A DNA stretch of 64,000 bases from Podarcis bocagei. Taxonomy: Eukaryota. How positions within the stretch are numbered: the stretch's first letter is position 1; each line of letters begins with the position of its first letter. The position numbers and the translations under genes are program-made. Of this stretch, positions 1 through 64,000 are shown one piece after another. The notes under the pieces are model-generated. The model did not search any database. It worked only from the letters and a program-made list of their open reading frames with translations, and was not told where the DNA came from. The stretch is taken from the NCBI GenBank assembly GCA_964188305.1, contig OZ076889.1. One strand, written 5' to 3'.

Positions 1-276
1 GTTGATCAATCCAAAGATTAAACTGGTTCAAGCTTGCTTTTTCACAGAACATTTTAAAAATGCTACTCATCCTCAAACTTTGGGGCATAAGATGAACTAA
101 AAATCTAAATAAGCTAACTGAAAGCCACCTGCAAACTTTCAGAAAAAAGCCACGTGATTTATTACAAAAGATGATGAAAAGTGAAAAACTGTACAGTCAG
201 CTTTTCTTTATAATGTAATAAAGGGCAAATCTTAAAATTGCCCTTTTAAGAGGCATGCAACATCTAATTTTAGTTA

Positions 277-594
<318 letters not shown>

Positions 595-1116
595 CTAAAA
601 ATATGTCAGCTGAGCATTCAAGTGAAGCCTTTAAATTAGAAGTTGGGAACTAGCTACTGAAAGGAGTGTTAAAAGCAGCAATGTCAGAGAAAGCAGGTTA
701 CATTTGCTAGCATGACTTTTCCCTTGCTTCCCTATTTTAACTATGGTTTAATAGTATGCCTGAACCAGCACTAACAGTGGTTAACGGTAACTAGTTTCCC
801 TCTTAAAACAGGCGCTACAATTTTCTTCAGTTCCTGAAGTATCAAATTCAGGATACTTCAGGTTGACTAAGACAACAGTTAATAACATTGCAGATACAAT
901 GCTAAACAATGGTTAAAGCCCCCAGGAGAAGGAAGTGGGCATACAATTCTGCTGCCTACTCCTATCTACACCAGGCCAAAGTGTGTTAAGAATGCACGCC
1001 ATACATACAGGATACCGAAACAGAAGAAGAAAAGGCTTTCTGAATATAGCAACCTTCCTTCACCACTGTCAATTAGTTTTAAATGTAATCAATGCCAGTT
1101 TCAATGTGAATCTTAC

Positions 1117-1313
1117 CTGTAAGTGGAAGTAAAGGTACCGGTTCGTATCTAACAATTCTGGGTGAAGGCTGTTGATCAGTGCAATGGCTTCCTGAATCTG
1201 GCCTTTGAGGATCATCTCTCGAATTTTTATTCTTTCATCCAGGGTCTCTAAATCAACACTGGGCTCAATTCCAGACTCCATCCGAAACTTTTCTGCTGCC
1301 TCTTTGAAGCCTT
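1117..1313 (-). CDS. GID8: GID8 coding exon 2 (LisH/CTLH)
   Basis: (E)[65 protein letters not shown]; TTTCAG acceptor, GTAAGA donor; 197 nt, phase 1/0. Confidence 0.96.
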
Positions 1314-1656
1314 CTGAAATGCAAAAAGAAACTGCTTGCAGAAAATGGAAATCCAATCAATCATATTTGTATGTCACCTTTCCAAAATTAAGGCAGCTTA
1401 CAACATTAAAAATCACATAAAGAAACATAGCAAAAGTAGTCATAAACAATAAACAAAACATCAAAAAGTGCAAAACCAATCGAACAATACCTGCATAAAT
1501 GGCTTAACTGGAACAGTACTACACTCAATATTTCTATAAATCCAGTTTCTTAAAACAGGATTCATCTAATAAATTGACAAAGGCTTCTGCTTGGTCCCAA
1601 CTGGTCAGGTGTGCTGTCAGGAGAACCGCCAGAACAGTGTGCAGGGGGAAAGGTTA

Positions 1657-1884
<228 letters not shown>

Positions 1885-2065
1885 TCACTAGGAAGGGTGA
1901 GGGAAAAAACAGAGGCAAGATAAATTACTGTGAGTGAGCAGATACAAGAGAACAAGCAAATACCTCATTACTTTTCCGAGATGGCTTTTACTGTTCACTG
2001 CAAAAACAGCAACCAGAGACAGTAAACTTATGCACGTCCTGATTTCACAGCTTGTACTCCATCAG

Positions 2066-2260
2066 GACAGCAGCTCAGTTTAGAGCACAAATGTTCTGTA
2101 TGCAGAACATCCCAGGTTCTATCCCCCTGCCAGTTAAAACATTCTCAGATAAACAAGGGTTCCGGCTGGAACACAGAACAGCCACTATCAATCAGAAGAG
2201 ACAATTCTGGTCTAGATGGTCTAGTAATCAGTCTTGGCATAAGCAAACTTTCTATGCATA
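2066..2260 (+). mobile_element. Degenerate tRNA-derived Squam3-like SINE
   Basis: CAGCTCAGTTTAGAGCA...GCAGAACATCCCAGGTTCTATCCC head and CTAGATGGTC...GGCATAAGCAAACTTTCTATG tail. Confidence 0.6.
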
Positions 2261-4039
2261 GATCAGCTGGCAGGGGTGTGCGTTTGAAGACTAGAAAGAA
2301 CTAGGAAGCACAAATCATGAAGTCAGGATATAGGCGAGTTGTCCCAGATATTAAAGAGGGAGTAGGGGAAAAGCAAACCCACTTGTTACGGTATATGCAG
2401 GGGTCACATATTTAATGAGCAGTTCTACCCTAAAACGTGGCGTAACTATAGAATGGTTAGTACATCTTATCAAATGCTCATCACAGTACCTGCACTGTTA
2501 ATTACAATAAAAACAGCACTACATCTTATTATTTGTATGTTGTAAACATTTTTATACGTACACAGTTGTAATTCTATCAGTGTTTATTGTTTTCAATAAT
2601 TGTTTATATACTTTGAGATTGTTTTTATCTGTAAGCTGCCTTGAGTCCCATAAGGGAAATAAATATATAATATATATAAATATATAAATAAATATATATA
2701 TAATAAGAGTAGTGCTATCGTGACATGTAGTGGCAAGCACCTAATCATTATTGGCATTTATACATGTAGTGCTTTTTGAGTGTACAAAGGAGTTTTATAT
2801 ATATCCTCACAGTAATTCTCACAACAATCCTACAAAGTAGACAAGTGTCTTTACACCCCCGTGTCACAGAACAAAGGCTGAGGAAAGGTTGGCTTGAATA
2901 TTGACACACATTGACGGAGCTGAGATTTGATTTTCTGGTTCACAGCTCATCTTCTGATGACACATTACTAATTAGAACAAATGGCCATGGCACATATATG
3001 AAGGCATCTCAGATCTGCTTTCGCACCTAGCTGTTCTTGCTGTTCTCTCTTAACTTTGTCATGATCCAAAAGCACTTTTCAGACTATCAACACTGCAGAG
3101 ATGGGGAGAACTGGGATCAGGGTAAGTTTCAGTGAGGCTTTGCAGCAACTAAAGATACATATGCTATTAGTCTCACTGTTAATAATGGGTCCTGAGCAAT
3201 CACTCCCTCAAACACTAAGCTTCCTGTTTGTAAAATAAAAGAACTAAGTCCCATGTTTATTTCTTGGAAGGACAGGTAAATAATCTTGGAATTGCTATTA
3301 AGCTGTATGGTTTAATCCCACCCTTTTTGGGTGCACGAAGGCTGAACACCAGACTGAAAACTGGTGTCTTGCTGCCATGAAATGTATCTTACTCAGTCTA
3401 GATGATTCCTTGACAAAATTTTAGGTTTAGTCACTTTAATTATCACTCACTAGCAACACTACCACCTCTGTACAGTCTCATTAGGTCTTCAAGGATAGCA
3501 TAGGCTGAACTGAAAAAACTGCTGAGGACTGTGTTGTAAAATATACACCTCGTAGGAGTCTCCAGTGATGAGCTAACCGGAAGCCCTTTAAAGATAAAGC
3601 TCAAGCAATGTGTCACAATAAACACCTAAACGGAACTGCTGCGGAATCTATTAGGATAGATGCATCCCTTTGATACAGCTCCATCCAGAACTGAAACTGC
3701 TTTCCTTTTTCCAAAGCTCTGTTAAAAACCAACACATCCCTAATTAAGACACGTAACATCCGAGGATGGTTACGAAGTTCACGGGTAGAGAAAAGATCGG
3801 TCTTTCTTTTTTCATTTTGCTTGCACGGTATATAGGTTCACATGTGTACTGAGTGCCGAACGCTCTGGTTTCCGATAGAACACAAACAAAAGTCACTCCG
3901 AATATGAACCACGTGTGTTGTTTCTGGGTAAAACCGAAACGTAAAGAAAACCTTTCCCCTCCTCCCCCCCCCAAAAAAAAGGTTCAGAACGAGAAGCGCC
4001 TTTTTAAAACTTGAGAAGAAGAGGCGCTCCAATCCGTTT

Positions 4040-4930
4040 CGCACAACGCAGGAATCGGGTCCAGTTTCTCCCTTTCGTCCCCCACCCCTTTTTTTTTTTT
4101 TTTTTAAAAAAAAGGGTTCCATGAAAGCTTGCATTTCCTTGAAATAAAAAGGAGAGTGTCGGGGGAGCAGCGCACAAATAATAACAATAAAAAGAAGCGA
4201 AACCCCGAAGCTTGTCCCTGCCCCTTCAGGGAAAGTGCGAGACAGGCGCGAAGCGGCGGGGGGAGAAAGAAGGGGAAAACCCCAGTAAGGAAGAAGAGGC
4301 GGCGGCAGAGTCTCCCGCGACATGAGCTGCCCGCCCACCGCTCCTCCCGGCCGCGTCTCGGGGCTTCCTTCCTCTCGCCCGCCGAGAGCAGGCCCAGGCG
4401 GGGGCGGACCCCTCGGCGCCACCAGGCAGGCCTCACGCCGCCCCAAAATGGCTGCTTCCCCCTCAGCCGCCGCATCCCGCCACGGAGAAGGCCTCCATGC
4501 CCCTTCACGGGGTGCCGCCGCCGCCTTTCCTTCCCCCACCCACAGGTAACCCTCTCCCCACCGGCGCCGCCATTTTACTCACCGACCGAGCTCGCCGCCG
4601 CCGCCTCCTCCTCCGCCGGGCCTTCAACGCCAGGCCCCGTCACCTGCTCCGCCCCCTCCTCCCTGCACCGCTCTCGCTCCCGCTCCCCCCCCCCACACCC
4701 CCGCCGCCGGCCTCTCGCAGGCCGCACCTCTCGCGAGAGCTCCGCCAAATCGCCTCCGCCAATCGCCTCCGAAAGGTCGCGTGGATCATAGAGACGAGGG
4801 AGAGGGGGGATCGGCACTGAGGGGAAAGAGGGAGAGACGGTCTATAGAGAATGGGCGTCCTAGAACGGCCTAAAAATCGTAGCGTTTGAAGGCGCTGCAA
4901 GGGAATCTTTGGCCCGGCGTGGGATTCGAA
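4040..4930 (-). promoter_or_regulatory. GID8 CpG-island promoter
   Basis: Very GC- and CpG-rich; TCTCGCGAGA palindrome at 4729-4738; YY1-type AAAATGGC motifs at 4568-4576 (minus) and about 4445-4452 (plus). Confidence 0.88.
4583..4720 (-). other. GID8: GID8 non-coding exon 1 (5' end approximate)
   Basis: Strong minus-strand donor TCG|GTGAGT at 4582-4577 inside the CpG island; TSS position inferred only. Confidence 0.7.
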
Positions 4931-4972
4931 CCCACGACCCCGTGATTGAGAGCCCCATGCGCTACCGGCTGA
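4895..4972 (-). pseudogene. tRNA-Lys(CTT)-derived sequence, probably the truncated head of a lacertid tRNA-Lys/CR1 SINE
   Basis: Minus strand reads TCAGCCGGTAGCGCATGGGGCTCTCAATCACGGGGTCGTGGGTTCGAATCCCACGCCGGGCC then AAAGATTCCCTTGCAG; intact T arm, no 5' acceptor strand, mismatched anticodon stem. Confidence 0.75.
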
Positions 4973-5154
4973 TGCTGTTAAGTTCTAATTTTTAAAAAAA
5001 TAATAATTCTCAAGCGACATACAAAAAGGAAACGATAAAGCTGTTTAGTAAAAACAGTAAAGCAGCATTATAGAACCTGATGACTACAGGTGCAGGTAAT
5101 TCATTCTGATGGAAGTGGTAAAGCCTGGGTGAAAAGACGTCCTTCTTGTGGGAA

Positions 5155-5345
5155 GGACATAGCTCAGCGTTAGAACTAGTGACTTGCATGCAGAAGGTTG
5201 GAGAGTCATTTCCAGGTGTGTCTAGTTCGGGCTGGCAAGGTCCCCTGCAAACTGAGTAGATGTTATTGGGATGCACATTGAGGAAGTGCAGGTCCCTAAG
5301 AAGAATCCCAAAATGCTTAGAAGAGCTATCCAGCAGAAGCCTATT
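5155..5345 (+). mobile_element. Degenerate Squam3-like SINE
   Basis: ATAGCTCAGCGTTAGAAC...CTTGCATGCAGAAGGT tRNA-like head. Confidence 0.45.
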
Positions 5346-5596
5346 TGCAATTCTGGCAACAAAATTGTTTCTATCTGTGGTTGTGTCTCCACCCTGTGCA
5401 CCAAACCAGTTTCACAGGTTCTTCCACGACTGATTGGCTAAGGTGATTTATTTACGGTAAGTCTTACAAATAATTACACTGATATTCATCAGTATCAAAC
5501 TTTATTTCAGTCACAGACCAGCATAAGATAAAACACATGGATAAACGGAACACATAGGACTTTAAACAGTAAAAAATAAAAACTAGTAATTAAGAG

Positions 5597-5950
5597 CTAA
5601 AGGTAAAGGGACCCCCCTGACCGTTTAGTCCAGTCGTGGACGACTCTGGGGTTGCGGCGCTCATCTTGCTTTATTGGCTGAGGGAGCCGGTGTACAGCTT
5701 CCAGGTCATGTGGCAGCATGACTAAGCCGCTTCTGGCGAACCAGAGCAGCACACAGAAACAGCGCTTCCCTTCCCACCAGAGCGGTACCTATTTATCTAC
5801 TTGCACTGCGTGCTTTCAAACTGCTAGGTTGGCAAGAGCAGGGACCGAGCAACGGGAGGATTTGAACCCATCGCGGGGATTTGAACTGCTGACCTTCTAA
5901 TCGGCAAGCCCTAGGCTCTGTGGTTTAACCCACAGCACCACCCAGGCCCC
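5597..5950 (-). mobile_element. Full-length Sauria SINE
   Basis: (ACCTTT)n tail seen as AAAGGTAAAGG, typical body GGTACCTATTTATCTACTTGCACT, 9-bp TSD AATTAAGAG at 5588-5596 and 5951-5959. Confidence 0.92.
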
Positions 5951-6558
5951 AATTAAGAGGTGATTATATCAGTAAAATATCAGAGCCATTTACTACTATT
6001 ACACAAAAAACATTTTTTTAAAGTTACAATCAGAAATCAGCTATTATGGAGAGAGGTATTCTTCTTTGCCTTATTTTTTATTTATAAAATAGTTATACGT
6101 GTACCATTGAGCAAATGATCTGCTACTCAGATAGCCCACTCATCAGCATCCATTGTTAATGGTCAAGCTACACTAAAAGCTTATGGGAGGATTTAGCTAA
6201 TCATGTGTTCCATTTTTGTCCCTATAATGATTTTGCATTTTTGTCCCTATAATAATTATGCTATTTTAAACTGGTGCAACACTTTAAAGATAAAATAGTA
6301 AAAATGTAGTTTGCTTCCTTTTGTCAAGTTACTTTTTGTGCAAGCATATGAAAGGTAACTTTTCAGTTGCGTTATCTACATACTCTTTAGTTTCCAGGTA
6401 TAGGTCTGGTAGAAGTAAAAGGTTAAGAAGGTTAATTGTAAAAGGATTTCAACTGTTTCCCATGTAGCTGCTTTTGACATATATAAAAACAACACATTTA
6501 CAAACCTCCCTATACAGGGCTGCCTTCAGATGTCTTCTAAAGGTTGTAGAGTTTATCA

Positions 6559-6697
6559 CAGGCATAGGCAAACTCGGCCCTCTGCATGTTTTGGGACTAC
6601 AACTCCCATCATCCCTAGCTAACAGGACTGGTGGTCAGGGATGATGGGAGTTGTAGTCCCAAAAAAACATCTGGAGGGCCGAGTTTGCCTATGCCTG
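6559..6697. mobile_element. hAT-type palindromic MITE
   Basis: Terminal inverted repeats CAGGCATAGGCAAACTCGGCCCTC / GAGGGCCGAGTTTGCCTATGCCTG; no TSD visible. Confidence 0.8.
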
Positions 6698-6809
6698 TCC
6701 TAAGGGAAAGTGGGACATTCTGGCATGCAAATCAGAAACCTGGAGGGCATCTGTAAATCCAGCACTGTCCCTGGAAAATACGGACACTTGGAAGGGCTGA
6801 ACCTATAAC

Positions 6810-6899
6810 CATAGCTGTCAACTTTTCCCTTTTCTTGCAAGGAATCCTATTCGGAATAAGGGAATTTCATTTAAAAAAAGGAAAACGTTGACAGCTATG
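6810..6899. mobile_element. 90-bp hAT MITE
   Basis: TIR CATAGCTGTCAAC / GTTGACAGCTATG; perfect 8-bp TSD CCTATAAC. Confidence 0.88.
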
Positions 6900-6999
6900 C
6901 CTATAACCCACCCGTAATGGAAATCCAGAACGCTTCTCAATACTGTAGAGTGGTACCTTGGTTGAAGAACAGCTTAGTTCATTAACAACTTGGATTAAG

Positions 7000-8110
7000 A
7001 ACGTTGCGCCACTTCCTCCTCCCGCCCAGAGGGGGCGCTCGACGCCCTTCCTTGCCGCTCTGCACTGCTCTCCCCACCAGAAAGACCCTCTAAGTTTCCG
7101 CTCTCTCTGTGGTTCCTTCCCCGCCCGGATTACCTCTGGGCGCCTTCCCAACTGCCACTGCGTGCGACGGAGCAGAGCGTCCTCCGCTCCCCCCCCCCGC
7201 AGCCCAACGCGCACCGCCTCGCGCGCAGCCACCTCGGGCGGCCATTTTGGCGACGAGTTCCTCTCAGCCTCGGCGCGGGCGGAGCAACAAGTCTGAAGGG
7301 AGCCGTGAGGGAAGGAGAGAAGGAGGCGGAGGGAATGGAAATGGCGGACGCCGCCGCCGCTCGTCTCGGCTGAGGCCCAGGGAGGGAGAGAGGCGCCGGC
7401 ACCGAGGCGGGAACACGCTCGCTTTCTCCCCCACCCCGTGTCTTTTTGCCCCCCCTATTTTTCTTCGAGCCCCCTTTTTCCCTCCTCTACGGTGAGTGAG
7501 GGGCAGCCGCTTCGGGCCTGGCTGGAAAATGGAGGAGGAGGAAGGCGGCGGGCAGCGCGGGCGGTGGGTGGGGGGGCGGCGGGAGGAGCGACCTCGCCCC
7601 TATCTCGCCCTTTCTCCCCCAACGGGGGGGGGGGGTTAGGTCGGGATCAGGGCCTTTAAAACCGTCGCTCGTGCAAACCCCGCGGTGTGAGACCACAATC
7701 GGGTGACGTCGGAGGGCTTCGTGACGCCCCCGGTAAAAGGCACCCCCCGACACTTGAACGTGGGAGGCTGTTGTTGTTTTGGGGGGGGTGGAGGCGAGGG
7801 AGGGGCGCCCGAGAAATAGCTCCTCGCCTGACGTGTGATAACGTGGTCACCAAAGAGAGGGAGAGAAAAACGGAGGAAGGGCGAGTTTGCGGTGCCCCCC
7901 CCTTTAATTACAGGCCTTCCGGGCAATTGTTTCAGAATCCGCTTGGCGTGTTAGCAGTACTGTAGTAAGTAGACTCCGGCCCCCGCCGCTCTAAACCCTG
8001 CAATTCGTGGTTTGTGGGAGGGGGCATCATCTCTCCCTCCTCTTTATTGTCTAACAGGAAGAGTGACCTTATTTGAGCTTGCCGGCCTGTTTTTCGGTGG
8101 CGAGCCTGAC
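7000..8110 (+). promoter_or_regulatory. DIDO1 CpG-island promoter
   Basis: CpG-rich; YY1-type GGCCATTTTG near 7240 and AATGGCGG near 7340; CRE-like TGACG sites near 7704, 7722 and 7828. Confidence 0.85.
7200..7491 (+). other. DIDO1: DIDO1 non-coding exon 1 (5' end approximate)
   Basis: Strong donor ACG|GTGAGT at 7492-7497 in the CpG island. Confidence 0.65.
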
Positions 8111-8993
8111 CACACCTTCCTTTGGTTTTGGATTAAGAATCTGATTCTTCCTCTGGCTGCTTTTGCAGCGATCTTTACCTTCACTTTATTTCGCCAGCGG
8201 TAGCCGCCTTTCCCTTCGCTTGCACGTGTGAAGCTTCAGTTTGTGGTTTTAGTTAAGGTGATCACGTTCCAGGGTTGTGTGTGTGTGTATTATTTATTTT
8301 CACACACACATATGGTGATCACGTTGCAGGTATATATACATACACCTGGAATGTGATCACCATATGTATGTGTGTGTGTGTGTGTGTGTGTATGTCATCG
8401 TAAACGCAAGCCCTGTTGACTTAAGCAGAACTTAATACATAGGTAAGCATATAGAGGATTGTAGCCTAGGGCTAGAATCCTGTACACACTTACTTGGGAG
8501 TTAGTCTCATTGAATTCAATGGGGTTTACTACTGAATAGGCATAGAATTGCACAGTGAATAGTTCAAAGTGGAGGTTACGACCTCTTGCCTGTTCGGTAA
8601 TTTCGATTTTATTTTTATCTGGAAGGCAGTTCCTGCCCACCAATGAAGCTGCCTCCTTTAAGTGTAGTCAGTCTCCCCTGCCCATTATAAATGGTTTCAA
8701 TGCCTTACTATTTTGTGTGCTTAGAATTTGGCAAAGGGTAAAATTCTAAATTTTGCTCCAAATACACTGAATAATATAAAAAATGAGGTGTTTCAATAAT
8801 AGCATGGTTAGGGCAAGTTGTATGCATAACACTTTCGAAAGGGAGAACTGGACATTATTTTTGTTACATTAAGATACTTTTTAATACACGTGTGTAGCTA
8901 GATTCCAGTTAAGTCTGTTGTGGCAGGCCTTCATAAGCTTCTGCACAAAAATAACAACTGTATGGTTAATAATACCTAAGAATAGGATTGAAG

Positions 8994-9138
8994 CAGTGCT
9001 TTTTTCTGGGGGTACGCAGGGGTATGCATACCCCTAAACATTTTGTGAAACTAAATTTGGCCTCATTGAGGAGCAGTATTTCAATATGAGTAGGAAAATG
9101 AGAGTATCGCTAAATATTTTTTTAGGAAAAAAGCACTG
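8994..9138. mobile_element. hAT MITE
   Basis: TIR CAGTGCTTTTTT / AAAAAAGCACTG; perfect 8-bp TSD GATTGAAG. Confidence 0.88.
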
Positions 9139-10739
9139 GATTGAAGAGCCTAAACTTCTGTTCCATGCAATCCTATAAGTTCCATTGAACTATTGTATCA
9201 TAGTCATGTATAGGATTGTGCTATAAAAGAGCAACTGTTTGCATGCAGTGTTTGAAATTAGCCAGGCGTGTTTTGCGACTAGTGTGGGTCCAATTGTGAC
9301 CACGCAGAGATCTCTGGATGCCAGGTTATTCCTGGGGGAAAGCAAAATGTCACTTCGAGAAGGATCAGAAATATTTTCCTTGAAACTTGATTTGTTTTAT
9401 TCTGGATTGTTTTATTTGATGTTTTAATGGGTTGTAAACCACTTTGAGATTTGTTTTTTTAAAATATAAAGTGTTATAGAAATGAGATTAATTATAACAA
9501 CCACCACCCCCATCGGGTGCAGGGGGTGGCGCCTAAACAATCCATTGTGGTGACTACAACCTTGGTTTAAGGTGCAATTTGACAATTAGCTTATATATCT
9601 GAGTTTCTAACATTGTGTGCTTACTCAGGAGTAAGCCTCATTGTGTTCAGTGTCTTCCTTTCCCCAATAATATGTATTTTGGATTACAGTCTAGTGCTTA
9701 CAATAAAGTGTGTGAGAACTGGAAGAACTGGCAGTTTTCCAGCAGTAGATAGGTAGATAACTCAGTTGTAGGATACAGTTTTTACATTCTAAAGTCAAGT
9801 GACTTTAGAATCCTTATATGTTACCTTTTTAACTTCTGAAGCTGATTTTACTATACTTCGTAATACTAAACTGTGTGTAGTCTGCTGTGGTAATGGAATG
9901 GAAAAGCTTTAATTTAATTTTTCTTTCCCTATTTTGGTGCTCACTGGTTTTTAAGGACAGTAAAAGTCTAAATTTTACTTCTTTAAACATCCCAATAAGA
10001 TGACCCACCTTGAATTTGGAAATGTGTGGAATTCAGTTCAGGTCATTAATTCATATTGACAGAACTCCTATTCTGAGAAGTTCAATTTTGCTTGTGTGTA
10101 ATTTCTTTTGTACTTTACGGTTCCTTCTGGAGCAGAAGGTACATTTCCATCTTGCTGTCCTTGGCATCATATGATAACCCTACCATGGTGACATACTAGG
10201 TCATTATGAATTTCATAACAATGCAGGTTTCACTCCTTTTAGTATTGTTTCTGTGGTAAAGTAAATGGTAAATGCCTTTGAAGGGGTTTATTTTGCTCAA
10301 TGCCCAGCAGTAGGTATAAGATACCAACTTTTGTTCATGTATAGTTTGACAGTTTACCATTCTGTCTGCTAGTGCTTCATTGTTGCTTCTCCTTAGATAT
10401 ATCCTATACTGTACTGTAGTAATTTCTCTCCCTTCTTGCAATTTCTGGGTAGCAAATAAAATCATTTTATCTTCTGTACTACTATTAGTACACTTCTGAT
10501 GTTGCATAAATGTATAATAGTATTACTTAACTTTGTATATTGATATGATTACTCAAGATGGCTTTGGGTCCTGGTCTCAGATTGTGCTCAGGGTTGCAAT
10601 TCAGCAGAAGTGAAGAGAAAAATGTTCTATGTAGAGGTTGTTAGGCTACATCTGTTTTCTCAGACATTCTCAGGCGGTTAATTCTTAGTACAGCCTCTGG
10701 ATATCTTTTTGTATATTTTAGCTGTATTGTTTTATTGTA

Positions 10740-10956
10740 CAGTGGTACCTCGGGTTACAGATGCTTCAGGTTACAGACTCTGCTAACCCAGAAATAGTAC
10801 CTCGGGTTAAGAACTTTGCTTCAGGATGAGAACAGAAATCATGCAGTGGTGGCGCGGCAGGCCCCATTAGCTAAAGTAGTGCTTCAGGTTAAGAACAGTT
10901 TCAAATTAAGAATGTATCTCCGAACTGAACTAAGTTCTTAACCCAAGGTACCACTG
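10740..10956. mobile_element. Tc1/mariner-type MITE (CAGTGGTACC family)
   Basis: TIR CAGTGGTACCTCGGGTTA / TAACCCAAGGTACCACTG with TA on both sides. Confidence 0.88.
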
Positions 10957-11908
10957 TATTGCCCTTATTTTTGTAAACTGCCTCATAATCATTCTGGTGA
11001 AAGGCAGTATATATGTTACTTTATATAAAAGTATTCATATTTTTTGAACTAGCTTACTAGTATATGTTTTCAGGTGGAATTAATCCTGGATGTATTACAT
11101 ATATTTCTAGGGGCATAGGAATAAACATACTCCTTTGACTGCCTTGGTTAGAAGAGTTCTGTAGTGATGTATAGGGATTTAAAATATTTTCCAGCCTAGG
11201 CCAATAGTTGTGTCATGTAAAATTTAAACATTGGGCATGCTAATCTGTAAGTTGTTGGTTCAGCTCTCAGAACTGAACCACCACACAAAAAGCATTGGCA
11301 GCTGAAGCTTCTAAATCAGGGCTAGGGAACATGTGGTCAACCAGATTGTTGAATTACATGTCTCATCATTCCTGACTATTGGCCATTCTGCCTGGGGGTA
11401 ATGGGAGTTGAAGTCCAATAACACATGAAGGGCCTGCATTAAAGAAATCAACTTGGGCAACAGGACTTCTGGTTAACTCTTCTTGCCCTGCAGTTGGCTG
11501 TATGCCCCCCAAAATCTGCTTTGCAGGGTTTCTTAACCCTCCTCAGCAGATTTGTGAGACTGTAGGAAGAAAGATATGAAGGAGTGTGAGAGAGCAGGAA
11601 AAAGTAGCTCTGAGAGCTAGAAGGTGAGATGGAATTGATTTTTGCAGCTGGTTTGAAAATAGGATCTCTGACAGAGTCATCAATCTCACATGCATTGGAT
11701 AACCAAATAATCCAGCCAGCAGATGCCATGGAGCCACACCCTAAAATTTTTAAATGATAGAACCTGGGGAATTTAAATAAAAACAATCCGAACTATCCAA
11801 TTCCAGTGTACCACTCTTTCGTTTATTGTCTTCTCTCCCCTCCAGTCTCCAAATTGCCAGCTCTCCCGTGGTTGTCTTGAATTATCCCTGCAGTGCCAAA
11901 CTTGACTA

Positions 11909-12508
11909 CCGTATTTTTCGCCCCATAGGACACATCGGCCCATAGGACGCGCCTAGTTTTTTGGGGGGGAAATAAAGGGGAAAAAATTATTCCCCCCCAG
12001 GTGCGCTGCGCTAAGCCTGAAGCTTGGGGCGTGCTGAGCTCAGCGCGCCCCAAGCTTCTGGGTGCCGGCAAGGTCTCCGCTAGCCGTGGGAGAGCCACGC
12101 GACTTCGTGCGGCTCTCCCACAGCTAGCGGAGCACTGCGCTAATCCCGAAGCTTGGGGCGTGCGGAGCTCAGTGCGCCCCAAGCTTCTGGGTGCCGGCAA
12201 GGTCTCCGCTAGCTGTGGGAGAACCGCGTGGCTCTCCCACGGCAAGCGGAGCACTGCGCTAATCCCAAAGCTTGGGGCGTGCGGAGCTCAGCGCACCCCA
12301 AGTTTCTGGGTGCAGGTAAGCTCTCCGCTAGCCCTGGGAGAGCTGGGTCTCCCACAGCTAGCGGATAGCTTCCTGAAGCCTGGAGAGCGAGAGGGGTCGG
12401 TTCGCACCAACCCCCCTCGCTCTCCAGGCTTCAGCGAAAGGGATGCACACACATTTCCCCTTCATTTTTGGAGGGGAAAAAGTGCGTCTTATAGGGCGAA
12501 AAATACGG
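11909..12508. mobile_element. Tc1/mariner (pogo/Tigger-like) non-autonomous element with an internal tandem array
   Basis: TIR CCGTATTTTTCGCCC / GGGCGAAAAATACGG, TA TSD; about three GC-rich 120-130 bp units at 12006-12370. Confidence 0.85.
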
Positions 12509-14291
12509 TACATTAGTCAACTTCTCATTGCTTGCTCTCCAGAAAACTTTCCTCGGCCAAAAGAATTGTCCTCTGTCCTGATTTTGGTAGAGCAGACATC
12601 GCTATCATTTAGTTGACCTTCTCACAGTTCACCACATATCATTCTGCGCCATCCCTCTTTGTTGTAAATACGGGAAAATTATAAATTATGTGTTCTTTTC
12701 TCTCCAGTTCACAGTATTATACTCCACATTTCTTGGCACATGGTGCTACTGATTAAAGGGACTAGTGGTGGAAGAAGCAGATGCTATGGCAAGAAAGATC
12801 GCAATTGCTGGGTTAACTCCATTGCTCTTCTAAGAAACTTAGATTTTTTGATCTGAAAATGGTTTAGTAATTTGTTTAGCTTGTGGTAGCGTTGTTGCAG
12901 GCCACACTCAGACCCCAAAGTGTTCACTCTGGAAAGGCCCATGTTCGACAGATTTATGGCACTCAAAATTCATGTCTTGTTTGAATTTATGCTGTTTTGC
13001 CTATTGTTATCTCTGGATGTCTGCATGGTTCTCCATGATCAGTGTGTTTACTTGTAAATACAGAGGTATTACAAAGATACCATATGTCTCCAGTGTTCAC
13101 TCTTATTGTTAGGAAGCAAACCTTGAGCTTTCTACCACTTGAGAATAGTACTAGTTCAAGGAATTTTGCTTCCTGAAGCAGAGGCCAAGTAGGGCCCTCC
13201 TGCAAGCTGTTTGGGCCAGCACTTTGAAAAAGACCACCACTCAGGAATTGGTACTGTGTGAAGCAGGCTGCTTCATTCTGTTGTGCCCTGCTTGAGAAAG
13301 TGGAGCAAGCAAGCTCCCCTTGTTATAATGGTACGATTGACTAGAGAATGACCTGGGATAAAGTGAAATATAGTGAAAATATTTTGTAACTTAGAAGCAG
13401 AAAATAATTTGAGGTATTTTATATGAGATATCTAGTGTATTGTTCTTTTGGTGAGGCTGTACAGCATGCATGATAGAGGCATATACAGTAAGTCATATCT
13501 CAAATAAGTCTGGTGCAGAATGGTGCCTTGGCAGTAGTTTTTTTCTGAGAAGTCAAAGTTCAGTGACATTTTAGGAAGGAAATAAGTATTATTCAGTTTT
13601 GTAACAGAATGTAAAGGGCTTATCAGGTGATTACAGAAAGAAACACCATCACCTTAATCATTGAAACCAGAGAGACTTTATGGGCTTTGTGCTTTTCTCA
13701 GCACAACTAAACTAGAACCCCAGACATGAGAGAGTTTACTTTAAGTAAATTTGATTCAGTGACCCTTGCTTAGTTTTAGTGTTTAAGCACTCACTAAGAG
13801 ATTTAAGTTGGGGCTGGAGCAATTGGAGGTAGAATTATGTTGGAGGAAAGTAATAAAATCACAGGAGAGTTGAAGGTTTGAATTAATAGTACAACCATAC
13901 TATCAAGTCTGAAACAGCTTGGGAGACAGAGGATAAGATGAGGGAGGTATCACTGAAAACCTCCTTCCTCTCTGTTCTGCTGAGAGATTTTTTTGGTCAG
14001 TGGATGGTTTCCGTTGAATACAACCCAAAGTGCTAGATTTGTTTAGGCTTCTGTTAACTTATTGGGCCTCGTGCTGGTAGAACCCATCCTGCAACCTTAG
14101 GGTGAAGGGTGGGTAATTAATAACAACACTTGTGGGATGAAGCAGCAAATAATTATTTCTCAAAATCCACATCACATTTCTGCATACACCACAAAAGCAA
14201 TAGAGATGGAAGAACAAAAGGAGGAATAAGATACGTGTAAAGAATGCACACTGTTCTCATCAATAGGCTAAGCATTTCCACAAATTATAGT

Positions 14292-14450
14292 TAGATGGGA
14301 AAGCCTGGGAAAAAACGGGGAAAATTGGGGGAAAAACAGGTCCCCCCCCAAAGTGTCCCCCCCAGAAAAAAGGGTCTGGAATATTCAAACTATATCAAAC
14401 TCTCCCCCCCCAAAAAAAATTTCCCTGATTTTTCCCAGGCCTTTCCATCT
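14292..14450. mobile_element. MITE-like inverted-repeat element
   Basis: AGATGGGAAAGCCTGGGAAAAA ... TTTTTCCCAGGCCTTTCCATCT ends. Confidence 0.6.
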
Positions 14451-17400
14451 GTATTCCTTCCCCATCAAATAAATTTCAAAGATTAAAGAATCTTAAAACA
14501 CTATTTTTTAATTTATTGTTTAAACTTGCTATACTGTTTATCTGAGTGAAGTCTGAATATAACTCTTTATTATTGGAAATCAAGGAAGTGTCACAATTCA
14601 CTGGCAAAGGCCTACTCTACTTCGCAAAACCTGTGTTAGGCATTACAAATATAGGCCATCATAAAACATCCATATATCAAAATTTAAAATATATACAAAT
14701 AAACAGCCATGTAAAAATATGTAATAATGGGGATTTTCGTTGGCGTTTCTTCCTGCTAAATAGTGCCATTCATCGCTGTAAGAAATAATTTTTATAAAAA
14801 CTCAGTCACCCTTGCTGGTTACTTCCAGGTTAATGTCAGACAGATAGAATTTGATATTTTCATTGTGCTGAAACGGGGATAGCACTCATTTGCGTAGCTG
14901 GTTGTACATACATGAGTATGTTCACGTCAGAGTGCTTGGTGAAAGGGACCTTCCAGGTGGATTGTGCTAAGTGTGGACAATGTTTTCTCTGATCTTGGAA
15001 CATTCACAAAAATGTCTTCACTTTGGAAGAAAAGCTCATTTTGCCTATTAAGCTGATTATTTCTTTAGCTTATTGAAAGGATATTTGCGTTGACTTTGAA
15101 GAATTACATGTATTCAAAACAACCAACCAAAACACTTCAAATGAAATGGACTAGAATAAAATAGCAAGTGCAATATGATATGTAAGGTATGTTCCTTTGC
15201 ATTTCCACTAGCATGTTAGCTGGTGTAAAAATGGCACATGAGGATATAGGGAAAAATCAGTTCATTTAAATCAATAGGGTGCTATAAGTTTATCTCAAAA
15301 TGCTTGCTAGCATGCTTGTTGTGATTAAAAGTACTTAACATAGTTTAGCAGCAATGTCCCAGGGAGGTGACACCTTGAACAAAATATGCACTGAAAGCTT
15401 TGCAAACAACAACAACCCAATAAAAGCAGTATACTAGGTGCACACTTCATATATTGAACTAAAGTGTATGGAAGTGTATAAAAAAATGAACTGGCTTTTT
15501 AACAGAGGATATTGGAGGATCAGCTGCAAAATTTATAGAAATTGCATAAGCTGCAGGATTCATGCACAAATGAACTGTAGTAAGGGACAGTAACTTGCTT
15601 TGTGCTATTTTTTTCAACCTGTTTCCCTTTGTAATGTGTACACATTCTGTGTACAGGTCTCTGGTCTTTATATACTGTATTGCTGTGATGTAGATGGCAT
15701 TAGTGTGAGAATGGTACTGCATCATAGTGCGAAATTGTATACATGAGCAGTCTCTTTTTTTTTTGTATCTTCCACTTATTTGATTGTCTAAATCCTAGAT
15801 ATAATCCCTGCCAGCCTTCAGTTAAAGAATGTTCATGTTAGAGTTAGTCCCTGTCTAAAATTCTGGAGACAAAAGTTTATTGTGGTTTTCTGCCACTTAG
15901 ATGTAGCAGAACTTAGTTGGCTTAATGATGTCACTGTATGAGTTGGATATTGATAGTTCCATGTTTCATAAGGGTTATTGGGAAATTAAAATCTAGGCCA
16001 AATTTTCTTTCTGGAATTGTTGAATGTCACTGTGAACTAAGGATGTTTTCAGCAGTTAACTCTATCCACAGCCTGCAGCTTTAGTCAAAAAACTTCTGCC
16101 GCAGCTTTGCACAGTTTTGGCTCTTAGCCGCCTTTGGCAGCAGTCTACAGCATTCCATCATACCCGGTTGTAACTATCTCTATTGTTTTGGCAACATCTG
16201 TTTTCTCTGGAGTACTCCACTAGAGTAACAAGGAGTTAAGGAAGCGTGTGAGGGAGCGAGGGTGATGTTGGAGGCCAGGACTATAGATTGTGGTGCTGGA
16301 ACCCTCTTGGCTGGGAGCTTTGAGCATTACAAATGACATAGCAAGTGTCAGAATTTGTAGTTGCTTTATTTTGCTCACCACCTCCCTTCTTCTGAAGAGT
16401 TAGTACAGACAGATAAAGGGTTCTGTAATATATCCATTAACAGGCTAATGTGTGAACCTACCGTTGTACCAAGCACTATTTGTGGAAAGTTTTGGTTTTT
16501 GCTTTTAGCTCCACTTTCCCCCCGTTAGATTTTTGAGTACATTGTACTGTAATCATGAGAGTTCTTCTTGCAAGCGTTATTCTACTAGCATGTTACAGGA
16601 AGCAGAATGTCATTGTAAACGCCACTAAAGTCTGTATAGGTTGTTGATAGGAGGAATAAAAGAAATAACCTTATATGTTGAATTTGTGGACTGACTACTC
16701 ACCATTCATGCACATTTCAGTGTGCAAAAAATAACAATCCTTCTTCAGAGCAGCATCTGACCAGTGCAGAGCCAAGCTGAGAGATATACCCCAGCTGTGC
16801 ATGGCCAAATTGGCAAGCCCTCAACATTCTTTCTTACAGAAGCGCATATTCTCTTTCCCCCTTCAGCTTCTAAGATGGAAGCATGGCAGGTTGGCTGAGT
16901 AGTATCCCCCTGCCTCCCACATCCATCTTTGATGTGGACAGAGTGGAGGGAGTGGTGGTATGTAGACTTGCTTCTCCCCTCATCTAGCTTTGAGCTGGAG
17001 TGGGAAGGAAGAGGCATGTTGACTTGGCTCTGTGCAAGCTGCATGCTCCAGAGAGCCTTGTTTAGGGTGAACTCTCCACTGTGTGTATAGATCCTGCTGA
17101 GCACCGATACATATTTTTATATGGCTTGTGTGTGTATAGTTGTATTAATTGTATTAATAGAGTTTTATGCACTAGGGAAATTCATTATTCAGGAGACAAA
17201 AACATTACAGGCATTTTTGATGCATTTTTGTGACATCCTTAGAGAAAGAAACTCCTTAAAGTGTGGTAGATCTTTGGTGACGTCTGTCCTATTGCAATGT
17301 CTAGGATAGGATGTTAGAATAGCTTACATAATGCAATATTTGATTAAAATGCTTTCATTGCTCATTTCTGCCCCCTCTTAAATTAGGCTTTTTTTGTTGA

Positions 17401-20400
17401 ATAGCATAGCTCTTGATGATCAGTGGTTTTTCCTATGTACTCTATGAAAAGATTTTAAGCAGTGATGAACAACCTCTTTGCAGTTATACCTACCATAGTA
17501 CTTTCTCTTCCACCAGTCTTGCTAGAATGCATTTTTACTTTGTTTACATAGGGTCTACCTTTTACTTTCCATCTCCATGCATTATATTTACTTAAATTCT
17601 CCTAAGCATTTCTAGCTATTTCCTAACAACGAAAATTTTGAAATGTTTGCTGATCTTTGGGTTACACTGTTGGTGAAATGGGGAGAGAGATATAATGCAA
17701 AAGATCAGATCGGCTGTGGACACATTCAGCTAACTGTGAAAAGGTTGACAACTTAAGAGTCTATCTTCAGAGATCCACTGCTCAGTTTTGCTGGTGAAAA
17801 TAATATACAGCAACAAAGGGATGAAGACTTTGCGTAGCTCGGCTGCTTATTTTCATGTTTTTTCTTTTAACTGCTGTTCCAAGATCTTGGCTAGAATGAA
17901 AAGATTGATGTATTTCAAAAAAGCTGATAACTGGGTTGGCAAAGTCTGGTTGTGTTATGATAATAGCGACAATGAAGAAATAATACTTTTGTGTGGCTAC
18001 GGAAAAAAGAAGTCAAATACTTAAAACTAATGCTCTTTTGACTAATGCTGGATGAGTTTCAATAGAAATATAACTAGAAAAAACTAGACACTTGTCACTT
18101 AAATCATTCCAGTACTTGGTATACCATGTGTTTTTGGTTGCAAAATAGACATCTATGCACAAATGCTGTGTTGGTAATTCCCACAAGTCATACTAAGAGA
18201 AAACTAACATCTTATTGCTTAATATAGTTTTATAGCTGTGATTGCTCTTGTAGCATGTTAAAATACTTGGCTTGCTTCTGTGAGTGTTTTTTTTGTTGCA
18301 AACCCAGAAAAGCAATAAGGTTGTGAAGATGTTAGGGTGTTTGTTGCTTTATGTTGTGAAGCAGGGCTAGAGCAGAATCCTATCCTGGTAGGTTTCTAAT
18401 TATGTACTGTAAAAGAGTCATTTTATTTTGTTATAAATACTGTGCATGATTATAATTATACAGTACTGTAACATGAGATGTTTTGATGGTGGCAGCATTG
18501 CTTTGTAGACACTATTAGATTGATAGTGTTTGATAGGATTCTCCTTTCTTCCTTTCTACATAGATTGATTTAATGGTCATGATGCACAGTTTAGTGTTTC
18601 TGTCACATTACTTTCAAGTTAACAATCTGATGATAACAGGTCATATTCCTAATAATTGCAGCACTGTTGAAACTGAGGGATGCTTCAGAGGCAGATTGGG
18701 CGATAGGAGATGGGTTCTTCTAACTGATAAAATTCTGTTAGGCATGTGCAGTCTATTAAGTATATACAAGTAACTCTTTGAGATCCCAGCCATGAATTTT
18801 AGCTATTTCTTAAAAATACACATTTCTTAAATAAGCTTAAAACAAAATCAACATATAATACAAATATTCTAAACCATACAGTGTATTTTCAATTCTCTTC
18901 CATTGCCATTTGTAAAACGGGGGTGGGGGTTGCCTGTTTTTTAATCCAAAAAAGAGCTTTGGCAGAGTAAGCAGATGTTACAACTGATATTTATTATAAT
19001 TCCTACTGGCATGGATTGTGAGTCGTCATATGTGCTAGAATCCAGGGAGTTTCGTCCTGTACTCAGATGGGTGACTGCTAAGCCATACTGTGTGATCTTG
19101 TACTCTATATTATCTCACTAACTGAGCTCACAGCAGTGTCATGTTTCCCAAATTTATGTTAAGAAAACACGTTTGGTCCAACTAACATCAACTCTAGCTT
19201 TTGAAAAGTTCTGAACAATTAAGTTTTCCAGTAAGTGATCCTAAAGTAGTTGCATATGTATTCACATATTTTGCCATCCCTAGTCTCTATGCATATATTT
19301 CAGTTATTGAATTTATATCCCATCCTTCCTCTCACATAAAAAAACCTATTCCAGTACAAATGTAGATATATTTCTGTAGTCAAAAGATTGTGATCAAAGG
19401 TTCTGAAATATATTGCAACCCGACACATTAGTGTTATAAGAACCTTTGAATCTATCAGAATACTGATAGCATAGAAAGGAAGGAAATTGTATTTATGTTT
19501 AGGAAAAATGGCTGTTTTAAATGGAAAGCCACGAGAATCAGTAATGTCACATTGGTATTGCTTGGAATGATTTAGATCAGTCATTTTATATCACCCTTGC
19601 TTGTCAGCTGCTGTGGAGGGGCTGAGCTGGGAAGGGCACAATAGATATGTGGGTTGGCCAAGGCTGCTACTCCATTTCTGGTGTTTCTGCTGCAACTTGC
19701 TCTTAGTGACCCCTTCACATTATGGACCTACTGATTAATAACACTTCTCTGTGTTTTGCATCTAGTATTGCAGACACTGCAATCTCCAGTGCTGCTTTTA
19801 AAACTTAATCACATCCCCATATGATGTAATTGGTTAATAGTTATTTGAAGCTTGCAAATCCTAACACCATAGACAATGTATATGCAGGTCAGTATCCAAC
19901 ATGCCAGTTGGGGAAATTACTTATTTGTTTGAGCAAGAGTTCAGGGTCACAAAACAAATATGCACAAAACTTAGGTTGCTAACTTGATAATGTTAGAAGA
20001 AAGAAATAGAAAATATTTTCAAGTTAGTGAACGCTTTCTACCAGATGGTTGTTAGAAGCAGACTGGAGATGTGACTAAAACATTAATAGTTGATTATATG
20101 TAGGTTTCCTTGAGCTTGCAGTGTAGCTTCAGGAGCCTTGAATAGGATCTTCCTGATTTGGCATTTATGTAAAAGGGAACATCTGTAGGCAAGCCTAGCA
20201 GTGCTGGAATTGAAGTCTGCCTTTTGTTAAGAGTTCTGCTGTGCATTAATACTGTAACACCGATCCCAATTTCCAAGTGGTGAGAGACTTCAAGGGTTAT
20301 TCTTCAAGTGGTTATCCTGGGTTTGATTTCCTTAGAATAAGAGTCACTGGAGTCTGCAGTGTCTCCATGTTGTGTGATTTTATTTACACACATATACAAA

Positions 20401-20719
20401 CAGCAATAAGTTTGAAGGGCTTAGAGTCCCAACAGATCTTGTTCTTCTATTGGATTTCTAGGGAGGGTCCTGAAAGCCATAGCTTTGGTTTAATCACAAA
20501 GAGCAAGTCAGGCCTCTGTGTCTTCCTGGTTCCAGAGGACACGAGGCAAAAGCTAGACCCTGACTTCTTATTCTTCTGCTGCTAGGGTGCCTTGGTCTCC
20601 AGCCTGGTGAGGGATGGAAGACCTACCCCCTCCTTCTGGAAACAACACTAGTTAGTTGTTTCTATGACACGCATCTGTACATTATCAGTTCTTTAGACAT
20701 AAAAATGGATGACTTGGTC

Positions 20720-20855
20720 CAGGCTTCCTCAGCCTCGGCCCTCCAGATGTTTTTGGCCTGCAACTCCCATGATCCGTAGCTAGCAGGACCAGTGGTCAGG
20801 GATTCTGGGAACTGTGGTCTCAAAACATCTGGAGGGCCGAGGTTGAAGAAGCCTG
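20720..20855. mobile_element. hAT palindromic MITE
   Basis: TIR CAGGCTTC...CCTCGGCCCTCCAGATG; perfect 8-bp TSD ACTTGGTC. Confidence 0.88.
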
Positions 20856-21580
20856 ACTTGGTCAGTCCCATTCACTTGACTATCCAATGCAATCACCAAT
20901 CATGTAACAGCACTTATATTCACTCTAATGACACCTTTGTGCCTGCGTCCACCCAATTCAAACCCAAGATCCCCCTCCCCTCATTGTGTGTATATATATG
21001 CTTGCAAAATCGGTAAACCTTTTGAAAGCTGTTTACCTTACCTTTTGAAAGCTGCTTATAAATAGGCCTGTTCCCTGCAGCATTTTTTGTATGCTTCCCT
21101 TGCTCTCTTGGTTTGGGGGAGTTTGAGAAAAGGGGCCTCTGTTAAGTCTTGTGGGAGTCATCCACATGTGGTAGCTGACCCTGCTCAGCCAGCTTATTGT
21201 GTTTAACATACAATATTATCCCCTTGCTCCAGGGTAGAGTAAAATTGCAATGTATTCTCCAATGCAGTGGAGGATTTCCAGCAGAAGGAAGTGAGCAAAT
21301 TGTATGCCAACTGCTCTTTATGCTAAAGTAATGTCTAATTACTTTCCCCCCAAATTAAACACATTAGGGGTTTAGTGTATAATATGCGTTCTTTGCATAG
21401 TGGCCAATTATTCTGTCATCTAACTGATGGGATATGACTTTTAGTATTATTAAAGTATAAGCTGATGATTAGGCTTTTAGTTTTGCTTTAGAATTAAAGA
21501 GATACTTTTATAAAAAAAATTGAACAAGAAATGATTAGCCAACTTTTCCCCTCTTCCTTCTGGCAGATCTTTAAAATTGC

Positions 21581-21748
21581 ATGATGTGTGATGAGTTGGA
21601 GCTTCTTAACAGGGAGATTGGGAGGTTATTACAAAGCAGCAACGTGGAAGGAAGCTCCTTAAACTCAGAATCTCTTCAGCCGTCAAGCTCTGATTCCTGG
21701 GATGTAGCCACTGCTTCAAGCAGTGAAACACAAGGCAGTTTAGTAAAG
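21581..21748 (+). CDS. DIDO1: Predicted first coding exon of an N-terminally extended DIDO1 (exon starts at 21567)
   Basis: Long pyrimidine tract plus CAG at 21566; in-frame TAA at 21572 before ATG 21581; MMCDELELLNREIGRLLQ...GSLVK; donor AAG|GTATC; 168 nt, phase 0. Confidence 0.72.
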
Positions 21749-21975
21749 GTATCAAATACCTTATTGTTGTTACAGGGCTCCCATGATAACTTGTCCTATC
21801 ATAGTAGACTTTATTTGCATAGTATTTAGAAAGCCATCTAGGATATATGTTGGCACACATTATCTGTAAGTGGTGTTGAATTATAATGTTGCTTAAAGGT
21901 TGATACAATTCAAGGAGGAATACTTATGCCCTGTTTATTTGAGAAAGAAACATTTCAAAAGTCTATGCTAACATA

Positions 21976-22047
21976 GACTTGGCGTGCCTGGCGTGCTCTG
22001 GTCCATGGGGTCACGAAGAGTCGGAAACAACTAAACAAAACAAAAAA
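21976..22047 (+). mobile_element. Extremely 5'-truncated Bov-B/RTE LINE 3' end
   Basis: GCCTGGCGTGCTCTGGTCCATGGGGTCACGAAGAGTCGGA plus CAA-rich tail; 11-bp TSD ATGCTAACATA. Confidence 0.8.
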
Positions 22048-22939
22048 ATGCTAACATAATTTCCCCTGAGGTAACCAAATAATAAGCCCTATCTTAAAAT
22101 GCAGTTTTAGGGAAGAATTATCCTTTTGCGTATGGCATAATATCTGAGAACATAAATAAATTGAGAGAATAAAATTGCATTTGATTTTTCTGTAGCATTT
22201 TTTGTAGTTGTTAGAGCCTAGCTTTGTCTGAAGATGGCACTTACAACAGTTTGGGCCATATTTAATTTAACCCCCCCAGTCTCTTTTTTTGTTTTCTGCA
22301 CTGAACAAATGGTATTGACACAGTATTTAAAGTGCTGTCCCTTTAAATGAGATGGGGTAGAATCTTCAAGCTTTTGATTTCTGGTGGTTGGGATTTGTCA
22401 GTTGGGCAAATCCCTGTGTGGGTTAGAGATGGAGAGAGCGAGATCTGGCAGCAAAAGCTCTAGAAAGAAAAACTCAAAAGTAAGCAATTGAAACAAGGGG
22501 ATGTTTTAATACTGAAGATCTGTTCAAAAACCTTAACATGTAACTTGTTCTTCAAATCATCCCTTAAACAGGAATACCCATATTTTATAGTAGGATGAAG
22601 AATTTTCTTTTGCAAGTATTCGTTCTATGACTTCACAATAATTTGAAGCTATAAATTACCTTAGTACTCTTTGATTTATAAAAATACCTGTGCCCAATTC
22701 CATTCCTGTAAAACACTGATAGAGGCAAAACTTTGAAAGTTGTGGTCGAGTGTAGCATTCACAAATGGTTAATGCTTAATAGGTTTCATCCTGTATGTAA
22801 TGTAATGAAATTATCCCCTTTAAAAATACGTTGGTGTAAGTTCTAATAATTTAGTTAATGTGAGCAGGATCTCTTATTTCAAATGGGTAAGAAGTGATAA
22901 TGCAAGTGAACAACGATCTAAATACATTTTTTGTAACAG

Positions 22940-23138
22940 GCAGCCAAACCAAGCGCAGCATTCCTGGTTTCGGAGTCAACAGGATGGCATCAAGATGAAC
23001 TTTGTGCTTCTGACTTCCCCAGAACAGCCTGCACTGTAGGGCTTATGCTGAGTGACTTGCTTCTGCCCTCCAGTGATTCTTCCTTTGGTTTAAGTCAAGA
23101 GGGAGAAAAAATACTGGCATCCTCTAATGCTATGTCAG
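22940..23138 (+). CDS. DIDO1: Predicted DIDO1 N-terminal extension exon 2
   Basis: TTTTTTGTAACAG acceptor, CAG|GTAAAA donor; 199 nt open in phase 0 (AAKPSAAFLVSESTGWHQDELC...KILASSNAMS), exits in phase 1. Confidence 0.72.
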
Positions 23139-23314
23139 GTAAAAGCATTTAGAGGATATTGGAGCCTATTCTATTTCATTTGCTTTTTCTGGAAATTGGG
23201 ATCCACCTTCTTATTTCATAACCTTTCTTTACTATCCAAAGTAAACATATATTAAGATCTTAATTATATACTGTGTTCTGTTGTATTGCAGTCTCTTCAG
23301 AATTCTATTGTACT

Positions 23315-23691
23315 TTATTTTTCTGTGTATAGGACAATGTTGTTTGCTAAAAAAAAAAATAGTCAAAAATTAAGGGGCGTCTTATACATGGATGGTGAAT
23401 GCACAGGAATTAAACTGTCCCTTCCAGGTGCCTGGCTTGGGCAATCCCCCAAAAAAGCTCAACTTTGGGCGATCTTGGGTGTTGGTGGGGCACGCCTCGC
23501 TGCTGCCCACACGCCCCCCCCCGCTGCCCCAGGCACCAGTGGGGGTTGCTACGCTGTTGCCAGTGCTTTGAGTGTTTAATAAAATGTCGAAGTTGTTCCG
23601 TTTGATGTTTAAAATGTTGATTTCTTAATTTTGGGTTCAAAAAAATAGGAGTAATCTTATACATGGGGGCATCTTATACACGGGAAAATAC
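23315..23691. mobile_element. Degenerate pogo/Tigger-like non-autonomous element
   Basis: TTTTTCTGTGTATAGGAC ... CTTATACACGGGAAAATAC ends, related to 60244-60409. Confidence 0.6.
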
Positions 23692-24587
23692 AATAATTAT
23701 GAAAGCAAGTCCTAGCTGTGTCCACATTGCTGTGTGACATTGTGTCATATAACATGTTTGTGGAGTTTTGCGGCTCAAAGCTGGGGACTTTGTTGATAAT
23801 TATGCAGGGGACAGTTGTCTGAAGAAATTCAGTTCTGAAAAGATGGAAGTCCAACTTGAGTAGGCTTGCTGTAAGCAGAATAAATTATGGAAATAGTGTT
23901 ATGGCACACCCAGTACGAAGATTGTGTAGGGCTGTTACTCATTTCCCTGCTATTCCATAGGACAAAAGGCAGATTTTTCCAATATATTGTGAACGAGTCT
24001 TGCCTAGATTCAGTATCTCAGGAAGTCCTTTAATGGAATGTGCTGTCTCTCTAATACTGTATGGGGTGACTGGTGAAAATTGTCAGGGTCCCAGTGGGCA
24101 TGGAAAATGTAGGAAGGCAGACTTACAGACCAGTTTGTGATGTACGGAACATGCTTCCTATTCAGGCACCATTCTTGGATTATGAGCAGTCGCTGGAGTG
24201 CCGCTGGTGTGTATAGTGCCGCTGGTGTGTATGGTAACAGTTTCTCTATTCAGAGTAGCATAACTGAGGTTATAGGTAAAAGGGAGACCGGAAAGCTATA
24301 TGGTTGGTGTCTGTGTCCAGGCAATGTGCACTAAGTCAGAATCTCTGGCGTGGGCAGGGGAGCAACTGGAAGTACCTTGTATTATGCTGCAGCACACCAG
24401 AGTACTGCTCGGTTGTTTCTGGCAGACAGCGATTGTGGAGTTGGGAAGAAGGCAAGTGTGGGAACATGTTTGAGCAAGTGCATGCTTTAATTGTCTAACC
24501 TGTTCCCTTCAAGCTATATTTAATGTAACAGGCAACATACTTTGGATTCCACACATGCTAAAATAAACACAATGGTGCATTCATAGG

Positions 24588-24715
24588 GTAGGAAGCTGCC
24601 TTATACAGATCAGGCTGTTGGCCCATCTAGCTTGGCATTGTCGATAGTGACTGGTAGGAGCTGTCCACAGTTTCAGACAGAAGCATTTCCCAGCTCTACC
24701 TTGAAGATTGACCCT
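24588..24715 (-). mobile_element. Squam3-like SINE 3' part
   Basis: TAGGAAGCTGCCTTATAC...GGCCCATCTAGCTTGGCATTGTC. Confidence 0.6.
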
Positions 24716-25174
24716 TTAGACAATATGTGTGCTGTATTCAAAATACGCTGTATCTGTAGGACCGTTACAAAGTTCTGCTTTTTTAAGAGTCATCAGCTGT
24801 CTAAACCCCTTCAGGACTCTTTCCAGGTCTCATCCCTCATTGGCCCTGCTTCACACCCAGGGTGTTTCTGTCTAGTTGCGATGTGTCCTTGAATGCTGAT
24901 GAAGTCTCTAGCTGCTTGCCTGGATGGATAATAGAGGGTGTGTGTATGTGTCTATAGAAAGTAGTCTACTCCAAAAACAAACCTACATTAGTTGCTGTAC
25001 CCATTTTTGTCTCTGTCCCCACCTGTGATCCTCAGAAGGGAATGTCGCTTCAGGCTGAAAAAGGTGCCCCATCCCAATCTAAATATTTTAATGAAATAGC
25101 TAATTTGCTTTTCCATGTTTATCAGATTGAAAGTAAATCAGTGTTAAAAACCTTTTGTGTTTTTTCTTTTTCAG

Positions 25175-25273
25175 GGGTGACATATGGGAGTAGTGTTATC
25201 ACTGGTGTGAAAGAAGAGAATCTGGAATCTCTGGCACTGGATTCTGAATCTAATATGGAAACCCGTTCTCTTG
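25175..25273 (+). CDS. DIDO1: Predicted DIDO1 N-terminal extension exon 3
   Basis: Strong TTTTTTCTTTTTCAG acceptor, TTG|GTAAAT donor; 99 nt, phase 1/1; GVTYGSSVITGVKEENLESLALDSESNMETRSL. Confidence 0.75.
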
Positions 25274-25614
25274 GTAAATTATTTTGTTTTGGAAAGTGTC
25301 TAACCTGAGTAAAGCTTCTAATTGTAATTACTTCCATTTCTGATTATTAGGCTGTGAGTACTATTGCTTATATAGCCAAAACTGTACCACCCATTCACAA
25401 GAGATATATATTGGAAGGTTTGGTGGTGACCTCAAGGTTTGCAGAAGTACAAAAGTATTTTTTAAAACAAAATAAGTAGCAGGAAACAGCCCAGTGAGGA
25501 TTGAGCATGTGCACTGGTCACAGAATGCTGATTGGTGGGGAAAGGCAAATGAAGTAGCTGGAACCTCAAACACCTGACACTGAAACCTTTTGTTAAAGGT
25601 ACCAGTTGCCTATA

Positions 25615-25830
25615 CAGTGGTACCTTGGTTCTCAAGTTTAATCCGTTCTGGGAGTCGGTTTGACTCCCAAAACCGTTCAAAAACCAAAGTGCAGCTTCTG
25701 ATTGGTCACAGGAGCTTCCTGCACTCAAGCGGAAGCCGTGTTGGATGTTAGGCTTCCGAAAAATGGGTTTGCAGTGTTTGAAAGCCAATTTGTTCGGGAG
25801 GCAAGCCATTCGAGTACCAAGGTACCACTG
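25615..25830. mobile_element. Tc1/mariner-type MITE
   Basis: TIR CAGTGGTACCTTGGT / ACCAAGGTACCACTG, TA TSD. Confidence 0.87.
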
Positions 25831-25911
25831 TAATAATACTGATCATAGTCTGCATTGATTTGCAATGGAAGTTAATAGTTTTAATAGTTATTGGTCTCTG
25901 ACTCAACTCTT

Positions 25912-27131
25912 AAGAATAAGAATAATTTATTTATACCCCGCCCATCTGGCTGGGTTTCCCCAGCCACTCTGGGCGGCTTCCAACAGAGTATTAAAATACA
26001 ATAGTCTATTAAACATTAAAAGCTTCCCTAAACAGGGCTGCCTTCAGATGTCTTCTAAAAGTCTGGTAGTTGTTTTTCTCTTTGACATCTGGTGAGAGGG
26101 CGTTCCACAGAGTGGGTGCCACTACTGAGAAGGCCCTCTGCTTGGTTCCCTGTAACTTGGCTTCTCACAGCGAGGGAACCACCAGAAGGCCCTTGGTGCT
26201 GGTCCTCAGGGTCCAAGCAGAGTGATGGGGGTGGAGATGCTCCTTCAGGTATACTGGACCGAGGCCGTTTAGGGCTTTAAAGGTCAGCACCAACATTTTG
26301 AATTGTGCTCGGAAATGTACTGGGAGCCAGTGTAGGTCTTTCAAGACCGGTGTTATGTGGTCTCAGCGGCCGCTCCCAGTCACCAGTGTAGCTGCTGCAT
26401 TCTGGATTAGTTGTAGTTTTCGGGTCACCTTCAAAGGTAGCCCCACATAGAGCGCATTGCAGTAGTCCAAGCAAGAGATAACTAGAGCATGCACCACTTT
26501 GGCGAGACAGTCCGCGGGCAGGTAGGGTCTCAGCTTGAGTACCAGATGGAGCTGATAAACATCTGCCCTGAACACAGAATTGACCTGTGCCTCCATGGAC
26601 AGCTGTGAGTCCAGAATGACTCCCAGGCTGCGCACCTGGTCTTTCCCCATTCAGTTACCCCATTAAGGACCAGGGAGTCCTCCACACCTGCCCACCTCCT
26701 GTCCCCCCAAAAACAGTACTTCTCTCTTGTCAGGATTCAACCTCAATCTGTTAGCCACCATCCATCTTCCAGCCGCCTCCAGACACTCACACAGGACCTT
26801 CACCGCCTTCACTGGTTCTGATTTGAAAGAGAGGTAGAGCTGGGTATCATCTGCATAATGATGAACACCCAGCCCAAACCCCCTGATGATCTCTCCCAGT
26901 GGCTGCATGTAGATGTTGAAAAGCAAGGGGGAGAGGACAGAACCCTGAGGCACCCCACATGAGAGCCCAGGGGTCTGAACCTCATCCCCCCGACTTTCTG
27001 AACATGGCCTGGGAGGAAGGAGCGGAACCACTGTATAACACTGCCCCCAGCTCCCAGCCCACTAGACGGTCCAGAAGGATGTTATGGTCGATGGTGTCAA
27101 GAGCCGCTGAGAGATCCAGCAGAACTAGGAA
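25912..27131 (-). mobile_element. 5'-truncated L2-clade LINE with frameshifted reverse transcriptase
   Basis: Minus-strand ORF pieces [55 protein letters not shown]; short-repeat 3' tail near 25912-25930. Confidence 0.9.
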
Positions 27132-27303
27132 ACATATATATAAATAGATGTAAACTGCTTTGATATTTTTATGATAATAGCGGTATATAGATATTTTTAA
27201 AAATAAATAAGTAAAACTTTTCAGTTACTCGACTCTCATTTACTGCTACAGAACATAAATAATTGTATCTCTTGTATTCAGGGAATGTCCTATTCGTTAT
27301 AGG

Positions 27304-27421
27304 TCAGCATTCCCCAACCTGATGTATTCCAATGTGTTGGGCTACAATTTTCATCATACTATCCAGGGTTGATGAGAGTTATAACCTAAAGCATTTGTAG
27401 GTTACCAGGTTGGGGAAGATG
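27304..27421. mobile_element. Degenerate hAT MITE
   Basis: CAGCATTCCCCAACCTG / CAGGTTGGGGAAGATG imperfect TIR. Confidence 0.55.
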
Positions 27422-27668
27422 GATCCAAGCCAATAGACAAATGGCTAGTTGTACTTGTGAATTCATAACCCTGAGCAGACTTTTATATAATAGGCTGAGT
27501 AATATGTTGTCCATTCATCTTGATCATAGTCTCCACCTACCCATTGCCAGGATAGGTAGCTGCTATATTGGTGAGCTGACAGTCATTTGTTGATTAAGCC
27601 TAAAAGGAAAGAGGCGCGGAAAAACAAGGTGTAATGGACAGATAAACTTAACACTATGCCCTGTTTCT

Positions 27669-27911
27669 TTTTTTTCTTTTCAAAAGATATTTATTAAAGT
27701 TTTTAAGATATAACAATGAAAATGAAAAATAAAAAAAAACAAAATACAACATAAAAACAGTTAAAAAAACAAATAATTTTCCATAACGTATCTTCCTTAC
27801 GCTTATTTCCCCAGACCTCCTCATACCTCCCTTCTTTGTATTCCACTTCAATTTGTTAGTTCAGCATATCCTTACCATTCAGCTTTTACCCATTTGTAAA
27901 CCTTTTTTTCG
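27669..27911 (-). mobile_element. Poly(A)-tailed retroposon 3' fragment (L1/Tx1-type integration)
   Basis: T-tract at the left end; 17-bp TSD CACTATGCCCTGTTTCT at 27652-27668 and 27912-27928. Confidence 0.8.
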
Positions 27912-28107
27912 CACTATGCCCTGTTTCTACTATAACCTTGCACTCTGTTTAGTTGGAATTTCATGAGGAAGTATGTTTTTGCTCAAAAGTTCAAAAATGA
28001 AACATACACAAGAAGAAGTGTAAAACATGTTACTGTTTATGGGAAGGCAATTTTAAAATCCATGTTTAAAATATGCAATTCTTTGTATCATTTCTCTTCA
28101 ACATCAG

Positions 28108-28981
28108 CTTTGGATGACAAAAGTGAGCAAAGCAATGACGATGAACAAAAAACAATTAAACCCACAAGTAAGGAGTTCAAGAAAACTTGGGGGTTTCGGA
28201 GAACTACAATTGCAAAGCGTGAAGGTTTAGGGGATGCTGAAATGGACATCACCGAACAGTCATCTCCACAGCAGCAAAGTCTGGCTCTTAGGCGTAGTGG
28301 GCGACAGCCCAAACGCACTGAACGGGTAGAAGAATTTCTTACAACTGTAAGGCGCAGAGGAAGAAAGAATCTTCCCACAGCTCTTGAGGACTTGAGCGAG
28401 CCAGCATCCTGCCATGTAACTGACATTGAAACTGCTTCTGAAGGCAGTGTAGAAAGCATGTCAGATGTAAAAGCCATGTCTCAGAAGTGTCACTCCAAGG
28501 ACATTAAGGGCCAGCCAGCTGGGAAAGGGAGAGCCACTAAAGAACATGACTATGAGGAAAGGGAGGATGATTCATCTGACAGTGATAGTGATGGCTTAAC
28601 ACTGAAAGAGCTACAGAACCGTCTAAGAAAGAAATGTGTCGAGCAGAAACCTACAGAACTAACTCTGAAAGAGTTACAGAATCGCCTCAGGAAAAAACAT
28701 CAAGAACAAAATCCTACAGAGACAGTTGATGTTCAAGCAGGCAACCAAATTAAGACCGAAATAGCTGTAAAGCAAGAACCAGAAAGTATAGGCAATACCA
28801 AGGCTGGAGATCAAGGAACAGTTCCCAAAGAAATGAGTGAAGCAGTTCAGGTTAAGAAAGAAGGAAGATCTCCTGCGCATACTGGGGATGAACCTGAAGA
28901 ATCCAAAAAGAGGAAATCAGAGTCTGAAGTTTATGATCCTAGTACTCTGTACTGTATCTGTCAGCAGCCTCACAACAACAG
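28108..28981 (+). CDS. DIDO1: DIDO1 exon equivalent to the mammalian first coding exon (NLS region, start of PHD finger)
   Basis: (A)LDDK...IKPTSKEFKKTWGFRRTTIAKREG...LRRSGRQPKRTERVEEFL...YDPSTLYCICQQPHNN(R); CAG at 28107, donor AG|GTATT. Confidence 0.95.
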
Positions 28982-29178
28982 GTATTACCTACTTATTTAT
29001 TTCATGAAATTTATACACCGCTTGATTGTAAAAAAAACAACCCCTCAAAGTGGTTTAAAAAAGATAAATGAGGAAAATCAAGAAAAATTCACGCCCATAC
29101 TTTATAATATACAGAAGTTAAAATAGTTTTTCACAAACTCCCCTGCACCCCGCCACCAAATAGTTTCTAAAATAGCTA

Positions 29179-29395
29179 CAGTGGTACCTCTGGTTATGAA
29201 CTTAATTCATTCTGGAGGTCCATTCTTAACCGAAAACCATTCTTAACCTGAGGTACCACTTTAGCTAATGGGGCCTGCCGTGCCGCCGGCACGTGATTTC
29301 TGTTCTCATCCTGAGGTAAAGTTCTTAACCTGAGGTACCACTTCTGGGTTAGCAGAGTTTGTAACCTGAAGTGTTTGTAACCCGAGGTACCACTG
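29179..29395. mobile_element. Tc1/mariner-type MITE, inverted relative of 10740-10956
   Basis: TIR CAGTGGTACCTC / GAGGTACCACTG, TA TSD. Confidence 0.88.
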
Positions 29396-29793
29396 TATAG
29401 TAGTTGGATAAAATCTTTAAACATGAAATAGACAGTTTTGAAATTTCTGCTCTTAAGAGACAGTCTATTATGTACAAGAACTTTTTATAGAGGTTTGAAA
29501 GTTTTGAGTGATAGAGGGATAGTTGTTGAATGCAGTTGAGAGAGCATGTATATGGAACTTTCAAACAACAATTTAATTTTGTGTTGCTATGAATGCACAA
29601 TTTAAAATACATCTGCTGTGCTACCACATGGCCCTTCACATACATCTACCACTGTTATTCAGTCCCAGTAGTCTGAGGTACAGAAGTTCTAATTTAGGGT
29701 GGAAGCGTTCATATGGTCTAATCAGTCAAGAGGGAAGTAGTACTCTGAATTTTCAGGAAGGGGAAATGCAGTTTTGGGAAGGCTTGTTATAGG

Positions 29794-30035
29794 ATCATGG
29801 AATCGTAGAGTTGGAAGGGACCCGGAGAGTCATGTGGTCCAACCCCCTGCAATGCAGGAATCTCAGATAAAGCAACCATGACAGATAGCCATCCAACCTC
29901 TGCTTAAAAACCTCCAAGGAAGGAGAGTCCACAACCTCCCGAGGGAGCCTGTTCCACTGTTGAACAGCCCTTAACATCAGAAAGCTTTTCCATAAGTTTA
30001 GTCAGAATCTCCTTTCTTGTAACTTGAAGCCACTG
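29794..30035 (-). mobile_element. CR1 LINE 3' fragment
   Basis: ORF2 C-terminus RAVQQWNRLPREVVDSPSLEVFKQRLD and GTCCCTTCCAACTCTACGATTC tail. Confidence 0.9.
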
Positions 30036-30369
30036 TTGTTCCTGAGTAGTCTGTAGGAATGCAAAGGTGACAAAGAAAGACAATTGTATATGGGTTTAGC
30101 AAAGCAGTGGGAGTCATGTAGGGGTGAAGGCAGTGTTAAATTGCAGCATTTACTGAGACATTTGGGCGTTTAATTATGTAAAGAAAAGAGTTAAATGGGA
30201 TAACGAATAAGCTTTTGTCTGATTTCATATAGATGTGGGATCTTTTTTATTTACTGTTGTGGTGGTGATATAACAAATTTTATTGGCTGTATTTGATTGT
30301 AATCAGATTTTGTAAAACTGAAGTATTTCACATTAATGATATATTTTTGCCAACCCTTTCCTTTTTTAG

Positions 30370-30688
30370 GTTTATGATTTGTTGTGATAGATGTGAGGAA
30401 TGGTTTCATGGAAACTGCGTAGGGATTTCAGAGGCTCGTGGGCGACTCTTGGAAAGGAATGGGGAGGACTATATCTGCCCAAATTGCACCATTCTGCAGG
30501 TGCATGATGAGACAGTTATGGATGCAGACCAACAACAAACCATGTTGGGACAGGTAACAGGTGATGGCACAGAGCTTACAAGCATAGGAACTGTTGAGCA
30601 AAAGTCCATTGAAGACCAAGGAATCAAGGGACGGATTGAAAAGGCTGCAAATCCCAGTGGAAAGAAAAAGCTCAAAATATTTCAACCA
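30370..30688 (+). CDS. DIDO1: DIDO1 exon (PHD finger)
   Basis: FMICCDRCEEWFHGNCVGISEARGRLLERNGEDYICPNC...KKKLKIFQP; canonical AG and GTGAGT. Confidence 0.96.
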
Positions 30689-31495
30689 GTGAGTATTTAA
30701 TTTGTAGTGACATGAGGCTAAGTGTGTTTCTAGTGCAACTGTTCTGGTTCAGAACTGAAGTGAAAGAAAAAGTCACCCTAGGTATAATTAAATTTTGTAT
30801 TTTTTGTATGTTAGTTATGGTATTAAGCAAATACACTACTTAGATATAGGTAATTCATTATACTTAGTGAATCAGAATACTAATATATTTTAGAAGAGGA
30901 AATGGGGAAGTATTGCTCATTCTTAGCTACTTTGGTTGCATCTGCATGCTTTTCTGTCATTCTGTCTTAGTTCTTCCTTGCTATAGGGCTATAACTGGAT
31001 GTTTGTTTGTTTAAATGTTACCAAGTTTCTTAGACATTACATTAACAAAATGCTTTCTCCTTTCTCTCTATTTCCTACCCCCTAAGTATCTCCTTCCACA
31101 ATTGTCCTATTTATCCTGTATACAAAGAAGGAAAAGGTGGGGTGAGGGAACAACATATTCGTATGGAATAGTTATAGCACACACACCCTGCTGCATGAAT
31201 ATCAATTTAAGATATGGAAGAGCTATCCATAACCATAATTTCTTTTTGTCTTGTGCTTCAGTTATTTTAAAAATAGGGAACAGATTATTATGAAAGCCTC
31301 TGCTCATTTCTGAATCTCAGAAGTTGCTAATTGCTTCCTAGGTTTCTGTATATCAGGAATAGGAAGTCTTTGACCCTGCAAATGTTAGTCTGCAATTCCC
31401 ATCATCCCTAACTATTGGCTATTTTGGCTAGGTTTGATGGAAGTTGGAGTCCAAGAATATTTGGAGGATCAAGCTCCATGCCTATCAAGGCTATA

Positions 31496-31705
31496 CAGTG
31501 GACCCTCCGGATATGAACTTAATTCATCAAGGGGGTCTGTACTCACCCCGAAAAGTCCATATCCGGTGGCGCCGCTTATGCGCATGCACACGGCGCAGTA
31601 GAGCACTTCTGTGCGGTGAAACCTGGAAGTATACACTTCCGGGTTTGCCACGTTTGTAACTCGAAATTACATCACCCGACGGTAATATAACCTAAGGTAC
31701 CACTG
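31496..31705. mobile_element. Tc1/mariner-type MITE
   Basis: CAGTGGACCCTC ... AAGGTACCACTG with TA flanks. Confidence 0.75.
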
Positions 31706-32914
31706 TACATGATTTCAATTTCTGTTGTTAATTTTGTTGTAGAGTTGATTAGATGTTACTAGAGAGTTCTGGCATTTTTATTGCAATGTGCCATAATCTA
31801 AATCCTTTTTCTGTTGGTCTTGCCTGAAAAGGCCCAAATCTACTTTCACTTTATAAAATAAGTAAGATTTATAAAAATAATCCGCATAACTGTTGGGAGA
31901 TGAATTATTAAAGCAGATCCTTCCTCCACACATTTGATGATAAACCAGATGACAGCACCAGATTCTGGAGGCAAATTATTATAGTAGACAAATTATGCAA
32001 ATTTCACTTAATCTTATACTATACGTGATCTATAACTCCATGAGTAGAACTTACCATGAACTAATATGGAATTTGCTAATCCCTAGTTTCTAGTAAAAAC
32101 ATAATTCAAGACATACCTATTCTGGAATAGATTATCAAAGTGTGGAACATACCATAAATTGGGGTGGAGGAAACAGAACAGAGTTGAGAGATGGGAGACC
32201 AACCAAAGAGTATTTAGAAAGTGAGGAATGGAGTACAGGGGGATGCAAAGGGAAGGAGAAATGTCCCAAATCAAATGAGATGTCTGCATTTCAGATTATC
32301 TCTTTACTTTCCCTACACTCATTCCGATGAGGTTCAGGCGAGGGCCCCAGTCTTCCAGGGAGCCTTGGTGGGGGGAGAGAAAGGGTGGAAAGCATTCTTT
32401 CTGTGAACTCCTTTCATTCACTTATGAATTCACACTGATTAGTCTAGATAACAGCTCACCTTTACGTGGGAGGAATCCTCCCAGAAGGCAAAAAGTAGAT
32501 TCCACATCCCCACTGGCCTTGCTCGTAGAGGTTGTCACTGTGTCAGAACTTAACGTTACCCTACTTAGTCAAGTAGACTTGACTACTTCTAAAAAAACAA
32601 AAACCCAATTCTAGAAATCTTTTTAGAATGTACATCCAAACATACATGCAGAAACTTTGAGTAAGAAAAACACGTATAGATTGCAAAATGTAGACAGTCT
32701 TTAGCACATGAGCACATATCAAAAAGATAGAAACAGATGAAAAATAGAAGAGCAAACCACCATTAAGAAAAGCAATTCTTTAAAATATATCTGAGCCTTG
32801 TCAAAGTGCATGTAAGACAGCTCTGTTTTTAGCATTGTTGTGCCAAAATCTTGCCAGTGATAAAGAGGTTAAACATTTTTCTTTTCTCTTTAAATTTCTT
32901 GTGCTGTTCCTCAG

Positions 32915-33121
32915 GTAGTTGAAGAGCCTGCAGCAGCCAGTTGCATTGGCCCAGGGTGTTCTAATGTTGCTCAGTCAGGTTCTGTGTACTGTGGTCATGA
33001 ATGCATTCTCAAACATGCTGCAGCCACCATGAAGTTTCTAAGTGAAGGCAAAGAGCAAAAGCCAAAAGAGAAGACCAAACCAAAAGTTGAACGAGCTGTT
33101 GCCATAAAACCTCAGCCTATG
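32915..33121 (+). CDS. DIDO1: DIDO1 exon (Cys/His-rich motif)
   Basis: VVEEPAAASCIGPGCSNVAQSGSVYCGHECILKHAAATMKFL...; 207 nt, phase 0/0; GTAAGT donor. Confidence 0.93.
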
Positions 33122-33493
33122 GTAAGTTTGAATTGTTTTTGAAGTAAATAGCCCTTCCCACACCACACACAGAGGGAGATCTTGGAGGAACAGACATTTT
33201 GTAAAATAGAAAAAAAATCATTTGCATGGTAAAAGATCCAGATTTTTCATCAAGTTATTTTGAGTGCTCCCTTCATGAGATCTCATCATTCTATCTAACT
33301 AAGAACATAATATCTTTGCTGGATCAGAACAAATGCCTATCTAGTCCACCATCCTGTTCCCTCTGTGACTTATGAGAAATGCACAAGCAGGGCATTTCCA
33401 CTGTTGTTTACCTTAGTATGGTAATTAATTTTCTTCTTGTAGTAAATAACCATTGATAGCCTTATACTCAAGAAATTTAACTAATTCCCATTT

Positions 33494-33590
33494 AATAATA
33501 ATAATAACAATAATTTATTATTTATACCCCGCCCATCTGGCTGAGTTTCCCCAGCCACTCTGGGCGGCTCCCAATCAGTGTTAAAAACAG
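33494..33590 (-). mobile_element. L2 LINE 3' end fragment
   Basis: (AAT)n then TATACCCCGCCCATCTGGCTG...CCAGCCACTCTGGGCGGCT, nearly the same as 25930-25980. Confidence 0.8.
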
Positions 33591-34690
33591 TACAACATTT
33601 AAAGCAGTCCATGTTGGTTATTATCATACTTCGATGATTTTATACTGTGTGAAGAAGTATTTCCTTTTGTTTGTCCTGAATCTTCTATCCATTTAGCTAA
33701 TTTGAATGATCACAACTTCTGGTGTTGTAAGGGGGGGATCACATTTTCCATCCTAAATCCCACCACCACTGTTCCTGTGAGAGCAGCATTATCATATATA
33801 TGTCTGCTTTCCTTTGCAGAATCATTAAAAGAACTGCTGTCTCCCCTAAGAATATGCTGTTTTATAACACTAGTTACAAAGCAATCTACAACTTAGATTG
33901 TTAGCCACATTAAGACCAGAGGGTATCAAAAAAAGCAAAACTCTAACATTCCTTGAAAAAGACATTTGATATGCCGCTGGCACACACAGGTTCAGAATTG
34001 CAGATTAGTGCCCCATTTGATCTCATTAAGCTGATGCAGTTCTCATAATGGCCTCATACAGAGGTTCTTGCTTATAAAAGCATACATGAGAACAGGGATC
34101 AACACACTAAGCTGTGCCTCACTGTTGCTCACCAACTCATGGAGAGCAAAGATCTACGTTTTTAATGGTCCTAGCAATAGCATAGCAATTTATTGCAGAA
34201 TAGAGAATGATTTTGAAAACATTTGCCCTGTGCAGTCACTTGATCATGAGTGCACTAAACTCAATCTCTTCCCTGTCCCCTGCTGTCACCCACCAGTTCA
34301 GGGAAGCGAAACCGCTGAAGTGGGGAACTTCTTGTACTCATGGAGGCTCCCCAAAAAAATTAGAACCACGGTTAGGCGCAGGTTGTTCTTTGCTTCAGAT
34401 CCTTTGCACCCATGTTAATCCATGGGTTGGTGGAACATCAGCTACAAACATGTGCTCAACCACCCATTGTGATCTGCATTCACTTTGCTATAGTTGTGTA
34501 TTGTGCATACTATTGATTCCAAGCCAGGGTTATAGTTTCTGGAGGTGACATGCAGAGAAATATAATATGGAATTTTGTTGTATGAGATGTTTGCAAGTTC
34601 TCTAATACATAACGAACTGACCTCTACTCCTGTGTTATGATGACTGTATTATTGCAATACTTAGTGATTAAGGTTCTGCTGGTTACACAG

Positions 34691-34916
34691 GCCGGTATCA
34701 AACCTCTCTCCGCACAGAAGAGACCAGCTCCTGAAAAAAGAGAGATTATCATGAAGAAAACCGTGGCAGCACCCGTAAAGACCGAAGCAAATACTCAGAC
34801 AGTTGCTAAAGAGCCAGCTTCAGAAAGCAGCACACCATCCTGGGCAAGCGATCATAATTATAATGCAGTAAAGCCAGAAAAGACTCCTGCCATTTCATCA
34901 TCACTGTTGTTCAAAT
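34691..34916 (+). CDS. DIDO1: DIDO1 exon (dPHD-adjacent SWASDHNYNAVKPEK motif); read-through to 35056 may give the short isoform
   Basis: AGIKPLS...STPSWASDHNYNAVKPEKT...LLFK; donor AAT|GTATGT, phase 1. Confidence 0.92.
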
Positions 34917-37064
34917 GTATGTATTTCATAGGGATATACCTCTGCAATCATTACACTTTCCTTGAGTACCTTTCAACTTTTGACCCTGTTAAATTAGAAA
35001 GGGGTTTTAATTACGGTCTTTTCCCATCTTCAAAGATTTGCACACATACCTCTTAGGGAGAGTTTCAAGGCTCATATATAGAAACGACAACTTGGGGTTT
35101 TCTCTCAGGTTGTATAAAATGGCACTTAAGCGTATACTTGCAGGTTAACAAACCCATTATTTTTCATAGATGATAGGTATGTTCTAATAGAAGGTAGGTA
35201 ATGATAAACATTTATTTGTTTCCTAAGTTTATATAATGTACAGAGTAACTGTTTCGTTCACTTTCATTTAAGTCCCTATCTGCCTTTGCATTATGACTTA
35301 GGAATGTTAGGTCTACAAGGTTTCTGAATGATTCAGATGGATAATTTACATGCACACACAACCACACAACTTTTAGGTATTAATTTTGGGGAGTTTTGGG
35401 AGAGGCTGATCCTCCTTCCAAGAATGTGACTTACATGAAATCATGTCAAGACCCATCTTAAACCATAGGGATTTTTATCTATGAAAGGTATGTGTCAGAG
35501 GCATTCGTCAAGGTAGAACAATAGGAAGAGAGTTCTCACCTTGAATGTCACAACTTTAAAGTATTTGAAGAACATTTTTGGCAACGTTTAGCTTATAAAG
35601 GTAAGTAAGTTAGCGCTTTGCAATGTAAAAATGATTGTTCTCTTAGGCCTGTTTTACTTCCTTCATTTAAACAGTGTTGCAGGGGTTTTTTTATTGCATG
35701 GCAAAAGGTAAAGGACTTAATGCTCAAATGTGTCAGACATATTTGTAATCCCCGATATAAGGCTCTGCATCAGTAACAGTAGAAAAAGACAAAACTCTTA
35801 GGTCTGCTACTAAAATAACAGTCTCTAAATGTTTGCTTGATTTCCACTGGAAGATGGCTTTGGTGAAACCCTGAAAGAATGGAGTTCCAGGGCTTGAGGA
35901 GAAGCCACCTTTCATTTCGGCCTGCTTTCATTTTGGGGGGTTTGACCAACAAAGTAATGCCTTTTGCTTGTCAGTGGCAGCCAAGAGCAGGAGGACTTGG
36001 TATCTAAGGCATGTAGGATTCAGACACCTTTATTTAAAACCTCCCGTGGGTTTGTTTCTCCTTGTCACTTTCATTAACCCAGCCCAGCCTTTCAACGAAA
36101 TCTACGAAGCTTGCTAGTCCACCTGCCTGCACATAGCCCTATGGGTCACTTCTGGCACAACAGTCTGAAAGAGCCAGTTATCTTCCAGCTTACTAAAGCT
36201 TCCTTACCTAGTCACTTCAAGGCTACTTTGCCAGGCAAGTGGCTATTGAGAAGCCTAATCTCAGCAATGTCTATATCAATTGTACATTAACTGGTACATT
36301 AACAAAATGTGAGCATTTTTGTGAAATGCCATAACTAGCGGGGAAATTTAGAGTTGGAACTATCTTTTTGTCGTTGCTGTTATGCTTGAAAATGGACATA
36401 TTCATTTAGTTTGCATTTAGTGAAGAGCTTTCACCATCTCTAGAAGCTACTCCCACTTCAAGGTAAGTTCTATGAATGTCTTCAAGTTATTTGTATCACT
36501 GCTAAACTACCAAATATAAATTCATTCATTGAAACGACTCCTTTCTCTTTCAGTGGTGGAGGTTATCCAGGAGTGGTTACTCCTCCCCCTTTCTTGGGAG
36601 GCAGTGTTATACAAGATTTGTATCTGTAGACTGATTAGTCCTGGCACTATGTGGGGTTGGGCATGTACAGAAGTCTTATTGATCATCACCTGATGGAGTA
36701 GATCTGGATCTCACATACATTACATGAAACTTCATTCATTTCCTTTCTGATCTCTGAAAAACACACTATTATGGTAGACAGCAATAAGCTCTACAGCATT
36801 AGAGACATGGCACCCTACTATGCTCCATCTACTCTTGCATGTCTTTGCACTCCTCAGAAATATCTAAAGTACTTATGGCCGACCCCATGCTGATTGGATG
36901 CTCGCTGCACTGTAGTGCCTGGTCGTGAGTGTTCATTTTCCCGAAAAATGACCTTAAAAACATCATCACACTCTTAAATTAGATGTTAGTAAAGGGAACT
37001 TCTTAGATAACTGCACTAGTTTCCTTTCATAATAGCTATAAGTTACTCTAGAGTTACTTTAGAG

Positions 37065-37245
37065 CAGAGGTTCCCAAACTGGTCTGCAGGCTTCATTGAA
37101 GTGGTCCATGACATGTCTCCAACAATACAGTCTAGCACAGTGCATCACAGTCACTACAACAGAGAAATCATTAAGTAGTCCTCCAAGACCCTCAGTAATT
37201 TTCAGGTGGTTTGTGTCTGTGTGGGGGGGATTTGGGGAAATGCTG
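37065..37245. mobile_element. Old hAT (Charlie-like) MITE
   Basis: CAGAGGTTCCCAAA ... TTTGGGGAAATGCTG; TSD CTTTAGAG / CTCTAGAG (7 of 8). Confidence 0.65.
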
Positions 37246-40200
37246 CTCTAGAGTAATTTTGTACAGTAAGGTCCTTTTCAGAGTTCTGCTCAATACTTCA
37301 CCCAGCACCTAGTGGGATCCTACTACACATTAAGCGAACACATGATACTGCTGTTCTGAGGAACTTCAGATGCAAAGAATAAAGGAGACACCATGCATAT
37401 TGCTCTGGGCAAAACAATAACACTGTAGGGAGGAAAAGGATTCCCTGTTGCTCTAGTATACCTTGTAGGCTGATAGTGTACTATGGGGAGGGGAAGAAGT
37501 AGCTTCAGCATTATATATCCTATTACTGTGACAGGTATCTTACTATAACATCAAATGTCCCTTATCCATGATTACATTAAAAAAAAATTTAAAAAATATG
37601 CTCGTAGGGAGAGGGTTGGGAATTAGCAGATCAAGTTCTCAATTTGGACTTCTAGTCCTTGGCTATTGAGTCACTATCAGTGATTCAATGAAACTGTTCA
37701 AGTACCGAGGATGGGAAGCCGTGTTCTTCACCCGAACATTCCTGTCACACCTTTGTCACTGTTTACAGGTACTCAGCCACTGGAGGCAAAATTTCTGTTA
37801 CTCAGAAAAAGTGTGGGGTTTTCTTTCAGTCTTATTAGAGCGATTTATTGTGGGTTATCCCATTTTACCCTGACGACAGCTTTGTAAGGCAAGTCAGGCT
37901 GAGAGATAGTGACTTCCCGGTGAATGTTCTAATTGAACAAGGTTTTGAACCTGAGTTCCCCACATTAAATTCAAAAAGTTCAGCTATTTGACTATGCTTG
38001 AATTTATTTGTTTCTTAACAGCAAACAATATACAATCATTCCCTGCTTTATGAGAGTAGGATGGCAAGGAGAATTTCAGATTACTTAAACATGCTGTTCA
38101 GTACACAACTTCAACATTAAAAACACAGCTATAAAACCAAACCTGTATTGCCACAATTATGTATATGTGTCTATTGCGATAGCATTTTTGATGCAGCATT
38201 TTAATGCAGATCAGTAGGGAATTCACTTACTCTGTCATTCTGAAAGTATGATGGTGTCATACATTGTCATGCAGTCTTGAGTTGGCTGCAGGACAAATGT
38301 AGTCACAAACAAAGAATGTGGAATTAAAATCCAAATAATGGGACAGAGTATTTCAAGTGCTGGTAAGAAACTTCTTATTACAAAACCAATCCAGAAATCC
38401 GATGGATGAACCTTCTGCCACCTACTGGGCAGGAAAGAGATAAAGTTTCTTAATTTTTGTTGTTCTTAGTTGATTCTGACTGTCTAGAATCAGAACACTG
38501 ATGATAGGATTTAAAACTAACATCTCATTTCAACACACCATCTGCTTTTCCTTTGCAGTTGAGAAAAACAAAATTGATAGATTTACTGGCCACAATGAAA
38601 GCTTTAATGTACTTCTTACTTCAAAACACAATTTCATTGTAGCTTTTATTTCTCTCTGTAAAAACTAGAATATTAATGAGTCACTGGGAGTTGAAAATGT
38701 TTTGACAGTGGAAAGCTGTGAAAGAAAAAGCAATAATGAAATTAGGGGAAGTATATATGACAAGCCCTTATAAAAATAACATCTTACTAACACACCACCT
38801 ATCTGATTGGGTTGCACCTGCCACTTTGGGTGGCTGGGTCCATAAGCAAAAAGGAATTCAAAAAGAAATTCTAGCAATGAAATGGTTAAATCAGTATATA
38901 ATTGGTCCTGCTTTAAGCTGCTTTTTCTAATAAGTCAGGACTAGTCTTAAATACTCCCTTCAGCCCTTCCTTTTCATTAAAGTTGGTTTTAAAGTGCTAG
39001 AATGCTTTAACATCACATTGATCTGCACTGAGGTCAAGCGTAGTGTCAGAGTGCTGTTGTAAACTCCATTTCTCAGGTAGTAGTAATCCATTAAAAGCGC
39101 TTAAATTGAAGGAAGTAATTAGTCTGGTGAGAAGAGAAAGGGGCTGGCAACATCTCAAGATGCAGCCAGGATATTCTAAACAGTAGAGGAAGCATATCAC
39201 TAATTTTTCTTCAAAATCAGAACACCTTGAAGTTCAATGTTTTCTCATTGTAGAGCTTTTTCAGATGAGAATTGCTGAAAACCAGAGAGGAGTAGTTATG
39301 GGACTAGAAAGAGTATGAGTACTCTATTAATCCAGCCTTGTTAATTAGTGACTGAACTGCAAAAAAACATTTACTCATGTGAGGGTTTCCTTTTATGAGT
39401 AAAAAGGCTAGTAAAAATGTAGGAGGCTGACAGAGGAGATGTTTGTTGACAGCCTTCCAACACTGACAGCCCGGTTGATTTATATGCTAGGTGTACAAGA
39501 AAGGACTGTGCCTCCTGTGCAAGCAATACAAAAGTCTACTCTCTAGGTATTCTGCTGCACTTCTGTGCTGGCAAAGGAGGAAGGGGCTTTCCTTTTCCCA
39601 CAGCCAGGGTAGAAGCTAGTAAAATTGCAACAAATTGGTCTGGAGGGAATTTTGTGCCCTTGCCTATGTGGTATTCCTTATCACCAGGGGCAGCCAGACA
39701 AGTGCTTAAATATAAGAGTGTTCTAATCACTTGAGCATTTGTTCTGATCAGAGCAAGTCATATTTTGTGCCCTAGAGCATTTGCAAGATGTTCCATGCTG
39801 GGTAGGTGTAGGAAACTAAATACTAGCCTGGAATTAAAAAGATGATTATATAGAAGTTAGGGTAGTGTGCAGAATCAGGGGCAAGTTCTTACCTGAAGAA
39901 AGTCTCTTGTGTGAGAGCAGTGACCCAGCTCAGGTAGCAGGTATAATTCAGTCATTTGGGGCTGTCATGTGTCTACCTCGTCAACTCTTTCTTCGCTAAT
40001 CAAATATAAAGGGAATGTAAGGTTCCTTCCTACTATATATGTTTTGAGTTTTTTATCATCATTACCTTAAACTGGCTGAGTGACTAATTGGAACTCTTCC
40101 TCCTCCCCTCCAAATAAAAGGGGTTCTCCGTGCTGATGTCTTATACTTCCAGTATTACAGACAAAGGAGCAGATCTGGACTGCTGTGTGGCTTCTGACTG

Positions 40201-42715
40201 TGCCTGAAAGCAGTGAATGGGAGCTGAAGATGCCCTCCGTGGAGCTACATCTTCAAGATCTGTGCAAGAAGACTTAAGCGGTGGGCTGCACCACATATTG
40301 CAGGGGAGGTGTATAAGCTGCAGAAGCATCCACTTACCTGGGTTGGGTTTGGGAGAGTGTGAAGATTTTTCTTGTCCCACAGGCCAACTGATGAGATTCT
40401 AGATGTCCAAGGAAGGCATGCTAGACCTTGCCAGGATAAGTTTCCATAGAGCTTGAGCACCAGGGCTTGCCAATTCAATGTCCCATTTGCAATTGGTGCC
40501 ATCTTGGATGATTCAGAGGAAGAAAACCGTCCTGAAAAGCGGCTATCCTTCCCTGCCTATAGTAGACCACTCCTGATAAGGCTGGTTAAAGTTCATCACA
40601 CAGCATGTCACAATTACCCAGCCAAGTTGAAAACAGGTTCATCACTAATCATTTCTAAAAGGCTATATCAAACACACATGAAGCAATGCCTTATATTTAT
40701 TTTCTGTACAGCACTGCGTATAGACAGCATTAATTTTCCTTCAGTTCCCCTTTTGTAAGGCTGGAGAAAACTAATTCACCCATATCTAGAATATGATCAT
40801 GGTTAAAATGCAGAGAAGCTGCCTTAATCAAGTTATACGAGTTCGAAACCTGATTGTAGGCAGCAGCAAACAGTTGCAGTTTACATTTGTTCCAAGTGGG
40901 GAGTAGTACAACTGAAAATAGTTTGAACCAACAAGCAGTCCTGGGTGACTTGAATTGGGCAAATGCTCATAGACTTGCCTCACTATTACAAAGAAATCCT
41001 GACACAGATGAACAGCCTGTCCTAACACTTGCGAGTCCAGAATCTGGGTTTAAAGCAAGCCTTGCTTTCAAGCCTGATTTGATGACTCTAGAGGGGTGGG
41101 CAATGCAGCGTGTTTTGAGATGGGGGGGGGGGCTTAGATGCACTTTAGAAGATGCTTAGTGGGTCCAGAAGGGGAACCAGGAACAAAAAAAATTGATACA
41201 TAATACAGATTTAAAAGTATAACAGGAACTATCTTCCTCCAACTGCAGACAGGAGGATTTGAGGCAGATTTTGGTGACACATCTAGGAACCAAAGATTCA
41301 GGGCTACATTAGGGCGCTTGAGTGTCTTTCAAGCATGGCTCTACATGCTGCTGATGCTCTGAAGTGTTGCATTCATCTCCCAACAGTGAACATGCGGAGG
41401 CAACACTTGAGTTACAGTTTGTGGTAAGTAATAATGTGGAATGGCTGCAGCACCTGCTGATCTTTGCCATTTATACTATTCAACATTATGGAAGTGCTTG
41501 GAATGGGTTTTGCTTTTTGAGGGTTTAAAATACCCCTCCTACAAGCCTCCACACCCATCTTTTGCACTGTGAATGGGGGCTTGGGTACTTCTTTATTTAC
41601 CTGGAGATTGTTCATTCCTACAAGAACATTCCACTTCCATTTTCTTAAATGGACTGGATGTTCTCTGTTAAAGAGAACATTACACACTCCATAGCACAAT
41701 TCTGTAATAGTGCTGCATATAAATATTGACAGTGCATAATAAAAAGTTAGGAAAATCCAATGAATACTAGAACTGATTAGGCATATGTGATTAGCAGCAT
41801 ATGAAAATGACCTCAAGTTTGGCCCGCTGATAAGACAGTTTGTCTATGCAGTTACTAAGATCTTCCACACACTACTGGTGAATTACTAGCTTAGCCTTCT
41901 ATTTCAGTTTCCCTGTTCAGCAAAGGGAAAACATAGTAAATTCAGTAAAAAGCCACCTTGGCTTTTAGGGGAGTTGGAATGAGGGCAAACTTCTCCCCAT
42001 TCTGACCATCTGGTTTCTTGAGACCAATAAGGCCTGCAGAGGTTCCCATCTACTTTTAGCCTTGCACAAATCGGCAACCCAAGAACAGCACACAAGATTC
42101 TCTTAAGCCACTCGCTGGGAAACATTAGATTATTGCAAATTGTGCCACACGGAGACTTGGCAGAAACTGCTTTCTCAGAAATCTGCAATGAAATGCATTT
42201 GGGATTTTTGTACATTTTAGCTACAGCAAACAAAACTAGCACAATCCATGTACTAAATTCTCAAATCAACCTAAGCGGAGCTCGCATTGACAATCCTCAC
42301 GATGCTTACCAACTATCTCACTCGTGATACAAAATCTTGCTTCTTGCCAGAAGATGCCACCTGAGCCCTGTTACTGCAGTTTACATTTCATGTGGTACTA
42401 AGAGAAGACAACTGGATCATGGGGTTGATTTGCCCTATTTCATCCAGTTACCGAGGCAGCAGTGTAATAACAGGCTACCAGTGCAGTGGTTACCAAAGCA
42501 TTTTGGCCCTAGCTTTATTACTGAAATTTTGCATTGTTGCATGGTATACAAATAATATGGGCAGCAATGTTTGAAAAGCAGTCATGTGCAGGTGTTGTGA
42601 TGCATAATCATCTCAACAGATCTACTAACCGCCTGTGTTTTGCTGAAATGGTTTCAAATTGGTATTTCAGGTAGGGCATTCTTAGCGCACATAAGCTCCC
42701 ACAATTTGGCAAGAA

Positions 42716-42988
42716 CAGTGGTGCCTCGCAAGACGAAAAACCCGCTAGACAAAAGGGTTTTCCGTTTTTCGATGCGCTTTGCAAGACGAATTTCCCTATG
42801 GGCTTGCTTCGCAAAACGAAAAAGTCTTGCAAGTCTTGAGGATTTCCCCCCCCCTTTCGCTAAGCCTTTAATAGCCGCTAAACCGCTAATAGCGCTAAGC
42901 CGCTAATAGGGTTGCTTCGCAAGACGAAAAAACCACTAGACGAAGAGACTCGCGGAATGGATTAATTTCGTCTTGCGAGGCACCACTG
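42716..42988. mobile_element. Tc1/mariner-type MITE, CpG-rich and young-looking
   Basis: Perfect TIR CAGTGGTGCCTCGCAAGACGAAA / TTTCGTCTTGCGAGGCACCACTG; AA flanks. Confidence 0.87.
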
Positions 42989-45819
42989 AACATGATTGCC
43001 ATTTCACAAGGAGAAAATTAGATTCATGCCTTTGTTTTAGATGAGGTTTTTTGTTCTGTTTTTTAATAAAGTGCTCCTGGTTTCATCTGATGCAGATTAT
43101 TAAGTTAGCCATTTCAAAGATTTGGTTGTTATTTTTTTGTAAGCAAAGTCAAATTTCTAAGTCAAATGTAGGCGCTCTGAACTGAATCTGCAACAGTGGT
43201 AGTTCACTCAAAACTACTTCAGAAAGGTTAGCTTTTCTGAAATCATTAGAGAATCGTGCAGTAGAAGACAAGATGGGGAGTCATGTGTGGACTGGTAGGT
43301 GAGCTCTGAGGTGATCTATGCGAAGCAGCTCCATATACATACCACAACAGACAGATACTTCTTTTCATGAGGACTAGAAACTTGATTAAGCTGAAATTTC
43401 TAGAAATCTGAAAAATACACTGGGTGTGATTTTGTGATTTTCATCCTTGCCGTGAATTAGTGTCACTGGGTAAACCTGGAAACCACATTTAATCTGATTG
43501 TTACTATCATATCTAAAGTGAATACTTTTTGAAGAAGCCATATATGATGAATAGGTATGCCAAGTTCTAGACATGAGGAAGATTTAAATTATATAACCTT
43601 TCTGCGCCCGCCCGCCCCGGTCAGCCTTCCATATAATGTTTTAAAATCTCTGTTTACTGGCTCATATTTTTGTGGTATTCGCTTACGAAAGATACATATG
43701 CTTCGTGATGATGGTATACGGAACCTGACTATATATGGGCTTGCAAACAAAGGCTTAAACATGTGTACCACATTATGTGCCTACACAGATGATGTGCTTG
43801 GCCACCCTCAACATAGTCATGTGTGCTATTCAGCAATTAAGGAAAGGTGGTGTGTTCTTTTTCCCTTATGGAAGTAGCCAGTCTACCAATGAAACTGCTA
43901 GGGATGTTTTGATATTTTAGGTAATTTGAGGGTAATTGCTGACCAGCCAACTGGCATTTCCAATATTGGAGCATGTAATGTTGCATTCATTAATGGAACA
44001 CACTGTTCAGTTGCTAACCATAGGACTTTAGATTCATTTGTGACTAGTTCCATCACTCCTTCTAAAGTGAAAGAAGATCCCCTCTGGGGACTATTGAATC
44101 ACTTCCCAATGTCTCGGTATCGTCAACATGAGCTTAGTGTAGAATTGTTAGCTTGTGGGAGATAAGGACTTGATTACAACTACTTTCTCCTCTGCCACCT
44201 AAATCCAAATTACATGAATATCCTAATATGGGCCCTGAACAAACAAGATTCCAAAGAAGGATGGCAGAGAGCCTACTGGCAGCTTACTCCTTTCAACAGA
44301 ATGACCAACGTAGACTAATTTTATGGCTGGACTTTCCAACATCTTATGGTGTCATCAAATGAGAACTGCAAACAATAGGGGTACCAGAACTGCAGTACCA
44401 ATTGTTAAGCCTGTATGCATATGCCCCCATCTAGGGTCTGCCTGCACACTGTAAGGAATTGGCAGTCATTTTCTATTGAACGCCTCTTGCAACTGATGGA
44501 AGCAAGTTGGAACCTGTAGTTGCACACATCAAATTCTAATGCTAACCCAAATTTCATTGGGAAGGAGCAGATTTCCCTACCCAAATGCAACTTGATGAGC
44601 AAGTCTAAACTTCATATCCCATCAGTAAATCTACAATGAATGGGCTGAACAGGTTTCTCTTAGCCTTCTTTGCCTGCCTTCTTGTTGCCTTACCTAATTT
44701 ACAGGACATCTAAACGTAACTCGGGTGTCCCATTTTTCCAGTGAGCATGTGCATATCAACAAATTGCAGTATGGGCAAATCTGGTCATGCTGCTTTAGTA
44801 TATATGCAACTATGTTTTTCTTTTGAAAGGTACTGGCAGGCAGACAAACCCCATGCCTGGGGGGAGGGTGTAAAATAAACCAGTGTTGTGTAATTGGCAC
44901 TTAAAGGAGTGTGGTCTAAACTGGCTTAAATAAGATAATGGTACTGGAAGGAAGGTTAGCAGGATGTAAGTGACACACATACAGAACCGGGGGGAAACCT
45001 CTTGCCTTCTAAACGCTGCATTACAGCTCCCATCCCTGACCATTTGTGATCCTGGCTGGGGCTGATGGGAGTTTGGAAATGCCATCTTTGAATGATCACA
45101 AGTTCCGCAGCACAGTATAGGAAGGGACCAAACTTAGTACTAAGGAGTCAACAACATACAGGGATTTTTTCAAAAAGCAAAACAAGAATGACAAAGCTGA
45201 TTTAAAAATATTAAATGGCATATTTAAATTGGTTTTTTAAAAAAAATCTAATGTGCTATTGATTTCTGCATTTTAATGTTTGTTGAATTGAAATAGTGAT
45301 AATTAATCCTGTGCATAGGCATTCCTGTAAGCTTCAACCCTATAAATACCCTATGCTCTAGCAAGTAGGCAGACCTCTCTTACCTATGTCTTTTATGTAT
45401 ATAACAGGTGCTACTACTTTTAAGAGATTGTTTTTACTGCATAATCAAGCCATATATTTAAATAAGCTGTATAAAACTTCTGCGACTTTTAAGATTCCCA
45501 TCCAGCTGCAATCTTCAGTATTAAGCCAAAAGCTAGCTACTGCCTACAGAACTGATGGTGGTGAGTGCATGCCTTGTGCAATAGCTATGAGTAGAATGCA
45601 ATCACTTCCCTTTCCTATCTGACTCTAGAAATTCTATGCATTTCCTACCACCACCACCACATTCCTGAATAATGTACATGCATGAGCTGTTTGTGGTTTT
45701 CTGGCTGTAATACTATACATTTCCTTTCTTTGGGGAAAGTTGAACAAAACAGAAAAACCAAAACAGGAAAGTACTTCCTGCCTTTCTGGGGGGGGGGGTT
45801 CAGCTCAAATGTTCTAGAC

Positions 45820-45956
45820 TAGGTGTGAGGAATGTTTGACCCTCCAGATGTTGCTGAACTACACATCTGATAAACTGCAGCAAGCACAGCCAATGGCCAA
45901 AGATGATGGGAGTTGTAGTTCAGCAACATCTGGAGAGTCAAAGGTTCTGACACCTG
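45820..45956. mobile_element. hAT palindromic MITE
   Basis: CTCCAGATGTTGCTGAACTAC / GTAGTTCAGCAACATCTGGAG arms; TSD TTCTAGAC / GTCTAGAC. Confidence 0.8.
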
Positions 45957-46906
45957 GTCTAGACAGTGAGCTGTTTTTATGAGGGATTCTGCTATGTCGG
46001 AATACCATCACACAGATCCGAACAAATGCAGGTCACTAAATGGCACTGCAAATGAATGCTGTGTCCAAGACGGCTTAAACTATCCCCTTTGATTTTATGC
46101 AGGCTCTCTTTGCTTGAGAACCGCATTTACAGCCACAATTGGATGGCTTTCAATTTTAGGTGAAATAGAATTCCGTCTTTTATATGCGCTAATTAAAGTT
46201 TCTGGTCACTTCCCCCTAAGCTATACCTTCAGCTGCATCAGTGCTTTTTTCAACAAATGACATGTATAAAGATAAGTCTACTCACTATGAGCCTAGTTTT
46301 TGACTATATTCATGCAATCATGGCCATGTGTAGGTTGCTGAGGCTAGACCCATGAAAAGTTGGCAAGAATTCCCTGACTCCCAAGTCGTACCGTTTGTCC
46401 ATTAACTCCACTTCCCCTCAGATGGATGTTTAACAGATGCACAAACAGTTTTGATTTCCTATATGAGGGTGGTCCAACATGCAGCCCGGGGGTTGCATGC
46501 AGCCCTCAAGGCCATTTTCGACAGCCTTTGGCAGTGTTCAGGACTTCTTAAAGTGACTCAAGTAGCTGGCTTTTTTTTTCTTATTGCTGTGAGGCACACA
46601 AGAAAACAAACGGCAAAGGCGCTTGTCTCTCTCATCCCCTTCAAGGCCAAACGGGCCAGCCCTCCCCTGCTGTATCCTCTAACCTTGCCCAGGATTGCTC
46701 TGGACAACAAAATAATGTATTAATGTGAGAGAGGTATTTTCCACACACAGATAATGAACAACTGGATACATCCACATATATAAGGCTCAGTGAACTTAAC
46801 AGCATTTGCTTAAGTCTTGCACTGCATTTTGACCACACATGGAGTTATAATCCTATTTTGCGGATCACAGCCTAGCACACTGATTCAGCGCATACTAACT
46901 CAGGAG

Positions 46907-47408
46907 CATAGCTGTCGACCATCCCTTATTTGGCGGGAAAGTCCCTTATCCCAGCACCGTGTCCCGCTGCTGTCCCTTATTGATGATGTCCCTTAAATTT
47001 CCCGGGTTTCAAAGGAAGCAGCTCCTCTCCCTGCCAGCCAGGGAGGCTCCAACTGTGTTGCTTGGCTGCGTTACTCACCCAATAAGGAGTCTAAGAATGA
47101 CTGGGGGTGGAGCTTGCATGCCTTGTGCCGCTCAATTCGGCCATGTTGCCTGGAGACTCACCTTTGCTCAGCACTTCCCAGCAGAGAGGGGATGGTGGTT
47201 TTCCTTGTTGCATCCCCTTTGCCGGGTTGCTGCGCTGTGGGAACCACTGCTTGAGGTTTCGTTTGGCTGCTGGCTGGGCTTTCTGCCTTTGGCTCAGAGG
47301 GAGAAGGTGAACATACCCGTGCTGGGAAAATCCCTTATTTTGGCTGCTGATCCCTTATTTTCAAGGCTGCTGGCCCTTTATTTTCAAATCTGTAAGTTGA
47401 CAGCTATG
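46907..47408. mobile_element. 502-bp non-autonomous hAT element
   Basis: TIR CATAGCTGTC(G/A)AC; repeated TCCCTTAT subterminal motifs; perfect 8-bp TSD CTCAGGAG. Confidence 0.9.
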
Positions 47409-49731
47409 CTCAGGAGTAGGTCCCATTATGCTTATACTTAAATATACTAATGGTGTATATTAAATAATATTAGCTATACTGCAAATACTTAAGTAACAAT
47501 ATAAAAATTTGGTTCACTCTGGAGCCTCTGGTTTCTGTGTCAAAGTACTCTTGCCGCACACTTTGGGAGGTTGGACCACTCTGTCCCATATTATGGACTA
47601 GAGTAATCCGTGCAGACTTGTGGAGTGGAATGTGAATTGTACAGTTAATATAAGTAATTGTCTAGATTTGTGTTAGTCTGGTGTAATATCCTTCTGTATT
47701 AAGATTTGCTACAATTTCGATCTAGGAAAATTTTATTTGGGTTGGTGGCTATGGAAAAGGTCAGTCCTGCATTTCTTCCTACTGCTCAGTTCCGTAAACT
47801 CCACAGCAGACCCCTGCTTGGTATAATGTGCACCTGAATGATATTTTTTCATACTTTCGACTTGATTTGTGGCATACTTGCCCAAAAGAATGGTCACCAC
47901 TTAGTATTCAACTTACGAAGACCACTAAAACCATGTGTCAGTAGAAGTGATTTTATAAAAGCAGCTGCAAGTAACAGTTATTGGAATTTGTGAATATAAT
48001 TCCCTTAATTCTGCATATGGTGATCACCAGCCTTTGAGCATTTGCAGGCAAACACTGTAAAGTACTTTGCCCCAAAATGTCTGGATGGAGCTGTTTAGTT
48101 GGTATGAAGATGTGGACACTGGCTAGGATAGGATGGAGTCCCCCTTACAGTAGCAGCTAGCCGTGTCTCCAGGTAGCTGCTTAGTCGGGCACTTGGGGAG
48201 CTACCAATACGATTGTCATGCAGCTACTGTGCTATCGCTGTTGATCTTCCCTCTTCACCTTCAAGGCCTCAAAGCTTCCTGCCCACAAACAACAGATCAG
48301 GGCTGACATCTGTTGCAGCCGTTCTCTCTGCGCACTTGCCCTGGACTGCAGCTCTGCAATTATACTTGTTTTCAAAGCCCCCAGCCCTCATTTCACGAAT
48401 GGGAACACAACAAGCCTGCAGGCAATTTGAGACCCCATCTGTTCTGGAGTGTTTTTCTCTTGTGTCGTGCCTGAGGATACAGCTTGTTTGTTTTTCTCTG
48501 TCCCGCTCTTATCCTCCAAGACACAAAATATGTACGTTGCTGTGGCAATGCACAAGTATGGGCAGTAACAGGAGAAAAGAAGGCAGAAAAATCAGGCCAA
48601 GCACACATGTTGGGATTTTATGTTTGGCTATCTATAGTCTGCTCTCGAATCAGGTATCCTTTCTCAGTATTTGCTCATCTGTTGCTCTTGGGTTCTTAGG
48701 CGATTTTATCTCCCTAAAGCTGGATCCCTGCCTCCAGTAGTGTTTTTCTTGCCCTTTCCTTATTTGGGGCTTTCAGTGGTCTCCTAGTCAAGAGACTAAA
48801 AAGGTCTACATCATCTTTACTTCATGAATTCTGCACCAGGCGATTCCAGACCACACACTTCAGCCCTCATTCTTAAAATGTAGCATTTGAGTTACTTTCA
48901 TGGGAAGGGTTTGATACTACATAAAAACACAGTAAAACTAGTACGGGCCCTTGTATTCATAGGTTGCAGGAATTTCTCAACACATCTTGACAGGCTGGGT
49001 GGGTGGTTTTTTATGATGAAATACATGTGCTTCAGAATTGTTAATGCCAAATAACCCCCGGGACCTTATGAAGAAGGGCAGGCAAGAAATTGAATTAATA
49101 CCTTACTTTGTATGCATAAGCAGGGAAGCCCATAGTGTGTTGTCACTCCGTGGCTGCTGTAAATTCCTCACAAGTCTTCCACCCATCACAGCTGGCATGG
49201 TCAGGTACCTGGAGGTTAAAATAAAAGAGTGAGAAGCCCATGATGAAAAACTAGGTTCTTAGTTACTTCAACTCCCAATTGCTTTGGTAGATTTGTTTAT
49301 GCTACAGTTGAAGAAAACAGAAAGCTTGCTACTGTGCGGCAAATGCCTCCTGTTGTGTCTAATCATTTGCATAGCGGCTTTTGCAGATATGCCAGTATTT
49401 TTCAGGCTGTCAGTGTTCAACTGCTAAAATGTAAAAAATAAGAAGAGGTTAGATCCTGTTAACTTTTCAAATGTAAAACCAACAACTTAAACTAAATGCA
49501 AGTTTCAGTAGGAAAAAATTAAAGTCTTAATCCTGCATTTCCTGAGAGAACTTACTGCAGCCCTTGGGAGACTCTGTGTCTCTTCTATAGAGAACATTCG
49601 TTACACAAAAAGAGCATCTCAGGATATTTGTTTATAAGAAGGCAAGCTCAAAAGCAATTCCTGAAGGTGATTATTTTTCCTATACTGTATATGGTATATC
49701 TAACATTTTCTGTATATGTTTTATAACTTGG

Positions 49732-49880
49732 AATCACAGAGCTGCAGAGTTGGAAGGGACCTCAAGGGTCATCTAGTCCAACCCCCTGTAGTGCAGGAAT
49801 CCTGATCATAGCTGTACCTTGGTTGGCTCAAACCACCAACCACCTGGTTAACAGTCAGACACACTGAGCCATTGTGCCAT
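49732..49880 (-). mobile_element. tRNA-Asn-derived SINE with CR1 3' tail
   Basis: Minus strand reads TGGCACAATGGCTCAGTGTGTCTGACTGTTAACCAGGTGGTTGGTGGTTTGAGCC...GATTCCTGCACTACAGGGGGTTGGACTAGATGACCCTTGAGGTCCCTTCCAACTC. Confidence 0.72.
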
Positions 49881-52800
49881 TCTTCAAACCAGTTTGTGCG
49901 TAAGAGCAGAGTTATGTTTCAATAAGACCCTATGCCAAACACCCACTTCTCCCACACTAGACATCAGAGGTGTCTAGTTTATATGCCACTTTCCCACGGT
50001 AAACTGTACAAAGTGGCTGCCAGTATTACTCAATTATAAAAAGGCAAAACATTTTTTGCCAAGGGTGCGTTGTCTACATGATTTAAGGTATATCAACAAT
50101 AAGGTACAGAAACTTGATTTAAAAATAAGAGCTGGGCTTTTCAGAATGCTGCAGTTTATATTCTGAGCTTATCTAGAATTTGCAAGTACATAGAGTCCTG
50201 TGTTTGCTCTATGCTATTACCAGATTCTAATTTATTGCAAAAACGAGTGATGATAAAAAGCAGAGTGATCATATTCCTCAAAGGAATCCTCGTGGAGGAG
50301 CATCCCTGGGGATAAGGGGAACACTTAGTGATTTGTGTAGATTAGGAAAAGAGACTACTAGGAGTTCCAACGGGGCAGCTACAATTGGCTTTGAAGCATG
50401 GAGGGGACAGGGATTTGGGAAGAGCAAATTATGTACAAGTACCAAAAGGAAAACTTGAGTAAGAGTAACTGGGATGAACACATCAGATGCTGCATCTCCA
50501 ATCTTAAGAAGCCTAATTGCAGTGAGTGAACAAGTTATCTGTTTCTGAATCTATTGGTGTGCTAAATCAAAAATATTGGGCGAAACTAAAGTTTAATAGG
50601 TGTAAAAAGTCACCATTATAGTCTAATGAAGTACATATTTTTATTGTCTCCATATGAAACGTAACTTGCAAGTTTTGAAACTCTAAATTTAAATTATTTA
50701 AATGCTAAAGATTTGACTTTTAACTTGGAACCATAGGCATTAAAATTTGTCTTTCTAGGAACCTGGTTTTATTGGACCACTGTTCTGCCATGTGGTTATT
50801 TAGTATGGGATGCCATGGTCAGAGTGCTAACTCAGTGTCAAAGGTTTGTGCTGTGCTGCTGCCACAAGCTGACCTTGGAACAAACATAGTTGTGTGTGTA
50901 ACTCTATGGGTTGTGTCCAATTGGTGTCCTTACAAAAAAGCTTTTACTGCTAAAGAAAGGCAAGGTAACAATCTTAGATTACAAAACATTTCTGTGGTTA
51001 AATATTCCTTTCTGAAAAGCAAGTTCTGTATAATTTTTCAGAAGTATAAACATTATAGTATAAACATCGAGATTATTGTGTTTATCTCCTATTGCTCTTG
51101 AACCTCTGTAAAGAACTATTTATAGTAAAGGCATAGTATTCTCTTCAACAGGAGTATTTATTCACTTATTTCAACTAAACCACATGAAATAGCCTAATCA
51201 CAAATGCAAACATTAGTGGCTCTTCATTTCAGGTCTTTTCTCAATCTGGCAATAAGTGCCATGCCATTCACAATGCTATCATACATATAGATACGCCGAC
51301 TCGATCGAGTGGACAGAACACTAGCTCACCATGAGTATTTTAAATTATCTGATGTGGTTGGACTCTGATCCCATCCAGTATGCTAAACATTAATGAATGC
51401 AAAGTTTTACTCCTACTGTAGTAGTTTACATGAACTCATTTGCTCAAGATAGCAGCACTTTGCAGAGGCAGCAGCAACAAAAGTCACAAAGATTGTTTAT
51501 CTTGGAATAACTAAAGTACATTGCTATATGCTGCATGACAGAAAGAACACACTAAACGTGAGTACATGATACCTAATGAATTTCTAGAAGAGCAGATCTC
51601 TCATTCAATCTTACTTCAGAGATATTTTACTTCAGAGGTATTTAAATATAATTCCTCTAATGAGAATAGGTTTCAGATGTCTTGTTTAGAGATTTTTAGC
51701 AAGTATGGTTTTCAGCTACCAAAATTACGGCCTGTATTTTAAGATGCTGCTTTAAAAATGATGACTGAAAATTGCATAATAACAAACAGTTCACACTACA
51801 TTCCTTCTGTTAATGAGTGTTATACTGTTCCTCATTCCAGCCATTGTCCAGATCTATTCCATTGTTAATAGAGGTTATTTTTCTTTTGAATGTGAGTTAT
51901 TTCACATGTGCATCTATATATCTAGATACCTTAGTTTCTATAGTTTAAATAGAACCTTGCAATTTCATTTTAAGGCAAATGTTTGTTTTCGAGGGAGGCA
52001 CTTATTTACAGAAAACACTTGTGAATATCATAATATGTTACAATCCTACAAGTTTCTTACTGAGCATGTGTTGAAATGCTAGGAAAGTTGTGGTCGATTG
52101 CGGCCACACATATACAGGTAGGAATGAAAGCTGATGTTACGATGCAAGAATGATGTTACAAGCAGAATTCTAAAGTGTTTCAGGTGAAATGATGCTAGGG
52201 GAGAGATGTAATAAAATCAGATGCTATTCTAACAAGTGCTCTTCTGAAACGTTCAGCTTAAGTATTTGTTTTGATGTGTTGTGGCCATTACTTCACACTG
52301 ATAATTCAACATATCTGATACAAGTATAATAAATGTTAGAATTGCTTGCATGATTTAGAAAGTGCATATTCTTTCTTTTCCTTAAAAAAAAACAACAGCT
52401 TGTATGCCTGAGCCTTATACTTGCTGTTTTGTATATGTGTTAGCTCATGTGTGCAATCTTTGAAGATGGATCTACTTTTGTTTTAAAAGTGTGAAAAACA
52501 TGTATTCGAAATAGCTTTCTTTTTGATATGTTTTCTCTCCTTAAGAGATTGTACCCTTTCCCTTTGGGCATGATTCATTGGGCATGATTCATTTGCATCA
52601 TGGGCACAGCCCATCTCTCCCTGTGTCTTGCAAGTTTATTGTGTCAAATCAATTTGTACAAAAATAAGGCACCTTCTTCATAAAACCAATATAAGTTTCT
52701 ATCACTTCTATAAGATAGTTTTAAACAACAAATATTGTTTGTCCATAATCTAGCCTAAATTGATCTTCTTTAATCTCTTTATTTTCATTAAAAAAAATTA

Positions 52801-52901
52801 CGCACATGTTTGGCTTACTGGATCATGTCTCTTGTTGAATTTTTGCAGCACAGCACCTGTTGCAAAAAATATAATTTATTGTGTTTTGTTCCTGATAACA
52901 G

Positions 52902-53382
52902 CACAGAAAGAGGAACGTAAGAATGAGGATAAGCCAGCTGAATCTTCAGTAGCATCAAAGAAAATGGTTGTGTCAACTACTGCAGCGTCTCAACCCACTT
53001 CTGCAATGTCTACCCAAAGCAGAAATCTGCCCTTAAAGAAACCCTCTACATTTACTAGTCCTAAGCATCCAATTAAATACTCTGCTGCAGGTTTCAAAGG
53101 GGTGATACCTAAGAAATCTTCACTTTCAACTGGTCCACCTACATCAAGCAATGTGTCATCATCAAAGCCTTCACCTTTGTCCTATGGTACATCCTCAGTT
53201 TATAAAAAAACAATTTCCTCTTCAAGCATTGGTGGAGGACTCAGGAAGCCCATGGTGTCCTCTGCTTCTTCAACAACTTCCTCAGCTACACAAGCAAAAT
53301 CTGCAAGTGCTAGTCAATCACAGCCTAACTCTCAAATTCGCCAAAATATACGAAGATCCCTTAAGGAGATATTGTGGAAAAG
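52902..53382 (+). CDS. DIDO1: DIDO1 exon (Ser/Thr-rich region, start of TFIIS-M)
   Basis: (S)QKEERK...QPNSQIRQNIRRSLKEILWK(R); 481 nt, phase 1/2. Confidence 0.94.
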
Positions 53383-53957
53383 GTAGGCACTAAGTGCACT
53401 TGCTCTGTGAAAATAATCTCTATAGTTTAGGATAATCATTAGATTTAATGCTGCGTGAACAGTGATATTCATCTCTTTTCACCTTTCATAGCACTTTAGA
53501 TAATGTATCTGAAATACGTTTAGTGCTAAAATAGTTGTGAATATTTTTGACTGAGAAGGAAATACCTTAGTAAATGTCAACATTTCTTGAAGGTTTTAAA
53601 CAAGAATAGAAGGCCCCAAAGGCAATCTTACTATCTTGAAAACTAGATTTTTTTTAAAAAACCATGGTATTCGCAAAACAGATAAGCACTGTCCAATATA
53701 AATGCATGTGCTCATCACCAGTTTCCCAAACTATCATTAGTACTTTAAGCAGCAGAACAATCCTCCTGAGTACATTATATTCAGAGGATGTTGCAGCAGT
53801 GGATAGTGGGAATCAAAGAAGGAAAATTCATCCTTGAATTAAGTAGGCCATTTTTGAGACTTGAAGATTCTTCCTGCATGTAGGTAGATCAAGTTACTTA
53901 GCAGTACTGTCATTTTTGACTCCCTTTTCTTTCTTTCCTAACTCTTTCTTTTGGCAG

Positions 53958-54117
53958 AGTAAATGATAGTGATGATCTGGCTATGACAGAGAGTGAGGTG
54001 GGAAAGATTGCACTGAACATTGAAAAGGAGATGTTTAATTTATTCCAGGCTACAGACAATCGGTATAAGAGTAAATATCGCAGCATTATGTTTAATCTGA
54101 AGGACCCTAAAAATCAG
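53958..54117 (+). CDS. DIDO1: DIDO1 exon (TFIIS-M domain)
   Basis: VNDSDDLAMTESEVGKIALNIEKEMFNLFQATDNRYKSKYRSIMFNLKDPKNQ; 160 nt. Confidence 0.95.
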
Positions 54118-54648
54118 GTTTGTATGAAAGCGAATGAATGACTTCTCTACAGCCTTTTTTTTTTAAGTGGACAGCCTTTGATTTGACTGCATCATTTATT
54201 TTATAGCTCTTTTTGTAAACTGCTTTGAGTTTTCTTTACAATCAAGAGGATTGTAAATTTTATTGGGGTAGGGGCTTTGGAAGCATGAATGGCTAAAACT
54301 AACAAGCTTGGGGCTTTTTGGTTTAGAAAAGAGGCAAGGGAATATGATAGAGATATATAAAATTCTGCATGTGGAGAAAATGCCTGTGGAACGCTCAGTC
54401 CCATCTATTGTTTGTGCCCATTTCTGATACAGACATGCTTCAAATTATGTTGTAGACTCTTAATATTTTGCTAACCTGGCAATATTTTTTTAAAAATGTA
54501 TTTTAAATATTTCATTCTATTTACACTTAAGACCTTTTAGAAGGAATTCATGAACTGGATGACAGCATTTACTTGCCTATTGGAAGATTCTCATTTGCTA
54601 GTTGTGTAAGTAGTTACTGCTCACCTCAAATCACTCCTCTCTCTTTAG

Positions 54649-54765
54649 GGACTTTTCCATCGTGTTCTTAGGGAAGACCTTCCTTTGTCAAGGCTTGTAA
54701 GAATGAAGCCAGAAGAACTCGTATCCAAAGAGCTATCTACATGGAAAGAAAAGCCAGCCAAAGCA
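54649..54765 (+). CDS. DIDO1: DIDO1 exon (TFIIS-M domain)
   Basis: GLFHRVLREDLPLSRLVRMKPEELVSKELSTWKEKPAKA; 117 nt. Confidence 0.94.
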
Positions 54766-54911
54766 GTAAGCAATAAATTTTTGAGGTGTTTATTATGTAA
54801 GGATGGTTGATGAGCAATTCCAGATGATGTGGTAATTGACTACAGATTAATGATTAAAGTCTAGATCACTGACTTTGTGTATGTATACAAATCGCATTAT
54901 TGTTTTCATAG

Positions 54912-55019
54912 GTAATGGCAGCTAGACGTAAATCTTTTGAAAACAAGAAGTCTGCTGTAAAACAAGAACCCATCCCAGATGCTAATATGGAAGATTCCCC
55001 ACCAGTGTCTGATTCAGAT
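54912..55019 (+). CDS. DIDO1: DIDO1 exon
   Basis: VMAARRKSFENKKSAVKQEPIPDANMEDSPPVSDSD; GTAAGT donor; 108 nt. Confidence 0.92.
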
Positions 55020-55278
55020 GTAAGTATAAGCCACTTAAGGCACTGGTTTACAATTAATTATATAGACCATTTACCAAAATTTAGTTATTTGCAAGAAGAT
55101 ATTGTATAATTTAAAATGTCATTTTTTAAGATCTCAATTATAGTTTATCTGCTTGCTTGCCTTTTTTTATTTTAGAGGGCACAATCCAGTAATGCTCTAT
55201 AGCAGCTTACCACACACGCTGCACAATTCCTGCAGTACTCTATACTTATTCTGAGGTACATGTACACAGTATTGTTTA

Positions 55279-55345
<67 letters not shown>

Positions 55346-55400
55346 TTGTATACTGCCCTTCATCCAAAGACCTCAGGGTGGTTCACGTCATAAAATACAG
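55279..55400 (-). repeat. (TAT)n microsatellite at an L2-like 3' tail
   Basis: About 22 TAT units at 55279-55345 followed by TATACTGCCCTTCATCCAAAGACCTCAGGGTGGTTCAC. Confidence 0.85.
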
Positions 55401-55990
55401 AATAAAACCACAACGAACATGATGAAAACAAGAATAAACCAAACCAATATCCCACCCACCACTGTACACTGTAGTACACTGCCTATTACCTGGAATGTTG
55501 CTTTGGCATGGTTCCTATTGCAAAGAGACCAATGATAAACAGGCAACCCCTTATTTGTGCATGGCTGTGTTTTGGGTCATTGTGCATGAGAGCGGAGCAC
55601 ACATAAGCTTGTTCCCACCCCGTTTTCCTGCCACTTCTGGGTCACCACAATGCACACGTGTGTGAATGTCAATTGTTTGTTGCGCGTACATTAATTAATT
55701 TGCCCAAAACAGGGGACCAGCACACTTTCTGTTTCCCCACTTGGGTGCTGACGAAACCTGTGGTGCCAGTAATGAATTTATGCAAACCTTATAAGGATCT
55801 CTTTCTGCATATGAGCTTGCACTTGTTGAAAGGTCAAGTTATGTTAGATTTTAGTAGTATCAATTGCTTTATTTTTTGGAGCTGTGGATGTTTGGTTTAA
55901 AATCTGTGCATATCTACAGGAATTTGCATGTGTATAGTTGAAATGAGCCTGATACCAGCAAATCATACCATTGCCTCAATTCCTTTTTAG

Positions 55991-56126
55991 GAGCAGCAAG
56001 AGGCAGATCGAGCAGCTCCTGAGAAAAGCAGCGCTCCAATTCTTGATGTTTTCAGCAGCATGTTACAGGACACAACAAGTCAACACCGAGCCCATCTTTT
56101 TGACCTGAACTGCAAAATCTGTACAG
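55991..56126 (+). CDS. DIDO1: DIDO1 exon
   Basis: EQQEADRAAPEKSSAPILDVFSSMLQDTTSQHRAHLFDLNCKICT(G); 136 nt. Confidence 0.95.
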
Positions 56127-56416
56127 GTATGCACAGGGATTACCAAGGCTGTGTGAACACCCACGTGGTAGAAATGCAAAGCAGAAATCTAAATTACCAT
56201 ATCAATTTTGTTCTGAGTAAACCCAAATCTGGCTGGAGCCTCAGTTATACAAATGGCCAGACTTTCTTCTTACAGTAAAATAAACTTTTTGCTTTTATAA
56301 ATTAAAACAGCAACAAGCAAGAAGTGATTTCCTGTCTCCAAGGGAAATATAGCACCATGTCCATGAAATGACACAGATTCACAATGTTACATGTTATGTT
56401 TTTTTTTACCATTTAG

Positions 56417-56963
56417 GTCAGATGTCAGCATCTGATGAAGAACCAGCTTCAAAGAAACTAAAATCGTCCTCTGTTAAGAAGGTGGAACCAAAGCCAGAAA
56501 TGAAGTCAAAATTTGAAAGCTCAACACCAACAGATGAAGTGGAGGCTGCAAAGGAAGAGGAAATGGAGACTGCTGCAGAACCTGTTGTTGAATCTGTAGC
56601 TGAAGTAGTTCCTCAGCCAAGCATAGAAAAAGCTTACATTCCTTTAACACAAGGACAAAGCAATCCATTATCTTCTCTACCCAATGAGAGCTCTCTCTAC
56701 CCCACATCTTATGCTGGCGGTGTTATCACTACTGTGACAGTCTCTGGGAAGGATCCCAGAACAGCCATGAGCACTTCGTCAACCTCTGCTTCTACTGTGA
56801 CCTCTGCATTGCATCCCACCCTGGCATCTGACAAAGGTTCTGTAGGGGAAAGTAAACCGGAAATATCCAGAAATACTGTAGCAGCTCCAAAATCAATATT
56901 AACGAAGCCATCATCATCATCGGACCCAAGATACTTGGCAGCTCAACCATCCCTAAATGTTAG
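56417..56963 (+). CDS. DIDO1: DIDO1 exon
   Basis: QMSASDEEPASKK...VITTVTVSGKDPRTA...PKSILTKPSSSSDPRYL; 547 nt, phase 1/2. Confidence 0.93.
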
Positions 56964-57887
56964 GTATGTGTGTGTCAGTCTGCAAGAGGGTCACTAGCCC
57001 TGTGCTATTGTGCAAAGGGGACCATGCAACCCAGTGGTGTGTATGTGTATCTAGGTGCAGGGGGAGCCTTCAAATTCCTTCTAAGGAAGGAAGCTTCCCA
57101 GAGTGAGTGGGGGGCAAGGTGGGTGGGCAAGTTAATGGGCATAGCTAGGTCCCCCCCCCAGTGGGTGGCTCCTTGCTGTCCCCCAAGTGTGCAAGGAGGA
57201 GAAAAGCTCAGATCAAACACCCTTGCTGCCATTGCTATGCAAGTACTCTGATGCTAAGTGACAGTGAGGGATCATTCTTTGCCTCTCCTCAAGATGTGAA
57301 GGAGGGATAACTTGTGCTAATCTCGCAGAAGCCACTAGGAGGAAAGGACAGCAAAGCCATGAACAGGAGGATTTTTTACCACTTCTGCATACTTTGAAGA
57401 TTTGCCAAGTCGTATTTTCTCATGTAGCACACTTCTCAACCTCTAGTAGCATTGATGCACAGGAGGAGCCAGTGTTTGTAAGAACTGGGGAACGTGGAGT
57501 CACACACTGCCTTCACTCAAGGCAGGTTTATGAACTTCAGTGTCTCTCCATGCTTGACCCACTCTTTCATGCAAAAGAGAATCGGTCACAAGTCTTACAA
57601 TATCAACTCAATCCCTAATAATAACAGGAATTCTATTCATGGGTTAGCAAATTAATGGTCCGTCTTTTGTGATCACTAGCCTTCCACCGAATGTGCTGGA
57701 AGTCTTAAAAATTGATTTCTAGCCCATTAATTTAATTTACTAAAAGTATATTTCATAAGATTTAGGATCAATTGATGTGGCATTTGAAAAATGTTGGGGT
57801 TGCCTGGGATGGAGGGGCATTTGTAGAGATACAATTTGTAGAGCCACTCTTGACACAATTCTCCCTCCTGGGTTTTCTGTTTTGCAG

Positions 57888-58041
57888 TATGTCGGAGATA
57901 CGGTCCCCTCAAGAAGGAGATACGTCTGTCTTTCTCTCTCGCCTTAACACCATATGGAAAGGCTTTATCAACATGCAAAGCGTGGCCAAGTTTGTCACCA
58001 AAGCTTACCCTGTCTCTGGATCCTTTGACTACCTCAGTGAG
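57888..58041 (+). CDS. DIDO1: DIDO1 exon (SPOC domain start)
   Basis: MSEIRSPQEGDTSVFLSRLNTIWKGFINMQSVAKFVTKAYPVSGSFDYLSE; 154 nt. Confidence 0.95.
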
Positions 58042-58550
58042 GTGCGACTTTGAAGTGCTTGTGCTTTCTGTGTAAACTATATCTAAAATCATATTTCTAA
58101 CTAAATTTGCTTTGCGGTAAGAGGTTAGCTATGTAATATGTTACTATGTTTACTCAACATGATAACTTGAAAGCTAAGCAAATTGACCTATTGACCTATT
58201 AACATTTTCAAATTTCATTTAGGTAAGAGTTTTAATAACTCACTGTTCAGACAGTGGACTGACTGCAAATAGTGTAGCAGTGTAGCATAAGAAATCGGAC
58301 ATAGATAATGTGTACACTGACTTGGCAACCATTTCATGCGGGGCTTCTGTTCCCAGCCCCTGCGTATGCGGAACACAGATAAGCAGCCCCTGCTCCATTA
58401 TGTCCCCATTCTGTCTTCTTCTGGGTCCAAAAAGACCATGTGTCAGTGATCATACGTCAATTGGATGCACCTAAAATGGTCACCACCTCTATTGTATCGG
58501 GCAGCAATTTATTTAAAAAATAATAAAATAGTATTGGTGATCTGTAAGTA

Positions 58551-58792
58551 CAATGGTACCTCGTGTTACGTACTGTCTCCCTTACGAATGCTTCGGGTAA
58601 CGCACTCTGCTAACCCGGAAATAGATGCCCCTTGTTGTGAACTTTGCCCTGGGATGTGAGCGGAAGTCACACTCCGGTGGCGCGGCAGCAGCGGGAGGCG
58701 CCATTAGCGAAAGCACGCCTCATGTTACAAGCGGTTTCTGGTTACGAATGGACCTCTGGAATGAATTAAGTTCGAAACTGGAGGTACCACTG
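58551..58792. mobile_element. Tc1/mariner-type MITE
   Basis: CAATGGTACCTC ... GAGGTACCACTG with TA flanks. Confidence 0.82.
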
Positions 58793-60243
58793 TAAGGGGA
58801 AAATAGGAGCACTGAAATGGCATGCTGGATATTCCATTAATACTTCATATCAGTAACTGATAAAGCACTGTTTATCATTCTCTGTTAATTACACTCTTGA
58901 TTTTCATTTTGGTCTGGTGGTGAGAAGCAGTGATCTGTAATAACTGAACACACAGTGAACAGTAACCAGGAAGTGTGACACTGTTAACTAAGTGATGATT
59001 GCCACTGTCATGGGATGCCTGCAATATTCAGTGAGCTCCCAGTTTCCTGTATTAAACCCCAAAAAGAAACATAGGAAGGAAGTTCAGTATAGTTTATTAT
59101 CAAGTGTCAAACCAACAACCGCAGACTGTTCATAAATTCCATTATTTGAGGAAAAGCCACCTTGGTTCTTGCATACATTCAAATAGATTTCACGTATTGC
59201 TCTGCATTGTTTGTGTAAGAACTGGTGGGAAGGTGGGGAGTAGAACAGTAGCTGAAACAGCTGTATATCTTTCCTGCCTTAGAGGAGGAAGATACTTCAG
59301 TGTATTCAACCTTTTTAACAAAAACCTACGTGTGCTCCTTTTATGGTCAATACAAACAGGGTGCTTGGAATTTTGATTCCTGTGCACCAACAAATTCTGT
59401 CAGTGGAATCAGTGTATCTTTCTTCCTGTGTTTTGAAGCAGGGATAGGAAGACGCCTAAACTTACGGATGTAAGAATAACCCTTTTTCCTCCTAGTTTGG
59501 AAAACAAGTATGTTACGATCTTAGGCTCAGTGGGCTATGAATATGATATAGTAGCAATGTTTATATGCTGAATTCTGAGACAAACTGTGGTTAATGCAAA
59601 CAAATAGAAATATGTTTGCCCCTTCAACTATAGATAAGACAGCTTTATAAATATAAACACATTGTGCCTCAACAGCATGTTTTAGTGACAATTAAATTTT
59701 TACTCTATGAAAATAGGCTAGGAATGTTTTGTCACAATTTTCAAAGCTACTTTTTGTAGCTTTAATGTGCAAAAGTATTACTTCTTTATGTAAAAGCTAT
59801 CTCTCACAGTGCTCAGATGTTACTGTCTGAGCCTAATATGAGAGGGAGTGAGCCTCAGGTTCTTAGCACACCAGCAGCCAGCCTTTCCAGCTCATTTTCC
59901 TTGTACAAAAAGTCATGTTTGACCCATACAAATACTGCGTTCATCAGTTCCCAAGATCTTGTGGCACCTATCCTCCTTGATGTAGACAGAACATGTAAAT
60001 AAAAGCAACATCCTACTACAGTGTCAGACATTTTTCTTCATTCCCAGATAAGAAACTATAGTAGGGGTACCCAAGGGTGAGATGTACTCCCTCTCATACC
60101 AGATTCAGAAAGGAACATATGAATGAGCTGTGGTTTGTGGAATTAAAAGGGGACTGTTTTCTGCTAGCAGTTTGAAAATCGAAGTGGAAGGATAAACAGA
60201 ATTGTGAACATAATGGCCATAGCTACAGTAAAATCACAGTATA

Positions 60244-60409
60244 CCGTATTTTTCCATGTATAAGACTAGGCTTTTTTTAAAAAAAAAAGTCAAAAATTAG
60301 GGGGCGTCTTATACACGGATAGTGCCAAGGGTGGACTGGTGATTGGTTGTTGCTGCAAAATTAGGGGGCTTCTTATATATGGGGGCGTCTTATAGATGGA
60401 AAAATATGG
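60244..60409. mobile_element. pogo/Tigger-like MITE
   Basis: TIR CCGTATTTTTCCATGTATAAGAC / GTCTTATAGATGGAAAAATATGG, TA TSD. Confidence 0.83.
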
Positions 60410-60534
60410 TAGCTTCTATTTATATTCTGTTTCTATTTACTTCCAGTAAATATTCTATTTACTGGAAGGTGTGGGGCAATATACTTTGCCCTCAAACTGC
60501 CCTCTTCTCACATTATGTAATGCTTCTTATCTAG

Positions 60535-60624
60535 GATTTACCTGATACAATTCATATTGGAGGGAGGATCTCACCGAAGACAGTATGGGATTATATTGGC
60601 AAACTGAAATCATCTGTGTCAAAG
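60535..60624 (+). CDS. DIDO1: DIDO1 exon (SPOC)
   Basis: DLPDTIHIGGRISPKTVWDYIGKLKSSVSK; 90 nt. Confidence 0.95.
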
Positions 60625-61369
60625 GTACTTTTTAAAAACCCTGTTTGGTAATGGTGAAAGAATTGAACTTTATTTGAAATAATAATTGTGGATGGGATCC
60701 AGTGAACTATATAACTAAGTTATTCTACCTAAGGGAGGAGGACACTGCTGGTTTGAATTTATGGTACAGCAGCAACTCCTAATGTTTTTCACACGTCTCT
60801 TTTGAAATGTGAAGGAGACTTCTTTTTTAAACATGGCATACAGGCCTATTCATCAAAATAAAAAGATAAAATTGCTCCTACCTAACCCACCTGCACCCCA
60901 GCACCAGTTTGGATTCTTGTCAGTAATTTGCACCTGAAATTATTTAAGATAAGCAAAATACAATAATGGCTTTTCCTGCTGGCTGTTACTTCCCTTCCAC
61001 ATACTCTCACCACTTCTTCCCTGCCCCAATCGGTTCTGTGTTAGTAACATTTCAATTTCCAGCACAGCATAAATTATCACTGACTTCCTATGAGCCATCA
61101 GAGTAAGAATCCTTACTAGATCTAACCCTAAAAGTGTTTTAATAAAAAAAATTCAGCAACCTTAAATAATGTAGAGTAAAATTATATTGATAATTTTACA
61201 TAATCTTTGCTTATTTGATGGCAGTGAAATAAGGCATTTTTTAAAGCTGCACCATCTTTTGGATCACCAATATAACTCCATATTTACTGCTGCAGACCCT
61301 GTAATGAGTGTCTGAGGCCCTTCTTCATGTGCTCCTCCAAGAGAGGTCCAGATAAGTGGCCACACAAGA

Positions 61370-61634
61370 GTGGGCCCTTTCTGCAGTGTCTCCCTGTTTG
61401 TGGAATGCCATCCCCAGGAAGGCTAACCTGGTGCCTTCATTACATATCTTTAAGTGCCAGGCAAAAACATTCCTCTTTTCCCAGGCCTTTGGCTAATTAT
61501 ACAATTTATGGCTTTTAAAACTGTATGTGGGAGGGGGGTGTTATTGCTTCCGTTTGTTATTATGGTATGTATTTTTGTAAACTACCTTGTGATCCTTAGA
61601 TGAAGAACGGTATAGAAATTGAATAAGAATAATT
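61370..61634 (+). mobile_element. L2 LINE 3' fragment
   Basis: TGTGGAATGCCATCCCC...TTCCTCTTTTCCCAGGCCTTT...GATGAAGAACGGTATAGAAAT plus AATAAG tail. Confidence 0.7.
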
Positions 61635-61735
61635 CTGAAATTATTACTTCAAAAGTGAAGTGATGCCATGTTGCCCTCACTTGCTATTTATTTAGCAATA
61701 GGTTGGTGTTTGTCCTTTATATTTTTGTATTATAG

Positions 61736-61931
61736 GAACTATGTTTGATCCGCTTCCATCCTGCGACAGAAGAAGAGGTGCCTTCCTACATTTCTCTGTA
61801 CTCCTATTTTAGCAGTCGTGGCCGATTTGGTGTTGTTGCTAATAACAACAGACATGTCAAGGACCTCTATTTGATTCCTCTCAGTGCAAAGGATCCTATT
61901 CCATCCAAACTTTTACCCTTTGAGGGACCAG
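61736..61931 (+). CDS. DIDO1: DIDO1 exon (SPOC); the long terminal exon lies beyond the window
   Basis: ELCLIRFHPATEEEVPSYISLYSYFSSRGRFGVVANNNRHVKDLYLIPLSAKDPIPSKLLPFEGP(G); CAG|GTAAGC. Confidence 0.96.
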
Positions 61932-64000
61932 GTAAGCAATGAATTGTAGGAAACCCAAATACTTCTGCCCTTCTATGTTGCAACTATAAATACCATACCA
62001 GACATCATTCATAACACACACTTCAGCTGGATAAATGTAGGAAGGAAAAGTACCATGTACCGGTCGATTGCAGTATGTCCCTGGTTGATCGCGGGATCAT
62101 GCCCCCCCCCCCCAAAGCTCAACAACTTTGATGCTTTCCCAACAAAAGCTCAGCAACTCTGGTCAATCCAATGGGTAGCTCACTGCCATTTTTTAATAGA
62201 TCGCAGCCTATTGGAAGTTGGACGTGCCTGCTATATACAAATCATAGTTTGGGAAATTGGGGGACATAACTACAAGAACTTTGATCTTTTAAAAAGGCAC
62301 AGGGAGGTTAGTTAAGTTGGTACGCAACATGACATGCTCCAAATGAGCAGAAGTGGTCAGCATCTTTGAACAGAAGCAAACACAGAAAGCCCACGGAACA
62401 TCACTGACGTTGAAAGGTAAGATTGTCATTTGCAGACTATATTATAGGTGTGCTTGAACTCCTACAATCAAAAACTCACAAGATCTCAAGATTTCAGCAC
62501 TGAGTTCGCCCAGTGGTGTGAGGAATGTCCCAAGGAACTCAAGCTTTCATAGCTGAAAGAGACACACACATAAATAAGCTGTAGTTACACACTAGTCCAT
62601 CTGCTGTCTTGACACTGATAGATTCATTGCCCCAGGGAAGAGAACCACAGTCTCTGTCTTATTTCTAGAGGGAATGCTGTTTTTCTATCTAAAACAGATT
62701 TTAATCAAACAGATACTGCATACTAATTAGTCAGAACTGATTAGAAATAAGGTATGGTTTATTTCAATACTATATTCTTGAGCTTCTGCACTCTCAAGAG
62801 GTCACCCTGCTATTTATGTATGTTATCCTTCTGAATAAATAACCACACAATACTGCACATATGCTTGTAAGGAAATTCTCTTCGGCTCCAGGATAAATCA
62901 CAAGAAATTTCCATTTTGACTGGAAAAAAGACTTTCATCCAGTCTCTTTAGTTTGTGGCAAACAAACTGGGTAGGGGAGAGAAAATTGAGGTTTTCTCCT
63001 TTTGTATCTAAAGTAGTATTTCTTGTAACTTTGAATCTTGAACTTCAACCCCTTTCCATTTGTGTATATTGCTGAGGATTCTCAGGAAAAGTCTATGGCA
63101 CATACTCATTTTACAGGCCTGTTAGGCATAGCTGTCAGCCTGTTGGAACTGAGATTACAACTTAGAAGTTGTAACAAATCTGACACTTCCCCACAACTGT
63201 ACATTTCATGTTTTGGTTATGGCAAACTAACTTCCTTGAAACCGTACCAGTCATTTAAGGAACTCCGTATAAGCTTTTGATAAACCCAAGCATCCCTAGA
63301 GCACCGTCTGAAAACCATACTAACATAGGGCACACTCTAAAATCCTATAAACAAAGAACCTTATTTCAAACCACTTGAATCTCAAAAAAGAACCACAATT
63401 TCAAAATATGGACTGCCTGAACCATTTTTTTCAGATTCCACGTTGCTCTTGATTCTGAAGGCCTAGTTAAATGTTCAGGGGAAGAGAAGTCTTCTAATAG
63501 GGTTGTGACAACTCAGAAAGCATGTGAAATTTGTTTGAAAGCACCCCCATCATAATCCTCCTTGATGACAGCATACACATACTTCTACCAGCAGGTTTTT
63601 TTTAAAAAAAAATAGAGGACACAGTCCAAATCATAATTTCCTGTGTGTTTTTTGAGGTGAGTCATATACATGAAGCCTATTAGAACCTTTTCGGATAAGT
63701 TGTCTCAGTTCTCAGTATACGCGGACATGTACGGGGAGAGGTATAAAATCTGCTATCCATATATTTTAATGAAATTTACTGCTCTTATTACATGATCTTA
63801 ATAAAATGTATTTTGTGCAAAGTGGTCATTGTCTCTTTCAATTCAGATGTTTTAGTGGCTGTAACCATGTATTGGACTCGGTCTAATTAGTAGAATAAGT
63901 CTTATTTTATAGTGACACCTGCTAGGCAGCTAAAAATGTTATTCACACACATAGTTGAGACATATATTCTGTATCACAGGATCAATTCTGGGTTTCAGAC

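Follow-up and report, generated by a model that had tools for sequence, protein, structure and literature searches.

An important question raised by this locus is where the protein product of the lizard DIDO1 gene begins. To our knowledge, DIDO1 has been studied almost only in mouse and human. In the 64,000-nt stretch of Podarcis bocagei DNA analysed here (contig OZ076889.1, assembly GCA_964188305.1; hereafter the window), the exon that opens the mammalian reading frame has no ATG at the mammalian start position, and three exons with uninterrupted reading frames lie upstream of it. A sequence-only reading of the window had taken this for the loss of the mammalian start codon, accompanied by a gain of about 156 N-terminal residues in this lineage.

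The DIDO1 locus

The window holds the 5' half of a squamate DIDO1 gene, with the following features (a slash in a sequence marks an exon boundary):

7257..7491, plus strand, non-coding DIDO1 exon 1, lying in a CpG island, at least 235 nt long in a transcript contig
21567..21748, plus strand, first coding exon of the long form, 168 coding nt and 56 residues, recognised by sequence, frame and homologues
22940..23138, plus strand, second coding exon of the long form, 199 nt or 66 codons and one further base, phase 0 to 1
25175..25273, plus strand, 99-nt exon, phase 1 to 1, internal and coding in the long form
28108..28981, plus strand, DIDO1 exon with the position of the mammalian start codon, beginning (A)LDDK and ending ...CQQPHNN AG/gt
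30368..30691 (approximate), plus strand, DIDO1 PHD-finger exon inside the ORF 30293-30700, Pfam PF00628

The exon at 28108 encodes the conserved basic motifs KPTSKEFxKTWGFRRTTIAKREG and RRSGRQPKRTERVEEFL and the terminal YCICxQPHNNR. It has 68 homologues with E-values down to 1e-136, some of which are named death-inducer obliterator 1. The ORF 30293-30700 matched PF00628 at E 3.6e-10, and its PHD-finger stretch is 91% identical to residues 415-522 of the Naja naja protein P0075. Mammalian DIDO1, whose products start with MDDK or MDEK, is the same gene, having an exon that encodes KPTSKEF(K/R)KTWGFRRTTIAKREG...YCICxQPHNNR and then a PHD finger; it differs in having ATG where the window has TTG and in its non-coding upstream exons. 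Further downstream, where TFIIS-like and SPOC domains would be expected, Pfam returned no match for any of four long ORFs on the plus strand between 46959 and 56997. The ORFs in the other CpG islands of the window had no Pfam match either, and an Rfam search of all 64,000 nt was likewise without a match.

Exon structure and reading frame of the extension

The three upstream exons, with canonical splice sites and free of stops as the sequence-only reading had described them, were seen directly in the sequence. The first (acceptor ...ttctggcag/ATC, donor AAG/gtatca) contains the expected in-frame TAA at 21572-74, followed by two successive ATG codons at 21581-86, the second of which (21584) is the start codon conserved across species in the alignment; about 60 nt 5' of the ATG are also conserved. 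The second exon (gtaacag/GCA, CAG/gtaaaa) is open in frame 0, and the third (ttttcag/GGG, TTG/gtaaat) is open in the frame that results from the one base carried over. The phases of the three exons chain 0, 1, 1 into the DIDO1 frame through the split codons G+GG (Gly) and G+CT (Ala), which gives 156 residues in total. At the acceptor of the next exon, acatcag/CT TTG GAT GAC AAA, the frame reads (A)LDDK with TTG at the mammalian ATG position, again as previously read, and this exon ends at 28981 (ag/gtattacc). Random intronic pieces of the same window are open in a given frame in 5% of cases at 168 nt, 3.3% at 199 nt and 16% at 99 nt. Chance is therefore an unlikely origin for a chain of three open exons whose splice sites are good.

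Alternative splicing of the N-terminal exons

The RNA runs and contigs come from close relatives, matching the window at 95-99% and not provably derived from its own individual. In them, the joint 23138/25175 (GT..AG) is crossed by the X1 contig and by two reads each of runs X23 and X24, and the joint 25273/28108 (GT..AG) by the X1 and X5 contigs, six reads of X23 and one of X24; both junctions, which the sequence-only reading had named as a check, are present. Exon reads of the stranded runs X23 and X24 fall almost entirely into the first-mate-on-minus column, which fits plus-strand RNA in most stranded libraries.

Two transcript types can be distinguished. In the X1 contig, exon 22940 is followed by 25175 and 28108. 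In the X5 contig, 25175 and 28108 are preceded directly by exon 1, whose 3' end is at 7491 (donor ACG/gtgagt). The joint of exon 1 to 25175 is contained in record 10 of the X5 contig, where a 235-letter loose end precedes 25174 and its last 30 letters match 7461-7490 exactly. Judged by rough per-base depths, inclusion of exon 22940 is only some 20-50% in X23 and X24 and nil in X5, where depth over 22940-23138 is zero. Since non-coding exon 1 is followed immediately by the 99-nt exon in a transcript of one relative, exons 21567 and 22940, the first two that code, are optional and the extension is not obligatory. Splicing of 21748 to 22940 in the window species is presumed from gene models and a cDNA-like entry of other species.

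Exon 1 holds a short upstream ORF at 7335-7373, with its in-frame TGA at 7371. In the skipping transcript the first in-frame ATG is at 25255 (context tctaatATGg, read METRSL), with the stop at 7371 upstream in the same frame. The position of this ATG together with the A(-3)/G(+4) context is kept in four genomes (the window, L002, L003 and L004). The product from this ATG is the mammalian-type N-terminus plus only seven residues.

These data are probably best explained by a squamate DIDO1 gene that makes two N-termini by alternative splicing, in an arrangement common to sauropsids, with mammals starting at a new ATG. The long form would run from non-coding exon 1 through exons 21567, 22940 and 25175 to exon 28108 and would be translated from ATG 21584 (or 21581), adding about 155 residues. 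For the short form, exon 1 would be spliced directly to 25175 and initiation would take place at ATG 25255, in a strong context, giving METRSL-A-LDDK... In mammals, the next exon would be headed by a new ATG that differs from TTG by a single base. On this scheme, both protein forms would actually be made.

The extension in other sauropsids

As the sequence-only reading had suspected for other reptile annotations, the extension is already in public automated gene models, and it is common to other reptiles and bird-like relatives. In Naja naja, the hypothetical protein E2320_009539 (KAG8131623.1; P0075, 654 aa) starts MSDELEILNREIERLLQSS and continues through the DIDO1 exon to the PHD finger, with 75% identity to the window over the first coding exon and 60% over the second (residues 56-123). 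This model skips the 99-nt exon, so that the DIDO1 exon comes immediately after the second exon with the frame kept, and has Val/Ala at the mammalian Met position as opposed to Leu in the window; the entry is unnamed and without discussion anywhere. The hypothetical protein K2H54_070104, partial, of Gekko kuhli (KAL8179638.1; P0004, 400 aa) starts MCDELERLNREIERLLQSS, is 82% identical to the window over the first coding exon and has the junction ...ESNMENTSL-ALDDR, matching ...ESNMETRSL-ALDDK of the window. Its second exon is shortened in the model, and the entry is flagged UNVERIFIED_CONTAM and partial.

All three exons are also present in the UniParc entry P0070, behind a GC-rich leader, and in the bird/turtle-like contig L002, where their order 5' of the LDDK exon and their phases are as in the window. 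Across species, the first coding exon measures 168, 168, 165 and 150 nt, the second 199 and 178 nt (178 in L002), and the third 99, 87, 81 and 105 nt. The lengths always differ by a multiple of three, and the exons are free of stops in every species examined, squamate or non-squamate. The acceptor CAG of the first coding exon is CAT in L001 and L002, so that its 5' edge may differ in that clade. An exhaustive HMMER search with the Gekko extension gave four real matches, all of them sauropsid-like fragments, and one low-complexity false match (P0073). A word search with residues 1-135 of the Naja protein was without a match among candidates of 360-1144 aa, a range that lies below full-length DIDO1 (>2,000 aa).

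Sequence and predicted structure of the extension

The product of the first coding exon consists of a conserved amphipathic helix (MCDELELLNREIGRLLQSS) and a Ser-rich tail. The helix reads MCDELEILNREIERLLQSS in most species; the window has the start Met and the helix xCDELEILNREIERLLQSS, and 12 columns are invariant in the alignment of nine sequences. The helix-like segment recognised in the sequence-only reading agrees with the AlphaFold model, which predicts a helix at residues 3-19 and has 12 residues at pLDDT >= 90. The stretch after the helix is acidic, serine-rich and probably disordered, and the second coding exon contains the conserved motif MLxDxxLLPSSxS. Pfam searches with the three exon peptides gave nothing meaningful, and a PDB profile search with the helix alignment returned only a designed coiled coil (E 0.095). 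The helix may serve as a protein-binding or localisation element.

Coding exons or regulatory leader

Based on only 28-57 codons, dN/dS was 0.84 in the first coding exon, 0.82 in the second and 1.1-1.2 in the third, compared with 0.10-0.20 in the next exon. The values lie near 1 because dS is low (0.12 vs 0.59) and not because dN is high. The sequence-only reading had pointed to frameshifts or stops combined with a dN/dS near 1 as the pattern that would speak against it: the orthologous exons have such a dN/dS, but no frameshifts or stops.

Such an unusually low synonymous change could indicate that exons 21567 and 22940 serve as alternative leader exons at the 5' end and act in regulation, for example of translation or transcript stability. 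Translation of DIDO1 would then normally start at ATG 25255, with the long open frame tolerated and not used as protein. A 33-nt run identical in the squamate L008 and L001, as well as the conserved nucleotides 5' of the ATG, would suit such a role, as would the incomplete inclusion of exon 22940 and the conserved ATG 25255 with its strong context. Reduced synonymous change, however, is also known from coding exons that are alternatively spliced. Moreover, a leader has to account for indels that all preserve the frame, for the lack of stops, and for a start ATG and a 19-residue helix that are conserved at the amino-acid level in nine sequences. In the long transcript, ATG 21581/21584 is also the first ATG past the upstream ORF of exon 1 and is in frame with DIDO1. 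Leaky scanning to 25255 is unlikely there, since several ATGs lie between 21581/21584 and 25255. A purely regulatory function of these exons is accordingly considered unlikely, and the alternatively spliced coding extension is preferred.

Origin of the mammalian start codon

All non-mammalian DNA checked (L002-L007) has TTG, GTG or GTT where mammals start. In L006, which falls into the Xenopus clade (support 99/100), the exon begins ag/CT TCT GTT GAT GAC, and in L007, of the fish clade (support 99/98), ag/CA TCC ACC GTG GAT GAA; the clades of contigs L001-L009 were assigned from a tree of about 295 columns. Both have Val at the position of the mammalian ATG, with an acceptor a few codons upstream and the frame open across it. 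Mammalian fragments have an internal Met at the start position, and the mammalian transcript L009 reads ATG there, with an in-frame stop upstream. Since all the non-mammalian sequences checked, amphibian- and fish-like ones included, are without ATG at this codon, the mammalian ATG looks like the derived state, as far as these sequences can tell, and the idea that the lizard gene had lost it must be turned around. From the supposed gain of about 156 residues in this lineage, the residues and their exons are real; they are, however, optional, common to sauropsids and probably ancestral. The further proposal that the mammalian 5'UTR exons are decayed remnants of the extension was not borne out in the one mammalian transcript compared, as blastn and tblastx between the 5'UTR of L009 and the three exons of the window gave only noise.

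The opposite course of events would be an amniote ancestor starting at MDDK, with sauropsids losing the ATG and recruiting upstream leader exons as coding sequence. It would take a single-base change, from ATG to TTG, and would agree with the restriction of the extension homologues to sauropsid-like sequences; named amphibian models are limited to Xenopus P0038 and P0039, which have their starts elsewhere and do not decide between the two courses. Little can be read from the lack of amphibian and fish matches, because a helix of 20 residues at 40% identity was beyond the reach of the exhaustive search. The Val codons of L006 and L007, in a frame that stays open across the nearby acceptor, speak against such a loss, and the teleost fragments examined have no clearly homologous Met at a position where the alignment is ambiguous. 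We regard this course as somewhat less probable even than the regulatory leader. A further view, that conserved non-coding exons merely happen to have open frames and that the gene models are annotation artefacts, is very improbable and already largely refuted: the GenBank models are indeed automated, one of them carries the contamination flag and is partial, and exon use differs between them (Naja skips the 99-nt exon, Gekko shortens the second), but openness at the per-exon rates given above would have to recur in independent lineages, indels keep the frame and splice junctions are seen in RNA.

On the preferred scheme, the module was presumably lost by mammals rather than gained by sauropsids. 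A review of the mammalian protein gives a single common N-terminus for DIDO1 isoforms 1, 2 and 3, with no extension described (PMC10111866). It is conceivable, albeit somewhat doubtful, that the ancestral DIDO1 had an N-terminal amphipathic-helix module, possibly common to PHF3, and that this module is still switched on and off by splicing in sauropsids and was discarded by mammals through the TTG-to-ATG change. If true, functional studies of mammalian DIDO have all dealt with a protein that is naturally truncated at its N-terminus.

PHF3 is the vertebrate paralogue of DIDO1. It has well over 100 residues before its counterpart of RRTTIAKR, including a stretch resembling MLxDxDPxL, and homology of this N-terminus to the extension is only a lead. 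The extension being present in automated gene models, the finding refines the annotation and evolutionary history of DIDO1 rather than coming as a surprise. Reptile and bird-like DIDO1 genes encode an additional N-terminal module that can be switched and whose helix is well conserved. This offers a concrete lead, open to testing, on an element for interaction or localisation that may have been lost.

Four protein entries (P0001, P0005, P0007 and P0009) have apparent MDDK starts and were considered as reptiles retaining the ATG; they were rejected, as their DNA has TTG or GTG. When proteins are called under the bacterial code, TTG and GTG starts appear as M, an artefact that would here falsely suggest that some reptiles have the mammalian start codon.

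Exons and reading frame

The gene is DIDO1, since homologues of the exon at 28108 include entries named death-inducer obliterator 1. What lies upstream of this exon is best seen as a coding module for the DIDO1 N-terminus that is optional and ancestral, at the least across sauropsids; its helix and an alternative start codon are both conserved. Re-reading of the sequence returned the three upstream exons, their frame and their splice sites as first proposed:

21567-21748, plus strand, first coding exon: strong acceptor tcccctcttccttctggcag, 168 coding bases, donor AAG/gtatca
22940-23138, plus strand, second coding exon: 199 nt, open in frame 0
25175-25273, plus strand, third coding exon: 99 nt, open in the frame fixed by one carried base
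28108-28981, plus strand, DIDO1 exon: starts CT TTG GAT GAC AAA, followed by the PHD-finger exon

In the first exon, an in-frame TAA (21572-74) precedes ATG ATG at 21581-86. Two codons are split between exons, G+GG (Gly) and G+CT (Ala); the extension totals 156 residues. It is Ser-rich and acidic, as described earlier (21% Ser; 23 acidic vs 8 basic residues, counted per exon), and the DIDO1 exon indeed opens without an ATG. Random intronic pieces of the window of equal length were open in the given frame in 5%, 3.3% and 16% of cases, respectively.

Transcription and exon skipping

RNA alignments covered window:22600-28599, a stretch with the last two extension exons and the DIDO1 exon. Four data sets were used, contigs for X1 and X5, which stand for two related organisms, and raw stranded RNA-seq reads of one of these organisms for X23 and X24; all four matched the window at 95-99%. 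The junction 23138/25175, with GT..AG ends, was present in an X1 contig and in 2 + 2 reads (X23, X24); the junction 25273/28108, likewise with GT..AG ends, was found in contigs of both X1 and X5 and in 6 + 1 reads. Two of the junctions expected from the sequence-only reading were thus recovered in relatives. Almost all exon reads of X23 and X24 fell into the first-mate-on-minus column, the pattern of plus-strand RNA in most stranded libraries.

The extension proved optional. X5 contig record 10 (1,958 nt) runs from the DIDO1 exon into the 99-nt exon and then into 235 letters from outside window:22600-28599, the last 30 of which match window 7461-7490 exactly. These letters close a GC-rich non-coding exon that lies in a CpG island and has the donor ACG/gtgagt at 7491. 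The exons at 21567 and 22940 are thus missing from this transcript, while that at 25175 is kept and joined to 28108. X5 had no depth on 22940-23138, inclusion of this exon was about 20-50% in X23 and X24 by rough per-base depths, and in X1 its depth was similar to that of the DIDO1 exon. X1 contig record 2 starts exactly at 22940, which fits acceptor use and is silent on which exon precedes.

Some further features of the RNA were observed. X1 contigs cover the introns flanking the 199-nt exon (window 22603-23870) at about half the exon depth but leave the centre of the following intron bare, a hint that splicing near this alternative exon is slow or that introns are retained locally. In this exon the relatives show two amino-acid replacements with respect to the window, Glu to Lys (22973, G>A) and Met to Val (23045, A>G). 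In the intron between the 99-nt and DIDO1 exons, window 25800-27200 has a summed RNA-contig depth that reaches thousands in X1 and tens of thousands in X5, compared with about 50-130 on the DIDO1 exons, and is rich in loose ends and internal joints; it resembles an interspersed element that is transcribed and highly repeated.

Predicted start codons of the two forms

In the short transcript, a stop at 7371 interrupts the DIDO1 frame, and exon 1 holds no ATG in this frame beyond it. The first in-frame ATG is at 25255, its context being tctaatATGg with A at -3 and G at +4, and the product predicted from the transcript is METRSL-A-LDDK... An ATG six codons before the exon end, in the same context, occurs in three other genomes (L002, L003, L004), and its equivalent is also present in the Gekko model and in UniParc entry P0070. 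In the predicted long form, ATG 21581 has a weak context, and the start conserved across species is the second ATG, 21584. The short transcript also carries upstream ORFs, MEMADAAAARLG in exon 1 (7335-7373) and MGVVLSLV heading the 99-nt exon (25184-25210), which might temper translation from ATG 25255.

Relatives carrying the extension

Every search queried single exons or database proteins. The DIDO1 exon gave 68 matches in a word search. The Gekko kuhli model KAL8179638.1 (P0004) opens with MCDELERLNREIERLLQSS... and passes via ...ESNMENTSL-ALDDR into DIDO1. That of Naja naja, KAG8131623.1 (P0075), opens with MSDELEILNREIERLLQSS; its second exon is 60% identical and, unlike in the window, is joined straight to the DIDO1 exon. 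An exhaustive search with the Gekko extension gave four further homologues: three genomic fragments and P0070, in which a GC-rich leader precedes all three exons. The 50-kb contig L002 carries all three exons, in order and in the same phases, upstream of its own LDDK exon. In the exon tree the L002 lineage is sister to squamates, which dates the extension to their split or earlier. The exons are real, as proposed, and the extension is not specific to this lineage. Repair of a lost start codon in this lineage is rejected for the extension, which is at least sauropsid-wide.

As had been anticipated, automated reptile annotations (the Naja and Gekko models) already hold the extension; the literature searched does not mention it. 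According to the one review that treats the N-termini of DIDO and PHF3, the mammalian isoforms share a single N-terminus; the extension goes unmentioned there (PMC10111866).

Polarity of the mammalian start codon

Clade placement of the comparison loci rests on the exon tree; tree and alignment left out P0020, which reads like the human exon. L006 groups with Xenopus (99/100 support) and reads ag/CT TCT GTT GAT GAC, and L007 groups with fish (99/98) and reads ag/CA TCC ACC GTG GAT GAA. Both have Val at the position of the mammalian ATG, and their coding sequence goes on upstream. In L002-L005, TTG or GTG TTG stands behind the acceptor site. The MDDK starts of the Logan fragments P0001, P0005, P0007 and P0009 (loci L003, L004, L005 and L002) were rejected, their DNA having Leu/Val codons: bacterial-code gene calling writes M for a first TTG or GTG, and window:28110-29012 translated with that code gives the same spurious M. 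In the mammalian transcript L009 the sequence is ATG GAT GAT AAA, preceded by an in-frame stop, and mammalian fragments have an internal Met at this position. Since the ATG is present in mammals and absent from the non-mammalian loci, it is most simply read as a mammalian novelty, one base from TTG. On this placement, the proposed loss of the mammalian start codon has the wrong direction.

The 243-nt leader of L009, the one transcript compared, had no similarity to the window and L002 exons by blastn and tblastx, leaving the idea that the mammalian 5'UTR is a decayed remnant unsupported rather than refuted.

Coding constraint

No stop codons were found in the extension exons of any species examined. 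Coding lengths (first exon 168/168/165/150; second 199/178; third 99/87/81/105) all differ by multiples of three. In Organism B of the RNA set, 3 nt at 28140 are missing from the DIDO1 exon with the frame kept, as coding sequence would be expected to show. The start codon and a 19-residue helix are conserved in a nine-sequence alignment, on which AlphaFold predicts a helix at residues 3-19 and disorder in the remainder, with 12 residues of the model at pLDDT >=90, in agreement with the helix-like segment noted earlier.

The per-exon dN/dS was near 1 in small samples of 28-57 codons: 0.84 for the first exon (window vs L008, a squamate), 0.82 for the second (vs L002) and 1.1-1.2 for the third, against 0.10-0.20 for the DIDO1 exon. 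The raised ratio is due to low synonymous divergence: between the window and L008, dS was 0.12 in the first exon vs 0.59 in the DIDO1 exon, with about equal dN (0.105 vs 0.121). Coding exons that are alternatively spliced are generally reported to combine a raised dN/dS with little synonymous change, and the pattern fits the exon skipping in RNA. On this check, the ratios spoke against the sequence-only reading, and the open frames and lengths for it.

Two further observations speak against a simple coding reading. A 33-nt run is identical between a squamate sequence and L001. About 60 nt before the start ATG, including a pyrimidine tract, are conserved in distant sauropsids (window 21521-21580; L001 ~9173-9235; L002 ~6303-6359). 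L001 and L002 have CAT in place of the acceptor CAG, and an invariant TTAG lies 28 nt farther upstream (window 21535-21538); the 5' edge of the first coding exon may differ between clades.

Other CpG islands

Besides that of exon 1, CpG-island-like stretches lie at 4001-5000 and 12001-12500 (GC 0.59-0.65, CpG observed/expected 0.74-0.99), with these long ORFs:

3838-4539, minus strand
4129-4791, plus strand
12001-12516, plus strand

The three ORFs had no Pfam match. The promoter of a neighbouring gene, or an alternative first exon, could account for the two stretches.
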